Shown: positions 1 through 64,000, counted from the stretch's first letter. The stretch is 64,000 nt of DNA from a virus (IMGVR_UViG_3300021399_000117:32001-96000); one strand, 5' to 3'. Notes: generated by a model from the letters alone, not told the origin. A program made the numbers and translations.

Positions 1-1
1 G

Positions 2-673
2 GATGGCAAATATTTCGATGCTGACTCACTTCCTCTTAAAGTAAAAGGATTGGAAATGGTCAAGTCCAGTTATCCAAAGTTTGATCGCGAGGCACTAAAA
101 CGAGTAGTACGGGGCATCCTAGAGACACGTGATCAAAAGGATCTTTGGGCCTATACCAACATGCTTGTTCAGCAAGAGAAGATGAAACATCATCAAGCTG
201 ATATGGATGATATCTGCGCAGCACTAGGTGTCAATGGTTATACCAAGTACATCATTACTGAGGAAGATTGGCAACGTGATCCAAAACATTGTCAACGCAC
301 AGCGATAGATGCATATGGCACCGTATTGTACACCGCTCCAAAATGTCCAGCCAACGTACGAGCACTGGGAGATTACAACAAGATACGTGAAGCGCATGGT
401 CTGCCTGGTGATCCTATATACGGAGGCAAAGTCAAGTTGTATCTGTACAATATACCGGGCAGTGGCAAGAAGGCATCACCCCTTCCATTTGCATTCCAGA
501 GTAAAAATTACCCGAAATGGGCACCACAGTACGCGCCTATCAACAAAAATGCAATGTTTCAAAAGTATTTCCTAGATCCATTGAACAGAATTTGCAAGGA
601 CTCAATGGGATTCAAACCATTCCAGGTAGATGGAAGCCAACAAATGGATCTGTTTGCGGGACTATTTGGATAA
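2..673 (+). CDS. Family B DNA polymerase, C-terminal part (T4 gp43-like), truncated at window start
   Basis: Frame is open from nt 2: ..LKVKGLEMVKSSYP.. is the PolB KGLE..S thumb motif; MFQKYFLDPL resembles the gp43 C-terminal region; ends QQMDLFAGLFG (clamp-binding-like tail). Confidence 0.88.
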   Translation, partial: DGKYFDADSLPLKVKGLEMVKSSYPKFDREALKRVVRGILETRDQKDLWAYTNMLVQQEKMKHHQADMDDICAALGVNGYTKYIITEEDWQRDPKHCQRTAIDAYGTVLYTAPKCPANVRALGDYNKIREAHGLPGDPIYGGKVKLYLYNIPGSGKKASPLPFAFQSKNYPKWAPQYAPINKNAMFQKYFLDPLNRICKDSMGFKPFQVDGSQQMDLFAGLFG

Positions 674-693
674 AAAATTTATTTTGATCCACA

Positions 694-797
694 AAAAACA
701 AGGAGGATATCTCTAACAAGGTCTTGAAAGCCCTTGGAATTTCATCACAAAGTCATGAAAAACTTTGGGCTTTCATTAAAGATTCCTCCTTGTTTTT
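694..797 (+). repeat. Hairpin (AAAAACAAGGAGGA/TCCTCCTTGTTTTT) enclosing two tandem 31-nt modules (717-744, 748-775)
   Basis: Read directly from the sequence; homologous to elements at 27036, 39339, 48722 and 53161. Confidence 0.85.
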
Positions 798-803
798 ATA
801 TAT
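797..803 (+). promoter_or_regulatory. TATATAT promoter-like word (putative early/middle class)
   Basis: Same word lies 10-65 nt upstream of starts at 19264, 20407, 21982, 27088, 29271, 34067, 34909, 39370, 41152, 46093, 48787 and 53195. Confidence 0.55.
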
Positions 804-834
804 TTATACATTAACAATCAAATTTCATAACAAT

Positions 835-1404
835 ATGGTAATGGTATCAAACATTTTCTTATCAATCTGGGGTTTGTTAATGATAGGCTGCTTCTTATCA
901 TTGATAATTCTTGGTGGATCATCAAAAATCACTCTATTTCAGTATTTGTATCTCAGATTCTTCGCCGAGAAAGAAGACTGGCACAACTACGTCGAAATGA
1001 ACAAGTACATCGATTCGGGTCACTCCATTCCGATTATGGAATTGCATGATTTTACTTATATGCAATGTGATCCAAGTCTGAAAGAAAAATATTCCGAGTT
1101 CATATCCAACAATCCTTATTACTTCCTGATATTCAATACAGCTAGTGGACCGGAGCTGTGTGGATATAGTACGAGTAGTAATAAATGTGACAATATCATA
1201 TTCTCCTCATTCTACCAGAAGTTATGTCTGAAGATGGCTCGCAAAATGGGATACACTCACGACAAGTTATGCTCTATGTTGAAAGACGGTTTGGTGCGTG
1301 AAAAATACAGACGCACGGAAAACGCACGCAGGGTAAATGAACTTGAAGGTTCACTGAAAGAGCTTCATGAGCGTCAGGAACGTTTGAATGAAAAAACAGA
1401 ATAA
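835..1404 (+). CDS. Hypothetical protein with N-terminal transmembrane helix and C-terminal coiled coil
   Basis: ATG at 835 follows the TATATAT word; hydrophobic IFLSIWGLLMIGCFLSLIILG; the track's TTG start at 724 lies inside the repeat hairpin. Confidence 0.7.
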   Translation: MVMVSNIFLSIWGLLMIGCFLSLIILGGSSKITLFQYLYLRFFAEKEDWHNYVEMNKYIDSGHSIPIMELHDFTYMQCDPSLKEKYSEFISNNPYYFLIFNTASGPELCGYSTSSNKCDNIIFSSFYQKLCLKMARKMGYTHDKLCSMLKDGLVREKYRRTENARRVNELEGSLKELHERQERLNEKTE

Positions 1405-1413
1405 CACATCAAT

Positions 1414-1704
1414 ATGAAAACAGAAAAAGTATTCATTGTAAATTCCGGTAAAGGACCACGTGTTGTCACACCTGGAGTGATTGAGAAGGAGATTCTCGCG
1501 GCATATCCAAAAGACGCTCCCAAAGTAAAAGCAAAATATGTCGAATCCTATGCGCAAGACCTCGCGTCAGAATTGATCGGTCAGGCAATCGATAACGATC
1601 TGTTCATGCAACTCATTAAGGGAGCCGTTGAGGCATTGAGTGAGTTCGCTGTGTTAACCCCGTTCAAATACGGTGTGATGTTGAATCAACAAAAAGCATT
1701 TTGA
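1414..1704 (+). CDS. Hypothetical protein
   Basis: Tightly packed ORF in a co-directional run. Confidence 0.7.
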   Translation: MKTEKVFIVNSGKGPRVVTPGVIEKEILAAYPKDAPKVKAKYVESYAQDLASELIGQAIDNDLFMQLIKGAVEALSEFAVLTPFKYGVMLNQQKAF

Positions 1705-1707
1705 TCT

Positions 1708-2226
1708 ATGCAGCTAACAGGTAGGCAAATTATTGAACGCGGAATTGTTACCGGCGCAGTTATCGAAGGAATCCAACAACAGGGTGTCGATGTAAGACTT
1801 CGAGAAGTAGTTTCATTCACACCACAAGGTATAGGTGGAGCGCCTGGAATTGTTCCTGCAACAGGCAAGACTACCCTTCGCGAACGCTTCAGCATCCCAA
1901 CTAACCTGGAACGGGGACCTCATGGCGCCTGGTACTTGGAGCCGGGTTACTATGAAGTGATCGTAGAAGAGGGTTGTAAGATGCCGAACAACGCAGCTAT
2001 GGTGTTCATCTCACGAAGCTCGATGGTACGCAACGGTGCAATTATCCATTGCGGGCAATTCGATGCGGGATTTGAGACGGAACATATGGGGTTCTTCATG
2101 CAAGTGCTCTTCCCGATCATTATTGAGAAGGGAGCACGTATTGCACAGACTCGAATCTTTGAGACAGCTCCAGTAGACAATCTCTATCAGGGTCAGTGGC
2201 AAAACGATAAACAACGCACACAATGA
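1708..2226 (+). CDS. dcd: dCTP deaminase / trimeric dUTPase family protein
   Basis: QQQGVDVRL, SRSS, GQFDAGF, GARIAQ and YQGQWQ motifs. Confidence 0.8.
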   Translation: MQLTGRQIIERGIVTGAVIEGIQQQGVDVRLREVVSFTPQGIGGAPGIVPATGKTTLRERFSIPTNLERGPHGAWYLEPGYYEVIVEEGCKMPNNAAMVFISRSSMVRNGAIIHCGQFDAGFETEHMGFFMQVLFPIIIEKGARIAQTRIFETAPVDNLYQGQWQNDKQRTQ

Positions 2227-2390
2227 ACTGGAAACAATTTCGCGAACTAACCAAAGACATCCCTGATGAGGAAGAGGTGTTCTTCAATGTGGACGCCAGT
2301 CAAGGGTATTTCGGTGCAGAAGTCGATGAACAAGAGACTCGAGCAAGCATGACAAACGATAACACAATCATTTTAAAAGAATCTAATTGA
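2223..2390 (+). CDS. Small hypothetical protein (55 aa, MNWKQFRELTKDIPDEEEV..), not in ORF track
   Basis: ATGA overlap with the dcd stop; fills the gap to the next gene exactly. Confidence 0.65.
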   Translation: MNWKQFRELTKDIPDEEEVFFNVDASQGYFGAEVDEQETRASMTNDNTIILKESN

Positions 2391-2392
2391 TT

Positions 2393-2785
2393 ATGGCAAA
2401 GAAAACTAAAAAGGCAGCAACAGATCTGTCCAACACCTTCAAGATCGACGAGGTAAAAGGTCTCGTTAAGTACACTGTAAAATGTCACGGTCGCTACTTC
2501 ACCGGCCGAGCACAAGTGAACCATGATGCTGGTGATGTATTCGACGTTGAGAAGGGTAAGCGCCTAGCAAAACTCCGCGCACTTCTGAAGATGAAACGCG
2601 CACAGCTGACTGAGTTGGTTGAGATTCAGACACTGGTCCGCCAAATCGCTGAGTCCGAACAGAAGGTCACCGAAGAGGTATCAGTATTCACAGACAGCGT
2701 ATGTCGTTTGGAAGCCAAGTTGAACGCCGAACTCGGTGTCGCACCTACGGCAGCGACAGCAGACGTTCCTCATACTACGAAATAA
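2393..2785 (+). CDS. Hypothetical protein with coiled coil
   Basis: D.FD.EKGK.LA..RA pattern seen in small phage proteins; phage-like codon usage. Confidence 0.7.
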   Translation: MAKKTKKAATDLSNTFKIDEVKGLVKYTVKCHGRYFTGRAQVNHDAGDVFDVEKGKRLAKLRALLKMKRAQLTELVEIQTLVRQIAESEQKVTEEVSVFTDSVCRLEAKLNAELGVAPTAATADVPHTTK

Positions 2786-2802
2786 AAAAAAAACAATCTC
2801 GC

Positions 2803-3276
2803 ATGAAAACCCGTGAGCAAGCACATAAGGACATCAGGCAGGCGCATTACCTGCTTGTTTGTCCACATTGCGACACAGAATTAGTAGTTTCCGAAGATGA
2901 GTTGAAGCGCACGCTATACAAGCCTCATATCGGAGAACAGATGGTTTCCTCTGATCCTTCCAAAGACGAATATCGGGGTATCAAGTGTTGCAATTGTGGT
3001 TATGTCTGGGATGAATATGTAGATGAGGTACACAAAAACATATGCAATCCTGATGGTCAACAGACGATAATGCTTGAGTTGCCTGAGGGTGAGACGACAA
3101 AGGCCAAAGCATTCATGCAAAAACATATCCATAAATGTTGCCCTGACAAACCATTTACAGCATTGGGTATGCAATTTACATATAACTACACAGAAGGTGG
3201 GTTAGGGCCTATGGTGAGCATCAAATGTAATGCATGTGGTGAAACTGAAGACATCACATGCACAGAAGATTGGTAA
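2803..3276 (+). CDS. Zinc-ribbon protein
   Basis: CPHC, CCNCG and CNACG cysteine pairs. Confidence 0.65.
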   Translation: MKTREQAHKDIRQAHYLLVCPHCDTELVVSEDELKRTLYKPHIGEQMVSSDPSKDEYRGIKCCNCGYVWDEYVDEVHKNICNPDGQQTIMLELPEGETTKAKAFMQKHIHKCCPDKPFTALGMQFTYNYTEGGLGPMVSIKCNACGETEDITCTEDW

Positions 3277-3277
3277 T

Positions 3278-3838
3278 ATGGCAAAGTTGATTTTTAACTA
3301 TGGATCAATGAACTCAGGCAAGTCTTTGATCCTGTTAGCTTTCGCAGCTAAATTACGAAATAAGGGTATCGACTATTTGACATTGAAACCCTCATCCGAC
3401 ACGAGAGATGGTGCATTTATATCTTCGCGCCCCCTACAAGAGAAACATCCATGTGAGCTATGGCAACCAAACGCTTACTTTCCAGATGCATACCTGAAAC
3501 AATTCAAATACATACTGGTGGATGAAGCTCAGTTCCTGAATGAGGCTCAGGTTGATTATCTGGCGGATATTGTTGACAGACTTGGCATCAATGTTATATG
3601 TTACGGTCTTCGAACAGACTTTCGGACACATCTGTTTCCTGGATCGAAACGACTCTTTGAATTGGCCGACGATCTTGAAGAGATAGAAGACTTTAACGCC
3701 GAAGGCGACAAAGTCATCATCAATGCTCGAGTACGTGGCGACCAGATTGTTCTCGAAGGTCCACAGATTGAAGTGGGCCGGGAAGACAAGTACCAGACGA
3801 TGAGTCGAAAAGATTATTATTCACATCTTTATCACTAA
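3278..3838 (+). CDS. tdk: Thymidine kinase (type II)
   Basis: GSMNSGKS P-loop, VDEAQF, YGLRTDF..LFPGS..L..LAD. Confidence 0.93.
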   Translation: MAKLIFNYGSMNSGKSLILLAFAAKLRNKGIDYLTLKPSSDTRDGAFISSRPLQEKHPCELWQPNAYFPDAYLKQFKYILVDEAQFLNEAQVDYLADIVDRLGINVICYGLRTDFRTHLFPGSKRLFELADDLEEIEDFNAEGDKVIINARVRGDQIVLEGPQIEVGREDKYQTMSRKDYYSHLYH

Positions 3839-3843
3839 ACATT

Positions 3844-3981
3844 ATGGAAGATTCTGATTTTGAATTCTATGGTCGTAGAGATCACTACGAAGGATTCGGC
3901 GCATTCATGTGGTTGTGCATAAGTGTGTCATTTGGTTTATTGGTAACCGTAGGCGCAGTTCTAATTCATGTATTTTGTTGA
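3844..3981 (+). CDS. Small membrane protein (45 aa), not in ORF track
   Basis: MEDSDFEF..FMWLCISVSFGLLVTVGAVLIHVFC; fills the intergenic gap. Confidence 0.55.
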   Translation: MEDSDFEFYGRRDHYEGFGAFMWLCISVSFGLLVTVGAVLIHVFC

Positions 3982-3983
3982 GT

Positions 3984-4196
3984 ATGAAAGTAAAAGTTCC
4001 TCACGCACTGTATAAGGATTATGAAACATACTCGTTGTTCATTGACTACACCCCTCATAAGGAAAAAGGATATCTTTGGCAGATAACCTACGTAGGAGAA
4101 CACGGCATCCTCTTTAAGGAAGCAGACAAAGAATTACGAGTACTGGAAGACAAGGTGTTCGAATTTATCAAAACGAATAATCTTGATTACGAATAA
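3984..4196 (+). CDS. Hypothetical protein
   Basis: ATG at 3984 (MKVKVPH..), followed by a terminator. Confidence 0.6.
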   Translation: MKVKVPHALYKDYETYSLFIDYTPHKEKGYLWQITYVGEHGILFKEADKELRVLEDKVFEFIKTNNLDYE

Positions 4197-4224
4197 AGAG
4201 CAGGATAGATTCCTGCTTTTTATT
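4192..4224 (+). terminator. Intrinsic terminator hairpin
   Basis: AATAAAGAGCAGGA-tagat-TCCTGCTTTTTATT. Confidence 0.75.
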
Positions 4225-4226
4225 AT
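4220..4226 (+). promoter_or_regulatory. TTATTAT promoter-like word (putative late class)
   Basis: Recurs upstream of virion and leader-bearing genes on both strands: + 10776, 13268, 29017, 43496, 49620; - 10728, 19218, 21942, 34050, 36955, 58272, 58887, 60710. Confidence 0.6.
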
Positions 4227-4232
4227 ATATGT

Positions 4233-4466
4233 ATGATCACTACTTTCAAAGAATATATAGCACAACAAATGGTAGGTAAGTCCTTCCATTTTATTTGCGA
4301 TTGTGTCTTTCCCATGGATTTCATAGGTACCATCAAAGGCTACGATGCATCCGGTAGTGAAATCATATTCAAAGTAGAGACTGGCAACAAAATGATTAAC
4401 ATTGGTGAGAACCATCCCAAATTAAAAGTAATACCAGTATGCGAGGCCTGTACGAAAGTATATTAG
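4233..4466 (+). CDS. Small protein with capsid-targeting-like leader (MITTFKEYIAQ)
   Basis: Leader resembles the T4 IPIII CTS MKTYQEFIAE; TTATTAT upstream. Confidence 0.6.
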   Translation: MITTFKEYIAQQMVGKSFHFICDCVFPMDFIGTIKGYDASGSEIIFKVETGNKMINIGENHPKLKVIPVCEACTKVY

Positions 4467-5749
4467 ATGATGAAGATACTATCCTATCTCGTTCGGATAG
4501 AGATGCTAATATGTTGATGTGGTCTGATATTTTGTTCGGTAGTGGGATGCTCAATAAGGGACAGTTTCGTATCAAACCCGGAAGTGACAAGGATAAGTTC
4601 AAATTGGAATACTTTGGTCAAGAATATACAGTTATTCCGATCAAGTTTCTATCAGAAAGATTATACGAACATTTTAGAAAAGGATGTGAAGGTATTTATA
4701 TATATGCTCGAAACATGATAGAGATGATGATAGGGTTTGATTTCGACTTTGACACCCTACCCCATTTTTACGATCTGGAAGGGGATGGATATGATGACCC
4801 ATTCAGAATAGGCACCACTCACATCAATCTTACTAATAACACATATACCTTGCGTAATCTGAACCCAGAAAACCTAGGAATCAATAAGAAAACAACTAAA
4901 AGCACTATATTAAAGATATTTCGCAAAATAGAGCGTGCAGATGTGACTTTCAAAGATTTTCGTTGGGATGCGCCTTATGCTGAGGTGATACTCGAAAATA
5001 TCCGCATAAAAAACACTAAACATATCGAATTGCCTGTTCGCAAAATTACAACATCCAATGTCGATGTGGACAACGCCGCAGATGATGAAACGAAAGAAAT
5101 ATGCATACTTTCGCATGTTCGCGGAGATAGAAGCACAACCGATCAAATATCGTTTAATAATGGTGTATTAAAATTGATTGATACAACTACATCATACACC
5201 GTGCGCGGCAGTTTATCAGGCATTGGAATCAAGTCTATAGTCGGGGACGGAGCAATTATGCGTAATATGCTTACCACTGACGTTCATCTTGTATCCTCAC
5301 TGAAAAAATTATGTGTAATACCATCAACTCAGAAATACATAACATTCGATACCTATAGAAATAAACCAAAAATACTGAACTATAGTCTTCATCGAGAGGT
5401 TGGTAGTGTGCTGCCAAAGATGAAATTCCGCGCCTGGTGTGACACCTCTCATGACAAAGAAAATTGGAAAGACTGGGATGATGTGTCTTGTCTCAATTTT
5501 GTATTCTATGTAGAACGCGGCGCTCTGGATCAAGTACAATCCAATTGTGTACTGATTCGTTTCGCAGATGCCTCTTCACAGATAGTCTCGGATATTCAAA
5601 AATTGTTGAAAAAACATCGTTATATTTCCGACGAAGAACTGGAGACAGTGATACCCCTATCCAATTTCGACAATCTGAAGTTCATCGTTTGGAGCGCTGG
5701 ATCGGGTGAAGGTATAGTAAAGACACCAAAAGGATGGTGCATGAAATAA
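4439..5749 (+). CDS. Hypothetical protein with LYESILDD leader (putative internal head protein)
   Basis: 436 aa ORF; N-terminus MRGLYESILDDEDTIL shared with several other ORFs. Confidence 0.7.
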   Translation: MRGLYESILDDEDTILSRSDRDANMLMWSDILFGSGMLNKGQFRIKPGSDKDKFKLEYFGQEYTVIPIKFLSERLYEHFRKGCEGIYIYARNMIEMMIGFDFDFDTLPHFYDLEGDGYDDPFRIGTTHINLTNNTYTLRNLNPENLGINKKTTKSTILKIFRKIERADVTFKDFRWDAPYAEVILENIRIKNTKHIELPVRKITTSNVDVDNAADDETKEICILSHVRGDRSTTDQISFNNGVLKLIDTTTSYTVRGSLSGIGIKSIVGDGAIMRNMLTTDVHLVSSLKKLCVIPSTQKYITFDTYRNKPKILNYSLHREVGSVLPKMKFRAWCDTSHDKENWKDWDDVSCLNFVFYVERGALDQVQSNCVLIRFADASSQIVSDIQKLLKKHRYISDEELETVIPLSNFDNLKFIVWSAGSGEGIVKTPKGWCMK

Positions 5750-5762
5750 ATATGTATATATA

Positions 5763-5849
5763 AAAATCTTTGATATAAACGAAGATCTCCTTTGGGGTAA
5801 TAAATTATATACCTTGAAGGAGATCTTTTGTTATACTCGAAATAATCGC
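5763..5849. repeat. ~88-bp hairpin-containing element, copy 1 (convergent junction)
   Basis: Flanks match the reverse complement of 54291-54378 at 18/19 and 31/32 nt. Confidence 0.85.
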
Positions 5850-5863
5850 ACAATATGGATCAT

Positions 5864-6106
5864 TTAACGATTAGTGTATGCGTAATCTTTAAAGTGCTGC
5901 ATACGTTGAGTGAACTTCATGAGTACGATGAATGAGTTTTCCACAAACTTAAGCAGGTACTGGAACGTCTTGTTTTTTGCCTGCACAATAGTCTGTGACA
6001 TCACTTTGCTAAAGAAGCCGTGACGTTCATAATCGTAGGGTTGGTTCTTTTTGGACTCCCAACTTTCATAATCGTAGAATCTATGTCCGTTTGGATAGGT
6101 TTCCAT
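5864..6106 (-). CDS. Hypothetical protein (last gene of tail/baseplate operon)
   Basis: Directly follows the gp5-like gene. Confidence 0.65.
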   Translation of the reverse strand: METYPNGHRFYDYESWESKKNQPYDYERHGFFSKVMSQTIVQAKNKTFQYLLKFVENSFIVLMKFTQRMQHFKDYAYTNR

Positions 6107-6109
6107 ATA

Positions 6110-6796
6110 TTAGTCAAGTGTTACCACATCGGAGTTGATGTAGTCTGGATCATTTTCAAATTTTACAAGTTCTTCTTCTAATGCAAATCCTAACGGAGAT
6201 GTGTACGGATTACCTTTGGCTGTTTCTGCGAGGCAGGATAGACATGCTATCAACTTATCGAACAACTCAGCCACCTTGTCTCCATGACAAGCTGGATGAG
6301 CACTTCCACCTTTGGTTCCCAAAGATATGCCGTCGTCTGATATTTCGATAGTCCCATGAGGTTGTCCATTGGTCAGTGTAATATTACCATCGTTGTCTAA
6401 TTGGATGGCTACTTCTTGGTTTCTGATAATCCAACCGGTGCCGTCAGAGAAGTATATAGTGGCTACACCTGTACCTGACTCTCTGTTAGACAGTACCTCC
6501 ACATTTTGTTTTTGCTGTATGTCTCCAGCTAACTTACCGTTGTTCAGTGCGTAGTTGTCTTTGCGGAACCAGAACAGCTGTTGCTTGTTATCTGCAAAGA
6601 ACAGCACCCATACCTCGTCACCCTCATTCGGAGTAGAGTAGGTATTAGACCCGCCTACACAAAACGGATAGATTGGAGGTAGCGCTTCCACATCTTCAGC
6701 AGAGAACAATCCAGGTACACTGGCTTTGATCTTTCCTTCAGATGAAAGTACTTCTAGTACGATACCGGGTCTCAATTCTCCGTTAATCAGTTTCAT
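6110..6796 (-). CDS. Baseplate hub/spike protein, gp5/gpV-like OB-fold
   Basis: GKIKASVPGL..P..GDEVWVLF..P/FW OB-fold pattern followed by beta-helix-like repeats. Confidence 0.7.
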   Translation of the reverse strand: MKLINGELRPGIVLEVLSSEGKIKASVPGLFSAEDVEALPPIYPFCVGGSNTYSTPNEGDEVWVLFFADNKQQLFWFRKDNYALNNGKLAGDIQQKQNVEVLSNRESGTGVATIYFSDGTGWIIRNQEVAIQLDNDGNITLTNGQPHGTIEISDDGISLGTKGGSAHPACHGDKVAELFDKLIACLSCLAETAKGNPYTSPLGFALEEELVKFENDPDYINSDVVTLD

Positions 6797-7559
6797 GGGC
6801 GTTGTTTAGTTCTTCGTGTGATCCTTGTTGTTTTATACCATCTTTACCATGCCCCATCAAATTGAACTGGGTACGTTTGATATAGTTATCAGCAGGAATC
6901 ACTGTTCGGTTATCAAATACAGGTATACATGTTTCAACAGTTAGATCCAGGGTCATCTTACGACGTCTATCATCAGTAGTAGCCTCGTCAAAATCCAACA
7001 TGTGTTCTCCGTCTAATGAGTCTGGTATGTTATACGAACAGCGTATCTGCTGCCCCATATAAGTGATGTTGAACGTGCGAACGAATGCCATATGGGTGAT
7101 GACTTGCTGTACTATTTCCAAAAAATCATTATACGAATCTACCAAATACACTAACTCAAACGTTACATTCATAGGGATACGCCTGAACTCAGATGCAAAA
7201 GTAACTACTCCATCCTCTGACTCGTACTGGAACCGCCCTGCTGCATACGGATTAGACAATTGATCCAGTACCATGTTGATTCCTTTGGGTGTTACCGAGC
7301 AACGAGGTACAATCGTATATATATAGTCCTCATTAACAGTTTCAAGAGGCTCCTTAGAGTGGTCTTGTCCTTTGACTTCCAACACCATGATCTCGTCACC
7401 TGTATTTGGTATATAATGTGGCACAGACACACCTCGAACAGTCACATTGTCTCGTAGTTCGGCTAGTAGTCCTTTGGACAAAATGGAGAGGAAGCGAGAC
7501 TGATTGTTACAATCAATCTCACCTCTTCTTATTTTCTCTGTTATCTCTCGAATTTCCAT
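6783..7559 (-). CDS. Tail sheath stabiliser/terminator, T4 gp15-like
   Basis: RRIPMNVTFELVYLVDSYNDFLEIVQQVI resembles gp15 VPY...FEL.I....DD..QI.EQI. Confidence 0.6.
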   Translation of the reverse strand: MEIREITEKIRRGEIDCNNQSRFLSILSKGLLAELRDNVTVRGVSVPHYIPNTGDEIMVLEVKGQDHSKEPLETVNEDYIYTIVPRCSVTPKGINMVLDQLSNPYAAGRFQYESEDGVVTFASEFRRIPMNVTFELVYLVDSYNDFLEIVQQVITHMAFVRTFNITYMGQQIRCSYNIPDSLDGEHMLDFDEATTDDRRRKMTLDLTVETCIPVFDNRTVIPADNYIKRTQFNLMGHGKDGIKQQGSHEELNNAHETD

Positions 7560-10500
7560 TATTGGTTCTTAATTACAGTTTTGTAACGTGATGCATTGCT
7601 TATTGCGCGTTGCTCTTGTAGTGTGCTCGCTGTGGATGCTGATGTGCTTTCCAACATCGTTCTACTCATCAATCTGTTAAGTGATGAACGAGCACTCTTC
7701 TGTTGTACGGTATCTGTTGAGGTTACATCAAATTCTATCAGGTAATTGACAGGGTCGCTATACAGACTTGGACGCAAATCAAACGAGATGATTTTACTAA
7801 TAGGATTTTTAGGTGCATAATATTGCACTGTTAACGGAACCACGACAGCTTCTGTAGGAGCCAGTATCAGTTTGCTATGAGTGCTATCGCTATCCAATTG
7901 AAGAGAGCCTTCTTCGCTCAGATATGGATAGATTGTCATGGCAGAACCATCAGTTGGGATATCTTGGATATCTTTCAAAACCTGATGCTCCTTGTCATAA
8001 CTCAACACGTTTGATGTGCCTAATTGAGGTCCTTTCATGTAATAATCTGTTCCATCATATGCATCTTTGATACGGAATGTCAACCATTGATTAGCTCGTT
8101 GGAGTGTCCAATCCATACTTTTGCTCTCATCATATGATGCATAGGAGTATGATGCATAGGCTAGCCATACACCGTGTGCGTCCGTTCCTTCACCCTGGCA
8201 GTATCCCTTTTTATCCCATCTAGCGGATTTCAAATCATTGATCTTCTTATCGCGTGAACCTGGGAACACACTGTATAGATAAGATGTGAATGTACTGATG
8301 TTTGCGATCTGTATGGTGGCTACTGTGGTATATATACCTTCATCTTTTCCAGCTTGTGTATCCAGATAAGCAGGTAAGGAGATCTTATTAACTTGATCAG
8401 GTTTGATGATGGTTTCCATACCATCAATGATGATGCTAACCTGTAAGTTTTCAGAGCTTGCACCAGCTACCAGTGCATTCAGGTTTTTGACAGAAGCATC
8501 GAGGTCCTGAAGTTTATCACGCAAAGGAATGATACGACGTTCTGCTGTATAGAAACCTGATGAAATGTTCTCAGGTTTGTGGAAGAATGTTACGTCTTGA
8601 TCGACAACCTTGTCTCCTATATGATCTGTGACGCCCTCCTCTTTGAGGATGTTCTTGAAACGGTTGGTTTCGATGTCATTGTTATTCTCCTTTACAATAT
8701 CCAGCACTTGTACATCTTTAAGGAGTTCTTCCGGGAATGCGACATTGGTTACCTCTGACCACGCTGATGTAGTCTCAATGAACGGATAGCCAAAATCCCA
8801 TACGATCTTCAATCGGATATCCACAGTCTCTCCTTGGGAGATAGGTATATCTATCTGATTGAAGGATGGCTCGTTCATGCCACCGTTGTCTTGAGACTTG
8901 GTACCATCCACAGCATATTGTGGATAGCCGAACTTATAACCATCTTCGTATGAAGGTTCCTTCTGTAATATAAAAGAGGGCATATCATTCCAATCGCTGA
9001 AAATGAATTTGTTGTCTGTACCTATGGTAGCAGCTGTACCAGTCTCTCCATCCACAGTCTTGTAACGATACTGTACTTTGATGCCGTGTATATGATCTTT
9101 GAACCGAGCCAATACTTCATCTACGTCCGAAGTCACATTCCATTTGTAGTATCCACGAATATGATATTTTGCGTTTTCCAATGGGATGACACTGTCGTTT
9201 GCTGAAGTGGCAATCTCCTGCATGATACGAGTGATGCTTGTGTTCAACTCATTACGGCGGGCATTGTACTGACTCAATTGAGATAGGTATGAATCGCGAA
9301 TACCCGTAGTATCCACGAAGGATATCTCTGCTAGTGTCTTATTGATATCAGTGATCTTGCCTTGGAGTTCATTTAACTCAGTGATGTACTCTTGTTTTTG
9401 TGAGTACAATGCACGGATATTTTTAACGGTCTGGGAGTTGTTCAGGTGAGTATTGATCTGAAGAACCTGTAGGTTGTTCGGATCGATATATGGCTTGTAA
9501 TTACGGAAGCGATCAAAATCATCCTTGCTGTATTTCATGATCGTATTGGACATGATCGATGTGATTTCGTATAGCACGTCTCCCACATTACGAACATTCT
9601 CTTCGTAGTATTGTTTGAAGGTTTTTTGACCGTCATTCACATCCAATATTTCATTCGTATTGATGATCACACCACAACCCCAAGGCGCCTGTACATTCAT
9701 GCGGTTATTGAGAGCGGCAATAAATATACAAACATATTGATCTTCTTCCAGTGGTACATTGAGGTATTTGTCTTTGGTAAAGTCTACAGTAGAGAAGAAT
9801 TTCAATTTCGACAAGTCGCTGACATAGCTCTCATCACCAGGGTCTGCAACCAGATTGAGATAGTCACCGTTAAGCACCTTGACCGTTAGCTGGCGTGCGG
9901 CTGGGTTGATAGATACTATTTCCATCTTCGCACTGTCATCGTATGTGACCAACTGATCACCAACAGCTAGGTACTTCTCCATAGTCTCATCAAACAACAT
10001 ATATTTGAGATCTTCAGCAAAAGTCAGTGTGATGTACTCATCTAGGTTATCATCCACGATATCCTTATCGATAGACTTGATGGTGTATGTACCGCTACCT
10101 ATGTTTTTGCGAATAGGCAGACTTCTGGTGGTATCATACATAATATAATCGGTATCCTCTTTGTAAACCGACAATATCTTCCATAGATCTGCCCACTCAC
10201 ATTCGACAGTGGTGGATCCATTTAGTTTCTCACTTATTATCGACTGGAGTGTGTCGCCTTTGATAGCCACTTTGCGAACCAGTACCTGAGTGATGTCGTT
10301 TGGAAGAGATTGCAAATCAAATCTGACGAACGGGTTAGGTGTCAACATGTCCTTGAGGATATCATTCTGCTCGTGATCAAACCCTTCAGGTAAAGCCAAT
10401 TTTAGGCGGCTGGGTGTGCACGTATAACCTCGTACTTCGATAGATCTGCTGTTACCGTCGAAGTTGAATGTAGCCTCACCTGTTTTCGGGGCATTCACCA

Positions 10501-10699
10501 GATTGAGAAAATTCTCTTGTAAGGAGTTAATCTTGTTCTCCAATGATAGGAATGAAGGTATTACGTATTCTGCATCCCCTACCGATACAGTAAGGTGCTC
10601 GTGCTTGGTAAAGAACGAGTCGTTAATCGCTTGGAGGATTTCCAAATTCTTTTGTGTCAACGTCTGTAGTTGAGTTAGATATTCAGCTATATTTGCCAT
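7559..10699 (-). CDS. Large structural protein (baseplate/tail-associated), 1046 aa
   Basis: Long ORF heading the operon with gp15- and gp5-like genes; central coiled coil; TTATTAT upstream. Confidence 0.6.
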   Translation of the reverse strand: MANIAEYLTQLQTLTQKNLEILQAINDSFFTKHEHLTVSVGDAEYVIPSFLSLENKINSLQENFLNLVNAPKTGEATFNFDGNSRSIEVRGYTCTPSRLKLALPEGFDHEQNDILKDMLTPNPFVRFDLQSLPNDITQVLVRKVAIKGDTLQSIISEKLNGSTTVECEWADLWKILSVYKEDTDYIMYDTTRSLPIRKNIGSGTYTIKSIDKDIVDDNLDEYITLTFAEDLKYMLFDETMEKYLAVGDQLVTYDDSAKMEIVSINPAARQLTVKVLNGDYLNLVADPGDESYVSDLSKLKFFSTVDFTKDKYLNVPLEEDQYVCIFIAALNNRMNVQAPWGCGVIINTNEILDVNDGQKTFKQYYEENVRNVGDVLYEITSIMSNTIMKYSKDDFDRFRNYKPYIDPNNLQVLQINTHLNNSQTVKNIRALYSQKQEYITELNELQGKITDINKTLAEISFVDTTGIRDSYLSQLSQYNARRNELNTSITRIMQEIATSANDSVIPLENAKYHIRGYYKWNVTSDVDEVLARFKDHIHGIKVQYRYKTVDGETGTAATIGTDNKFIFSDWNDMPSFILQKEPSYEDGYKFGYPQYAVDGTKSQDNGGMNEPSFNQIDIPISQGETVDIRLKIVWDFGYPFIETTSAWSEVTNVAFPEELLKDVQVLDIVKENNNDIETNRFKNILKEEGVTDHIGDKVVDQDVTFFHKPENISSGFYTAERRIIPLRDKLQDLDASVKNLNALVAGASSENLQVSIIIDGMETIIKPDQVNKISLPAYLDTQAGKDEGIYTTVATIQIANISTFTSYLYSVFPGSRDKKINDLKSARWDKKGYCQGEGTDAHGVWLAYASYSYASYDESKSMDWTLQRANQWLTFRIKDAYDGTDYYMKGPQLGTSNVLSYDKEHQVLKDIQDIPTDGSAMTIYPYLSEEGSLQLDSDSTHSKLILAPTEAVVVPLTVQYYAPKNPISKIISFDLRPSLYSDPVNYLIEFDVTSTDTVQQKSARSSLNRLMSRTMLESTSASTASTLQEQRAISNASRYKTVIKNQ

Positions 10700-10802
10700 T
10701 CGAGCTGTATGTTTTATTGTTACAAATATAATAAGGTATCAAAAAGCGGTTCTTAAAAGAAGAAAAAATATACTGTTATTATAATTGTAATATAAGTAGC
10801 AC

Positions 10803-12821
10803 ATGGCTAAAACAACCAATATATATGGCGCGATGAGTGGACTGGCTGGTAAAAACATTCACTCAAAAGTAAGGATCACACACGAAAACTTGATGTCCGA
10901 CGGCATGTCCGAGGAGTTCAACACTTATCGTATGTGGTCTGCTGTCAATCTGGTTACCGAGGTAGACCCTCTTACGACAGATGATTATGAAAAAGATAAA
11001 GACGGTAACTGGGTGAAGAAGAATCAACGCACCGTTGCTGAGTCTACGGGTATCCGGGCCATATTCAACAAATGGCATGCAGTACCTGCAGAGAACAAAT
11101 CATTCGCCTGGCGTGTGTCTCAAAACATGCCACTGATTGATTCACCAAAAACACGTCAGTTGCAACGTTCTATGAACTCGTGTACTGTGCGAGACCTGGT
11201 AGAAAAATCCGCTGCTGGTTTGTTGGGCGCTTCTGTATATAGCTATTCGGACTTCATGTTCTGTAAGTATCTAGGGCGTGTTCCTAATAACTATCTTATT
11301 ACACTACGTAGATATACTGTCCCAGTACTGGACTATATCAAACCGTACGGTAACCCTTCTGCTGTGATGGGTGGTAAAGAATCTACACAGACTGATGGAG
11401 GTGGTGCTCCGATAGGTACTATGGTCACCTGGATGGGCACACCAGGTAACGAGATGAAGGAGATCATGAAGTACGACATCAGCATGCCTTACAAACAAGT
11501 CAATTCCAGCTTCGAGAGTGATGGTGAAAGATCAAAACCTGGAGTAGACAAGTCATCAGGCGGCGCCATAGGAGGTGCATTCCAGAAGGCTTTCAATAAC
11601 AACATAGTAGGTCAACATCTCGCTAATCACATCATGCCTGGTATGTTCAACAGACGAGCCGGACAATCTAACCCTGAACGTGCCCCGTATTATGACAAGA
11701 ACAAAGCCTATGCTGGTGTAGATATGGTGAAGAGCATATACGTGCGCGATGCCGAAAAAGGTCTTCAGTTCAAACAGTCATTCAAGTTAGTGTTTGACTA
11801 CGAACTTCGTTCATATGATGGTGTCAACGGCAAGCAAGCTATGTTGGACTTACTCGGTAATATCCTTTCTGTTTGTTATACCAACGGCGACTTCTGGGGT
11901 GGTGCCTATCGTCATGAAGCGGGGTCCAGCAGCATGCAACCGATGTCTTCGCTCGAATGTATGCAACATCATGGGACCTTCTCTGGTTATGTCAATGCGT
12001 TCAACAGGGACTTTCAAAAGATACGTGGTCGTGTAGCAAACATGACAAAGAATCCATTGGAGACCCTGAAGACCTTACTCAATGATCTGGGTGGTGCACT
12101 TCTTGGTGGTGATATGAATCTAGCACCTATCCAATACAAAACTGGCGTCAACTCCTTGTTATCAGATACTGCAGTAGGTCTTTGGCACGTGACTGTTGGT
12201 AATCCTTGTGCTCCTATGATGAGTATAGGTAACCTTATCCTCACCAATACAACTATTGAACATTACGGACCACTAGGTATTGATGATTTTCCAACAGGAC
12301 TTCGAGTGACATGTACCTTTGATACTGGCAAGCCTCGTGACAAACGTCTGATCGAACGTATATACAATGGAGGTAATGATCGAATCTATTCACCACTGGA
12401 TCAGTCTATACTGAACTCTCTTAATAACGCACCAGATGTTCATAGTTATGACAAAGCAGATACCGATGTCAACGGTAATGCATCACATATCGTTACTACT
12501 ACTGGTTATAACACATTAGACGATGTCAGAAACGGCACCACTGGTGGGCGTTCTATTCAATCACAGGTAGTCATGTCTGCAGAACTTTCAAAACGAGATG
12601 AAGAAGCCAAGTCAATGGCGGAGAAATTGATCCCGAATAAGGAAATGTCCGTGTCCGGTTACCATAACAAAAACCTTAGTGCGATATCCACACTGCGTAC
12701 CGCGGATCTGGTAAAGAAGTACTTCGGTACAGCTGGTCAATACGCTATTAACGTAACTTCAGGTGAAATGAACGAAGGGTTTGCTGCACCTACCACAGAT
12801 CCTAACACAGGTAAAGTATAA
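10803..12821 (+). CDS. Putative baseplate/tail-tube-initiator-like structural protein
   Basis: 672 aa; C-terminal IGNLILTNTTIEH...DDFPT.L.V tube-fold pattern; TTATTAT upstream. Confidence 0.5.
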   Translation: MAKTTNIYGAMSGLAGKNIHSKVRITHENLMSDGMSEEFNTYRMWSAVNLVTEVDPLTTDDYEKDKDGNWVKKNQRTVAESTGIRAIFNKWHAVPAENKSFAWRVSQNMPLIDSPKTRQLQRSMNSCTVRDLVEKSAAGLLGASVYSYSDFMFCKYLGRVPNNYLITLRRYTVPVLDYIKPYGNPSAVMGGKESTQTDGGGAPIGTMVTWMGTPGNEMKEIMKYDISMPYKQVNSSFESDGERSKPGVDKSSGGAIGGAFQKAFNNNIVGQHLANHIMPGMFNRRAGQSNPERAPYYDKNKAYAGVDMVKSIYVRDAEKGLQFKQSFKLVFDYELRSYDGVNGKQAMLDLLGNILSVCYTNGDFWGGAYRHEAGSSSMQPMSSLECMQHHGTFSGYVNAFNRDFQKIRGRVANMTKNPLETLKTLLNDLGGALLGGDMNLAPIQYKTGVNSLLSDTAVGLWHVTVGNPCAPMMSIGNLILTNTTIEHYGPLGIDDFPTGLRVTCTFDTGKPRDKRLIERIYNGGNDRIYSPLDQSILNSLNNAPDVHSYDKADTDVNGNASHIVTTTGYNTLDDVRNGTTGGRSIQSQVVMSAELSKRDEEAKSMAEKLIPNKEMSVSGYHNKNLSAISTLRTADLVKKYFGTAGQYAINVTSGEMNEGFAAPTTDPNTGKV

Positions 12822-13276
12822 TGCCACATGATATAAAACAGTTAAAGCCTAGTGCCAATTCAAGATACAGGCAAGGCTACATCGATCCGGGAAGCTGCAA
12901 AAAACTCTTCCCGGATCTTGTTAAGGACAGCATCATATACAGAAGTAGCTATGAACGGAAGTTTATCTACTGGTGTGAAAACAATCCTAAGGTCAAACAC
13001 TGGGGATCTGAATGCATGTCCATCAAATATATATCCATGATAGATAAAAAAGAACATACATACTATCCCGATTATGTGGTGGAGATGGTAGATGGAGAGA
13101 AGTGGGTGGTAGAAATCAAACCCTATTCACAAACACAACGTCCTGTTGTTGAAAATGGGTGGTTATGGAACGCTTATACAATGAACATGTCCAAATGGGT
13201 TGCAGCCAAACAATACTGCGATGCCCGCGGACTCAAATTTAAGATACTCACGGAGCGCACCATTGAGTTATTATAA
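12821..13276 (+). CDS. Head completion nuclease, T4 gp4-like (TnsA-like PD-(D/E)xK)
   Basis: QG.Y.P, YRSSYERKF, WGSE, YYPDY, EIKP, KW.AA..YC...G..F.ILTE. Confidence 0.85.
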   Translation: MPHDIKQLKPSANSRYRQGYIDPGSCKKLFPDLVKDSIIYRSSYERKFIYWCENNPKVKHWGSECMSIKYISMIDKKEHTYYPDYVVEMVDGEKWVVEIKPYSQTQRPVVENGWLWNAYTMNMSKWVAAKQYCDARGLKFKILTERTIELL

Positions 13277-13294
13277 TAGAAAAGAGAATACTAT

Positions 13295-13573
13295 ATGGCA
13301 AAAGAAAAAGGATTCATATATCAAGCACACTGTTCTGGCGGCTATCCTAGTTCGAAACGATTCTGGGGCGGTATAGGTTTTGCGATATGTCAGTTATGCA
13401 TCATCGCAGCTACGGTACTGTCGTTCATACATACAGGCGAACTATCCGGTACTGTTTCTAGCCTGATTGATTTCGACCTAGCTACCAGTGCAACACTTCT
13501 TGGATTAGCATCGGTAACACGTATGTTCGGAAACAACAAAACGAGTATAGGGGAAACAGAAGATGATAAATAA
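13295..13573 (+). CDS. Small two-TM membrane protein, possible holin
   Basis: SSKRF followed by two hydrophobic segments and a charged C-terminus. Confidence 0.4.
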   Translation: MAKEKGFIYQAHCSGGYPSSKRFWGGIGFAICQLCIIAATVLSFIHTGELSGTVSSLIDFDLATSATLLGLASVTRMFGNNKTSIGETEDDK

Positions 13574-13587
13574 ACATTCGAACACAT

Positions 13588-14112
13588 ATGCCAACATATA
13601 TAGAAAATATATTAACTGGTATCAAGATCTGGGTAACCAATAAATTAGAAGAGATATCTTTTGTCACATCCAGTCATCTTAACACATTACATGAACGCGT
13701 TGAAAATATCGAATCCGTACTGGCTAATGAATTCGAAGAATCCGCATATTCCGAACGTGCACTGTACACCACCTCAGAAGTAGAAGGAGATATAATGGCT
13801 ACTGGTAAGATGATCAAGCACAGAAGCAAGGTGTCCTTATTTATCAAGAATGCCAACACAGTGGACGGGATTCAAGATGTGTACTATGTTTTACCTTATG
13901 CACCGGATGTCGAGTATGTAAATCTTGTGAACAATAACCAACTACACGAATATCTAGGAATACAATTCAAAATAGAGTTAACTACCCAAACTGTCGATGA
14001 TGTGACATATAATGTCCTCAAACTAAACAGATATGTCAATGGTAGTATAACCAACTGGGAGACAGACCAATCTGTGGCATTCAGTTTGGATTATATCGCT
14101 GAAAGTGTATAA
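13588..14112 (+). CDS. Hypothetical (probably tail-associated) protein
   Basis: 174 aa ORF in a late cluster. Confidence 0.6.
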   Translation: MPTYIENILTGIKIWVTNKLEEISFVTSSHLNTLHERVENIESVLANEFEESAYSERALYTTSEVEGDIMATGKMIKHRSKVSLFIKNANTVDGIQDVYYVLPYAPDVEYVNLVNNNQLHEYLGIQFKIELTTQTVDDVTYNVLKLNRYVNGSITNWETDQSVAFSLDYIAESV

Positions 14113-14139
14113 GTTTATTGTGTAAAATAACCAATATAC

Positions 14140-15753
14140 ATGAAAGAATATTTGAAAAAATTCGAGTCTGTTGAATATGCAGACAACTATATTATATCGG
14201 ATATTCCGTTTGCTACTTCAATTGCAACGGATCCTGTTCAGAATTTAGTTTGTAACCAGACAGGTAAGAGACTTGTTAATGTATCTGGGGTAATGCAAGT
14301 TCAACCAATGCCTCCGACAAATGAAATTTGGTACACCAGTTCAGATGGAAATATTGTGACACCATATCAAACAAGTTCATTACCAGAAATTGATACTAAT
14401 ACATATGTTGATGGTAAAGGTGTAATTAAATTTAAAACAGATGTCACCGGTATTGGAACGTTGGCTTTCAATAAGTGTGCTACGTTGTTATCTATTGACA
14501 TTCCTAATAGTGTCACAAGCATTGAGGATAAGGCTTTCAAAAATTGTAGTATGTTAACGTCTGTGAAGATTTTTAATGGGGTCACAAATATTGGAGAGGA
14601 GGCTTTCTCCGATTGTAAAGGTTTGGCCTCTATATCAATACCAAATAGTGTCACCAGTATTGGAACTAATGCTTTCTTACGATGTAGTAATTTAATTTCA
14701 GTAACAATCGACTCGGATGCAATTATCAACAAAACATATTCTTCATCTTCAACTATTGAGAATATATTTAGGAGCCAAGTAAAAAAATATATTATTGGTA
14801 ATAGTGTTACGGGTATTGGAACTAATGCTTTCTATCGGGCTAATTTGACCTCAGTAAAAATAGGTAATAGAGTTACACGCATTGGGTATTATGCTTTCGA
14901 GAACTGTAGTAACTTGTCATCGGTAACGATTCCTAATACTGTCACAAGCATTGGAAATAGCGCTTTCTTAGGTTGCAAAGGTTTGGCCTCTGTAATAATC
15001 CCAAATAGTGTCACCAGCATTGAATTTGCCGCTTTTTCAGGTTGTAGTAGTTTGACATCTATAACGATTCCTAACAGTGTCACTCACATCGGAGACAATG
15101 CTTTTAATGCCTGTACTAGTTTAGAGTCAATTACAGTGGATGTGAATAATCCGAATTATTGCTCTGAAGATGGGGTGTTATTCAACAAAGACAAAACAAC
15201 CCTTATTCAATGCCCAATAGGCAAACAAGACACATATGCTTATACTATTCCTAATAGTGTCGCGCGCATTGAACATGAATCTTTCGAAGGTTGTACAGGT
15301 TTGACCTCTATAACGATTCCTAACAGCGTCACCAGCATTGGAGGTAGTGCTTTCTCTGGTTGCACCGGTTTGACCTCTTTGACTATTCCTGATAGTGTCA
15401 CAAACATTGAAAGTGATACTATTGATTTAATTTTCAATGGTGCTTTCGGATCAATTTCAGCAAAAATATCATTTAGTAAATTATATTCAACATATACTAA
15501 TAAAATTTTCAATAACTCAGCATTATCAGAATCAGTCTCATGGACATACAATGTTGAATTTAATATTTCGGAAATTCCAACAGGTTATAACATTTCATCC
15601 ATGTTACCACAAGCTTCCGACAACGATGGAAAAGTCACTATAACCTATAACATATATACAGATTATGAACCTTGCAAAGACCAAGCACTTGCACTGGCTA
15701 ATACAAAAACAATAGTAAATGTTTATCATATTGATGGTACTCCATGGGAATAA
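14140..15753 (+). CDS. BspA-type leucine-rich-repeat (TpLRR/LRR_5) protein
   Basis: Many IPNSVTSIG..AF..C..LTSI repeats; NPNYCSEDGVLFNKDKTTLI motif. Confidence 0.92.
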   Translation: MKEYLKKFESVEYADNYIISDIPFATSIATDPVQNLVCNQTGKRLVNVSGVMQVQPMPPTNEIWYTSSDGNIVTPYQTSSLPEIDTNTYVDGKGVIKFKTDVTGIGTLAFNKCATLLSIDIPNSVTSIEDKAFKNCSMLTSVKIFNGVTNIGEEAFSDCKGLASISIPNSVTSIGTNAFLRCSNLISVTIDSDAIINKTYSSSSTIENIFRSQVKKYIIGNSVTGIGTNAFYRANLTSVKIGNRVTRIGYYAFENCSNLSSVTIPNTVTSIGNSAFLGCKGLASVIIPNSVTSIEFAAFSGCSSLTSITIPNSVTHIGDNAFNACTSLESITVDVNNPNYCSEDGVLFNKDKTTLIQCPIGKQDTYAYTIPNSVARIEHESFEGCTGLTSITIPNSVTSIGGSAFSGCTGLTSLTIPDSVTNIESDTIDLIFNGAFGSISAKISFSKLYSTYTNKIFNNSALSESVSWTYNVEFNISEIPTGYNISSMLPQASDNDGKVTITYNIYTDYEPCKDQALALANTKTIVNVYHIDGTPWE

Positions 15754-15764
15754 AAATTTGAACT

Positions 15765-16331
15765 ATGAAAAAGGTAACACTTAAATACTTCAACGAAAAT
15801 CTGCACGATATATTTAATTCAGAAAGTCCTAAAGCCTACTATTGTGTCCACAAACAAACAGAAGTAAATACGGGAACACAAGGCGATTGTGACACACAAT
15901 ATTGCGAAGAACACAGTATTCCGGTTTATTTGATGGAACGTTCTGGTGGAACTATTGTATGTTCTGGAGGTAATATCGGAATTTCCGTGATTACTCCTGT
16001 TAAGCGGGGCTGGCAAACAAGTGCGTTCATGACGACTCTGACGGAGTATTTGCAAAACAAAGGTCTCGATGCAAAATGCGCAGGTAATGATATTCTTATT
16101 GAGGGGTTCAAAGTAGCATCTAGTGCAGAGATTCGTGTAGGAGATGATTTGAAGAATGTTTATAGCACCTATCAAATATCCATCAATCAAGATATTGAAG
16201 CTATCAAACATATCTGCAAAAAGGAAATGGTTAAAATACCAAAAGCTCTTTCAGATTACGGAATAACAACGGAAGAAATTGTTGATTTTTGCAAATCTTA
16301 TTGGGACAATCTTATTAAAACTCAACTCTGA
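15765..16331 (+). CDS. Lipoate-protein ligase (LplA/LipB/BPL)-like protein
   Basis: RSGGTIV..GNI and NDILIEGFKV motifs. Confidence 0.7.
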   Translation: MKKVTLKYFNENLHDIFNSESPKAYYCVHKQTEVNTGTQGDCDTQYCEEHSIPVYLMERSGGTIVCSGGNIGISVITPVKRGWQTSAFMTTLTEYLQNKGLDAKCAGNDILIEGFKVASSAEIRVGDDLKNVYSTYQISINQDIEAIKHICKKEMVKIPKALSDYGITTEEIVDFCKSYWDNLIKTQL

Positions 16332-16402
16332 CAAAAGATCTTTTTTGAATAACATGAGTTTCATTCTCAGCGAGATCTCTCTTTAGAATTGAAATAAACA
16401 AT

Positions 16403-16437
16403 AAAAAAAACCTCTTCGTAATACGAAGGGGTTTTTT
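16403..16437. terminator. Bidirectional intrinsic terminator
   Basis: A-run CCTCTTCGTA-a-TACGAAGGGG T-run between convergent genes. Confidence 0.75.
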
Positions 16438-17557
16438 AATCTTGTTGATTCAAAAATTCAATAACTTCTTTTACAGACACATTCGGATTAGGGCCTTCTG
16501 GACCCTGCTCTCCTTGAGGACCTTGTGGTCCTTGTTCTCCTTGTGGACCTTGTGGACCCTGCTCTCCTTGAGGACCTTGTGGTCCGGTCTCTCCCGGATC
16601 ACCTTTATCTCCTTTCGGACCTTGTGATGAAGATAGTTCAACAGTCTTATCTATGACAGGTACAGTCACACCATCTACCTTGATAGTTTCGATGATGTTT
16701 TTGTTTTCCAAATTAGAAATAACAGTCTGTAATGACCTACTACCTACGGTGCTCAACCCATTATATCCTCCTACTCCGTACAAGTAGATGTCACCATTTG
16801 GAAGGGTGTTCAATAGCGATGTTTTTTCGCTATCATTGATATTACTATTATTTTCAACACCAAATGCAAAAGGATTACCGCCAGCAGTCATTTTTTGCCA
16901 GTTTGTAACACCGCCTGAACTATTTACTTTAGTTTCGAATGCATCTATTCTAAGTGACAATGTATTTCCACGTTCGCGCTCAATTACATCCAGACGGGTG
17001 TTGACGGTAGTTTGACCGGATTTGGTCTCAAACAGTTTGTAAGAATCTGTGTCTTTTATTGTGAATGTGTTCTGCACTTTGGACTCAAACGTCTTGGTGT
17101 TGAATTTAGCTGCTTTATCCGTAGCCGACACAGTCATAGCACCGTTTACTGTGAATGCACTGGTTGGATTTATAATCACTTTTTCAGCACCCAACTCAAT
17201 ATTCTTAGTTGTTTGCTTGTATTCTGTGGAGACTGCACCTATATTACCGTCAGAATCAGTAGTGTAGTTTTGGAATACAATCTTATCTGGAGTAAAAGAG
17301 TAACCGATACCACGATCGAATAGACCAGATGTACTATCTTTATGTAAAGAGTTTCCTGTCAAATCTGCGTGATCGTCTTTCACAGTGACATTGGATATAC
17401 CATCTTTACCAAATAGTTTCAAGCTACTGTCGAGGGTGTTCGAACCTTTATCCAATTTGTTATCATGATTATCTTGGATGTTATCGATGAGTTGATTAAC
17501 ATGAACGTCTTCGAACAACTCACCGTTGGTCATATGTTCCATCGGTATATACGCCAT
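16436..17557 (-). CDS. Collagen-repeat tail fibre-like protein
   Basis: C-terminal (Gly-X-Y)n: GPKGDKGDPGETGPQGPQGEQ.. Confidence 0.7.
   Translation of the reverse strand: MAYIPMEHMTNGELFEDVHVNQLIDNIQDNHDNKLDKGSNTLDSSLKLFGKDGISNVTVKDDHADLTGNSLHKDSTSGLFDRGIGYSFTPDKIVFQNYTTDSDGNIGAVSTEYKQTTKNIELGAEKVIINPTSAFTVNGAMTVSATDKAAKFNTKTFESKVQNTFTIKDTDSYKLFETKSGQTTVNTRLDVIERERGNTLSLRIDAFETKVNSSGGVTNWQKMTAGGNPFAFGVENNSNINDSEKTSLLNTLPNGDIYLYGVGGYNGLSTVGSRSLQTVISNLENKNIIETIKVDGVTVPVIDKTVELSSSQGPKGDKGDPGETGPQGPQGEQGPQGPQGEQGPQGPQGEQGPEGPNPNVSVKEVIEFLNQQD
16490..16622 (-). repeat. Collagen-like coding repeat (27-nt GPQGEQGPQ units)
   Basis: Repeated ggaccctgctctccttgaggaccttgt-type units. Confidence 0.85.
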
Positions 17558-17560
17558 ACA

Positions 17561-19195
17561 TTAGTCGACTATTTTTACTTTCTCCATCTCCTTGGTAAGG
17601 ATGTGTGCTTTGTTTGGATGAACCACATATCCGAGTTTGGACAGTGTATCACAGTTGAGTAAGCAGTTAGTGGATTTTTCTTCGCGGCTTTCTACTATGC
17701 CCATATGTACGTTTTTCAGTTTGCGAAGTCCGAGTGTCAGTTCCGGAATCACTACGACAGGGCGTTTATATTCTTTGTCTCCAGCACGTGCTACCATCTC
17801 ATCAATCTTATCATATTCAAACTGTTTGCCATCCAAGGAGAACTTGATGGTCTTACCAGTGTCTTCGAACTTACCTACTTCCAGATGAGAGGCACTAGTG
17901 GAGTTACCGGTATCTAGTTTAGCGAGGAACTCCTTTTTGAATCCGTCTCCAAAATCGAGTGTCACGGATTCGATATATCCCGCTGTTTTATCTTGGAGCA
18001 TGAACTGGCTTGGATCGTCTAACTCATTGAGTATCAAGTTAATAAAATTCTCTTTCATGACGTCAGATATACCAGCAGTACCAGGAGAGGCGTTGATCTC
18101 AAGAACCACGTTATCCCCAATCTTCGGATTACTGCCTTTGACCAATGGCATGATGTCTACAGCACACCACGGGAGGTGAGATAGCTGTGCTGTCTTGAGT
18201 GCGATCTGTTCTTGTTCGGGTGTCAGATCAACAGGTTCTGCTTCGGCACCCAATGATACGTTCGAACGGAAGTCTCCACCCAGCTTAACACGTTTCATCT
18301 TGGCCAGGATGACCTGTTTGTCGCGTAAGGTAAGTACATGAACACGAATATCACCTCCATCTGCCTCCTCCTTTTTCTGAATGATGAGGCGGCGCTCAGG
18401 ATCAATAGCGAATATCATTTGGAAGATAGCCAGGATCTTTTTACCGTCTACCATAGCTACACCGGTACCACCATGGCCGTCCAATATCTTGACTACGAAC
18501 ATCAGTTTCTCGTTGTTGTCAGGGTTCTTTGGGTCCCATTCCGGATACACTGTCTTCATGGCTTTATTGTACTGTTTCTCATCGTAGAGGATGTCTTTGG
18601 TCATGAGAGTGAAATTCGGTTGAGGAATGTTGCCTTTTTGGAACAACACAGCAGACTCGTATTTATCACAAGCCAGAGCGCTGTACTTGACTGGGTTCAG
18701 TACTAAGAATCCACGATCCTGAAGCAACTGAACGATATGCTCACATTGGTCTTCACCCTGTACACCAAGGCGTGCGAAAATGAGTGTATCCAAGTTAGAC
18801 TCGTCTTTAAGTACGAACTCCTCATCACCATCAGTAATCTTGATCTCCTCTTCGCGTTCATCAGCCTCCATCTCCGCAGCTACGAATATGTGTAGTTCTG
18901 GAATGATAGGGCACTTATCTTTTTTGAGGTTTTCAACAGCCTCATAAATGTTCTTCAAGGTTTTGTTGTTCTTCGGATCACGATCGTTAGTAAAGATGAG
19001 GATGTGTTTGAAGATGTTGGTGTATGTCTTGATCTCTTCCGCATAATGAACATCAAAGTGTTCTGCGTTAGGATTAAGAGTCTTTTTGGTTACACTTTTC
19101 TTATCATCTTTGTTCTCTTTAGCCTCATTGATAGGGCGTTTTAGAATCCCGTTTATGTACAGGTCATTGACCTCGTTGATGTCTCTGTAGTTCAT
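17561..19195 (-). CDS. rimK: RimK-family ATP-grasp ligase fused to a C-terminal retropepsin-like (RimB-like) protease
   Basis: DKY, KILDGHGGTGV, DIRVHV, DFRSNVSLG, AVDI, EINASPG; C-terminal AKLDTGN..R..V..LL domain. Confidence 0.85.
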   Translation of the reverse strand: MNYRDINEVNDLYINGILKRPINEAKENKDDKKSVTKKTLNPNAEHFDVHYAEEIKTYTNIFKHILIFTNDRDPKNNKTLKNIYEAVENLKKDKCPIIPELHIFVAAEMEADEREEEIKITDGDEEFVLKDESNLDTLIFARLGVQGEDQCEHIVQLLQDRGFLVLNPVKYSALACDKYESAVLFQKGNIPQPNFTLMTKDILYDEKQYNKAMKTVYPEWDPKNPDNNEKLMFVVKILDGHGGTGVAMVDGKKILAIFQMIFAIDPERRLIIQKKEEADGGDIRVHVLTLRDKQVILAKMKRVKLGGDFRSNVSLGAEAEPVDLTPEQEQIALKTAQLSHLPWCAVDIMPLVKGSNPKIGDNVVLEINASPGTAGISDVMKENFINLILNELDDPSQFMLQDKTAGYIESVTLDFGDGFKKEFLAKLDTGNSTSASHLEVGKFEDTGKTIKFSLDGKQFEYDKIDEMVARAGDKEYKRPVVVIPELTLGLRKLKNVHMGIVESREEKSTNCLLNCDTLSKLGYVVHPNKAHILTKEMEKVKIVD

Positions 19196-19294
19196 ATGAA
19201 TTCATTTATATAACTATATAATAATAGATGGTTCTGGGCCTTATAAATTTTCGACACAAAACCTATATATTAAATCATATATAATCATAAACTT

Positions 19295-20383
19295 ATGAAG
19301 AGCAAGTGCACATTACTGGTAGATGGTAACTGGTTGCTAATCAGTAGATTCTCTGTGATGACAAAACTGTTTCGCGAGAATCAACCTGAGCCTATCTTGG
19401 AGTCCGCAACGAATAATCTGCATGATAGGATGGCTCGATCTATCCATATGATTCTCAATAGATTCAAGGAGATAGACAACATCATATTTATCACAGACGG
19501 AGGGTCCTGGCGAAAACAATTACCTATACCTTCACAATTACAAAACATCACATACAAAGGCAATCGTGAGGAAGAGGTAGGAATATCCTGGAATCACGTG
19601 TTTAAAGCACTGAACAAACTGTCCAAACGGTGCAAAGAGGTAGGTATCACAACCTGCACCCAATCCAATATTGAAGGAGATGACTGGACTTGGTACTGGT
19701 CACGCCGCCTGAATGCAGAAGGCACCAGTTGTATTATCTGGACTTCGGATCACGACCTCATGCAACTCGTACAAAACAAAGGTGGGATTTTTACCGCTTG
19801 GTATAATGATCTAGCTGGCTTGACCCTGCATGAGAGTCTGGAGATAAAAAATCCAGACCCCGATGACCTAGACTTCTTCATGCAGCCAGTCATCTACAAA
19901 AACCCTATTATAGAAGGTCTGGAAAAGCGCTCCGGCAAGAAAGTCAACTATATCGACCCTAATGCGATTATCAACAGTAAGGTGATCTGTGGAGACTCGG
20001 GTGATAACATCAAGTCTGTGGTGCGTGTAGTCAAATCCGGACGCAACTATGGTGTAGGGCCAAAAGATTGGGAAGGAGTAGCACACACATTACACATACA
20101 TACTATTCAGGAACTGATATCACACAAACAGGATATCGCACGGGAATTATTGAAATTGAATAAATTCCGCGGCTACGGTGTGACGCCTGAGCAAGTCCTG
20201 GAGATGATTGACTACAACATCAAACTGGTGTGGTTGAATGAAGAGGTCATCCCGGAGACGATCCTGTCTGTCATGAACACACACGAATATAACCAGATGG
20301 ATATTGATTATCTGAGAGGATCATGCACCGTGTTGTTAGATGACCATGAAAGACATATTCAGGAAATTTTTGAGGGTATCTAA
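19295..20383 (+). CDS. rnh: 5'-3' exonuclease / T4 RNase H-like (FEN family)
   Basis: LLVDGN, SWRK, YKGNR, EGDD, SDHDLMQL, GDSGDNI. Confidence 0.88.
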   Translation: MKSKCTLLVDGNWLLISRFSVMTKLFRENQPEPILESATNNLHDRMARSIHMILNRFKEIDNIIFITDGGSWRKQLPIPSQLQNITYKGNREEEVGISWNHVFKALNKLSKRCKEVGITTCTQSNIEGDDWTWYWSRRLNAEGTSCIIWTSDHDLMQLVQNKGGIFTAWYNDLAGLTLHESLEIKNPDPDDLDFFMQPVIYKNPIIEGLEKRSGKKVNYIDPNAIINSKVICGDSGDNIKSVVRVVKSGRNYGVGPKDWEGVAHTLHIHTIQELISHKQDIARELLKLNKFRGYGVTPEQVLEMIDYNIKLVWLNEEVIPETILSVMNTHEYNQMDIDYLRGSCTVLLDDHERHIQEIFEGI

Positions 20384-20467
20384 AAAATACTCATTTTCAT
20401 ATATATTATATATGAAAGAGGTATATATACTCTTCGTAACAAATAAACAACAAATAAACTTCAATTT

Positions 20468-21679
20468 ATGCAAAACGCAGTTGACATTGACACACTGATG
20501 GGCTTTGACCCCGAAAACATGACTGTGTTCCAAGAGAACAACAGTTCCAAGGTAAATCCAAACATCTACAAAACCAATCCGAAGGACAGTAAGTCCGAAG
20601 ATGGAAACTATCGTTCCAAACTCCGCGTTATCTACAACCCTTATTCTATCAAGGATTCAATCGTTGATCAGACCACGTACGCAATGCGTGATGGTGCCGG
20701 GTTCTTCATGGCCAAGGCTCTTCCTTACGATCAAGGAGGTCGAGACAAATGCCCGTTGTTCAAGGCCTGGAAGACAGTATTCTTCGCAAACTCCGAGTTC
20801 GCTGGTAAGTTTGCTTCCAAGATGTTCCCCGGTGAAGGCAACGCAGCAAAACGTGAGGCACTCCTCCAAGAGTTCAACGCGGTACAGGGTTACGGCAAAG
20901 AGGCAAACGACAAACGCTTCAAAGGTACCGAGTTAGGCAAGTTGATCCGCGAGTACGCTAGTGAGAACTTCGAGCGTACTGAGACGACTTGGGCATTGGT
21001 ACAAATCCTTGAAGACATCAACAAGCCGGAGCTGGTTGGTCAGATCAAGGTGATGAAGCTGCCTTCAGACGTCCTCACAAAGCTTGAGGGTAAGATGCAC
21101 CCAGCAAAAGAGTCCGGTAAGAAACCGGTTGACCTTATGAGTTGGGTATTGGGTTATCCATTGGAGATGGATGTTCAACCTGGACCAGACGATCCAAAGA
21201 ATCCTGAGCGCCGTCAACGTGAGATCTCCTATGGTCTCTGTGACTTCAGCACTGATTTCGAGCCGATCCGCAAGATCGATGGCACTCCATTGTTCACTGA
21301 CGAACAGATCGCTATCCTGGACGAGTACGCCACCGCCCGCACCGATGCCGAGAAGGCAAAAACGGAGGCGAAGAAAAAGGCAGCAGCGGAGAAGATCGCC
21401 AAAGGCTCAGACCTTTACAACAAGGTACGTGAGTTGGTAGGTATCGCTTACAACTATCTCGTTAACGAAGCCAAGATCATCAACCTGGTTGATGAGTGTG
21501 CTTATAAGGAGTGGGATCCGGAGACAGCGGCACGTATTCAGAAATGGATCGACGATGTGACTCTCGCAAACTTCACAGCAGAAGCATCAGCGAATGATGC
21601 GCAAGTTGTAGAGGAAGCGCCGGCAGAGCAAGCAGTAGATGCTACTACTGAACAGTCTGGTACTGATCTTCCTTTCTAA
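20468..21679 (+). CDS. Single-stranded DNA-binding protein, gp32-like
   Basis: CPL..W, VQILED..KPELVGQIKV.K pattern; acidic tail ending TDLPF; next to RNase H as in T4. Confidence 0.7.
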   Translation: MQNAVDIDTLMGFDPENMTVFQENNSSKVNPNIYKTNPKDSKSEDGNYRSKLRVIYNPYSIKDSIVDQTTYAMRDGAGFFMAKALPYDQGGRDKCPLFKAWKTVFFANSEFAGKFASKMFPGEGNAAKREALLQEFNAVQGYGKEANDKRFKGTELGKLIREYASENFERTETTWALVQILEDINKPELVGQIKVMKLPSDVLTKLEGKMHPAKESGKKPVDLMSWVLGYPLEMDVQPGPDDPKNPERRQREISYGLCDFSTDFEPIRKIDGTPLFTDEQIAILDEYATARTDAEKAKTEAKKKAAAEKIAKGSDLYNKVRELVGIAYNYLVNEAKIINLVDECAYKEWDPETAARIQKWIDDVTLANFTAEASANDAQVVEEAPAEQAVDATTEQSGTDLPF

Positions 21680-21700
21680 TAGAAGAACGGAGCGCAAAAA

Positions 21701-21730
21701 TAAAGGAGACTCGTGATGAGCCTCCTTTTA
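21701..21730. terminator. Bidirectional terminator
   Basis: TAAAGGAGACTC-gtgat-GAGCCTCCTTTTA between convergent genes. Confidence 0.65.
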
Positions 21731-21732
21731 TT

Positions 21733-21921
21733 TTATTCTTCTTCTCCTGCTTTTTTGGATTTCCTCTTACGATGTGGGTGTTCCTTTTTTGTTTTGGCTG
21801 TTAGTGGTTCAGACCCTTTCCCGTCCCCATCATCAGCAGTAGGATTACCCATACCTGGAGTATTACCTGGAGTGGCGTTGTTGCCGCATTCTTCTTCTAT
21901 ATAATCAAACAATCTTTTCAT
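21733..21921 (-). CDS. Small protein with capsid-targeting-like leader (MKRLFDYIEE)
   Basis: Leader motif, TTATTAT upstream, basic C-terminus. Confidence 0.6.
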   Translation of the reverse strand: MKRLFDYIEEECGNNATPGNTPGMGNPTADDGDGKGSEPLTAKTKKEHPHRKRKSKKAGEEE

Positions 21922-22011
21922 ATGACCGTATTTTCACTAAAATAATAACGGGTCAATAACATAAAGTTTAAGTGGGATACCTATATATTATTATGTACTG
22001 AAATCAATGAA

Positions 22012-25000
22012 ATGACTAAAGATATTACACTGGAACAATCATTGCAGGCGTACCGCGTGATGTCCACACCAACCAAACTCTCCTGGAAACAACACTGGGC
22101 TCAGGAGACCTTTTCTGATGTGGATTATTTGAAGTGCGATCCAATGGAACGGAAGCAATTTAACAAGCGTTTACAAGAATGCCAGGTAACGATATGTTCG
22201 AACATCAAACAGACGCAAGGTATCTCGTGTACACTGGAGGATCTGGTGAATACTATCATTTCTCCTGATAATAAGAATTGCGCAAAGATCAATCGTAAAG
22301 TAATATATTCCACGTCGAACGGAGAACGACCTATAGGTAAGAAAGCATTTGAACTCTGGAATGGTTTTCAGGTCATCGATATGGATATCAAAGATGAACA
22401 GTTGGCACAGAAACTGAAGGTGCACATCTTCAATCACCTCAATAAGTGCAACTGGTTCTTGGGTTGCACCTTATCTAGTTCGGGTAAGGGTCTCCATGTC
22501 TATACCAAGATCGCTATTGCTGATGCAGATCAAGAGGACGACAAGCGTAAGAAACTGTTGTTCTTGACGAACTTCAGACATAAGTATTCATTTGTGTACA
22601 TAGCTTGTTTGAGCGCCATGGAAGAACTTCACTTCAGCAAAGATGACTTGTTGAAATGGATGGACTTGGCTATGTTCAAACCCCAACAAGGTGCGTTCAT
22701 CGGATATGATGAGCACCCTTTGATCAACACACACTTCTTCGAAGATTTCATATACGTGAACTTCGATAACATAGAGGATATCGGACATCCGGATATTGAC
22801 TGGGTGACTTATCCTGACTTGAAAGAGATATTCAAACGCTGGGAGTGGTTCGAAGACAATGATGAGGAGGACTTGAAGGTGGAAGTACTTGAAGCCAAAG
22901 ATCTAGAGTTCGATACTCATAACAGAGTTCACTACAAACACAATGAACGTTGGCGTCTGGCGAACACCTTGGTTAAACTGTACGGACTGGAGAAAGGATT
23001 CAAGTATCTCCGTCTGATATGTTCAAACGCTATATCTGATAAAGAGTTGCAGGCAGACTGTATCACAGCAGCTCGCCATGAGAAACCCGTGGATACTTGG
23101 GCGGTTAATCGACTGAACTCCCAACACGGATTCAAGATCAAGTTGAACATCCAGGACGAGGCCTTCGACGAGAGTGCGATATTTAGTAGTGTAGATAAGA
23201 TTGAGAACCCGACACTGATACGTGAGAGCAAGTACGTCAAGACCTTTCATATCACAAAGAACGAGTATCTGGGTAACATCAAATGGGAGTTACTCAATAA
23301 CATCGGACGAATCACGCTGATCGAAGCAGGCGCTGGTGTGGGTAAGACGGAGATGATCAAGTCCCTGGTTCGCGATGGTAAAAAAGTGGTGATGGTCATG
23401 CCGTTCACCTCTACTATCAAGTCTAAGGTAGAAGGAGAGGATGACTGGTACTACAGCTACGGTAACAAGAAACCACGACTAGATCTGACCCGAGGCGTGT
23501 CCATGACTATTGATAAGTTCTCACACATGAACCTGATGGATATCAAGGCTGCAGGGTTTGATTATATAATTATAGATGAGTCCCATCTGATGTTCATGAG
23601 TGAATACAGGCCTGTCATGCCTAAGATCATCGAGATGATTCGTAACACGGAGGTGCCTATTATTCTTATGTCAGGAACACCTAGTGGAGAAACTGTGTTC
23701 TTTCCGGATATCGTTCACCTGAAAGTTATCAAGGAGGATGTCCGCAAAAAAGAGTTCATGGTGAATCTTGTTGAAAACAGCAGCGATCTGATGTATCATA
23801 TGTGTCGATCTATGGCAAACGATATAGCAGAAGGCAAAAGGGTGTTGTTCCCAACAAATAAAGGTACTCTGTTCAGCGAGCAGATCAAGGCAGCGGTTCA
23901 GTACTTCCTTGAAAAGGAACATCTCATCTTTGACGAAGTACGATTGAAGTACTACAAGAAGTCCAATCTAGGCGAGCAGTTCATGGATGATGTCAACTTC
24001 GAAAAGACTATTAAGGACACTCAAATCCTGATGTGCTCCAGTTACCTCTCGGTAGGCGTAGACATCTTGGATAGGTTCAAGTTCAATATATACTTTGATG
24101 ATCTCATGATGCCTCAGGAGGTAGAGCAGTTTGCTAACCGATTGAGATCGAATGACTTGTATATCCGACTGTACATTGCCAAGAATGATGCAGATGGAAA
24201 CTCTCGTTCGATACACAAGTTCAAACCCATGAACTTCAAATTGAATGATGAGGAGATCAAAGATGTTCACTCTATATTGCGTTTGTGTAATGCGATGATT
24301 GAACGTAACCCGGTTGAATACAGATATAACTCCTTGGTAGCGTCTATCATTCATGACAACACATATATTGAATACAACGATGTAGAAAACAAGTACTACC
24401 TGAACGAAATAGCATACAAAGTAGTATATTTCGAACGCAAGTATCGAGAATATGTGCAACAACTTCCTGTGTTGATGAAGGGCATGATGGCGTACGGATA
24501 CGAGATCAGTTCAAAAGACTTAGGAGGATTTGCATTGGAGGATGGCGAGATCTTTACTGACTTGAAGAACATGGTTAAGCTCGCATACGATGATCGCTTG
24601 CAACTCAATACACGTCACGTAGAGGAACTAATGGACATGATCACTGAAGATCGGTTGACTATATATCGGGATGTGCTTCAGGGGGTTTATGACATCAAGA
24701 AGGGAGATGTCTGGAAGGAGGATCTTTTCAAACGCACGATGACAGTTAAGAACGTAGAGGTATTTGAGAAAGTGGTGCCAATCTTCGTCAGCATGTCCAA
24801 GCAGTATAACGTAGAGGACATTAAAAGCATATTCGAGAGCTGTCGCAACAAGAACGGATCATTCAACTTCGCAGCAATCAAACGTATCAAATTGTTAATC
24901 AATCTGGTATACAATAACAAGAAAGAGCGGTTGGATATTCCGATCCAGGACTTTATGAACAAGGTATACGACTTCTGTCAGTACGAGACAGTCAAGAAGA

Positions 25001-25320
25001 CAGAGATAACCAAGTTCTTACACGATTATGCACGGCAGTATGCCACACATGAATCACAGGGTGATGTTAAGATCTACCTAGCACAGATCACTATGGAAAA
25101 GATTCAGAACACCTTTACGGATATATTCAAGTGTCTGGTAAATATGTCGCGACCAAATAAGCAAGGCATCTGCACACTCGAAAAGGTTGAACTTCTTTGG
25201 AAGGAACGCGAAGAATATGAGAAAATTGATAACAATGAACACTCATTCTTGTTGGCAGAGTTCCTTGAAAATCAACATGTTGACTATCAAGAAGTCCATA
25301 TGAATGACCAAGTGATGTAA
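22012..25320 (+). CDS. Primase-polymerase (AEP, VirE-N/BT4734-like) fused to an SF2 helicase
   Basis: N-terminal DMD and SSSGKGLH motifs; Walker A AGAGVGKT, DESH, SGT, SVGVD, QFANRLR. Confidence 0.75.
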   Translation: MTKDITLEQSLQAYRVMSTPTKLSWKQHWAQETFSDVDYLKCDPMERKQFNKRLQECQVTICSNIKQTQGISCTLEDLVNTIISPDNKNCAKINRKVIYSTSNGERPIGKKAFELWNGFQVIDMDIKDEQLAQKLKVHIFNHLNKCNWFLGCTLSSSGKGLHVYTKIAIADADQEDDKRKKLLFLTNFRHKYSFVYIACLSAMEELHFSKDDLLKWMDLAMFKPQQGAFIGYDEHPLINTHFFEDFIYVNFDNIEDIGHPDIDWVTYPDLKEIFKRWEWFEDNDEEDLKVEVLEAKDLEFDTHNRVHYKHNERWRLANTLVKLYGLEKGFKYLRLICSNAISDKELQADCITAARHEKPVDTWAVNRLNSQHGFKIKLNIQDEAFDESAIFSSVDKIENPTLIRESKYVKTFHITKNEYLGNIKWELLNNIGRITLIEAGAGVGKTEMIKSLVRDGKKVVMVMPFTSTIKSKVEGEDDWYYSYGNKKPRLDLTRGVSMTIDKFSHMNLMDIKAAGFDYIIIDESHLMFMSEYRPVMPKIIEMIRNTEVPIILMSGTPSGETVFFPDIVHLKVIKEDVRKKEFMVNLVENSSDLMYHMCRSMANDIAEGKRVLFPTNKGTLFSEQIKAAVQYFLEKEHLIFDEVRLKYYKKSNLGEQFMDDVNFEKTIKDTQILMCSSYLSVGVDILDRFKFNIYFDDLMMPQEVEQFANRLRSNDLYIRLYIAKNDADGNSRSIHKFKPMNFKLNDEEIKDVHSILRLCNAMIERNPVEYRYNSLVASIIHDNTYIEYNDVENKYYLNEIAYKVVYFERKYREYVQQLPVLMKGMMAYGYEISSKDLGGFALEDGEIFTDLKNMVKLAYDDRLQLNTRHVEELMDMITEDRLTIYRDVLQGVYDIKKGDVWKEDLFKRTMTVKNVEVFEKVVPIFVSMSKQYNVEDIKSIFESCRNKNGSFNFAAIKRIKLLINLVYNNKKERLDIPIQDFMNKVYDFCQYETVKKTEITKFLHDYARQYATHESQGDVKIYLAQITMEKIQNTFTDIFKCLVNMSRPNKQGICTLEKVELLWKEREEYEKIDNNEHSFLLAEFLENQHVDYQEVHMNDQVM

Positions 25321-25372
25321 ATTTTTGAACATTTTTTGATATATTTACCTATGAAATATAGTATTACACTAA

Positions 25373-26677
25373 ATGATATCATTAGATTCATTTGAAAAGA
25401 AACTGGATAAGTTCCGTAATAACAATCCTGAATTGATAGAAGCGTACGAAAGCAAACAAGATGATTCTTTCGATGAATATACGCATGACTTATACCAGAT
25501 GTATGTTAATCTCATTAAGTTAAGACCTACTGCAGATCCTATAGCAACGATTCAATCCGCACTTTGTGAAGCTATCCATAACAATACCAACGTGCTGGAT
25601 GCTTTCGATGCCATTATAGCACGAGCTATGATGGGAGGGGATGATCATAGCACACTTCAACAGTACTTCAAAGAACTCGGACGAGTATACGACAAACACG
25701 ACAACAACTACGACATAGTGTACTGTCCTGAAAACCGGGACAAACTCATCGAGATGAACTTGAAGACGGTCATCAGTATCGCAAAAGGTTACCAAGGCTT
25801 AGGGCTCTCATTGGAAGAACTCATCAGCGCTGGTAACCTTGGTTTGGTTACCTCCTTTGATAAATACGATCCGGATCGTGCCAAACTGAAGGACAACATG
25901 CTGGCTAGTCTAGAAGATCTTCCAGATAATGCAGACCAGGTCACCATTCTCGGGCGGGTATACGAATACATGAAGTACGGAGACATCAAGAAAAAGTTCA
26001 TCAAGACATTTGGTATTACGGAAAAGACCAAAGCTGAAAAAACAGAAGAGTCTGAAGAGGACGAACTGGAAGAGATGATAGGTAAGTCCAAAGCGAAATC
26101 CGAACCAAAGTTGATTGGTTGGAAAGAGTTTACCAAGAACGATGTGTCCAAGTGGATCAAGAAGACCGTACAAAACGCTACTTTCAACTCAGTGGCGTTC
26201 ATGTGGATCCGCGCTTTTATACTAATTGAGATTGATACCAACTCTCGATTGGTCAAGAAACCTAAGTCGGAGATATATAATGACAAACTCAAGTACGGCT
26301 CGTACAAGAAAGAGGTGACTCTAGACATCGATGCACCAGTCAACGATGATGGTAACACCAGCTTTGGAGACATCCTTCAGATTGCGGACGACACCCATAC
26401 GACCATGGATGTGAGCGAGGCATACGATACCTTTAAGGATGGTCTCAACAAACTACTGGATGGAGTCAAACCACGTGATCGTAGTGTATTTCTCAAAAAG
26501 TTCGGCATTGGACTACCACGCCCTATGCTTCCAAAAGAGATAGCAGAACAAGAGAACCTTTCTATCGCACGTATATCACAGATATTCCAATCAGTCATAG
26601 AGCAAATGCAATACAACGCTTCCAAGTATAATATCAATCCCGATATACTATTTGAAGCGGCGCGTAACCTGGATTAA
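25373..26677 (+). CDS. Sigma70-family RNA polymerase sigma factor (RpoD-like) with a region-2 insertion
   Basis: LIEMNLKTVISIAKGYQGLGLSLEELISAGNLGL..DKYD; F..VAFMWIR; region 4 EIAEQENLSIARISQI. Confidence 0.88.
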   Translation: MISLDSFEKKLDKFRNNNPELIEAYESKQDDSFDEYTHDLYQMYVNLIKLRPTADPIATIQSALCEAIHNNTNVLDAFDAIIARAMMGGDDHSTLQQYFKELGRVYDKHDNNYDIVYCPENRDKLIEMNLKTVISIAKGYQGLGLSLEELISAGNLGLVTSFDKYDPDRAKLKDNMLASLEDLPDNADQVTILGRVYEYMKYGDIKKKFIKTFGITEKTKAEKTEESEEDELEEMIGKSKAKSEPKLIGWKEFTKNDVSKWIKKTVQNATFNSVAFMWIRAFILIEIDTNSRLVKKPKSEIYNDKLKYGSYKKEVTLDIDAPVNDDGNTSFGDILQIADDTHTTMDVSEAYDTFKDGLNKLLDGVKPRDRSVFLKKFGIGLPRPMLPKEIAEQENLSIARISQIFQSVIEQMQYNASKYNINPDILFEAARNLD

Positions 26678-26691
26678 AAAACAAAACTAAA

Positions 26692-26994
26692 ATGAAAATA
26701 GAAATTTGTATAATTTTAGTAACGCTGATAGTATTAGCATTATTATGTGTATTGTTACAGGATCACAGTAGAAATAAAAGAAGAAGACAACAATTATCTT
26801 GTAATCACGATTTCAAATACAAACAGAATGTTTGGGGTTACGAAGGAGATATATTGATGCATCAATATGAATGCACAAAATGCGGAAGAAAAGACTACCT
26901 TATTGCCCGTGATGATCAGGATAAAGATTGGAATCATGGCAAAGGAGATGGAAAGCTTTGTGATATTGACAGACAAGAATGCCCTCGTAATTAA
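26692..26994 (+). CDS. Hypothetical membrane-anchored protein with CxH..CxxC
   Basis: N-terminal TM, CNHDF, CTKCG. Confidence 0.6.
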   Translation: MKIEICIILVTLIVLALLCVLLQDHSRNKRRRQQLSCNHDFKYKQNVWGYEGDILMHQYECTKCGRKDYLIARDDQDKDWNHGKGDGKLCDIDRQECPRN

Positions 26995-27035
26995 ACTGTT
27001 CAAAAAAAATTGATGTGCCTTTGGTACTTCGTTAA

Positions 27036-27063
27036 CAAGGTCTTGAAAAACTTTGGAATTTCA
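27036..27063 (+). repeat. Single copy of the 31-nt module core (CAAGGTCTTGAAAAACTTTGGAATTTCA)
   Basis: Near-identical to 717-744 and 748-775; followed by a T-run and TATATAT. Confidence 0.85.
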
Positions 27064-27113
27064 TTAAATATTTTCAGCTTTTTTAGATATATATACATAA
27101 AACAAAAAAGCAT

Positions 27114-27290
27114 ATGACTCTTTGGATAGTACTTACAGTGTTTTCTATAGTAATAATGGTAGCCAGTTGGATTCGCAGCAAGACTCACAACGAATCTATA
27201 GATGATGATTCCACTCTGTCCGGCGCGGGATTTGCTATAGGAGCAATGGGGACTCTTTTCTTTGGGATAATAACAATACTTTGTATATAA
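27114..27290 (+). CDS. Small two-TM membrane protein (58 aa), not in ORF track
   Basis: MTLWIVLTVFSIVIMVASW...AGFAIGAMGTLFFGIITILCI. Confidence 0.6.
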   Translation: MTLWIVLTVFSIVIMVASWIRSKTHNESIDDDSTLSGAGFAIGAMGTLFFGIITILCI

Positions 27291-27293
27291 GAT

Positions 27294-27482
27294 ATGTCAA
27301 TCCTTTCAATTCTCGGTATGTGCATGATGGCAATATCGTTTGTCGCACAGGTCAATATCGACGCAAAACAAAAAAGTATGGATCCTAAACCACTAACTGA
27401 GGATGAACACAAGTCTCTGACCGCTCAATGGGCATTCTGTTTCAGCCTGGGTGCTTTAGTATTCTTAATAGGACTGCTATGA
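27294..27482 (+). CDS. Small two-TM membrane protein
   Basis: Two hydrophobic segments; same architecture as the upstream neighbour. Confidence 0.6.
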   Translation: MSILSILGMCMMAISFVAQVNIDAKQKSMDPKPLTEDEHKSLTAQWAFCFSLGALVFLIGLL

Positions 27483-27775
27483 GCGAACCAAAACCAATAG
27501 AACAACAGGGCAAGGAGTTTGCAGATTCACTACTGGAAGTAGTAGAGACGTCTGGCATCCAGTCTGAGTTAGATAATCCGAAAGAAGCATTCATGAGTGG
27601 ATGTTACTTTGGTGCTACTCAGGGATACAAGAGGGGTGTCAACTTCGCGTTAGTAGAAGCTATCAATCATCTGCCTGATATATATAACATGATAGTTGAA
27701 TCAGGGCATGACATGTCTATCAACTGGGTTGAAGAATATAAGAAATTACTAATCAAAAACATATTTGGAGCATGA
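27479..27775 (+). CDS. Hypothetical protein
   Basis: ATGA-coupled start MSEPKPIE. Confidence 0.6.
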   Translation: MSEPKPIEQQGKEFADSLLEVVETSGIQSELDNPKEAFMSGCYFGATQGYKRGVNFALVEAINHLPDIYNMIVESGHDMSINWVEEYKKLLIKNIFGA

Positions 27776-28569
27776 AATATATTGGGATACGTGGTCACAG
27801 AGGTGCTGGTAAGAGTACTGTGGCTTATCTATTAAGTAATACTATTCAATATTTACTGGATCACGGTGATGAACATCCTATTGAGCGATTCACAAAAGAG
27901 TTTAATGGCTGGTGTGAAGAGTTCCGCAACGATGAGACTTGCATATCCAGGTTGGAGTTAGACCGGGTCATCATTGAGGGATTCGGAGATACTCCTCGTA
28001 TGCTGTTGAGCATGTTGACGGGCATCCCTTACAGCGATATGTGGAATGACTACAAGAAAGACCACCAAGTTATCAACCTCAAGAATTTTGAAACAACTGA
28101 AGTAGACGACATCTCGTCCTTCCCAAATAAGTTATGGGAGGCGCGCGAATACTTCATCACCACCACAGCCTCTACCGATCCGGAAGAGCTAAAAGATGAT
28201 GTCTATATGACGCTCCGCGAACTGATTCTGTATTTCGGTATCTACGTTATGCAGAACGCATTTGGATTGAACGTCTGGATCAAGTCTCTAGTGGCTAACA
28301 GCTCGTTCTTCACTGGCCTCTTCCCGGACGACAAGAACGGATACAAGATTTTCCAGGATATCAAAGCACGTTCGGAGATATCCTATATCAAAGATAAAGG
28401 AGGAGTCATCATCAAAGTATCCCGTCCTGGTCACAAAAAGACTGGAGGTATGGATCTGCTCAAAGGCGATTCCCGATATGATTACGAAGTCAATATCACT
28501 GGCGAGCTGGAAGACCTCCGAGATCAGATATTAACCATCGCAAAAAGTATCATCAATGAAAAAGATTGA
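27772..28569 (+). CDS. Deoxynucleoside monophosphate kinase (T4 gp1-like)
   Basis: IGIRGHRGAGKST P-loop, TLRELILYFG, VWI, D....E...I...GG.II.V.R. Confidence 0.75.
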   Translation: MKYIGIRGHRGAGKSTVAYLLSNTIQYLLDHGDEHPIERFTKEFNGWCEEFRNDETCISRLELDRVIIEGFGDTPRMLLSMLTGIPYSDMWNDYKKDHQVINLKNFETTEVDDISSFPNKLWEAREYFITTTASTDPEELKDDVYMTLRELILYFGIYVMQNAFGLNVWIKSLVANSSFFTGLFPDDKNGYKIFQDIKARSEISYIKDKGGVIIKVSRPGHKKTGGMDLLKGDSRYDYEVNITGELEDLRDQILTIAKSIINEKD

Positions 28570-28765
28570 GATTAAAGGTTGGCCCGCTATCATAGCATTC
28601 GGAATCGTCACTTGGCCGTTCTGGTTGGCATACGGAGCATTACGGGGTATTGCTTGGTTGTTCATATGGATACTGTGCTATGGTATAATCAACCCTATCG
28701 AAAAACTATATAACTATATAAAAAGAAAACATCATGAAAGCGTATCGAATCGTAGTCGAAATTAA
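28556..28765 (+). CDS. Small membrane protein
   Basis: Hydrophobic core WPAIIAFGIVTWPFWLAYG.. Confidence 0.55.
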   Translation: MKKIEIKGWPAIIAFGIVTWPFWLAYGALRGIAWLFIWILCYGIINPIEKLYNYIKRKHHESVSNRSRN

Positions 28766-29003
28766 AGACCCCATTCATTCTCCAATCAAGTACATCAGTC
28801 CGAGAGTGTTCCTGTTCCTTCCGTTTAAGTGCGCGTACAAATACGAACAAGAGTTCATTGCTCAATGTAGGGTTCTTTTCAACACAGAAGAGCATGTATA
28901 TCCGGACAATCAAGAACTCAATGTCTATTACAAAGAGTATGAGATTCATCCTCTGCGCGACTTGGTAAACAGGGTGATCTGTGCAGTCAAATACTTTATG
29001 TAA
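28734..29003 (+). CDS. Hypothetical protein
   Basis: Co-directional ORF. Confidence 0.55.
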   Translation: MKAYRIVVEIKDPIHSPIKYISPRVFLFLPFKCAYKYEQEFIAQCRVLFNTEEHVYPDNQELNVYYKEYEIHPLRDLVNRVICAVKYFM

Positions 29004-29042
29004 TAGACGATTCCTTTTATTATTGAAAATAAACTACAGAAT

Positions 29043-29183
29043 ATGGCACTATTAGACGTTGTTGATAATATAAAGGAACATCTCTGTCATACTCATAAAC
29101 AGCAAGACAATCCCGCTGAATGGAATCTTCATAACATTTCGAACAGTGGTTCTTGGGTAGGGGAGACTATACAAAAAGACTGA
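29043..29183 (+). CDS. Small hypothetical protein (46 aa), not in ORF track
   Basis: MALLDVVDNIKEHL..; TTATTAT at 29017; terminator downstream. Confidence 0.45.
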   Translation: MALLDVVDNIKEHLCHTHKQQDNPAEWNLHNISNSGSWVGETIQKD

Positions 29184-29236
29184 TCTGTCATTCTGGGGAG
29201 TAAAACATCTTGCAAATAACCTCCATCATATATTTC

Positions 29237-29271
29237 AAAAGACTCAATGGTAAAACATTGAGTCTTTTTTT
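29237..29271 (+). terminator. Intrinsic terminator
   Basis: AAAAGACTCAATG-gtaaaa-CATTGAGTCTTTTTTT. Confidence 0.8.
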
Positions 29272-29283
29272 ATATATTTATAC

Positions 29284-29430
29284 ATGCAGATGCAGACCAA
29301 TGAAATAAAAATATTACATCCGGACAATCCAATGATTTGTCCATCCTGTGGGTCCAAACATGTACGCTGCTATGCGGGTATGATGACCAACAGATATGAG
29401 TGTCAGGATTGTCACAAGGAGTGGAGATGA
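29284..29430 (+). CDS. Small zinc-ribbon protein (48 aa), not in ORF track
   Basis: CPSCGS...YECQDCHKEW. Confidence 0.65.
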   Translation: MQMQTNEIKILHPDNPMICPSCGSKHVRCYAGMMTNRYECQDCHKEWR

Positions 29431-29434
29431 CAAT

Positions 29435-29725
29435 ATGTTACTAAAAGACAAACTAATTATGGTCTTCTACGTAGGTGTAAAAGACTGTGACATGATTCGT
29501 GCAGCCGAAAGATTAGCCGCGACGCGCAACCACTTTGAATCATTGAACGATGAGAGTGTTGAATTTATTTTCGTACCAAATTTCGAAACCCATTCCTGTA
29601 GAGTAGATGCCATTAACCCTCAACGTATTTCAGATGAGGAATACGAAAAGGTATCGGAGATGGTTGAGAACTACAAGAATCATCTAAAAAAATTCTACGA
29701 GAAACATGGCGAGGTTCAGGGATGA
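29435..29725 (+). CDS. Hypothetical protein
   Basis: Start MLLKDKLI follows the zinc-ribbon gene. Confidence 0.6.
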   Translation: MLLKDKLIMVFYVGVKDCDMIRAAERLAATRNHFESLNDESVEFIFVPNFETHSCRVDAINPQRISDEEYEKVSEMVENYKNHLKKFYEKHGEVQG

Positions 29726-30155
29726 TTTCATAGCGGCGCACCCAGCATGGCATTCTGGCCACATATTCGCAGATATGGACCAAGATACGAAAGACGGGTA
29801 TACTGATCTGTACATAGCTGCTGTTTATTGGATGAAAGGATATTTGAATGGTAGAACCATGCCTGAAGATGAGGCATTGAAATATGTGAGCATGCTCTCT
29901 AAACATATCTTGCCTATCATCATCAGATTGCGCCATAACTTCGATATTGATTATACTGACTTCAACAGACTGGTAAAAGAAGTGCTTGCGACTAAGGTAG
30001 AAGGAGTAGACGAGAGCAAAAGGAAGTATTTGGCTGATTTAGGTATTGATGCGGATGTCGAAATAATCCGGGTTATCAATGAGCAACAGGTTCGCAGAAT
30101 TGCCAGACTACATGGTTTTAGTGATCTCGAAATAGAACAACGCATATACTTATGA
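29706..30155 (+). CDS. Hypothetical protein
   Basis: Coupled to uvsW by an ATGA overlap. Confidence 0.65.
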   Translation: MARFRDDFIAAHPAWHSGHIFADMDQDTKDGYTDLYIAAVYWMKGYLNGRTMPEDEALKYVSMLSKHILPIIIRLRHNFDIDYTDFNRLVKEVLATKVEGVDESKRKYLADLGIDADVEIIRVINEQQVRRIARLHGFSDLEIEQRIYL

Positions 30156-31891
30156 TCAACGCGCTGTATAATCCTGCTGACTTAAGGTACATGTTCTTTA
30201 CAGGAGATATGACTGAGTTGGCTTCTTGTCGGGGAAAAGATAAAAAACATCGGCACCCCAATCTGGAAGACTATCTCAATCCGATTCCATCATACATGTT
30301 CTTGCCTTCCTTTAGAGGGGTACCAAAACCCGAGGTATTTCTCCATAAGTTCAAGAATACCAAAGGACAGATTGTGTACTACTGTCATAGCGGATTATGG
30401 AAGACCGTGTTTGATTGGTGTAAGAAAAAGAACATCGTTGTCGAGGTACAGAACCTGGATCAGTTCAAGTACACTGATTTTGATATGACTCTGGAAGAGT
30501 TCACTGAGTACGTTAACAACTGGGAGATCACACTCAACCCGTACCCATATCAGTTGAAAGCTGCCTGGTTGATACTTCACTACAGACAATCCCTGAGTCA
30601 ACTAGCTACTCGTGCTGGTAAGACACTCATTGCATACATCGTGTTCAGATATATGATTGAACACGGTGCTAACAAGATCCTTATGGTGGTACCCAACACC
30701 ACTCTTATCAAGCAGGCTGTTAAGGATTTCGATGATTATAAAGAATATTTCCTATCCGAGACCGTGTGGGCTGATGGGGAGACTGTCGAAGGAAGTAACC
30801 TGACCATTGGCACGTTCCAGTCTTTAGTCAAGAGAGCGGACAAACGTTCAGTCAAGTACGATCCACACTTTTTCGACCAGTACGATGTGGTATTAGTGGA
30901 CGAAGCCCACACCCTAGCATGTGACTCTATCAACACCATTCTCAATCAGCCGTTCGCCAAGAACCTAAAACTGAAATTTGGTTTCTCAGGATCCTTGCCT
31001 GATGAGAACACCATTGAGTCATTCTGCTGTCATGCTCTGATGGGTCCTACCATACAAGACATACGCAGTAAGGAGCTGATGGACGGAGGTTTTATCACCC
31101 CTATCGACATCACACAGATTCGCATTAAGCACGAGATGACCGAAGAACTCAGACAGACATACGTTCGTTGTGCAGAATATCTGAATAGCAACCCGGTTCA
31201 AGAAACATATATCAACAAGCGAGGTAAGTTGGAAAAACGAAATAAACTCCTGCCTGTCGATCAACGTGAGTTCACTATCCAGGAGGAGCGCCACTTGCCG
31301 TTAGTGCTTCGAGAGATGCAGAATGGGGACCCAGATGAGTACTTCGATTACCTGATCGATCTCTGTAAGGCACGAGGCAGCAATATCCTCATGCTAGAGC
31401 AGATGTTGGTGCATCGGGACAAAAAACGCCTAGATGTGATTGAAGAGTTATTAAACAGGATGCACAAGAATTGCATCGTGTTTGCACATCATACCGAATA
31501 TCTGAAGTTTTTACAAAAGTATTTCACAGAGAAGTTTCCGAATCGCCCCATATATCTCATTACTGGCAACACCGCAGAAAAAGCACGTGAAAAAATCATC
31601 CGTGCCCTACTTACTGACATGGGTGCCATTCTCTTTGCATCATATGGTTGTGTGGGTACTGGTCTGACTCTCAAGAACATCGATTACGGTATCTTTGCGC
31701 AGTCCTTCAAATCTCATATCATCAACAAACAAGCACTCGGTCGTGGTCTGTGTCTGGCTAACGATAAAGAAAAGTACTATTTGTTTGATCTGGTGGATGA
31801 GTACCCTACAGAACGACTAAAAGTACAAGGTATCGAGAAGATGAAACTATACAAGTCCGAGAAGTTCGATACACGTATTATCAAACGATAA
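30152..31891 (+). CDS. uvsW: UvsW-like SF2 DNA helicase
   Basis: PYPYQ, ATRAGKT, VPNTTL, DEAH, GFSGS, GTGL, QALGRGL, DLVD. Confidence 0.85.
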   Translation: MINALYNPADLRYMFFTGDMTELASCRGKDKKHRHPNLEDYLNPIPSYMFLPSFRGVPKPEVFLHKFKNTKGQIVYYCHSGLWKTVFDWCKKKNIVVEVQNLDQFKYTDFDMTLEEFTEYVNNWEITLNPYPYQLKAAWLILHYRQSLSQLATRAGKTLIAYIVFRYMIEHGANKILMVVPNTTLIKQAVKDFDDYKEYFLSETVWADGETVEGSNLTIGTFQSLVKRADKRSVKYDPHFFDQYDVVLVDEAHTLACDSINTILNQPFAKNLKLKFGFSGSLPDENTIESFCCHALMGPTIQDIRSKELMDGGFITPIDITQIRIKHEMTEELRQTYVRCAEYLNSNPVQETYINKRGKLEKRNKLLPVDQREFTIQEERHLPLVLREMQNGDPDEYFDYLIDLCKARGSNILMLEQMLVHRDKKRLDVIEELLNRMHKNCIVFAHHTEYLKFLQKYFTEKFPNRPIYLITGNTAEKAREKIIRALLTDMGAILFASYGCVGTGLTLKNIDYGIFAQSFKSHIINKQALGRGLCLANDKEKYYLFDLVDEYPTERLKVQGIEKMKLYKSEKFDTRIIKR

Positions 31892-31894
31892 AAG

Positions 31895-31941
31895 AAAAAT
31901 CGCATTATTGCTCGTTTATTTGAGTTCTAATGCGATTTTTT
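31895..31941. terminator. Hairpin/terminator at convergent junction
   Basis: AAAAATCGCATTA...TAATGCGATTTTT. Confidence 0.65.
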
Positions 31942-31987
31942 ATTTGGCTTAATAAAGTACTCAGCTCAAAAAAGATCTTTTGTTAAA

Positions 31988-32434
31988 TCAAGCTTTTTTC
32001 TTGTACCAGATAATCATTTCCATGGTGTCTTCAGGATCACCAGTAGGCTTGGTTATGTTGTATATTGTATAAATTTTATCAGTCTTCCATTCATCTTTAC
32101 TTATAGCAATAGTGAATCGGGCTTTGAGGAATCCGCGAAGTAGTACCATGATGTTTTGTGCAAAACCTATATATGGTACATTTAGTATGATAGCTGGTAG
32201 TTCACCTATATCAGTACCATGTACAGAATACCCTTTCTCAGGTTTGATGCCATTTTTCTTACAGTAGTTTTTGATATCATTCCATTTGAAGTATCGCGCA
32301 ATCTGAACATCGGTATAAGCATCATTACTCATGGTTATGTTCGAGATATCATAGACATCCTTCAGACGTTTCATGGACTGGCTGGCAATAACCTGTTCAT
32401 CGTCTAATATGGATTCGTACAGTGATTTCATCAT
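31988..32434 (-). CDS. Hypothetical protein with MKSLYESILDD leader
   Basis: Shared leader motif. Confidence 0.7.
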   Translation of the reverse strand: MMKSLYESILDDEQVIASQSMKRLKDVYDISNITMSNDAYTDVQIARYFKWNDIKNYCKKNGIKPEKGYSVHGTDIGELPAIILNVPYIGFAQNIMVLLRGFLKARFTIAISKDEWKTDKIYTIYNITKPTGDPEDTMEMIIWYKKKA

Positions 32435-33483
32435 GCATCGTATTTTTTGAATACCGCGTCTAACTTCTTACACAGCCCAAGAATGATTTCTTTGTAGTCG
32501 TCACGGTTCTTTAACAAACGCGACGAATCCTTGAAGTGACTATCTTTGTCCCTCAAATCAATAACAGCACCACAATACCTATTGTACCATATAAGTAAGC
32601 CATCTTTACCAATATAATCAGATGTTGTGTAAGAACGACCACCATTATGACGGCGCTGATCATATATCATCTCCATAATGCTCTTGAATGAATAACTACC
32701 TGATATTTCATACTTTTGTGGATCTTTCATGATGTTGGATGCCACTTTAGTCAGACGCGTCATAATATTCTGAACTGCATCGTCCACCTCTTTAGTGTCT
32801 TGAGATTGTGCAAACCTACGATCAGCTATTATAGTCTTCCACTTTTTGACAGCTGCATCAGCTAGTGCCTTGCAACGTCCGTAGTACGAGTCCCATCTAA
32901 CCCAGTCAGAGCGACCACCTGCATCTTTTCCAAGCACACCTTTAGTAAGATGCTGTGACTCGTGATCGGCGTCTGTTAGTTCCCAAGCCCCACTCCTAGC
33001 TCTCATACGTTCGTCTCTCAATTTGTCCACAAGATGTGCATCGATATATACCTTCACCAGATAGTCACAGCTAGCCAATATATCAAACTGTTCCTTCTGG
33101 GACTTATAATCACGGCCTCCTCCGATATCCATTCTAAACTTATCAGTATGGTTGGTATATACAATAGTTATGGAGGTGTCCCACGGATGGAAGATACATA
33201 CCAGTTCCTCATTCTTGAACCCGAATACTACGTACTGTTTAGTGTCCTTGCCTGCTTTGAGTCGACGGATTTTAACGAACTCGTCTTCGATGTCATCTAC
33301 ATCTACTATCTCCACATCATTCTTATCTATCTCAGACCATCGAAAAGCATTACCATCAGCAAAGATATCAGACCATTTCATACCTCTGTCTCGAAGGGTT
33401 TTCCAGGCTTGATATATATGTTTTTCCTTGAAGGCTTCACAAACCATCTCGGATTCATTGATAATTTCAATCAGATCTCTCAT
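32431..33483 (-). CDS. Hypothetical protein with MRDLIEIINE leader
   Basis: Likely start at 33483, immediately after the upstream gene's stop; leader motif. Confidence 0.7.
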   Translation of the reverse strand: MRDLIEIINESEMVCEAFKEKHIYQAWKTLRDRGMKWSDIFADGNAFRWSEIDKNDVEIVDVDDIEDEFVKIRRLKAGKDTKQYVVFGFKNEELVCIFHPWDTSITIVYTNHTDKFRMDIGGGRDYKSQKEQFDILASCDYLVKVYIDAHLVDKLRDERMRARSGAWELTDADHESQHLTKGVLGKDAGGRSDWVRWDSYYGRCKALADAAVKKWKTIIADRRFAQSQDTKEVDDAVQNIMTRLTKVASNIMKDPQKYEISGSYSFKSIMEMIYDQRRHNGGRSYTTSDYIGKDGLLIWYNRYCGAVIDLRDKDSHFKDSSRLLKNRDDYKEIILGLCKKLDAVFKKYDA

Positions 33484-33484
33484 A

Positions 33485-34030
33485 TTAGTAGATTGCATTT
33501 TGTTTTTTGACATCAGGGCAAGCCTTGTGTATATCTTTCCATTCGAACTCTTTACCACAGTTAACCGCTTTGAATAACTTGTTCGCCTTTTTTGGACACC
33601 CATCTAGTGATTTAAGTTTTGGGCAGTTGGTTATTGAGAATGTATCCACTTCTTCGGGTAGTTTAGGCAACTCTTCTAAGTTAGGGCAACCAGATATCAT
33701 CACTATCGGTGTGTGAGATGGAATGATCCGTTGTGGAATGATTTTACCGTCATATCCTTTGATAAACAAGCGGTTGCATCTCATGATGGTGGGAATCAAT
33801 TCTGGAATACTGCGTTCGGTGTCTTTCTTGGTCAAAATTATCTCACCAAGATCATCTATGAGACCATGCTGACCTTCAGGACCATCTTCAGTGCCGACAT
33901 ATCTACGACTCTTGAAACCGTGATTCTGCAGCCAACCGTAACCAGCCTCCTTCTTGATTTCATCGCTTTGTTCAACTTTGCCGAGGATATCGTCTTCGTT
34001 GTCTAATATGCTTTCAAATAGGTCTTTCAT
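33485..34030 (-). CDS. Leader-bearing protein with short Cys-LRR repeats
   Basis: MKDLFESILDNE leader; CPNLEELPKLP and CPKLKSLDGCPK repeats. Confidence 0.7.
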   Translation of the reverse strand: MKDLFESILDNEDDILGKVEQSDEIKKEAGYGWLQNHGFKSRRYVGTEDGPEGQHGLIDDLGEIILTKKDTERSIPELIPTIMRCNRLFIKGYDGKIIPQRIIPSHTPIVMISGCPNLEELPKLPEEVDTFSITNCPKLKSLDGCPKKANKLFKAVNCGKEFEWKDIHKACPDVKKQNAIY

Positions 34031-34104
34031 AAAATTTGTCTATTGCTAAATAATAATTGAGGTTCTTATATATTTTTATGTATAACTTCAACACCATAAC
34101 ACAT

Positions 34105-34893
34105 ATGAACAAGAACATTGTAGCGTTCGACGTAGAAACAACTGGGCTCAGTCCCCAAGAGGATTACATCATCTGGTTGGCTATGATTAAGATCGCAGCT
34201 GACACATTCCAAGTAATCGATACCCGTAATTGGTACATCAAGCCTATTCATGCCTATACTATTACACCAGGTGCGTTTGCGACACACGGGCTCACCAAAG
34301 AGTTTATTGAAGCTCATGGAGTCAATCTCAAGGACATAGCGCCAGAGATTATTGAGTTCGTCAAGGACTGCGATTATCTCACATACAACGGCAACTCATT
34401 TGATGTCAAGTTCATTCATAAAGACTTGGCGATAGTAGGGTTCGAGTTCCCAATGGAGGATAAGGTCTTCTATGATGCCTTCTCTATCTATAAGATCTAT
34501 CATCCGAGCACGCTTTCTGCGGTCTACAAGAACATGACCGGTAAAGACTTGGAAGACGCTCATGATGCGTTCGCCGATGTGAAGGCAACGATCGCCGTGT
34601 TTGAAGCACTTCAAAAAGAACAAAACGCTTCGCTTCAGGAATGGGCTGAGATGAAAGAGAACCAGATGTTATCTCCAGAAGGCTCTATCAAGCGAGCAAC
34701 CAATATGGGAGAGGCTGGAGACTATATAGTATTTGCAGTAGGCAAGTACAAAGACGCTGAGTTCTGTGAGGTGCTTCAAAAAGATTATGGTTACGTCAAA
34801 TGGTTCCTCACCAACGTAGCATCCGACTACACGAAAAACATGCTTCGAGAGTATTGTCGAAGAAAAAATGCCAGATATGCCCTTCCATCCTAA
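34105..34893 (+). CDS. DEDDh 3'-5' exonuclease (DnaQ/Pol III epsilon-like)
   Basis: FDVETTG, YNGNSFD, HDAFAD; C-terminal F..GKYK...Y..W domain. Confidence 0.9.
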   Translation: MNKNIVAFDVETTGLSPQEDYIIWLAMIKIAADTFQVIDTRNWYIKPIHAYTITPGAFATHGLTKEFIEAHGVNLKDIAPEIIEFVKDCDYLTYNGNSFDVKFIHKDLAIVGFEFPMEDKVFYDAFSIYKIYHPSTLSAVYKNMTGKDLEDAHDAFADVKATIAVFEALQKEQNASLQEWAEMKENQMLSPEGSIKRATNMGEAGDYIVFAVGKYKDAEFCEVLQKDYGYVKWFLTNVASDYTKNMLREYCRRKNARYALPS

Positions 34894-34974
34894 AAAGATG
34901 GATGAGTGTATATATATTATATTAGGGTTCAATATTGAACCATATATTGTTTCACCTTTTAATTTCATTTCTGA

Positions 34975-36255
34975 ATGAGCAAAATCATTTTTGCGAATCG
35001 AGTTCGAGTTGATCGCGCGTTCCTCGAACCGAAACCTCGCACTACCCAGAAGCCTCAAAAAGGCATGAATGGTAAAAAGAACTCTAAACGAGTCGAAGAG
35101 CCGGAAGAGCAAGAATACTGTAAAGTAATCTATCCTATTTGGGCATTACCTGAATCACGTGCACCGAAGTCCACAAAGGATTTCGAGTGGCCTAAGTACA
35201 ATACCAGCAAAGGCCACATCAAAGATTTCACCGAACTCTCAAAAGGCCTTACGATCATCGAGGCTTTCGAAGCAGGTCACGGCGTTACGATTCATGTTGA
35301 TCCAAAGATCGAAAATCAGGTGAATAATGCGCCAGCAGAGCTCCATGTTGGAGATGTGCTCGAAATGAACATTCGAAACATCAACAAGCACGGTGTAGAA
35401 TTTGACTGCCTGAACCTCAAACAGCAGATCACTTCCTGTGTGAATCTCAACAGGTACGAAATCTTCAAACACTTCATTCCCAAAGATCCAATCAAAGTTC
35501 GCGTAGTATCATCCACACGCGAAAAGGCTGTTGTCGATCCACTGTCTCCGATGTTGGATGAGTGGTTGAAACCGATTCTCGAGAACCCGGATTCCCAACG
35601 TGTAATCGACGCACCACAGACGGTCGAGGTAAAAGACCTCAGACTTACTAAAGGTGGTTTTGTAGGTCGCGCAGTGATCCCCAACATCAGTCGTTATTTG
35701 TCAGAAGATTACACCATCGAAGCATTCATCCCTGGATCACAGATTGTTCTCAACATTGAGGACGATTTCAACAAGTGGGTAGGCAAGACCGTGCGGGCGT
35801 TTGTCACAAACTATATCCCGAAACCAGGAAACATCAATCAGATGTCACTTATCTGTTCCGTCAAGGAATACCTCAAGTTCATCGGTGAGCGCAATATGGT
35901 GGATCTGTATAGTAAGTGGTGTGATGATGGCAAAGAATGGGATGCACTATCTCATGAAGTTCTTTCCGGACGCGTAACAGGCATCATCAACTCCTCAAAG
36001 AAATGTGGGGTATTCGTTGAAGTTCCTGCATTGAACATCACAGGCATGGTCAGTGTCAAAGCGGAAGAGCTTGTCAACTACAAACCGGGGGATCGAGTAG
36101 GGGTACGCCTTGCGAACTTCGAAGAGAACGTGTACTACGATGACACCTGGAAACAGCTTCGTCACGAGGAACCTTATCACATCGAGAACGGTATTCTTGC
36201 CAGGTGTAACTTGAAGCCGGTGCTGGAGTTCGTCACAGATGCCGGAGGCGTATAA
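34975..36255 (+). CDS. Ribosomal protein S1-like protein (multiple S1 OB domains)
   Basis: LHVGDVLE, GGFVG...EAFIPGSQI, GRVTGI...GVFVE...TGMV...YKPGDRV.V. Confidence 0.75.
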   Translation: MSKIIFANRVRVDRAFLEPKPRTTQKPQKGMNGKKNSKRVEEPEEQEYCKVIYPIWALPESRAPKSTKDFEWPKYNTSKGHIKDFTELSKGLTIIEAFEAGHGVTIHVDPKIENQVNNAPAELHVGDVLEMNIRNINKHGVEFDCLNLKQQITSCVNLNRYEIFKHFIPKDPIKVRVVSSTREKAVVDPLSPMLDEWLKPILENPDSQRVIDAPQTVEVKDLRLTKGGFVGRAVIPNISRYLSEDYTIEAFIPGSQIVLNIEDDFNKWVGKTVRAFVTNYIPKPGNINQMSLICSVKEYLKFIGERNMVDLYSKWCDDGKEWDALSHEVLSGRVTGIINSSKKCGVFVEVPALNITGMVSVKAEELVNYKPGDRVGVRLANFEENVYYDDTWKQLRHEEPYHIENGILARCNLKPVLEFVTDAGGV

Positions 36256-36274
36256 CCAAAATCTAAACAAAAAG

Positions 36275-36304
36275 AAAAGGAGACTCAAATGTCTCCTTTT
36301 TTAT
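36275..36304. terminator. Bidirectional terminator
   Basis: AAAAGGAGAC-tcaaat-GTCTCCTTTT. Confidence 0.8.
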
Positions 36305-36927
36305 TGCTCTTCTTCGAATGGTAGGAATTCGAAATCTATCTTGTTGTATTTGAAAGTCACGTCAAAATCACCTGATTCACGACTGGTTTTGTCGTATGAG
36401 AAATCCAGACCATCTATACCCTCAATATGACAGTTTATGAATTTAATACGGCCAGTCACTTCTCCGGTCTCATCGATTATTTCCATATACAGTATATCAT
36501 CATTCGACGAATCTATATGTTTGACAAACCTACGAAGCACTGTTTCATATAACATATAGTAGTTATATAGACCTTGATTCATTCTGAAGGTTACTTTGAA
36601 CTCACGCTCAATCTTCTCCAGCGGGTTAGTAGCAGACTTGTAAGTCACGGTATGCTGTGGTTCTACATTGATACGACCTAGACCAGCAGGTTTCTCACTC
36701 TCTCGTTTTACGGAATTGGACTCCCTTTGGGTCTGCTCCATAGTCAAACCAGATATACCTGGTATATGTATACTCTTGATAGACTCGTTGAGATAGTCGA
36801 TAGGAGTAGTGATAACACCAGCATTTTTGGACAATACTTTGAAATATTTTTCATGTATCTCGGGATCCAAAAAATCTTTAGGCAGATTGAATCGGAATAG
36901 ATCAAATCTTGGATTTAGCGATAACAT
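36301..36927 (-). CDS. Tail completion / tube-fold protein (T4 gp3-like)
   Basis: SIHIPGIS, F.VTF.M...L.NY, F.....GLDFSY, FDVTFKY; TTATTAT upstream. Confidence 0.6.
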   Translation of the reverse strand: MLSLNPRFDLFRFNLPKDFLDPEIHEKYFKVLSKNAGVITTPIDYLNESIKSIHIPGISGLTMEQTQRESNSVKRESEKPAGLGRINVEPQHTVTYKSATNPLEKIEREFKVTFRMNQGLYNYYMLYETVLRRFVKHIDSSNDDILYMEIIDETGEVTGRIKFINCHIEGIDGLDFSYDKTSRESGDFDVTFKYNKIDFEFLPFEEEQ

Positions 36928-36979
36928 ATAGATTGATGTATTTTCTTATATATTATAATAAATCAGTATACAATGATTT

Positions 36980-37702
36980 ATGGAAATTTCAGTATATGAT
37001 TACAATCTTCTAAAAGACAAGAAATACAATCTTGTACAAAACATTAAGTACTCAGAAGCAAAACCTGAAAAAATCAACGAATACAAGTCCCAGTTGAGTA
37101 AGATAGAAAAGGACATTCAAGAGGCAGAAAAACAAGATAACATCACCCATTATCTAGACTTATGTAAACGAAGGATTCGATTGCAGCAAACGATAGGCAG
37201 TTGGAAGTACTACAAAAAAGACGTCAGCAAGTTAGAGGAGACCCTGAAGTCTGTTCAACAAGAGATAGAGACACTGGAGTCTGTGACATATCATAATGTG
37301 TCGCCTATATCTTCTGAGTCTCCTCAAACGCAGCAATCCAATACTGACATCGAGAAAAAACTGGATGAAATCCTAAATAAGATACAAGCACCACAGTTAA
37401 CTCAGGTATCAGAACCGACTTATTATATTATAAATCTTGCCTGGTCCAAGGGTCAGGGTAACGAGATTATCAATGCTGTACGTGATTACCTGAATATGAC
37501 CAACTATATCGAGTCATATAGTGAGATGTCAGATGAACGGGACGAACATGTCTTCTCATGGAAGTACTCATATGATTCTTTCGAGGAGCAGGCAACGGCC
37601 AAAGCTATCCGGATGTGTGCAGGACATCTCTTGGATACTCTCAAGACTTGGAGATCAGGCATAACTGATGCGGAGATTTTTCACAAAGTACAAAAATATT
37701 AG
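36980..37702 (+). CDS. Hypothetical coiled-coil protein
   Basis: Heptad-rich N-terminal half. Confidence 0.65.
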   Translation: MEISVYDYNLLKDKKYNLVQNIKYSEAKPEKINEYKSQLSKIEKDIQEAEKQDNITHYLDLCKRRIRLQQTIGSWKYYKKDVSKLEETLKSVQQEIETLESVTYHNVSPISSESPQTQQSNTDIEKKLDEILNKIQAPQLTQVSEPTYYIINLAWSKGQGNEIINAVRDYLNMTNYIESYSEMSDERDEHVFSWKYSYDSFEEQATAKAIRMCAGHLLDTLKTWRSGITDAEIFHKVQKY

Positions 37703-37712
37703 TATACTATAA

Positions 37713-39233
37713 ATGAACCTAAGTAAGTACTTACAAAAGAACTGCTTCCAACCTATATCACGTGGTCCTATATACGAGAGTATTCGCAATAGAGACATTG
37801 AAAAAGCGCTGAACTCAGTGTCAGCTTTTTTGCGTAAGCGTGGTGTGTTCTTGATCCCGGCTGTCGAAGCTGTGGATATCGACGGCGCTACCAGTTTTGT
37901 CGTATACGGCTACAACAAAGATGGTATGGGGTGTGCATTCACATGGAAGCGTGGAGAGACGACCAGTCTATATTCTATTTGCTTCACTAAAGAGTTCGAC
38001 CGCGCATACCTTGCACATACCTATGATGAGGCCTTCAAGTGGGATGTCGAACTCAAGCTCAAAGGAGCAAGCATCGTTCGTGCTATTCAGTTGGTCGCTG
38101 ATGTGATGAATGGTCGCGTGAACATGGACAAGGCAGGTCTCAACCAAGCCGTTCGAGATGCTCAGATCTGGGAATCTTTAGATGATGCTTGTGAAAACAT
38201 CATCAAAGAGGATACATCCGATGCGGTCATCAAAAACCTGGAGCGTAAGAAAAATAATCTCTACCAACGAATCCACGACTGGAAATCCAAAGGTAAGGAT
38301 ACTTCCGATTTGGATAAAGAATACGAACTCGTCAAACAAGAACTGGCTGATGCTCGAGTATCTGTCCGCCAAGGAGTGGTGGTTGTGCCCATCAGTGATC
38401 CTGCAGTAGTAAAGATGGAACAAAGATTTGAGGAAGAAGAGAGGGCTACACCGGATGAGCGTTTCAGTGATATGGAGTCATACATCCTCAACGTGATTCT
38501 CGGTATTGACGTGTCAGCACTCATCTGTGGTGCACCAGGTGTTGGTAAGACATATCGTATCATGCAGATGATCAAGAAAGAAGGTAAAGTCCGTGGACGT
38601 GATTATGAAGTCATCAAAGGTAAGTGCACACCTATGGTGCTCTTCCAGATGCTTCATGACTACCAAAAGAAAGGTCAGTTGCTCGTTATCGATGACGCAG
38701 ACGATATCATTACCGATGACGTATCTATCAACCTTATCAAAGCCGCCACAGACTCCAGTGACGAACGTATCGTGTCCTACGGATCTAATGTCAAGATCTT
38801 CGTACCAGAAGAGAAGCAAGGTCTGTACACTGACTTCGAACAAGACTCACAAGGACGTTGGGTATATCCAAAGAACTTCGTTTATGAGGGAGGTATCATT
38901 ATCATCACCAATATGAACGCGGGGCAGATTGATACAGCTATCCGTTCACGCGCAATGATTTGTGATTTGAACTTCACTACTGGCGAGGTATTGGATTTGG
39001 TGGCACAACTATCTCCACACATAGCTCCGGAACTGTTGACACCAGCATCCAAAGAACGTGCACTCGACTATCTACGCAGATTAGCAGAGAGTGGGGCTCC
39101 GATGGAAATCTCTATCCGCTCCTTTATCTTGGTTTCCAAGTTGTATCTGAGTGATGCTCCTGCTGAAGCGATAGAGCGTCGTATTCGTGAGCAAATGAAA
39201 TTGAAATTTTTGCGAGGGGGTAAGCGCTACTAA
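37713..39233 (+). CDS. AAA+ ATPase with N-terminal extension
   Basis: GAPGVGKT, LLVIDDAD, IIIITN, AIRSR arginine finger. Confidence 0.85.
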   Translation: MNLSKYLQKNCFQPISRGPIYESIRNRDIEKALNSVSAFLRKRGVFLIPAVEAVDIDGATSFVVYGYNKDGMGCAFTWKRGETTSLYSICFTKEFDRAYLAHTYDEAFKWDVELKLKGASIVRAIQLVADVMNGRVNMDKAGLNQAVRDAQIWESLDDACENIIKEDTSDAVIKNLERKKNNLYQRIHDWKSKGKDTSDLDKEYELVKQELADARVSVRQGVVVVPISDPAVVKMEQRFEEEERATPDERFSDMESYILNVILGIDVSALICGAPGVGKTYRIMQMIKKEGKVRGRDYEVIKGKCTPMVLFQMLHDYQKKGQLLVIDDADDIITDDVSINLIKAATDSSDERIVSYGSNVKIFVPEEKQGLYTDFEQDSQGRWVYPKNFVYEGGIIIITNMNAGQIDTAIRSRAMICDLNFTTGEVLDLVAQLSPHIAPELLTPASKERALDYLRRLAESGAPMEISIRSFILVSKLYLSDAPAEAIERRIREQMKLKFLRGGKRY

Positions 39234-39254
39234 ATCAACTAGTTACAAATTTTT

Positions 39255-39282
39255 AAGAGGGTCTCAAAAAGATCCTCTTTTT
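39255..39282 (+). terminator. Intrinsic terminator
   Basis: AAGAGGGTCT-caaaa-AGATCCTCTTTTT. Confidence 0.7.
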
Positions 39283-39338
39283 ATTTATAACTTCATTTGT
39301 TCTTTTTGTCATTTAATATATAAATCAAAATAAAATTT

Positions 39339-39370
39339 AGAGGAAATCACTAAAGATTTCCTCTTTTTTT
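39339..39370 (+). repeat. Empty form of the AGAGGAAATC/GATTTCCTCT hairpin (no module)
   Basis: Loop ACTAAA; followed by T-run and TATATAT; same stem at 53161, near-identical at 48722. Confidence 0.85.
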
Positions 39371-39409
39371 ATATATATCTATATGTAGAACATTATTTTG
39401 ATCCTGCAT

Positions 39410-40045
39410 ATGGCAAATTATACTGACAAACAGAAAAACGAACTAACCAAGCAGTACGAACCACTAATCAACAAACTTACCGGCCAGTTTTATACAACCG
39501 TTCAGATGGATTGGGATAGCATCAAGTCCATGGCATACGAAGGATTTGCACTAGCACTCAACAAATACGATGAGTCCAAGAGTAGCATGTCTTTTATGTC
39601 GTTCGCAGCGTTCGAGATGCGTAACAACATCATGACCAGACTCACGGAAGAGGCTCGCACAGTAAAACTACCTTTTGAGGAGCAGAAAAGGCGAAAGGAA
39701 TCAGGAGAACCCTTATTCAACACCGTATCGATCGATCAGAGTGTTCGTGATGACGATGATATCAAACCACGAGAGATCGTGATGGGTATGTACGAGACAG
39801 CCCGATTCGCTGACGGGGATGTCTTCAACTATCTTTACGAACGTCTAGAAGAAAAGTTTCCTCAACGTGAATGCGACATGTTCTATATGTCATTCGGACT
39901 CAAAGGATTCGAAGAGACGCCGAATCAAGACATAGCAAAGAAATTCTGCGTCAGTGAAGGGTTGGTATCCCAAAAGAAACGTAAGATCCTCGATTGGATC
40001 AAAACCGATCAGGATCTGTGTGAGATGTTGTCTAACCTATCATAA
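39410..40045 (+). CDS. Second sigma70-family factor (short, group 3/4-like)
   Basis: YEPLINKL, EGFALALNKYDESK..F.SFA, C-terminal HTH QDIAKKFCVSEGLVSQ. Confidence 0.85.
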   Translation: MANYTDKQKNELTKQYEPLINKLTGQFYTTVQMDWDSIKSMAYEGFALALNKYDESKSSMSFMSFAAFEMRNNIMTRLTEEARTVKLPFEEQKRRKESGEPLFNTVSIDQSVRDDDDIKPREIVMGMYETARFADGDVFNYLYERLEEKFPQRECDMFYMSFGLKGFEETPNQDIAKKFCVSEGLVSQKKRKILDWIKTDQDLCEMLSNLS

Positions 40046-40056
40046 ATCAATAAGTT

Positions 40057-40395
40057 ATGAAGTCAAATAAGAAACAAATCGAAAACGAACTTCGGGGCAA
40101 GATCGCTAAACAGTACACTGGAAAAATCCAATATCTGGAGGACAAGATCAAGCATCTACAAACCGAGAAGAACGACGCCTATCTGCGTGTTCAAAAGGCA
40201 GAGCATACTATGCTTGACATGAAGGACAAACTCCAACAATACGAGGACTGGAACAATCGCCTGATGGAGTTTATGAATATGAGTGATCAGGATCGTCAGA
40301 CATATCTCGAAAACATGAGACAGGAAGCCCAAATCAACTCTCGGATGAATGGACTTCTGGATTCACCAATATTCCGAGTACTATCTATGTTATGA
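40057..40395 (+). CDS. Hypothetical coiled-coil protein
   Basis: Operonic ORF. Confidence 0.65.
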   Translation: MKSNKKQIENELRGKIAKQYTGKIQYLEDKIKHLQTEKNDAYLRVQKAEHTMLDMKDKLQQYEDWNNRLMEFMNMSDQDRQTYLENMRQEAQINSRMNGLLDSPIFRVLSML

Positions 40396-40577
40396 GCAGA
40401 AAACCACGGCACAATCCAAACAAGCCTGCCAACCGTAGGAGTCCTCACTGTCCCTGCTACGAAATAATCAACGGCAAATGTTATTGCACAAGTAACGGCC
40501 CGACAAATCCTAAGTGCGAAGGCAACATTCATAACTGTGTCAAAGTTCAGTATCAACAATTAGCAACAATAAAATGA
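40392..40577 (+). CDS. Small Cys-rich basic protein
   Basis: ATGA overlaps at both ends; six cysteines. Confidence 0.55.
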   Translation: MSRKPRHNPNKPANRRSPHCPCYEIINGKCYCTSNGPTNPKCEGNIHNCVKVQYQQLATIK

Positions 40578-41134
40578 GTATAACAGATTTGAAAAACTTC
40601 CCTTTCGAACACGACGGACAAGAGTTCTGGTATAGTCGTTCGATTGTATCCTGCGGATATGTGTTCTGTTACTGGTACAACACCTGGCATGTCCTAGCTG
40701 TCAAACGGGGCGCTACACAAACCCTACCCAAACAATGGAACGTGCCCGGAGGATTCCTGGATCACAACGAGACGACACAGCATGCTGCCAAACGAGAGGT
40801 AGCTGAAGAAACAGGCCTCCCATTAGCTACGCGCGATTTTCATTTGTTCAGTGTCAATTCAACCCCAACAGGTAAGAAACAGCATGTGCTCTTCAACTAC
40901 TACTGTAATATAGGTAAGGTAAAAGAGTTGCCGTATTTGGATCCATCCAATTGTGAACCTGGTGAAGTAGAACACGCTATGTGGATACCTGTAGAAGCCG
41001 TCAAAAAGTTCAAATGGATCAATGCACAGTGGGTGAATATTGAATATGTATTCAACACGTACATTCATCCTAGTCTTTGGCAACGCATTCGTAATCGCCT
41101 AAGTAATCAAATAGATATCGTGTGGGGTATATAA
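40574..41134 (+). CDS. Nudix hydrolase
   Basis: GGFLDHNETTQHAAKREVAEETGL Nudix box. Confidence 0.92.
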   Translation: MSITDLKNFPFEHDGQEFWYSRSIVSCGYVFCYWYNTWHVLAVKRGATQTLPKQWNVPGGFLDHNETTQHAAKREVAEETGLPLATRDFHLFSVNSTPTGKKQHVLFNYYCNIGKVKELPYLDPSNCEPGEVEHAMWIPVEAVKKFKWINAQWVNIEYVFNTYIHPSLWQRIRNRLSNQIDIVWGI

Positions 41135-41181
41135 AACTCTGTACGATTTTTTATATATTTATATGATAATCCATTATATAT

Positions 41182-41775
41182 ATGCAAATCAGAAAAGAGT
41201 TTAGAGTAGAAAGCGCACACATAGTGCGAAACTGCACCTCCGAACGTTGTTCTCATTCGATTCACGGACACAGTGCTGTGATTGAAGTCATCTTCGAAGG
41301 TCGTCAATTGGACAACGCTCAAATGCTCGTAGACTTCGGTTTGATGAAAGGCAGCATCAAGCAGTTTATCGATTCTATGGATCACTGCTATCTGCTCTGT
41401 TCACATGACAAACCTGAGTTCCGTGAGTTTATCAAAAAGAATTGCGATCGATACATTGAGTTGCCGTTCAATCCGAGCGCAGAGATGTTGTCTATGTTCA
41501 TCATGATCGGTGTACAACGTATCTTGGACATGACCGAGTTCAATAACGGTGAAGAAACACCTGTACGAGTAGCAAGTGTTCGTTATCATGAGACCACCAC
41601 GGGTTATGCACAGTGTGATCTAACAGATTGTGTGAACTACGAAAACACCATCGATTTCGATTTCGTTGAGTTCTCTGACGGTGTCAAGAAAGACTGGTCA
41701 CCGGAACTTCGTGAGGCTCTGGAACTAGGTCATCCTATTGTCAATCCAATCGTTGAACGTCAAATTGATCTGTAA
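41182..41775 (+). CDS. queD: 6-carboxy-5,6,7,8-tetrahydropterin synthase QueD
   Basis: ESAH..C..HGH, VDFG, DH, NPSAE, HET. Confidence 0.92.
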   Translation: MQIRKEFRVESAHIVRNCTSERCSHSIHGHSAVIEVIFEGRQLDNAQMLVDFGLMKGSIKQFIDSMDHCYLLCSHDKPEFREFIKKNCDRYIELPFNPSAEMLSMFIMIGVQRILDMTEFNNGEETPVRVASVRYHETTTGYAQCDLTDCVNYENTIDFDFVEFSDGVKKDWSPELREALELGHPIVNPIVERQIDL

Positions 41776-41776
41776 T

Positions 41777-42595
41777 ATGCTGCCAGTAGTAGAAATGTTC
41801 ACTAGTATTCAGGGGGAAGGAAAGTACGCCGGAATACCGAGTCACTTCGTAAGAGTGAGTGGTTGTAATCTTCGCTGTGTCTTTAAGGACAGCGTGTGTG
41901 ACACACCATATTCCTCATTCAAGCCAGAAAAGCCTATCGCCAAAGACCTAGAGGAACTGGTGCGTCTATTCAAAGAACTCCAAGAGAAGTCTCCAAAGGT
42001 TAAACACCTGGTCATTACCGGGGGAGAACCCCTGATGTACGCGAAAGACCTGGATATGTTCCTCCGCCATATCTATGATGACGAGATGGTCATTACCATC
42101 GAAACCAACGGAACCTATCCGGTCCTGAATCCGCTGAGCCCGTACTTCAAGATCGCGCTCTATAGTGTATCTCCGAAACTCGCCACCAGCGTTGGTAAAC
42201 CGGGTATGTACGGCAAGAACGGCAATATCGAAGTCACCCAGCAAATGGTAGACCGTCACAATCAATTGAGGATCGATCCGCAGAACCTGGTAGACATTGT
42301 GATGAACGCCAATGACTATCAGTTCAAGTTCGTGTATAGCGGGCCTGAGTGTGTTGATGAGATTATGGACATCTATTCACGAATGGGTGCTATTGCTGAG
42401 AAGTACGACCCGTTTATGGTCAGCTTCTATTTGAAGAACCACCCCAACAAACACACTATGTTGATGCCAGAGGGTATTACCAATGAGCAACTCGCAGCCA
42501 AACGTCAAGAGATTGCAAATATTTGTATTCAACGGGGATGGACATACACCGATCGTATCCACATCATTATCTGGGGAGATAAGAGAGGGGTGTAA
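41777..42595 (+). CDS. queE: 7-carboxy-7-deazaguanine synthase QueE (radical SAM)
   Basis: EMFTSIQGEG, GCNLRC....CDT, ITGGEP, IETNG, SPKL, KFV, R.H...WG. Confidence 0.93.
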   Translation: MLPVVEMFTSIQGEGKYAGIPSHFVRVSGCNLRCVFKDSVCDTPYSSFKPEKPIAKDLEELVRLFKELQEKSPKVKHLVITGGEPLMYAKDLDMFLRHIYDDEMVITIETNGTYPVLNPLSPYFKIALYSVSPKLATSVGKPGMYGKNGNIEVTQQMVDRHNQLRIDPQNLVDIVMNANDYQFKFVYSGPECVDEIMDIYSRMGAIAEKYDPFMVSFYLKNHPNKHTMLMPEGITNEQLAAKRQEIANICIQRGWTYTDRIHIIIWGDKRGV

Positions 42596-42667
42596 TGAAT
42601 AAGAAGTATATGGACAATAGATTTAACTGTCCAAAGTGCGGCCATCAAGAAGAAATCACTGACTAAC

Positions 42668-43495
42668 ATGAAAACAAACTGTGAATTACCATTATGCATG
42701 ATGGACAAGAATTTGGAATTGAATGATTTCGATTTCGTTTTGTTCCATCTATATCAGTCTAACAAGACCTATCGCGAGTACTATCAGAAGATGAGAGTAG
42801 AACATCCGGAACGACTCATGATCCTGGACAACTCTGCGTACGAGTTCTTCGTCAAAGGAGAAAAACTGGATATGCTCCAATTCAAAAATACCATCAAGGA
42901 ACTCAAGCCGGATTACTACATCTTGCCAGATGTACTCCAAGACAAAGAGAAGACACTGCATGGTGTTCGGGAGTTCTTGACGTGTTATGCGGATAAAGAC
43001 ATGGTGTCCAAACCACTAGCTGTAGCACAAGGTAACACCAGTATAGAATTGGTAGAGTGTTTCCAAGAGTATCTCGGACTGGGTATCGAATATGTAGGAG
43101 TGCCATTTCACTTGGAGTTCTACAAGCACATGCATATAGAAGATGACATCCTGTTCGAGTTTGGAACGTCTTATGGAGAGACAAAATTCACAGACGGTGA
43201 AGACTATAAGTACGCGATAGGTCGTGTTCAGTGGGTGCGTGGACATGAGGAACTGTTGAAACGGTTCGACAAAGTGCATATGCTCGGATCACATTGTCCG
43301 TTGGAGAAAGTATTTTACCACGACTTCTATTCTATGGACACTGGGTATCCAGTCAAATTAGGATACGAGAAGACATTATTAGGATTCGAAGATCACAAAC
43401 CCGCATCTATCATAGATGATTTCATTGATGCGGAGTTGTCTCGCACTAAGAAACACTGCATTGAGTCCAATGTCAAAACATTCCGAGATCTCTGA
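42668..43495 (+). CDS. dpdA: DpdA/TGT-like 7-deazaguanine DNA transglycosylase (putative)
   Basis: ILDNSAYE, LPDV, VAQG, HMLG and SMDT motifs of the TGT barrel; adjacent to queD and queE. Confidence 0.65.
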   Translation: MKTNCELPLCMMDKNLELNDFDFVLFHLYQSNKTYREYYQKMRVEHPERLMILDNSAYEFFVKGEKLDMLQFKNTIKELKPDYYILPDVLQDKEKTLHGVREFLTCYADKDMVSKPLAVAQGNTSIELVECFQEYLGLGIEYVGVPFHLEFYKHMHIEDDILFEFGTSYGETKFTDGEDYKYAIGRVQWVRGHEELLKRFDKVHMLGSHCPLEKVFYHDFYSMDTGYPVKLGYEKTLLGFEDHKPASIIDDFIDAELSRTKKHCIESNVKTFRDL

Positions 43496-43525
43496 TTATT
43501 ATTGTAAAAAAAATATACATATAAT

Positions 43526-45004
43526 ATGAAGTCATTAAAGGATACGATATTGGAACAATTTGATTCGAAACCGACCCTAACCCATACAGGATTTCAAATT
43601 TTGCACCCATTGACTGAATATCTGCTTAATGAAGACAAATATGTCGGCTCTTCTGATCAAGCTATATATGCTCGGTTGGGAATGCACAAATATAATCACT
43701 TGCCCAAAAATAAACAAGAAGAGGTTAAACGGCATTTTCCTGGAGCTCCAGGTAATAAATCTGCTTTGGCCCGATGGTTCAAATCTGTCAATGGCAAATT
43801 AGTACCTAACCAATACGAGTTTATTGGGAGATCTGATTGGAACATGTTAGACCAGATCGGAGAAATCGAAAATTCTTTAATGGCTCCCCACAAATGGTCA
43901 TATTTTGAACTGATTCGGAAAAATCCTAGACCGAAGAAGAACAAGATACTTACTGTTTTGGAATGTTCCAATTCTAAACCATATTGTCAGGATTCTGCAA
44001 AAAAGTGGTACTTTAAACGGTTCAGATCGTTTACCGATTTTGCTTGCGGCGCGTATGGTATAGTACCGGAAGAATATTCACAATTGTATCCGGTACGTGA
44101 GGATGAATGGGCACATAGCGATGAGTCGGAATCTGTAGCATTCAAATACAATTTGATTTCCTGTAACCGTGGGTATCAATATATCAAAGATATGGGTTAC
44201 GAGAAGGTGATTGTATTCTTCCAAAATCCTGCGCCAGAGGAGTTCATGCGATGGATGAAAAATATGCCCGGCATGGAGGATAAACTGATCTTCGTCATTA
44301 CTCCGCAATTAGTGGACAAACTTAAAAAACATTACCCTCAATTAGGTAACGGTCTAATCATCACACGAATGATGATGCTCTCAGAGGTTCATGAGGCATA
44401 TATGAATGCTTTAAGCAAGTGTTTGTCCGGTGAGGATCGAGAAAGGTTTAACGAGATCAAAAAACTGGTCAATGACGAGGATAAAACTGGTCAAAAGAAG
44501 TGGATTGAGGATACCAACCAAAAATTCGGAATCGAGGAATACCGGGTAGACAGACCAGGCTGGGAGGTAAAACTTGCTAAAGGTGATATAAATATACACA
44601 GTCGTACATCAGATGTAACACAGAAAAAAGTCGATGAGATTTCTAATTGGATTTCGTCCTGGGTTGAAAAACAAAACGAAAAAGACATCAAAAAAGACAA
44701 GATAGACTGGTACAAAGAACGTCTGATATTTACCCCGCTAGATCTTATCATCGATCATTACGAACTGGGAGAGAAGAATCCAAAAAAATTGGATATCGAC
44801 GAGGAGTATTGGAACGTGATGGCTGCGCTAGAAAAACACGCTCAAGAATGGGGTATAAAAAGGGTCAACCCTGATAAGTATCACAGATATGATTATTTGT
44901 GGTGTTTCGAAAGGGTGTGCAAAGAGGTTAAAAAAGATGATATGATCGAATATTGCGACAAAACTGGCTTGTCCCAATTTTATCAAAATGTATTAGACAG
45001 ATAA
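43526..45004 (+). CDS. ArcS-like (DUF5591-type domain) protein with capsid-targeting-like leader
   Basis: VLECSNSKPY and YGIVPEEYSQLYP resemble ArcS LPCS..KPY and LGIVPRELE..YP; leader MKSLKDTILE. Confidence 0.6.
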   Translation: MKSLKDTILEQFDSKPTLTHTGFQILHPLTEYLLNEDKYVGSSDQAIYARLGMHKYNHLPKNKQEEVKRHFPGAPGNKSALARWFKSVNGKLVPNQYEFIGRSDWNMLDQIGEIENSLMAPHKWSYFELIRKNPRPKKNKILTVLECSNSKPYCQDSAKKWYFKRFRSFTDFACGAYGIVPEEYSQLYPVREDEWAHSDESESVAFKYNLISCNRGYQYIKDMGYEKVIVFFQNPAPEEFMRWMKNMPGMEDKLIFVITPQLVDKLKKHYPQLGNGLIITRMMMLSEVHEAYMNALSKCLSGEDRERFNEIKKLVNDEDKTGQKKWIEDTNQKFGIEEYRVDRPGWEVKLAKGDINIHSRTSDVTQKKVDEISNWISSWVEKQNEKDIKKDKIDWYKERLIFTPLDLIIDHYELGEKNPKKLDIDEEYWNVMAALEKHAQEWGIKRVNPDKYHRYDYLWCFERVCKEVKKDDMIEYCDKTGLSQFYQNVLDR

Positions 45005-45558
45005 TGAGAAACCTTTACGAAAGCATATTAGATGACGAATTGGATGTCATGGCTAAAGGTGATAAGGGTGGAGAGCGTTTGCTTCATGCATATGACATGA
45101 TGAAGATGTTGGTAGATCATCTGGATATCGTTCGCAAGGAGGGTGCTGATGACCCAACACAAACATCATACAAGTGCCCACTGTACTTCAAATTCAGAAA
45201 TGGATTGAATGATCCGTTCGGAACGGTTCGTAAGCGCCTCGCGGACTTCAAGAACGATATGAAGAAGTATCCTGAGTTCAAGATAAACATTCATACTACC
45301 AGCAAGAAGGAATCCATGACTACACCAGGTCAGAGACGGGAGTATGGCGTGGGTCTGATGTATAATCTCATTAAGAGATACAATATCGCGATCGAAGAAG
45401 GCAAAAAGATGTTCGGTACTATCGATATCACAATCGAACAGTACGACTTCAACAAAGAACTACACGCCTCTAAGATGAACATATATGTTATGGCAAGTGG
45501 GTTCGATTACAGAGACCTATACCGGGTTATACTAGACCAAATGGATAGCAAAAAATGA
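45004..45558 (+). CDS. Hypothetical protein with MRNLYESILDD leader
   Basis: Start at 45004 overlaps the previous TAA; leader motif. Confidence 0.7.
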   Translation: MRNLYESILDDELDVMAKGDKGGERLLHAYDMMKMLVDHLDIVRKEGADDPTQTSYKCPLYFKFRNGLNDPFGTVRKRLADFKNDMKKYPEFKINIHTTSKKESMTTPGQRREYGVGLMYNLIKRYNIAIEEGKKMFGTIDITIEQYDFNKELHASKMNIYVMASGFDYRDLYRVILDQMDSKK

Positions 45559-45567
45559 TATATCAAT

Positions 45568-45888
45568 ATGAAAGGACTTTCAGAGACACTTAAGGAATCA
45601 CTCGAAGTGAATGAAGCCAAGCAGGTGCTTGCAAATACGATTCAGTGGGAGGCAGATAAGGATGCAGCATACACCACTCTCGACGCAGCTGACGGCATCA
45701 AGAAGTTCAAGCATGCATTCCTTTCTTATAACCAATACGAAGGTGCCATCTTCGTAGTTGCGTTCAATTCAATCGAGGCTTACCAAGAGCTACTCGACAC
45801 GGATGATGATGAGTACTCAGAACTCCTCAGTATGAAACCACAGGATACTAAGGTAATCAATAACGTATCCTATATCTGTCTAAAATAA
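45568..45888 (+). CDS. Hypothetical protein with MKGLSETLKESLEVNE leader
   Basis: Leader motif. Confidence 0.7.
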   Translation: MKGLSETLKESLEVNEAKQVLANTIQWEADKDAAYTTLDAADGIKKFKHAFLSYNQYEGAIFVVAFNSIEAYQELLDTDDDEYSELLSMKPQDTKVINNVSYICLK

Positions 45889-45896
45889 GGAAGAAC

Positions 45897-46064
45897 ATGG
45901 CATACAAGATTACTGACAATTGCGTAGCCTGTGGAACCTGCGCAGAGAATTGCCCGATGGGTGCTATCGAAGAGAAGGAAGCTGGCAAGTACGTCATCGA
46001 CCCTGAGATGTGCACCGAGTGCAGAACCTGCCTAGACGGTTGCCCTGCAAACGCAATCAAATAA
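45897..46064 (+). CDS. fdx: 2[4Fe-4S] clostridial-type ferredoxin (55 aa), not in ORF track
   Basis: MAYKITDNCVACGTCAENCPMGAI...CTECRTCLDGCPANAIK: two CxxCxxCxxxCP motifs. Confidence 0.93.
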   Translation: MAYKITDNCVACGTCAENCPMGAIEEKEAGKYVIDPEMCTECRTCLDGCPANAIK

Positions 46065-46090
46065 GGAGTCAATAAAGATTGGCTCCTTTT
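46063..46090 (+). terminator. Intrinsic terminator
   Basis: AAGGAGTCAAT-aaag-ATTGGCTCCTTTT. Confidence 0.65.
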
Positions 46091-46125
46091 CTTATATATT
46101 ATGATATACACAAAACTAATTAGAC

Positions 46126-47082
46126 ATGAACAAAGACGTAAAAGTATTAGACCTTACAAGAGGTTACGACGAGAACTTCGTACCTTCTCAACAGTACCTC
46201 GACTCTATGCCGGACCTGCAGAACGGTGAGTATAGTGATATTCCGATTGATTTCGTGGGTATTCAAAACTTCCATTTGCCACTCAAGGTAATCCAAAAGG
46301 ATGGTAACATTCAAGAGGTCAAAGCAAGCATCACTGGTACGGTATCTCTCGAGGCCGAGAAACGAGGAATCAACATGTCTCGTATCATTCGCACGTTCTA
46401 TAAGTCCAAAGACGATGTATTCAGCTGTGATCATCTGGAGAATGTCCTTCGCGCGTACAAGAAAGACTTAGATACTTTCGATGCACACATCCTTATGAAC
46501 TTTAGCTATTATCTCTGGCAAGACGCACTTCGTTCAGTCAAGGAGGACGGTACGCCTGAGGGAGGCTACCAGTACTACAACATCACGTTCGATGTCAATC
46601 TCGATAAGTCCGGTGAGTTCAAGAAGATCATGTGGGTGGATTTTGTTTACAGTTCAGCATGTCCTTGCTCTACAGAACTTTCTCAACATGCAGCACTGGA
46701 GCGCGGTGTCTATGGTATTCCTCACAGTCAGCGTTCGATAGCTCGTATCGGAATGGAGTACACCGGGGATCTATGGATCGAAGATGTCATTGATGCATGT
46801 CGAGCCGCACTTACCACAGAGACATTGGTATTCTGCAAGCGCCAGGACGAACAAGCATTCGCGGAGAAGAATGGTGCGCAGACTAAGTTCGTTGAGGACG
46901 CTATTCGTTATTTGAAACACGAACTGGATAAAAACCCAGTTATTCGAGATTACAAAATCATATGTTCTCATCAAGAAAGCTTACATAGTCACAACGCCGT
47001 CGCTGTTACCACCAAGGGGTTGAAAAATTCAATCTTCAACCATCACGTAACATTAGGTGAATGGAACAGTATGATGGTATGA
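46126..47082 (+). CDS. folE2: GTP cyclohydrolase IB
   Basis: PDLQN, VGI, RGINMSR, SACPCS, PHSQRS, KRQDEQ, FVED, ESLHSHNA. Confidence 0.93.
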   Translation: MNKDVKVLDLTRGYDENFVPSQQYLDSMPDLQNGEYSDIPIDFVGIQNFHLPLKVIQKDGNIQEVKASITGTVSLEAEKRGINMSRIIRTFYKSKDDVFSCDHLENVLRAYKKDLDTFDAHILMNFSYYLWQDALRSVKEDGTPEGGYQYYNITFDVNLDKSGEFKKIMWVDFVYSSACPCSTELSQHAALERGVYGIPHSQRSIARIGMEYTGDLWIEDVIDACRAALTTETLVFCKRQDEQAFAEKNGAQTKFVEDAIRYLKHELDKNPVIRDYKIICSHQESLHSHNAVAVTTKGLKNSIFNHHVTLGEWNSMMV

Positions 47083-47106
47083 TTATTGTATAAAAAAACA
47101 CAATCT

Positions 47107-47715
47107 ATGAAAAATTTAAGCGACTGCATTAAAGAATCGATCAACGAAAGTTCTAATAAAATGACAGCCATTTGGTCCCACGAAGATCCGGATACTATAT
47201 ATTTTATCAAAAATATGTCCAGAGACCAATACAAGCGCCTTCGGAATACAGATTGGAACTGGGACGACATTGATGTAAAAGAGCCTATCGCATTCTGCGG
47301 ACACAATGACGAATCAATTCGAATAACTGGCGTTGCTGCATCTAATTTGGTTGGTCTCAAAAAATTGATCTCCAAAGACATCGCACAAAACATTCAGGAG
47401 ATGATCGATGCTGGAGAAGTGTACGATGAAGTTATATTCTATTCACTGGACGAGGACGAATGGAGCCTCAAAGATTTTCGCGATGCTAAAGAGGTTGAAG
47501 ATCTTAAGAAGATCAACCCAGATCGTGCTGCTGAAAAATGGTTGAAAGGCCTAGAAGACACCGAGGTGGACGGAGATAGTTCACGCGCATACTATTTTGT
47601 AGATCTCAGAAAAGGTGAACAGATCGCTGGTAGCGAACATATAAGTGTTGTGTTTGCTGACCTTGAAGAAGATGAAGATATACGTCATAGCATCCTTGGG
47701 TATGACGAAGACTAA
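47107..47715 (+). CDS. Acidic hypothetical protein with MKNLSDCIKESINE leader
   Basis: Leader motif; TTATTGT variant upstream. Confidence 0.7.
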   Translation: MKNLSDCIKESINESSNKMTAIWSHEDPDTIYFIKNMSRDQYKRLRNTDWNWDDIDVKEPIAFCGHNDESIRITGVAASNLVGLKKLISKDIAQNIQEMIDAGEVYDEVIFYSLDEDEWSLKDFRDAKEVEDLKKINPDRAAEKWLKGLEDTEVDGDSSRAYYFVDLRKGEQIAGSEHISVVFADLEEDEDIRHSILGYDED

Positions 47716-47770
47716 TAAAAGTGAAACAGCATGATGATGTAAAATTCTTTCATAACTTTTTTCCTTTCGC

Positions 47771-47808
47771 AAAGACATCGGTTCGTGAGAATAGGTGTCT
47801 TTTTTTTT
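47771..47808 (+). terminator. Intrinsic terminator
   Basis: AAAGACATCGGTTC-gtga-GAATAGGTGTCTTTTTTTT. Confidence 0.65.
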
Positions 47809-47862
47809 ATGTCGGTCCTAAAATTCAAGAGTCTACTATTATATTATATACACAACAGTTCA

Positions 47863-47927
47863 TCCTGCGATATCGGGGTACGGCCGGACCCCTTGAGTGT
47901 TATAACAGACACGAAGATACGCCAGGA
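47863..47927 (+). ncRNA. Candidate structured 5'-leader RNA (three-way junction)
   Basis: GC-rich island: P1 TCCTGCG.TATC/GATACG.CAGGA, P2 GGGGT/ACCCC, P3 GTGTT/GACAC. Confidence 0.5.
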
Positions 47928-47952
47928 AAGTTAAAAATAAACAAATTGACTT

Positions 47953-48714
47953 ATGACAAATGAAAACATGACGGCTATCGCTGTCAACAAATCACTCTTG
48001 AAAGAGTATTTTTCTAATGGTGTTCGTACTGTATTCATGGACGATTGCACCGAGTTTCAAATCAAGCTTTTCAATCCCCTTACTACCAGAGTATCAGCCC
48101 GAATCGAAATTGATGGTGAGTCTTTAGGCAACGAACTTATCCTGCGTCCTGGTGAGACTGTATGGTTGGAGCGTTATTTCGACAAACCCAACAAGTTTAG
48201 ATTCGAGACGTACACTGTCGAATCAGGCTCGGTCGCAGTAGAACGTGCTATTCGTAATAATGGCGTGATCACCATATCCTTCCACAAGGAAAGACCGGGT
48301 CAACAGCCGATTCAGATCCCGACGTACAAAGGCATAGAGCCTATGTACAGTAAGTGTTTCAAAAGTGTTCCGATTGAGCTCAATACCTTGTCTAGTAGTT
48401 ACAACGTCAGCCCAATAGAGGCAGACTATAGTGTCGCAACTATGGATAGTTGTACGATGAGTACTTCCACAAACACTCAGCCTATCACGAAAGAAACAGG
48501 ACGGGTATCAGAGGGCTCGTATTCTTCACAACAGTTCCAAACGGTTAATATGGATACCGAGATTGTTCCATTCAACATAGAAACAATCAAGATCCTACCT
48601 CGTTCACAAAAACCTTATACCAAAAACGACCTGGAGAAGGTTTACTGTACCAACTGTGGACGTAAGATTAAGCCTAAATTCAAGTACTGTCCGTTCTGTG
48701 GTGCAAAGCAATAA
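47953..48714 (+). CDS. Hypothetical protein with C-terminal zinc ribbon
   Basis: YCTNCG...YCPFCG; beta-rich N-terminal domain. Confidence 0.75.
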   Translation: MTNENMTAIAVNKSLLKEYFSNGVRTVFMDDCTEFQIKLFNPLTTRVSARIEIDGESLGNELILRPGETVWLERYFDKPNKFRFETYTVESGSVAVERAIRNNGVITISFHKERPGQQPIQIPTYKGIEPMYSKCFKSVPIELNTLSSSYNVSPIEADYSVATMDSCTMSTSTNTQPITKETGRVSEGSYSSQQFQTVNMDTEIVPFNIETIKILPRSQKPYTKNDLEKVYCTNCGRKIKPKFKYCPFCGAKQ

Positions 48715-48721
48715 AAAAATC

Positions 48722-48785
48722 AGAGGAGATCACTAACGAAGTCTTGAAAAACATCGGGATTTCATTAAAGATTTCCTCTTTTTTC
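48722..48785 (+). repeat. AGAGGAGATC/GATTTCCTCT hairpin carrying one 31-nt module (core 48737-48764)
   Basis: Direct comparison with the empty forms at 39339 and 53161. Confidence 0.85.
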
Positions 48786-48817
48786 TTATATATATCTATA
48801 CAAACACATTTACAACT

Positions 48818-49009
48818 ATGACAAAATTAAGACCAATGACTGTAACAGAGCTCTATGAGTTCGCAAAAGAGCACGGTTTCGAAGATGCGCAGATCTGGTT
48901 CCCATCAGGTACCAACGTGTTTTCCAGTACGAGCGATGCACGATTTGAAGTTCGGGCACGTATGGATGAGGATGACGAAACACCGAAACGAATCTACCTC
49001 TTGGGGTGA
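48818..49009 (+). CDS. Small hypothetical protein
   Basis: First ATG after the hairpin/TATATAT element. Confidence 0.6.
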   Translation: MTKLRPMTVTELYEFAKEHGFEDAQIWFPSGTNVFSSTSDARFEVRARMDEDDETPKRIYLLG

Positions 49010-49148
49010 CGAAGAACAGAAACAGATGGAGGACTTAAACTTCATCAAGAAGCTGATTTATGAAATCACTTCTATAAAAAAACACGACATGGATAAGGTC
49101 GGTCAGAGTTCCCGCGGATTGGGCCTGTTTCAAGTCTGACGTGCATAT

Positions 49149-49601
49149 ATGAAAGTTGTAAAACCACCTATCAAAAAAGTGTCTAAGGACCCTCTATATG
49201 AAGTAGAGTGTCCTGTCACCGTAGTCCCAGTACTCCAAGGATGCGGCGCCGTGCTGCAGTTCCATAAAAGTGAAATTCAACACATAAATGATCAGCGGGA
49301 CGGAGATGCTGATTATATCGTTTGCCCATGCTGTGGTCGTACTATATGGGATTCACCTGCTAGTCGATTTCGTAAAGTAGAAGAATCGGAAGAAGCCCAC
49401 GAAGAACCTGAAGTAGAACATCCGAACTTCTATAAAGGAGATCTAGTAAAGATAATCGGCTCCTTCATGTCTCAAGGTAAGATTGGTTACATCACCCATA
49501 TCAGTATGTGTGAAAATACATACTTTTTCGAAATCGCAGACAAAGATGATACGTCTGTGGTATATCGAGTCTGGGGAGATGATGCTATCACCAAAATATA
49601 A
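49149..49601 (+). CDS. Hypothetical protein (zinc ribbon plus KOW-like motif)
   Basis: CP..GCGA, CPCCG, FYKGDLVKIIG...GKIGYI. Confidence 0.6.
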   Translation: MKVVKPPIKKVSKDPLYEVECPVTVVPVLQGCGAVLQFHKSEIQHINDQRDGDADYIVCPCCGRTIWDSPASRFRKVEESEEAHEEPEVEHPNFYKGDLVKIIGSFMSQGKIGYITHISMCENTYFFEIADKDDTSVVYRVWGDDAITKI

Positions 49602-49633
49602 ATCATAGCCACTTCCTGTTTATTATTTATATC

Positions 49634-50701
49634 ATGAAACAATTATCCACATATCTAATGGAGCACGTCGCACCTATCTTTGAGGGTGGTGCCGGAGGTC
49701 ATATGCTCCATCCATATCTCCTCAACTGGGTGAAGTCTGGTAAGGACCTCATCAAGTTCTATGAGTCGGTTGCCAAGAATATGGAGAACTTGAACGCCAG
49801 CATGAAGATTGATGGTGTCAATGTATCTATCCGTATGGTAGACGGTGAGTTCGTTTTCGACCGCATGTCTCCAAAGGACATCGAAGGTATTAAGAAAGAC
49901 CAACTCGCTGATCGATTTGGTGCAGGACATGGTCTTGTTAAGATGGGTGGTCTCGTACTCGATATATTCAACTCATGTATTGATTCATGTAAGTCCGAAC
50001 TCAAACAGTTAGGTCTGTTAGATGACGAGACTATATTATTCAATATAGAGTATGTCGACAAAAACACCAACCTCATCTCCTACAGTAACAGCTTCCTAGC
50101 CATTCATGGCTTGCTCAAGTTCGAAGTGAACGGCAAAAACCGCACCACTCACGAAGTAAACTATGACCAGAAGACATTGGATAATCTCATCGAAAAGCTC
50201 AACAAAGCATCAGCTAAATACGGCTTCGATGTAGTAGGCTCAGTTGGTATCGAAATCAAGCGTAAACCTGATCTCAATAAGGTGCTCAAGGAGTCACTCA
50301 CTATCAACGCATTTGGTGAGCCTGGTAGCAAAACAATCGAAGAGTGGTTGAATGACATCAACGAGTTCGATGTGACCAAATATGCTACTACGTTCAGCCT
50401 CGGTCGCATCAGTGTCATCTCACATAAAGCATACGTTGCTTGCACCAACGTTGATGTACCTCTCAACAGTGTATTCAAGAAGGAACAAGACATACCTAAC
50501 ATCATCAACAGCTTCATCATCTACGAAGCCAACAGACGTTTCGGTGACGAGATACTTAGTTGTATAGACAGCAAGATTGGTGCAGGTAATGATAATGAAG
50601 GTATCGTTGTTCGTAACAAGTCAATCACCAAGACAGATGCTCCAGTCAAGATTACCGGTAGCTTCTCTATCAATATAGCAAATTCACGTTTCGCAAAATG
50701 A
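49634..50701 (+). CDS. Leader-bearing protein with ligase-like KxDG motif
   Basis: MKQLSTYLME..IFEGGAGGHMLHP; SMKIDGVN, NIEY, NEGIVV and PVKITG resemble covalent nucleotidyltransferase motifs I, III, IV and V. Confidence 0.55.
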   Translation: MKQLSTYLMEHVAPIFEGGAGGHMLHPYLLNWVKSGKDLIKFYESVAKNMENLNASMKIDGVNVSIRMVDGEFVFDRMSPKDIEGIKKDQLADRFGAGHGLVKMGGLVLDIFNSCIDSCKSELKQLGLLDDETILFNIEYVDKNTNLISYSNSFLAIHGLLKFEVNGKNRTTHEVNYDQKTLDNLIEKLNKASAKYGFDVVGSVGIEIKRKPDLNKVLKESLTINAFGEPGSKTIEEWLNDINEFDVTKYATTFSLGRISVISHKAYVACTNVDVPLNSVFKKEQDIPNIINSFIIYEANRRFGDEILSCIDSKIGAGNDNEGIVVRNKSITKTDAPVKITGSFSINIANSRFAK

Positions 50702-51543
50702 AAAGTCTATATCAATTCATACTCGAAGGGGGTCATGCAGTAACAGCATCACCAATCCCAGCAGAGATGTCCATGCCTATCTATAAGGAGATCGAGGCAA
50801 AGCTCTTGGAGACAGCACATACACTCCAAGGTCACATTGCTGTTCTAGGTTCAGTAGGCAAAAAGAAGAAAGGTGATTACAATGGGGATATCGATGTTGC
50901 TATCGAGTTCAACCGTCACCAATTCGAGGAGATACTTAAGAAGACCTTCCCGGATGCTGAATACGCGAAGGCTTCTATGCCGAATATCGTTTCTATCAAC
51001 TACCCATACGATTACAAAGGTCGCACATCATATGCTCAGGTAGACTTTATGATAGTGGATGACTTGGAGTGGGCACTATTCGTATATAACTCTCCAGACT
51101 TCACAATCGATGAGTCACACTACAAGGCCGCTATCCGCAACCATCTGTTGAGTATAATGATATCCGAGGTGCCTACAGGTGAGGCAGATCAGGTCAACGA
51201 TAAGGGCGAGGTAGAGACCCGTTGGAAACACTCACTGAACTTCGCATTCGGTGTGACCAAGCAGTTCCTCGATTACAGAGGACGTAATGGTTTGCTCAAG
51301 AACCCGAAGAAAGTCAAGGAGTTCGAGCAGGTAGTAACCAAGAACAAAAAGGAGTTCATCGAACTGCTATTTGATGGTGGTAAGGATGAGGACTTCAAGA
51401 GTCTCGAGACCCTTTGGAAGGCACTTCATACCAAATACAAATACCAGGATCGTATAGGTACTATCGAAGACCGCTTCTACGTTGAAGTACTCGAACGTAA
51501 CGGTCTCGATCGCGATGAGTTCCTAAAATATATCAATCAGTAA
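50698..51543 (+). CDS. Leader-bearing Pol-beta-superfamily nucleotidyltransferase
   Basis: MKSLYQFILEGG; LGSVG....GDIDVAI and QVDFM catalytic pattern. Confidence 0.7.
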   Translation: MKSLYQFILEGGHAVTASPIPAEMSMPIYKEIEAKLLETAHTLQGHIAVLGSVGKKKKGDYNGDIDVAIEFNRHQFEEILKKTFPDAEYAKASMPNIVSINYPYDYKGRTSYAQVDFMIVDDLEWALFVYNSPDFTIDESHYKAAIRNHLLSIMISEVPTGEADQVNDKGEVETRWKHSLNFAFGVTKQFLDYRGRNGLLKNPKKVKEFEQVVTKNKKEFIELLFDGGKDEDFKSLETLWKALHTKYKYQDRIGTIEDRFYVEVLERNGLDRDEFLKYINQ

Positions 51544-53090
51544 TGCAAAGTCTATCAAACTACTTAATAGAAAATCTGCATCCTATATTCGAGCGCGGAC
51601 GTAGCAATGCTTCCAAAGAGACCATGATTCAGGAGCTGATGACCTGCGTGTTCTTCGATGCATACTTCAATCAGAATGAGAACTTCTCGAAGGTTGAGGA
51701 TATCATCGAATACTACAACAAGGTCAAGGATTCTGTGATAACCAAACTCTGTGTGAGTGGTCTCAAGATTAAGGACTTCGATGAGTTCTTATTGGAGACA
51801 GAGCTAAAGGGTCGTGGTAATAATAAGGAAGAGCGCTATACCAAGAAGGCGTTGGATTGGCAAAAGTCATTCCTATATCAATGCGAATCCTTTGATAACT
51901 GGTTGAAGGACCACAAATCATTCCCAGCAAAGAACCTGGTATTCCTCCATCACGACACTTCACTAGGTGTACGTAATGGTCAAGTATCTTCGGGATGGTC
52001 ACTAGCGGATCGTGTTGATAAGGGTGTGTCAAAGGCAGGTTATTCACGCAAAGACGATTACCAAAAGGCTGACATTTATGCACTCACTCAAAATGTTGCA
52101 GATAAACCTATGGATGATCTTGCTCAGGAATTGTTATACTGGCAACAGGCTATCGATGGTTCAACAACTCCGTTTGTAGGCATATCACTAAAACAATTGA
52201 TAAAGCCATTATCACATATCCACACCTATAATATGGATAAACTATCCATTTCGATAGACGAAAAAACTATCAAATTATACCTTCCTGTATTTGATGGTGT
52301 GCAGTTTACGAAGATCGATCAACCACTCAAGACGGGTGGCACATCTGCCAAATTTTCATTTGACGCTACCCTGGGTGACGATACTATGAATTTTATATTG
52401 GATATTCGAACAGCATCATCCAGTGCAAGAAGTCGATTGTTCAATAGTGAAAAGAAAGATAACAAAAACGCTTACGACTGCTTCAATGTCACTGTTGGAA
52501 CTCAGTTGAATTCAGCCAAAGTCGGTGGTCAATTAGGTCGAGCACAAGACTTGCTGCAAAAATGGGCGAAAGAAACACACACCGAATATACTGGGGCCGT
52601 CAAATACAATCGTACAGCCAAAGAAAGTGTGTGGGCTGACGCAATGACATTCAATAAGCGCTTGCAAGACATTACCGCGCCTATGATGAAGTACCACATC
52701 AATGGTGATGTACCTAAAATATCTGGTGGTGCAGCTGCGTTGATTGATTGGGTGGCAGTCAATGCTGATGTGATTTTCGATATGTTCACTGATTACAACA
52801 ATGCTGAAGGTAAAACAAGTGCACGAGGTTGGAATGAGGTATTGATTCCATATGGGGAGAAATTAGGGTTTGATATAAACGAATCCAATTACGAAGAGAT
52901 ACTCATTAACATATTTGAAGCGGTCAAATGGAAATCTGCATCATGGAATATATTGTCCATATTGCGAGTGCTGTTTGCCAAGATGAAAAATGCTGATGCA
53001 TCAACCGTATTAAGTCAGATAGCTATGTTTGCCAAAGGCATCAGTTTCGATTCTGACAAAGTCCATCTACCTTATGTGATGATAGGATAA
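51543..53090 (+). CDS. Leader-bearing PD-(D/E)xK-like nuclease (putative)
   Basis: MQSLSNYLIE; QELMT...KADIY...GISLKQ restriction-endonuclease-like pattern. Confidence 0.5.
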   Translation: MQSLSNYLIENLHPIFERGRSNASKETMIQELMTCVFFDAYFNQNENFSKVEDIIEYYNKVKDSVITKLCVSGLKIKDFDEFLLETELKGRGNNKEERYTKKALDWQKSFLYQCESFDNWLKDHKSFPAKNLVFLHHDTSLGVRNGQVSSGWSLADRVDKGVSKAGYSRKDDYQKADIYALTQNVADKPMDDLAQELLYWQQAIDGSTTPFVGISLKQLIKPLSHIHTYNMDKLSISIDEKTIKLYLPVFDGVQFTKIDQPLKTGGTSAKFSFDATLGDDTMNFILDIRTASSSARSRLFNSEKKDNKNAYDCFNVTVGTQLNSAKVGGQLGRAQDLLQKWAKETHTEYTGAVKYNRTAKESVWADAMTFNKRLQDITAPMMKYHINGDVPKISGGAAALIDWVAVNADVIFDMFTDYNNAEGKTSARGWNEVLIPYGEKLGFDINESNYEEILINIFEAVKWKSASWNILSILRVLFAKMKNADASTVLSQIAMFAKGISFDSDKVHLPYVMIG

Positions 53091-53160
53091 CATAGGTAAA
53101 GATAGAAACGGAAAAGTGGTGTGTTTCGATTGGTTCAATCCATATTACTTCTAAAAAATC

Positions 53161-53193
53161 AGAGGAAATCACTAAAAGATTTCCTCTTTTTTC
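53161..53193 (+). repeat. Empty form of the AGAGGAAATC/GATTTCCTCT hairpin
   Basis: Loop ACTAAAA; T-run and TATATAT follow. Confidence 0.85.
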
Positions 53194-53224
53194 TTATATA
53201 TATACAACACAGAAATTAAAGTAT

Positions 53225-54277
53225 ATGTCAATACTGGATTTAGACAACGAGCAAACATTAGACATCAGTACACAACGATTAGGAATCAATGCTGATTCGA
53301 ATGCACGCCAAGGTGAACTGTTTGACACATATACATGTACAGCACTCCGTAATAGTCCTGTGTCTTATCATCGCGAACATATTTCCGATTATTTATTGAC
53401 AATAGATGAGAACGGGACTTTAACAACCATCGACACAATCCATATCAAAGATGACAAGCCTAGTTTGTATCCATTATTTGAAAACGGCGTCATCAATCGT
53501 ATCCAAGCGCCATATTTTGAGGTTGAACATGTTACACACCTATCTAATAAACATGTAGGCAGTGGAGTTATCTGTGGGGAATTTTTAGGAATGGGCCTGG
53601 ATACCGTATCTGGTGTACACATCGATATATATCACACGTTTGATGGCACGATGGTATATCATAATGACCCAGTCAATAGGAAGAAAATATACAATGGTGT
53701 CACATTCCAATACGCGGATCGTTTGGGTGATAGCATAAAGTTCGAAGACACGGAAATAAATTTCGATCCTATGGTGGAGTACGACAAACGATTCATTAGA
53801 TTTTCGTGTCACAGTCAACAACCCAGTAGTCTGAAGGGTCTTCGTTCCAATTGCAAAAAGATTATAATATATACACTGGATGATTTTCCTAGTGAACTCT
53901 GGAGTCTCTTTGAACCACATGATTGTCTGATATTGGATCAGGATAAAGGTCATTCAGTATCTATCCCTATCAAGACTATGAAGAAGGCTATCGCGATTGC
54001 TAATAATCCTAAACGATATTGCTTGCGCGAACATATTCTTAAATTGAAACCGGGTGCATGCCTGGCAGATATTCTACCCGTTGAGAACTTTCCCGAACTG
54101 GAATGGTTCATTGTCGAAAACAACAACGTGCGACTTACATTTGTGAACTCGGCATTCAAAGAAAACTTCGAAGTCAACTGCGCACGTGTTCCTCCTGAGA
54201 AGTCAATGGGTCCCGCACGTTGGTGCTATCCTAAAACTGCAGATGGTTGGTACGTGGTTATGTCAAATAAATTATAA
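53225..54277 (+). CDS. Hypothetical protein starting MSILDLD
   Basis: 350 aa ORF; C-terminus KTADGW resembles KTPKGW of 4439-5749. Confidence 0.7.
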   Translation: MSILDLDNEQTLDISTQRLGINADSNARQGELFDTYTCTALRNSPVSYHREHISDYLLTIDENGTLTTIDTIHIKDDKPSLYPLFENGVINRIQAPYFEVEHVTHLSNKHVGSGVICGEFLGMGLDTVSGVHIDIYHTFDGTMVYHNDPVNRKKIYNGVTFQYADRLGDSIKFEDTEINFDPMVEYDKRFIRFSCHSQQPSSLKGLRSNCKKIIIYTLDDFPSELWSLFEPHDCLILDQDKGHSVSIPIKTMKKAIAIANNPKRYCLREHILKLKPGACLADILPVENFPELEWFIVENNNVRLTFVNSAFKENFEVNCARVPPEKSMGPARWCYPKTADGWYVVMSNKL

Positions 54278-54290
54278 ATCGATATAAAGC

Positions 54291-54378
54291 GCGATTATTT
54301 CGAGTATAATAAAAGATCTCCTGGATACCTTATAAAGTATTCAGGAGATGTTTTTGATGCGTTTAAATCAAAGATTTT
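54291..54378. repeat. ~88-bp hairpin-containing element, copy 2 (inverted)
   Basis: Reverse complement matches 5763-5849. Confidence 0.85.
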
Positions 54379-54790
54379 AGGATACGTAGTGTTCGTATGC
54401 ATCCACACATAGTTGCTCTGCTTCGGCATCTTTGCGATCCTCGCGGTAGAATCCTATGCGTAATTCGGGGTTGGCACCTACATCCTCGGATACTTCTATA
54501 TACATACCCAGATTATTGAACATGAGTGTGAAGTATTCTTCAGAAGACAGATCCATGGTAACCTGCGAACGATTCTTTCGATGTATCGATTCAAATTCAT
54601 TTTCGATATCGTAAAACAAGTCTTCAGAATAAACGTAGTTGACACAAACACCATCGTTACGACTTACCTCTTTGACACGACTCTTCTTGACATACTCTTT
54701 GATGGTGTCAATAACCTTATAGAGCAAGTCTTTGTCGTTCATAGAAGCCTCGTTCAAGGATTCGTTTATGCATTCTGTAAGTGATTTCAT
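54377..54790 (-). CDS. Hypothetical protein with MKSLTECINESLNE leader
   Basis: Leader motif. Confidence 0.7.
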   Translation of the reverse strand: MKSLTECINESLNEASMNDKDLLYKVIDTIKEYVKKSRVKEVSRNDGVCVNYVYSEDLFYDIENEFESIHRKNRSQVTMDLSSEEYFTLMFNNLGMYIEVSEDVGANPELRIGFYREDRKDAEAEQLCVDAYEHYVS

Positions 54791-54808
54791 GTTATGATAT
54801 TTATTTAG

Positions 54809-55411
54809 TTATTTAGTAGGAACAGGCTTGAACTCAATTGGGTTAGCCATACGGCAGTAGTACGATCCTAGCACATCAGGGAGGGCTCGAGTCTCAAATC
54901 CTACGAACAAGCAGTTCCAGATTTTGGCTACTCGGATCTTCCAAGCATCGGCATCAGCCTTACGTTGGTCAGAAACGAAATCTGTTCCTTTGCGACGACA
55001 GAAACAATTGTACACCGAACTCAAATAGAAATCCGGTTCAGGATTGTCTTCCAACGAAAGAGTGATCTTGTGAACGTATGTATTGAAACCTGAATAATCA
55101 ATGGTCTCTGTGTACGTACCCCAGCCAGATATAGTATAGGTGATGGTAGAGGTAATGCCACCAGCACCGTTTTGTTTTTCAGTACGGACTTTGTTGCCCC
55201 AGATTAGCTTGAGTGATTCAGGGAAATTACCTGACCAGAATGCCTTGACAGCATCGCGTGCTTTTTCTTTGGTGATGCCTAGTTCGGCTTGACGTGCATC
55301 CAGGCGCTTGAGGAACTTCTTGGTCTCTTCGGTGCGCCAGTCATTACCTTGCACCTCAAAATCAGAGGATAGTTTTTCGGTTATTCGTTTTGCTTCGTTT
55401 ATACTTTGCAT
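54809..55411 (-). CDS. Hypothetical protein with MQSINEA leader
   Basis: INE|A and ITE|K putative cleavage sites. Confidence 0.65.
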   Translation of the reverse strand: MQSINEAKRITEKLSSDFEVQGNDWRTEETKKFLKRLDARQAELGITKEKARDAVKAFWSGNFPESLKLIWGNKVRTEKQNGAGGITSTITYTISGWGTYTETIDYSGFNTYVHKITLSLEDNPEPDFYLSSVYNCFCRRKGTDFVSDQRKADADAWKIRVAKIWNCLFVGFETRALPDVLGSYYCRMANPIEFKPVPTK

Positions 55412-55429
55412 ACACGGAGTTGGTTTTTT

Positions 55430-55969
55430 TTAGAGTAGGTCTTCGAAAGAAGCCATCAGCGCGCGGACATATGTCTTGTATGGACTCTTCAGATTACGGA
55501 TTGCGTCCACAATCTTATCGTACTGTGGTGAATTCATGAGAGCGCGGAACTTCCTTTCCATCTCATCATCCCACATATCTTGTGCTTCTGTCTCGGCGTT
55601 ATCTGCTAGATCATCAGGATCGTCTCCGTTTTCTACTGCAATCTGGAATACCTTCCAAGGGTTCCAAGCATCATCAGGTAGTTTATCACAGAGCTTGCGA
55701 AGAACGTCCTCATCGTGTCCTTCGACAACCAGGCTTTCGTTCAAACATTCTTGTAATGATTTCATAGTATGTCTTTCTATGTTTATTGATTCTTCAAAAT
55801 GTTCCTTGAGACCTTTGGTTTTCGCAAAGTCCTCTAGTTGTTTGTCAGTCATATCGGAATTGACGATTTTCATCACTTCATCATCTACCTCTGACTTGTT
55901 CATATCGCCTTTGCGTACGGCGAGTGCCATAGCGAACAAGGCGCGTTGTGCTTTTGATTTTGCTGGCAT
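55430..55969 (-). CDS. DUF3008-like N-terminal domain fused to a second leader-bearing domain
   Basis: MPAKSKAQ..A.A..KG...MTDKQLEDFAKT; internal MKSLQECLNESLVVEG. Confidence 0.6.
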   Translation of the reverse strand: MPAKSKAQRALFAMALAVRKGDMNKSEVDDEVMKIVNSDMTDKQLEDFAKTKGLKEHFEESINIERHTMKSLQECLNESLVVEGHDEDVLRKLCDKLPDDAWNPWKVFQIAVENGDDPDDLADNAETEAQDMWDDEMERKFRALMNSPQYDKIVDAIRNLKSPYKTYVRALMASFEDLL

Positions 55970-55985
55970 GATATAACTAATTGAT

Positions 55986-56783
55986 TTACAAGGTGTTCGG
56001 CTGGAAGAAGTAGTCACATGCACGATTCCGTTCCGCCCATTCTTTTATTTCATCAAAATCTTTATCTGCTTGGTCCGATAGGTTGCTATAGTTAATAGTT
56101 ACCCCACCTGGCAGTTTGAACTCGAACATACCGTAAATGGTGTTCAGTGCTCGTTTGACAAACACCACTACTAATCTGAAGAAGTAGTAGTTGTTATACA
56201 AGTCCTGAATGCGACAGCGTACCATACAATCAATCAAGATATCTGACCAACCGAGGTCACCCATGATGTTGAGTTTGCTGGAGTACATGTTAAAGCTGTA
56301 CGTCAGTGGTGGGTTGAGCATCTGGTTGAAAGTATCCACTTCGTACATGCTGGCCATAACGTCCGTAAGGGTGTATCCCGCCATACCGGTAGTACCGTTG
56401 AATCCGCCTCCGACTGTACCGGTGCCTCCGAACATACTGTACGTAGAGAGCATCATACGTTCGAGAGAGAAGTCGCCCATGGCACCGTATTTCATGTGTT
56501 CTTGGATTTTGAAACAGCCATGCACCCCCATAATCTGGGGCGGGAGCTGGACCATCTTATTGAGTTTGTTACCGACACAGATATCAGAGTTCTTGATCAC
56601 GTACATACGCTCTTCACAAGCCATGTCTACGTTCTCCCAGAACCACTGAGCCGCCTGAAGAATGTACTCCGGTATGCGCTCTGCAGGCACAGCAAACGGG
56701 AGGGCACAGCTCTGTGTGACCTCTTTCTGTACTCTCAAGATGAACTGATGGTCTATATTATCTTCAAATTCTGGTGTCCACAT
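55986..56783 (-). CDS. Neck protein, T4 gp13-like
   Basis: LPPQIMGV, FKLPGGVTINY motif typical of T4-like neck proteins. Confidence 0.7.
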   Translation of the reverse strand: MWTPEFEDNIDHQFILRVQKEVTQSCALPFAVPAERIPEYILQAAQWFWENVDMACEERMYVIKNSDICVGNKLNKMVQLPPQIMGVHGCFKIQEHMKYGAMGDFSLERMMLSTYSMFGGTGTVGGGFNGTTGMAGYTLTDVMASMYEVDTFNQMLNPPLTYSFNMYSSKLNIMGDLGWSDILIDCMVRCRIQDLYNNYYFFRLVVVFVKRALNTIYGMFEFKLPGGVTINYSNLSDQADKDFDEIKEWAERNRACDYFFQPNTL

Positions 56784-56799
56784 ATACCTTGTCAACAGG

Positions 56800-57552
56800 T
56801 TAATTTTGTGTGATGAAAGAATATATATGATTATTTAGCTTGTTCCAATAATATTTAGCAAGTTTCTTCTGCTTGTTTGTCATTTTTGGATTATCATTTA
56901 ACGCAGACATATATATGCTCTTATAAATTTTGTAATCATCGTAGTAACCTAATTTCTTATAGATATCTTTTACATCATACCTACCTTTAAGGTTTCTAAC
57001 ATATCTTTGAATGTTGTTCAAAAAACCTTCAACTTCGTCCTTGTCCAAATAATAACTGTAAAATTCGTCCGAGTCTGATTGCTTATCTAGATTTTTTTTG
57101 AACTTTTGTAAATATGCATTTACTCCATTATTTTTGTACTTTTGCCAATCTTGATATGCATGCTGCAATTCGTGTTGCAATGTTTCGGCTATTTCATATT
57201 CGTCAAAAAAACCAGGCTCAATATAATCATAATTCAACACTATATCAATCCAGTTAAATGTTTTATCTTCATCATTCCATTTACTGATTATATAATCATC
57301 ATCATCTTTTGATCCAACATAATACATCCCTTTGTAATTAACCTTATCAGATACTATTATCGTTATCTGTTTGAAAAATAATTGGGGAATACTATTAAAC
57401 GGACTTTCATCTAAGTCGAGGTAATAGTCACCATCACTTACATCTATTTCATCTATATGTTTTTTTATTTCATCTACTAAAATATCGACTACTTTTTCAG
57501 CCTGCTTAAACATACCAGTAGATTCAATCAAAACTTCATATAATGTTTTCAT
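56800..57552 (-). CDS. Leader-bearing HExxH zincin-like protein
   Basis: MKTLYEVLIE; TLQHELQHAYQD and downstream YY...EVE; AT-rich. Confidence 0.6.
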   Translation of the reverse strand: MKTLYEVLIESTGMFKQAEKVVDILVDEIKKHIDEIDVSDGDYYLDLDESPFNSIPQLFFKQITIIVSDKVNYKGMYYVGSKDDDDYIISKWNDEDKTFNWIDIVLNYDYIEPGFFDEYEIAETLQHELQHAYQDWQKYKNNGVNAYLQKFKKNLDKQSDSDEFYSYYLDKDEVEGFLNNIQRYVRNLKGRYDVKDIYKKLGYYDDYKIYKSIYMSALNDNPKMTNKQKKLAKYYWNKLNNHIYSFITQN

Positions 57553-57566
57553 ATATTATATATTAC

Positions 57567-57932
57567 TTATATTTTGATGGGCCATTTAATTTTACCATAT
57601 ATGCCGTCAACGTACACTTCTTCACCGCTCTCGATAACTTGACCCTTCTCGTATATAAATTGTTTGGCAATCAATCTTTTGCGTTTGATTCCGTATATAT
57701 AATAGCCTACTACAGGATATACTACATTACCGAAATTGAGAAAGATGTCACCAACATCCAATTTATTACCAAATGCATCTACATCGCGTTTTGTGGTGCG
57801 TTCTTCCGCAGACTTTGGAGCAATTTGTTTCATAGTTCGGACCAGTTCAGCTATTGTTTTTATGGCGTCCGTTTCAGCACCATTCATGATGTCTTCTGGA
57901 TTACCTAATATCGATTCCGTCAAGCTCTTCAT
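57567..57932 (-). CDS. Hypothetical protein with MKSLTESIL leader
   Basis: Leader; DAFGNKLDVGD (YorX-like) motif. Confidence 0.65.
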   Translation of the reverse strand: MKSLTESILGNPEDIMNGAETDAIKTIAELVRTMKQIAPKSAEERTTKRDVDAFGNKLDVGDIFLNFGNVVYPVVGYYIYGIKRKRLIAKQFIYEKGQVIESGEEVYVDGIYGKIKWPIKI

Positions 57933-57938
57933 AACTTA

Positions 57939-58250
57939 TTACCATTTATATCCAAGGTATGCTCCGACAGCAGTCAGTACCATGCGTGAAGTGAGTAATG
58001 AACCCAGTGTAGAACGGGTATCTATGCCTAAAGCCTTGCAAACAGCCTCCATGATAGACTTACCAGCAGTACCACCTATGACTCCGCCAACGATGCTAGA
58101 CAACAGTCCCTCATCTATGAGTTCAGCAACTGGCTTGCCTTCTGCCTGAGCTTTTTGTGATACTTCAATAATATAGTCTTTAAGAGTATTGGTATGCTCT
58201 TTAATCATGTTCTGATATTGAACGTCTTGGATTTCTTGAATAGAGTTCAT
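57939..58250 (-). CDS. Small glycine-zipper membrane protein
   Basis: LIDE|GLLSSIVGGVIGGTAG...LTAVGAYLG; TTATTAT upstream. Confidence 0.6.
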   Translation of the reverse strand: MNSIQEIQDVQYQNMIKEHTNTLKDYIIEVSQKAQAEGKPVAELIDEGLLSSIVGGVIGGTAGKSIMEAVCKALGIDTRSTLGSLLTSRMVLTAVGAYLGYKW

Positions 58251-58313
58251 ATATATATTCTATTTTTATATATAATAATATGTCTGAACTATATCATAGA
58301 ACAAAAAGTCTGA

Positions 58314-58880
58314 TCAACGGAACACAAAAACAGCATTCCCTTTATCGTCGAACTCCGGCTTTCTGTTGAACTTGTTAGCCAAGCGCTTTGCCCATTGTGT
58401 GTCACTGGTGGCGCCTACTTGAATAATCCGTGGTTTAGTATCCAAAGGATCATATTTGAACTTCATTATGGATGGAATTACAGCCGCGTTTTTAAGATCA
58501 TCAGGTTTGGCGATCTCGCCATTCTTTTTGTAATATGTTCTCCAATAACCATAGACCTCCACAGAATAGAATAGTCTATTTGCATGACGGTCAGACAAGG
58601 AACTGGTCACATACAGCTCGTATTTGATAGGAGCCTCTTCAACACATTTCTTACCAAGATATGTATTGAACCATTTGACTATTTCTATCCACTCATCATC
58701 ATGTGGTAACAAGTCGTGCTTTTTGATAGCGTCTTTTATATTACGTTTGACTCGAGGTGCGCTATATTCTTCACGCAGACCTTTTTTCAAAGGTCCCCAT
58801 ATCGATAAAAACATTTCTGCAGATTTATCGGCTTTGTCCATGATGTCACTATCTAATATGGATTCGTATAAGGTTTTCAT
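58314..58880 (-). CDS. Hypothetical protein with MKTLYESILD leader
   Basis: Leader; TTATTAT upstream. Confidence 0.7.
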   Translation of the reverse strand: MKTLYESILDSDIMDKADKSAEMFLSIWGPLKKGLREEYSAPRVKRNIKDAIKKHDLLPHDDEWIEIVKWFNTYLGKKCVEEAPIKYELYVTSSLSDRHANRLFYSVEVYGYWRTYYKKNGEIAKPDDLKNAAVIPSIMKFKYDPLDTKPRIIQVGATSDTQWAKRLANKFNRKPEFDDKGNAVFVFR

Positions 58881-58975
58881 GTATATATAATAATGTGATC
58901 AAACTCCGACATTAAAAAAGACCCAATCAAACGATCGAGTCTTTCGTATGGTATTTTGCTAGGTTACTTATCGGG

Positions 58976-59410
58976 TTAATCTAATTGATAAGGATTTACA
59001 TAGTAATAAATATAATTCTTAGTCGTTTTTCCTGGTTTTAATGATAGGGCATCTTCCAATTTCTTTATCCATTTTTCGTCGATATAATCTGATATAGGCA
59101 CCGCCAATACATTTCCAGTCCGGTTTGTTTGAAAAATATAAACATCTGTGGTCCCTCCATTATCGACACCTCCATCAACATCTTTTACATATTCATATCT
59201 CGCTTTATAACGCGAGTTAGCTAGTCTCCAATATGCGCCATTTATTGCAATACCCAATATATCCATATATCGGTCCAACTTCTCTAAATTTTTCTCAGAA
59301 CCACCTGCGAATAATATGTCAGATAGCTCCATTTTTATTCCAGCCTTGTCCTTTACTGAAATAGCTTCATTTGTCAGACTTTCTATAAGTACTTCACTTA
59401 AATTTTTCAT
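58976..59410 (-). CDS. Hypothetical protein with MKNLSEVLIESLTNE leader
   Basis: Likely start at 59410; leader motif. Confidence 0.7.
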   Translation of the reverse strand: MKNLSEVLIESLTNEAISVKDKAGIKMELSDILFAGGSEKNLEKLDRYMDILGIAINGAYWRLANSRYKARYEYVKDVDGGVDNGGTTDVYIFQTNRTGNVLAVPISDYIDEKWIKKLEDALSLKPGKTTKNYIYYYVNPYQLD

Positions 59411-59426
59411 ATTTTGTTTTTTTTTT

Positions 59427-60683
59427 TCAATCTTCTGCTGTCTGCAAGTCTTGTGCCATTTGTGAAAGGATGGCAAGTTTGGTTGGGTCGTTTTTGAACT
59501 TCTCTGTCAAGTTTGCGATACGATCTCTGATACCTTGGAGTTTTGCCTCTTTGAGTTCGTTTGCGATACGTTGTTTGTCTTCTTCAGATACTTGTTCGAT
59601 AACTGCTTTCACTTGTTCGTTGAAGTTTTCTGATAGGCTTACTCGAGTGCTCTTCTTGATAGATTCCAAGACCTCTACTACGTTTGAACTGTATGTCCAT
59701 AGACCTGAATGATTACTCTTGAGTAGGGTTGCAAACATGTTGGTACCTTCGTTTACTACGAGGAACTTGTCACCGCGTGTTTCGTAGATACCAGTATTAT
59801 CCATTTTGGCGATACGATCGAAGTTTTCGCAAGTCAATGCGATGGCCTCGAGTACCTGTGCCATCTGATTACGGAAACGTGGATTGGCAGTCATGAGCAT
59901 GAGACGGTTATGATCGCGGAACTGCTCTACTGTCATCTCTTTCTCTTCCTGACCTGTTAGCTTAACCAGTTTACCAGCTTCGTTGATCTGATATTCAGTC
60001 CCGTTATAGTGGATAGTGAGAGACTCACTGGTTGCGTCGAATGCACAGATGTCTGATTCGAGCAATGATGATACAGTACGGAACGTGTTGGATACTTCGT
60101 TCCAGTTTCCTTCTGCGATAGTCTTGTCTGCTGTGATCTTGATAACACGACCAGCTGCTTCGAAGAGGTAGCCATCACCACAACTCTCTACCAATGAGAT
60201 AGGACGTACTACTGTGTAATCAGCTGCAGCCTCTACCATAGGCATGTCATGGTATACTTGTTTTGCTACATTACGGAACTCAGTCACGTACATGACGTTC
60301 TTGAGCGCGCCGGCTTTGATATACTTGTTAACAGTCTCTTCATCATTCTCCAAAAGCTTCTCTACCTGAGCGATAGCTGACTGACTGAGATAGTTGTAAG
60401 AAGTCTGTCCGTGTCGGAGATTCTCACATACGGATGCTAGAGCCCAGGATGTCTTGTTGCTCTGGATGTAATCAGCTACTTTCTCGAGTACTGCATTGAC
60501 GCCATTGTCGTAACGATACTGTTGACCTTCTGTTATGAATCGGTTCACCAAACCACAAGTCGACTCATTAGCCATGAGGTATGACTTGAACTTATTTAGG
60601 AACTCTGATCCGGTTTGTGTTTGAGCCATAGACTCACTAACGATGGAGTTGAACTCCAAATCTGCTAATAGTTTATTGACCAT
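59427..60683 (-). CDS. Putative head/core structural protein
   Basis: 418 aa helical protein with many (I/L/V)xE sites; TTATTAT upstream. Confidence 0.5.
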   Translation of the reverse strand: MVNKLLADLEFNSIVSESMAQTQTGSEFLNKFKSYLMANESTCGLVNRFITEGQQYRYDNGVNAVLEKVADYIQSNKTSWALASVCENLRHGQTSYNYLSQSAIAQVEKLLENDEETVNKYIKAGALKNVMYVTEFRNVAKQVYHDMPMVEAAADYTVVRPISLVESCGDGYLFEAAGRVIKITADKTIAEGNWNEVSNTFRTVSSLLESDICAFDATSESLTIHYNGTEYQINEAGKLVKLTGQEEKEMTVEQFRDHNRLMLMTANPRFRNQMAQVLEAIALTCENFDRIAKMDNTGIYETRGDKFLVVNEGTNMFATLLKSNHSGLWTYSSNVVEVLESIKKSTRVSLSENFNEQVKAVIEQVSEEDKQRIANELKEAKLQGIRDRIANLTEKFKNDPTKLAILSQMAQDLQTAED

Positions 60684-60714
60684 ATAGTATTTTTGGTATA
60701 TTTAACTATATAAT

Positions 60715-60755
60715 AAAAAACAGCCCCATTCGAATTGAATGAGGCTAGATTTTTT
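60715..60755 (-). terminator. Intrinsic terminator after the tail fibre gene
   Basis: AGCCCCATTC-gaatt-GAATGAGGCT hairpin flanked by A/T runs. Confidence 0.55.
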
Positions 60756-60756
60756 G

Positions 60757-63231
60757 TTATTTGTACTTGATGATGAAGTTGATCGCGAGATACGGTGGCA
60801 TGTTTGAGTGTGCTTTGTCTCCACCGGTAACAGTTTCAGTATCTGTTTCAGAACCATTATTGTATGATGTTCTCCACGCTCTATCGCCCGATGAATCTGA
60901 TCCTGCGCGCACTCCACCAACCCAAGGACCATCTGAGTTGGTATTTGAAAAAAGCATCTTATGTTTGTGTTTAGGCATAGTTTGCTCATTCAATTTAACC
61001 TCAGGATCACCACCTTGAGCACCCAATGTGGTATCTGCTAGGATTTGTTTACTAGGATCAGATGAATCCCATCCATTTTTCAGTGATCCTGCTGCCGCAC
61101 CCAATGGGAATTTTTGTCGAAGGTCCGGTAATTTCCAGTAATCGATCGAGAAAGCACCAGACCCCTCATTACCAAATCCCCATTTGCCTCTGATTACTTG
61201 TAAAAGTGGTAATAACTTATCATATTCGTCTTTAGTGAAATCTTTTCCGCCGATACGTATTGGATCTGGGAATAGAGTTTCAATTAGTTCTTTAATTGCA
61301 GACGACGTATCTGGAGTTATTAACGAACGTAGCCATATTGGATTACAATTGGACGGATCTACATATATCCGCGATCCATCACACAACAACCACCCATCCG
61401 GTATATTTGCTTCATCAGTCTCCATACTTCCTGCCCACATAACAACAGTTCCAATAGGACAACCTAAATAGACATTAGGAACACCATTCACTGTTGCAGT
61501 GGCTGTATTACCAACCTTCAAAGAATCTGTTACAGTAGCTATACCATTGATGGTTGCTGCACCATTGATGGTTGTTGTACCTAATGATGTATCTCTCGTC
61601 ACAGTTAACGTTCCTGCTATAGACACGGCTGAATCTGATCCTGCATTCTTACCAAATATATTCAGATTTCTGCAAGATATGTCGATATCCTGATTTCGTG
61701 CAACAATATGATCAGTATTTATTTTGCCTACCTCGAGATATGACGTTCCAGGCATGTATACCATGGAGTTCGCACTGAAGCGAACCAATGAATTGGATCC
61801 AACTGAATCATTAAAAATATTGTTCGTACCAATACCTATTCTGACGCCATTTGCATGGTTATGGTGACCAGCAAAAATGACACTATCATAATCGAATACT
61901 AATGGTACCGGATTGTTTTGATCGGTGTATATATAGTCGTCATATACACTGAGTCTGCTTCCGTCTCTGACACCTATCTCTATCTCCTCCAACTTATTAG
62001 CAGCACCATCAATCCCGGCATACATGAGCATCGGCGACATATGAAGTTCTGAAAATATTGATTCAGAACCCCGTGCAGACGCGTGCCAGATGGCATGAAC
62101 CGGAGCTTTGTTGTACGAACTGCCAGGTCTTGGAGGTACGATAGGTATGAAAAGACCTTTTAACGCTTTATTCGTACGGATACTAGCAAAAGTAGCTGCC
62201 AACCAATTAAGATTCAAATTGGTCTGGATTCTATTTTCATTTGTGCAAGATACCGAGAACGACCCATCATCTCCCTTCACTATCTTTCCGAAATATGAGG
62301 TAGGAGTTTCGTCGTCGTTGATTTCAGTTGGTTCAAACGCAATACATTTAGCATCAGCGAAATCTGCAGGCGCTGGGTGCTCAGGCCCGAGCTCAGCCCA
62401 GCCACCATTAGAGTCCATGTATCTTGTCACCATTTTTCTCTCCGCTGTAGATGGTGCATCTGAAATCGCATCACCCAGTTCGACAATATAGAATGTTGCG
62501 TTTTGGCCAGGATCACCTTTTGGGCCTTGTGCTATGAGACCTGTGTTCTGTCCACCTATTCTCCAACAGAACGCCTGAAGATCCGTGTCAAAATACAAGG
62601 TAGGCGCATTCTGAATGACTACGAATTTTTTGGTTGGTGTTTTGACCCCGGTATCCGGATCCACTTTCTCATATGCCTGGAGATGTACCATACACGAACA
62701 ATCATATAACGAGCTATAAATCTCATCATAATTGTCCATTTCGATCACAAATCTACGATCCTTGAACACATAGTCATTGGTAGCCCCAATAGTATACTGA
62801 TTGCTAGGATTTATAGGGTCGTACACATATATTTCGTTGAACAGGTCGCTAGGTACGATACTGTCGATCAGACTGATGTTGTTGACGGATTTTAGTGCGT
62901 CAATCGTATCTAACCAGGCCTTTACAGTCTCTATATTCTGGTGCTCATCGTCATCAGCATCGTATACATACTGTTGGTCGGTTATCTCTTTGATGATAAC
63001 ATTCAATACATCGATACCTTCTTTGGTGAAGTATGTTCTATTGTCATTGGAGTATGTGATATGTACTTCGTTGTGTCCGATGCTCCAACCCTGATCACCT
63101 TTGACAAAGTCTTGATTACCAAGTATTTTGAAATTGGCATCGATCTGTTCAAACACGTTTTTGATACCTGCGCCATAACCGGTCTGACTTAACTCCGGTG
63201 CTTTTATGTCGTTAATCAAACTGTTTCCCAT
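60757..63231 (-). CDS. Tail fibre protein with tail-collar domain
   Basis: PIGTVVMWAG..PDGWLLCDG, LPDLR..FPLG, MPKHKH, HSNMPPYLAINFIIKY; short collagen GPKGDPG. Confidence 0.85.
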   Translation of the reverse strand: MGNSLINDIKAPELSQTGYGAGIKNVFEQIDANFKILGNQDFVKGDQGWSIGHNEVHITYSNDNRTYFTKEGIDVLNVIIKEITDQQYVYDADDDEHQNIETVKAWLDTIDALKSVNNISLIDSIVPSDLFNEIYVYDPINPSNQYTIGATNDYVFKDRRFVIEMDNYDEIYSSLYDCSCMVHLQAYEKVDPDTGVKTPTKKFVVIQNAPTLYFDTDLQAFCWRIGGQNTGLIAQGPKGDPGQNATFYIVELGDAISDAPSTAERKMVTRYMDSNGGWAELGPEHPAPADFADAKCIAFEPTEINDDETPTSYFGKIVKGDDGSFSVSCTNENRIQTNLNLNWLAATFASIRTNKALKGLFIPIVPPRPGSSYNKAPVHAIWHASARGSESIFSELHMSPMLMYAGIDGAANKLEEIEIGVRDGSRLSVYDDYIYTDQNNPVPLVFDYDSVIFAGHHNHANGVRIGIGTNNIFNDSVGSNSLVRFSANSMVYMPGTSYLEVGKINTDHIVARNQDIDISCRNLNIFGKNAGSDSAVSIAGTLTVTRDTSLGTTTINGAATINGIATVTDSLKVGNTATATVNGVPNVYLGCPIGTVVMWAGSMETDEANIPDGWLLCDGSRIYVDPSNCNPIWLRSLITPDTSSAIKELIETLFPDPIRIGGKDFTKDEYDKLLPLLQVIRGKWGFGNEGSGAFSIDYWKLPDLRQKFPLGAAAGSLKNGWDSSDPSKQILADTTLGAQGGDPEVKLNEQTMPKHKHKMLFSNTNSDGPWVGGVRAGSDSSGDRAWRTSYNNGSETDTETVTGGDKAHSNMPPYLAINFIIKYK

Positions 63232-63233
63232 AA

Positions 63234-64000
63234 TTATTTGAGTTTCATTTTTATCGTATATACGTACGTGTGTATATCTTGTGGTTTTGCATACTCCCAA
63301 TTGGATTTCCAATCGTACAGTTTATATATATAATTTGCCTGTGACTCATCTGTTCCGTACAGGCCCCGGATATATCCCAATATATTCTCTTCAACGCTTT
63401 CAGTGTCGGAAAGAGTCAGTGTGAAATTGAGTTCTGGTACGAGCATGTACAAATTACTAGTTGTGTACCAGTGATACTCGTACGGCAACTGATCTTCATT
63501 CAAGACAGGCATCACATCTCTGGTATTTTCAGTCTGTGGATGTTGTAAATTATGAACCTCCCAAGGATAGTATCCTAAACTTGGATATTTCGGAGGATAT
63601 CCAGTCTTGTGGTATTTCGGAAAGTCTGAAGTGTTGTATCCTACTTTAGTGTGTTTTATTTTGGTATACACATTATTGTCTTCTATATCTACAAAAGAAG
63701 GACGTATGTATCCACCCATTCGAATTATCTTAGTGCTTTCAGAGGTGCCGTAGTGCTCCAACTCACCGCCACTCGGGCCTTGTGCAACCCCACTCGGACC
63801 TTGTGCAAACATGAAGCCTAGTTTCTTATCCAGAGTTATCATAGTAGGGGGTACTACTGACGTCATCCACTTGTACATTGGCCCTACCCAATCCGGTTTG
63901 TCACCTGATTTATTATTAAGAATTTTAATGAGTTTGGTCAATCCGCCAAATGATAGGATATCTCTTGTTTCACTCGGGTTTTCACTACAGAAAAGACATA
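63234..64000 (-). CDS. C-terminal part of a large (probably structural) protein, truncated at window end
   Basis: Frame stays open to the window edge; directly upstream of the tail fibre gene. Confidence 0.65.
   Translation of the reverse strand, partial: CLFCSENPSETRDILSFGGLTKLIKILNNKSGDKPDWVGPMYKWMTSVVPPTMITLDKKLGFMFAQGPSGVAQGPSGGELEHYGTSESTKIIRMGGYIRPSFVDIEDNNVYTKIKHTKVGYNTSDFPKYHKTGYPPKYPSLGYYPWEVHNLQHPQTENTRDVMPVLNEDQLPYEYHWYTTSNLYMLVPELNFTLTLSDTESVEENILGYIRGLYGTDESQANYIYKLYDWKSNWEYAKPQDIHTYVYTIKMKLK

Follow-up and report, generated by a model that had tools for sequence, protein, structure and literature searches.

A leader-tagged ligase-like, nucleotidyltransferase and nuclease-like gene triad in an uncultured T4-like phage, and its possible role as a capsid-borne end-repair module

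The window analysed here is a 64,000-nucleotide stretch (positions 32001-96000) of IMGVR_UViG_3300021399_000117, a 131-kb, 62%-complete IMG/VR record of a large uncultured T4-like phage. It contains three open reading frames, each overlapping the next, with the following features:

49620..49626, + strand: TTATTAT heptamer, 7 nt 5' of the ORF1 ATG
49634..50701, + strand: ORF1, 355 aa, ligase/capping-type covalent nucleotidyltransferase, RNA-ligase-like
49634..49684, + strand: ORF1 leader, 17 residues, with h-x-E at 8-10 (LME) and 15-17 (IFE)
50698..51543, + strand: ORF2, 281 aa, Pol-beta-superfamily nucleotidyltransferase (NTase) with G51-S52, D64-x-D66 and D116
50698..50727, + strand: ORF2 leader, 10 residues, MKSLYQFILE, predicted cut before G11
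51543..53090, + strand: ORF3, 515 aa, rare ligase-associated family, candidate PD-(D/E)xK nuclease
51543..51593, + strand: ORF3 leader, 17 residues, with h-x-E at 8-10 (LIE) and 15-17 (IFE)

At the ORF1/ORF2 junction (...AAAATGAAA) the ATG of ORF2 runs into the TGA stop of ORF1 as ATGA, and the ORF2/ORF3 junction (GTAATGCAA) has the form TAATG. The overlapping frames, both junctions and the TTATTAT just upstream had been described in an earlier sequence-only reading and are borne out. The heptamer may be a putative late-promoter element; it occurs 25 times in the window, and because this is not above the shuffled expectation (16.7 +/- 4.6), TTATTAT was dropped as a significant motif. No tRNA genes were found within the window. 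The DNA of the locus has no match among GenBank phages, none of the three proteins matches PHROGs, and single-sequence and profile searches of the PDB returned nothing significant for ORF1, ORF2 or ORF3.

All three ORFs open with the pattern MK.L...h.E, the leaders ending in ..LME..PIFE|GG (ORF1), ..FILE|GG (ORF2) and ..LIE..PIFE|RG (ORF3); 10 of the 17 residues of the ORF3 leader are identical to those of ORF1. The pattern begins 22 ORFs in the 131-kb record, compared with a mean of 1.6 (maximum 4) after residue shuffling, and the shared leader is thus real rather than a chance resemblance. Behind it, the 22 proteins have unrelated mature parts. The leader-tagged genes group with head and neck genes, and the same record encodes a gp21-type prohead protease (Peptidase_S77, C1:102997-103326, 35.9 bits, above the cut-off). 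In the structure models the leaders are disordered, with pLDDT < 50 at residues 1-22 of ORF1 and 10-21 of ORF3. Leaders of the same style are also found on homologues with just 40% identity, and E10 and G12 are nearly invariant in the ORF2 family.

The length of the ORF2 leader and its residues F7, I8 and E10 presumably agree with the capsid-targeting sequence of T4 IPIII. For T4, a capsid-targeting sequence of 10 residues is described, with positions 4 and 7 serving targeting and positions 8 and 10 processing (PMC9026906). Each of ORF1-3 carries a short predicted propeptide ending in (L/I)-x-E, which together with a gp21-type protease gene characterizes T4-type cargo. The suggestion that the three leaders are a portable T4-type capsid-targeting signal is therefore supported, both by their number in the record and by the protease. 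The ORF1 leader is predicted to be a propeptide cut before G18, and from these sequences we infer that all three proteins are packaged and lose their leaders. One observation qualifies the cleavage site: h-x-E stands ahead of GGxGHM in 80 of 83 ORF1-family members, and E17 before GGxGHM is kept even within fusion proteins, so this residue may belong to the fold instead.

ORF1 presents motifs I, III, IIIa, IV and V of covalent nucleotidyltransferases in order, and its predicted structure has the nucleotidyltransferase fold. Motif I (KxDG; K58-I59-D60-G61) is invariant in 28 homologues, as are N137/E139, F154-A-I-H158, E322-G-x-V-x-R327 and K339; K58 is the predicted AMP-accepting lysine. RNA ligases rank above DNA ligases in both structure searches. 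These results support the ligase motifs and fold that had been recognized from the sequence. Motifs IIIa and IV are separated by an additional domain of ~130 aa, and the model lacks an OB domain.

Placing ORF1 in a known family is less direct. It has no match to Pfam RNA_ligase (PF09414; Rnl2/Rnl5-like) at E <= 1; its remote homologue L086 scores 30.6 bits against RNA_ligase (cut-off 27) and aligns with the ORF1 profile (hhalign 97.8%, E 7e-13). The Pfam link of ORF1 is thus indirect only, via L086. DUF6267 (PF19782), which has no match anywhere in the genome, resembles the ORF1 family only in the motif order GG..KxDG..EGxV..K; because the comparison of two DUF6267 proteins with the ORF1 family was not significant (hhalign probability 2.7%), we did not place ORF1 in DUF6267. 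A tblastn search of phages with P0080, of the ORF1 family, found nothing. The ligase-like family defined here, which neither Pfam nor PHROGs recognizes, is present on at least 463 viral contigs.

ORF2 has the hG[GS] loop, DxD and third carboxylate of the Pol-beta superfamily in that order, and L50-G-S..G-K-K, G63-D-I-D66 and D116 are invariant among 23 homologues. Its NTP_transf_2 score of 16.6 bits is below the cut-off of 21; up to 11 of the 23 family members give sub-threshold matches to NTP_transf_2, Polbeta, DNA_pol_B_palm and MTPAP. The only PDB profile match is a weak one, to kanamycin NTase (E 0.36). The ESM feature score to clusters of viral nucleotidyltransferases is 0.96. Taken together, the invariant motifs, sub-threshold matches and ESM score uphold the assignment of ORF2 to the Pol-beta NTases. 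No match to CCA-adding families was found. A complex prediction for mature ORF1 with mature ORF2 (score 0.01, mark 0.32) speaks neither for nor against binding.

RNA ligases, the Pol-beta NTase RlaP and HAD phosphatases form a recognized phage RNA-repair set (PMC12776372, PMC7824862), and RlaP adds 1-2 NMP to RNA 3'-OH ends, in an assay described for PfRlaP (PMC12776372). ORF2 resembles RlaP in being a Pol-beta NTase near RNA-ligase-like genes, the context that defines RlaP (PMC12776372, PMC7824862). It differs in carrying a capsid leader, and neither ORF2 nor any of the 23 family members matches RlaP (PF10127) at E <= 0.1. By analogy of neighbourhood, the activity of ORF2 may be RlaP-like.

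In ORF3 an N-terminal domain (~20-230) is followed by a middle one rich in beta structure and then by a helical C-terminal one. Among 28 homologues, down to 19% identity, E31, H137, K170-D171, K175-A-D177-I-Y and S215-x-K217 do not vary, and E196 is nearly invariant. The residues D177 ... S215-x-K217 form a possible PD-(D/E)xK pattern with Ser at the middle-acid position, a substitution found in Cfr10I/NgoMIV-type enzymes, and on this pattern ORF3 is a candidate for the PD-(D/E)xK nucleases, of the type with 'D...SxK' and a helix-borne E. Weak matches are to AddA, AdnA and Cas4-like proteins, with HpaII and HaeIII as feature neighbours. Foldseek gave no meaningful match of the ORF3 model in the PDB, and a Pfam scan of the ten most distant relatives identified no family. 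In phages, tblastn found nothing with ORF3, even at E <= 10, or with its distant relatives P0259 and P0253; structural relatives of ORF3 exist in cultured cyanophages. Two other assignments were rejected: a Walker-A kinase, since G19..S24-K25 is not conserved in the family, and a 2H phosphoesterase, since there is just one H-x-T motif. The family is rare, with 29 clusters among 1.84 billion representatives, and as defined here it is persistently linked to such ligases.

The three genes had been proposed to form a linked set. This holds for pairs and fails for the triad, which as a unit is limited to the closest relatives; across divergent T4-like phages only pairs recur, in which the ligase is accompanied by a Pol-beta NTase, by ORF3 or by an HxGH nucleotidyltransferase. 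A ligase-like gene is adjacent to or within ~0.6 kb of an ORF2 homologue in the window, L002/L003, L090/L091 (where the ligase partner is DUF6267), TK6UmAek and L089, and ligase-like and ORF3 genes pair in the window, the P0125 contig, L086 and L087. The third gene of the syntenic relative L002 (458 aa) was rejected as an ORF3 homologue, having only the leader in common, and the 287-aa gene after ORF3 in L087 was rejected as an ORF2 homologue, being an HxGH NTase. At 80 more distant ligase loci, neither ORF2 nor ORF3 occurs within 10 kb of the ligase. HxGH-ligase fusions are found at ~50 of 80 IMG/VR loci. An ORF2 homologue in a Lak phage has no leader and no ligase nearby.

A related gene set is found in the T4-like cyanophage P-HM1 (PHM1_160-163), comprising an ORF3-like structural relative beside a KWDG/EGYV ligase-like DUF6267 protein and an HxGH NTase, all annotated as hypothetical proteins or cytidylyltransferases. 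The likeness is limited by the DUF6267 comparison noted above, which gave no significant profile match to the ORF1 family. The cluster sits among replication genes and PHM1_160-162 have no leaders, which indicates that capsid delivery is not intrinsic to the module.

We tentatively interpret the locus, with slightly less than even confidence, as a late-expressed module with which a T4-like phage would repair nucleic-acid ends, most likely those of RNA (tRNA), and which is built as capsid cargo. Repair of tRNA or RNA, one of several roles suggested by the sequence-only reading, now leads, as the combination of ligase and Pol-beta NTase corresponds to the RlaP-type repair pairing in the literature (PMC12776372, PMC7824862). 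According to this model, each protein would be made with an N-terminal T4-type capsid-targeting leader that carries it into the prohead core, where the gp21-type protease would cut after h-x-E and expose G18 of ORF1, G11 of ORF2 and approximately R18 of ORF3. The mature enzymes would exit the head along with the DNA at infection and might then act ahead of phage transcription, as the sequence-only reading proposed. In the cell, ORF1, adenylylated on K58, would seal 5'-phosphate/3'-OH breaks; the RlaP-like ORF2 may restore one or a few nucleotides at damaged 3' ends ahead of sealing, and the PD-(D/E)xK-like ORF3 may trim or hold broken ends. Two further enzymes, a leader-tagged HAD-type phosphatase and an HxGH nucleotidyltransferase, are encoded ~2 kb beyond the window and probably round off the kit; hundreds of related phages have them fused to the ligase domain.

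The same enzymes could instead constitute an injected DNA end-repair (anti-restriction) kit, an end-joining-like toolbox for the incoming genome. Nicks or double-strand breaks left by restriction or CRISPR nucleases would be closed again by the ligase, together with a Pol-X-like NTase, a nuclease that trims and the HAD 3'-phosphatase. End joining uses the same enzyme classes, and the proteins would travel together with the DNA. Five ORF2 homologues give weak DNA_pol_B_palm matches, and the weak matches of ORF3 are to DNA nucleases. Moreover, a search of the record, which is 62% complete, turned up no other DNA ligase, and a DNA role for ORF1 therefore retains some weight. However, the ranking of RNA ligases above DNA ligases, the lack of an OB domain and a sole Pfam link that goes to RNA_ligase all argue for RNA, as does the documented pairing of ligase and Pol-beta NTase for RNA repair (PMC12776372), and L087 has its own NAD-dependent DNA ligase adjoining the ligase-like/ORF3 pair. 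We consider a DNA kit improbable. A further explanation concerns delivery: the proteins would be ordinary late enzymes that stay in the cytoplasm unpackaged, and their N-terminus would serve translation or expression, or form a helix that belongs to the domains. Arguing against it are the presence of one leader on 22 proteins with unrelated mature parts, the clustering of the tagged genes with head and neck genes, a gp21-type protease encoded nearby, the disorder of the leaders in the models, their length of 10-17 residues and h-x-E ending, and the presumed likeness of the ORF2 leader to the T4 IPIII sequence at F7, I8 and E10; for T4, the length of 10 residues and the roles of residues 4, 7, 8 and 10 are documented (PMC9026906). 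In its favour, the cyanophage and Lak relatives lack leaders, and h-x-E and GG are kept where the ligase domain is internal, possibly as part of the fold; we assign it a low probability.

It is also conceivable, though very doubtful, that the module makes, regenerates or destroys nucleotide cofactors or signals (NAD-related compounds or cyclic oligonucleotides), or AMPylates host proteins. PPAT/NMNAT-type enzymes are similar to the HxGH domain that ~50 loci encode in fusion with the ligase, the genome encodes an AAA_28 (NadR-kinase-like) protein, the polyproteins described below also bear SOD, plastocyanin and GNAT domains, and CD-NTases belong to the Pol-beta NTases. Nevertheless, the lysine-NMP motifs and fold of ORF1 are of the polynucleotide ligase type, no match specific to CD-NTase, cGAS or NMNAT families was found, and ORF3 is nuclease-like in appearance.

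Under the RNA end-repair reading, the closest known systems are T4 Rnl1 with Pnkp and the Rnl1/Rnl2/Rnl5 ligases, with which ORF1 shares the KxDG lysine-adenylate motifs and nucleotidyltransferase fold. As in T4 RNA repair, a phage-encoded ligase adjoins predicted end-modifying enzymes. The genome also codes for a HAD-type phosphatase, and T4 Pnkp includes a phosphatase domain of that type. No leader-tagged polynucleotide kinase was found, just dNMP-kinase-like and AAA_28 P-loop proteins. ORF1 differs from T4 Rnl1 and Rnl2 in its large IIIa-IV insert, in lacking their C-terminal domains and in having no sequence-level family membership by Pfam or PHROGs, and the T4 repair enzymes, unlike ORF1, are made without capsid-targeting leaders. 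To our knowledge, phage RNA repair (T4 Rnl1 and Pnkp, and the ligase-RlaP sets of jumbo phages) relies on expression after infection. The locus had been put forward as a candidate for an undescribed protein system, a label that is too strong for the ligase-NTase pair and fair for the ORF3 family and the capsid tagging.

The leaders find their closest parallel in the T4 internal proteins and Alt, which likewise combine a short N-terminal propeptide ending in h-x-E, a gp21-type protease and many unrelated cargoes (PMC9026906). The cargo here would be different, consisting of a predicted ligase, an NTase, nuclease-like and ArcS-like proteins and a phosphatase, in contrast to the small basic proteins or ADP-ribosyltransferase of T4. 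If these proteins are packaged and injected, they would provide a pre-emptive counter-defence against tRNA- or DNA-cleaving immunity, and the cargo known for T4-type heads, so far small internal proteins and Alt, would come to include a repair set of several enzymes. On the whole unlikely, although within reach of the data, is a broader proposal: that a wide uncultured T4-like branch packs a complete repair kit into its capsids in advance, the enzymes being made either one by one, each with its leader, or as giant polyproteins that the prohead protease would cut at leader-like h-x-E sites inside them. Besides the unrecognized RNA-ligase family and the new nuclease-like family, this kit would comprise a Pol-beta NTase, an HxGH NTase and a HAD phosphatase. 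If this proposal is correct, RNA or DNA damaged by host defences could be repaired from the moment of genome entry, before phage gene expression.

Distant relatives have ORFs of 800-1400 aa in which the ligase domain is joined to HxGH NTase, HAD, SOD, plastocyanin and GNAT domains. These resemble the polyvalent proteins, head-packaged multidomain phage proteins (Iyer et al. 2017, PMC5512222), from which they differ in that their domains are parted by leader-like h-x-E sites fit for prohead protease rather than by metallopeptidase (MPTase) domains; ORF1-3 of the window differ further in being encoded separately. The conserved h-x-E|GG junction could act as a natural polyprotein-processing site.

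Three overlapping genes, each tagged with a capsid-targeting leader, occur on the plus strand of the window, exactly where the sequence-only reading had placed them:

49634-50701, plus strand, ORF1, ligase-like protein of 355 aa
50698-51543, plus strand, ORF2, Pol-beta nucleotidyltransferase (NTase) of 281 aa
51543-53090, plus strand, ORF3, nuclease-like protein of 515 aa

The ATGA (ORF1/ORF2) and TAATG (ORF2/ORF3) overlaps that it reported are both present, as is the TTATTAT heptamer, 7 nt ahead of the ORF1 ATG; this heptamer is not enriched across the window (25 counted, 16.7 expected). A PHROG search returned a match for none of the three proteins, and their sole Pfam signal is a below-threshold NTP_transf_2 match on ORF2. 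The window covers bases 32001-96000 of the IMG/VR virus record (131,565 bp), which has an estimated completeness of 62%.

ORF1 homologues form 239 clusters in the protein collection and occur in at least 463 IMG/VR contigs; the long contigs among these are all T4-like (5 of 5), carrying gp23 and gp21. The ligase motifs previously noticed in ORF1 are borne out by invariant columns comprising the ligase/capping set, KIDG (K58), N137/E139, FxAIH, EGxVxR (322-327), and K339, and by structure searches in which RNA ligases rank above DNA ligases. The protein lacks an OB domain, contains an insert of ~130 residues between motifs IIIa and IV, and carries a family-specific GGxGHM motif directly after the leader. 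A remote homologue of 407 aa (locus L086) passes the Pfam RNA_ligase model and matches the ORF1 profile with 97.8% probability.

The Pol-beta assignment of ORF2 (108 clusters of homologues) likewise holds: the signature LGSxGKK...GDIDIA...QVDFM is invariant in the family, and protein-language-model features place ORF2 among viral nucleotidyltransferase clusters with a score of 0.96. As many as 11 of 23 family members give sub-threshold matches to NTP_transf_2, Polbeta, DNA_pol_B_palm, and MTPAP, and the only PDB profile match, kanamycin nucleotidyltransferase, covers the catalytic loop. ORF2 matches neither RlaP (PF10127) nor the CCA-adding families. Its nearest relatives among named phages are in Lak megaphages (~31% identity). 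The homologue in the Prevotella phage Lak-B6 (L092:6010-6987, read with TAG as Q) is leaderless, with no ligase gene in its vicinity; ~0.8 kb from it, the opposite strand encodes a second Pol-beta-type NTase.

The ORF3 family is rare, with 16 clusters in one search and 29 representatives among 1.84 billion in an exhaustive profile search, and no Pfam family was recognised in its members, including the ten most distant ones scanned. In an alignment of 28 members with identities as low as 19%, T27, Q30, E31, S109, Q113, H137, K170, D171, K175-A-D177-I-Y179, W200, S215, and K217 are invariant, and R157 and E196 nearly so. This pattern fits a candidate PD-(D/E)xK site of the kind "D...SxK plus acid from a helix", in keeping with the sequence-only reading; nuclease activity is a prediction. 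When the whole ORF3 model is compared with predicted viral structures, its matches are uncharacterised proteins (465-612 aa) of T4-like cyanophages in culture, in the order P-TIM68 (7e-6), S-RIM14, P-SSM3, S-RIM8, and P-HM1. The last of these, a Prochlorococcus phage, contains a gene cluster:

L096:6048-10598, PHM1_160-163, adjacent ORF3-like, DUF6267, and cytidylyltransferase genes

PHM1_160, the structural relative of ORF3 (hhalign E 7e-4), carries ADLWA...GISLKQ; PHM1_161 is a DUF6267 protein (457 bits) and PHM1_162 an HxGH-motif NTase. These three genes adjoin uvsX, gp41, and mazG, and none of their products has a leader. PHM1_163 shares a Cys-rich linker motif, CW.GY...K.VPNCV, with several HxGH-ligase fusions (e.g., P0013).

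The triad had been proposed as a unit, and as such it is not conserved. In the syntenic relative (L002/L003), the ligase and Pol-beta NTase are followed by an unrelated leader-tagged protein of 458 aa and an HxGH cytidylyltransferase-like protein, and in 80 more distant IMG/VR loci no ORF2 or ORF3 homologue lies within 10 kb of the ligase. Pairs recur elsewhere. A ligase-like gene directly precedes an ORF3 homologue in L086, in L087, where an HxGH NTase follows, and in the P0125 contig, the remainder of which is syntenic with the window; one contig has an ORF3 homologue without a directly preceding ligase-like gene. ORF2 homologues adjoin a DUF6267 ligase-like gene with KWDG, EGFV, and KLVD motifs and its own leader (L090/L091), a gene with a weak RNA_ligase match (TK6UmAek), or a KIDG/EGIVF protein (L089). 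L089 also encodes HxGH, HAD, and cREC proteins; its cREC_REC phosphoesterase-type gene (L089:6496-6873) is just upstream of the ORF2 homologue, and its presence in a locus with a ligase-like gene agrees with the linkage of cRec to RNA ligases described earlier (PMC7824862).

In ~50 of the 80 loci, the ligase and HxGH domains form a fusion, with either one first, and ~20 of the 80 contain ORFs of ~800-1400 aa. Two are single open frames of 1345-1410 codons with leader-like h-x-E|GG junctions ahead of the ligase domain, making them candidate cargo polyproteins for prohead protease cleavage:

L041:1431-5660, HxGH NTase, Fe/Mn superoxide dismutase, plastocyanin, ligase, and GNAT
L023:2944-6978, HxGH, DUF2608/HAD, ligase, and GNAT

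An h-x-E precedes GGxGHM in 80 of 83 proteins, 54 of which have it as an internal site after a leader-like stretch. This arrangement would fit polyprotein processing by the head protease; alternatively, the Glu could be part of the fold.

ORF1, ORF2, and ORF3 share the N-terminus M-(K/Q)-x-L-...-h-x-E. Those of ORF1 and ORF3 are 17 residues long, with two h-x-E sites and 10 of 17 residues in common. The ORF2 leader is the 10-residue MKSLYQFILE, in which F7, I8, and E10 are the same as in T4 IPIII. The strict leader pattern begins 22 ORFs in the record (mean 1.6, maximum 4 in residue-shuffled controls), and their mature parts are unrelated, including an ArcS/DUF5591-like enzyme and a HAD-type phosphatase. 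In T4 IPIII, residues 1-10 are enough to direct a protein to the head: positions 4 and 7 act in targeting, and positions 8 and 10 in processing (PMC9026906). About 2 kb past the window end, the same genome encodes a cassette, whose HxGH NTase has no leader and matches CTP_transf_like above cut-off:

L084:1941-5192 (genome C1:97941-101192), HxGH cytidylyltransferase-like gene, HAD-like phosphatase with a leader, and another four small ORFs that also bear leaders

The cassette is followed by a K/E-rich protein of 536 aa and then, ~7 kb past the window end, by a T4 gp21-type prohead protease (Peptidase_S77, above cut-off) fused to a repeat-rich (VQKWVVEQYSPE) scaffold-like region. Based on the 22 unrelated leader-bearing ORFs, this protease, and the disorder of the leaders in the ORF1 and ORF3 AlphaFold models, the leader belongs to the T4 type of capsid-targeting signal and is portable. 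ORF1-3 are predicted to be packaged in the phage head, and their capsid delivery is a testable claim.

An RNA ligase next to a Pol-beta NTase corresponds to the arrangement published for RlaP, which extends damaged 3' ends of RNA by 1-2 nucleotides and so allows a working tRNA to be rebuilt by ligation; its usual partners in large phages are HAD phosphatases and RNA ligases (PMC12776372; PMC7824862). The ORF1-ORF2 pair resembles these sets, although ORF2 itself lacks a PF10127 match. Because of this pairing, we tentatively favor, with slightly less than even confidence, a ligase-centred heal-and-seal repair module, most likely acting on RNA, to which this phage lineage has added capsid-targeting leaders. 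The underlying observation of the sequence-only reading is confirmed, and its interpretation is supported in part. The same proteins could instead form a DNA end-repair kit countering restriction, which seems unlikely, and it is similarly improbable that these enzymes work without packaging. The HxGH partner points to nucleotide or cofactor chemistry, which we consider the least likely of these alternatives.

RNA repair by phages with a ligase and a Pol-beta NTase is already known, and for myoviruses there are published predictions of polyvalent proteins and of enzymes packaged in the head (PMC5512222, PMC9503650); the literature searched contained no mention of RNA ligases being packaged. What is new here are the unrecognised protein families and a ligase-associated ORF3 family.

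Other leader-bearing ORFs were observed in the window. A protein of 492 aa (43526-45004, plus strand), with a capsid leader and a weak DUF5591 (ArcS-like) match, ends a 7-deazaguanine cluster with queD, queE, and folE2-type genes near, and has the same neighbours in L002. A DUF3008-like ORF (55430-56023, minus strand) has, 93 codons into its open frame, a complete leader in the same reading frame, MKSLQECLNESLVVE, and may represent either two fused cargo genes or one protein with two starts. A second leader subtype, M(K/R)(S/N/G/T)LYESILDD.., begins four more ORFs, which suggests that one phage may use two classes of capsid-targeting propeptide:

4439-5749, second-subtype N-terminal pattern
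31988-32431, second-subtype N-terminal pattern
45004-45558, second-subtype N-terminal pattern
58314-58880, second-subtype N-terminal pattern
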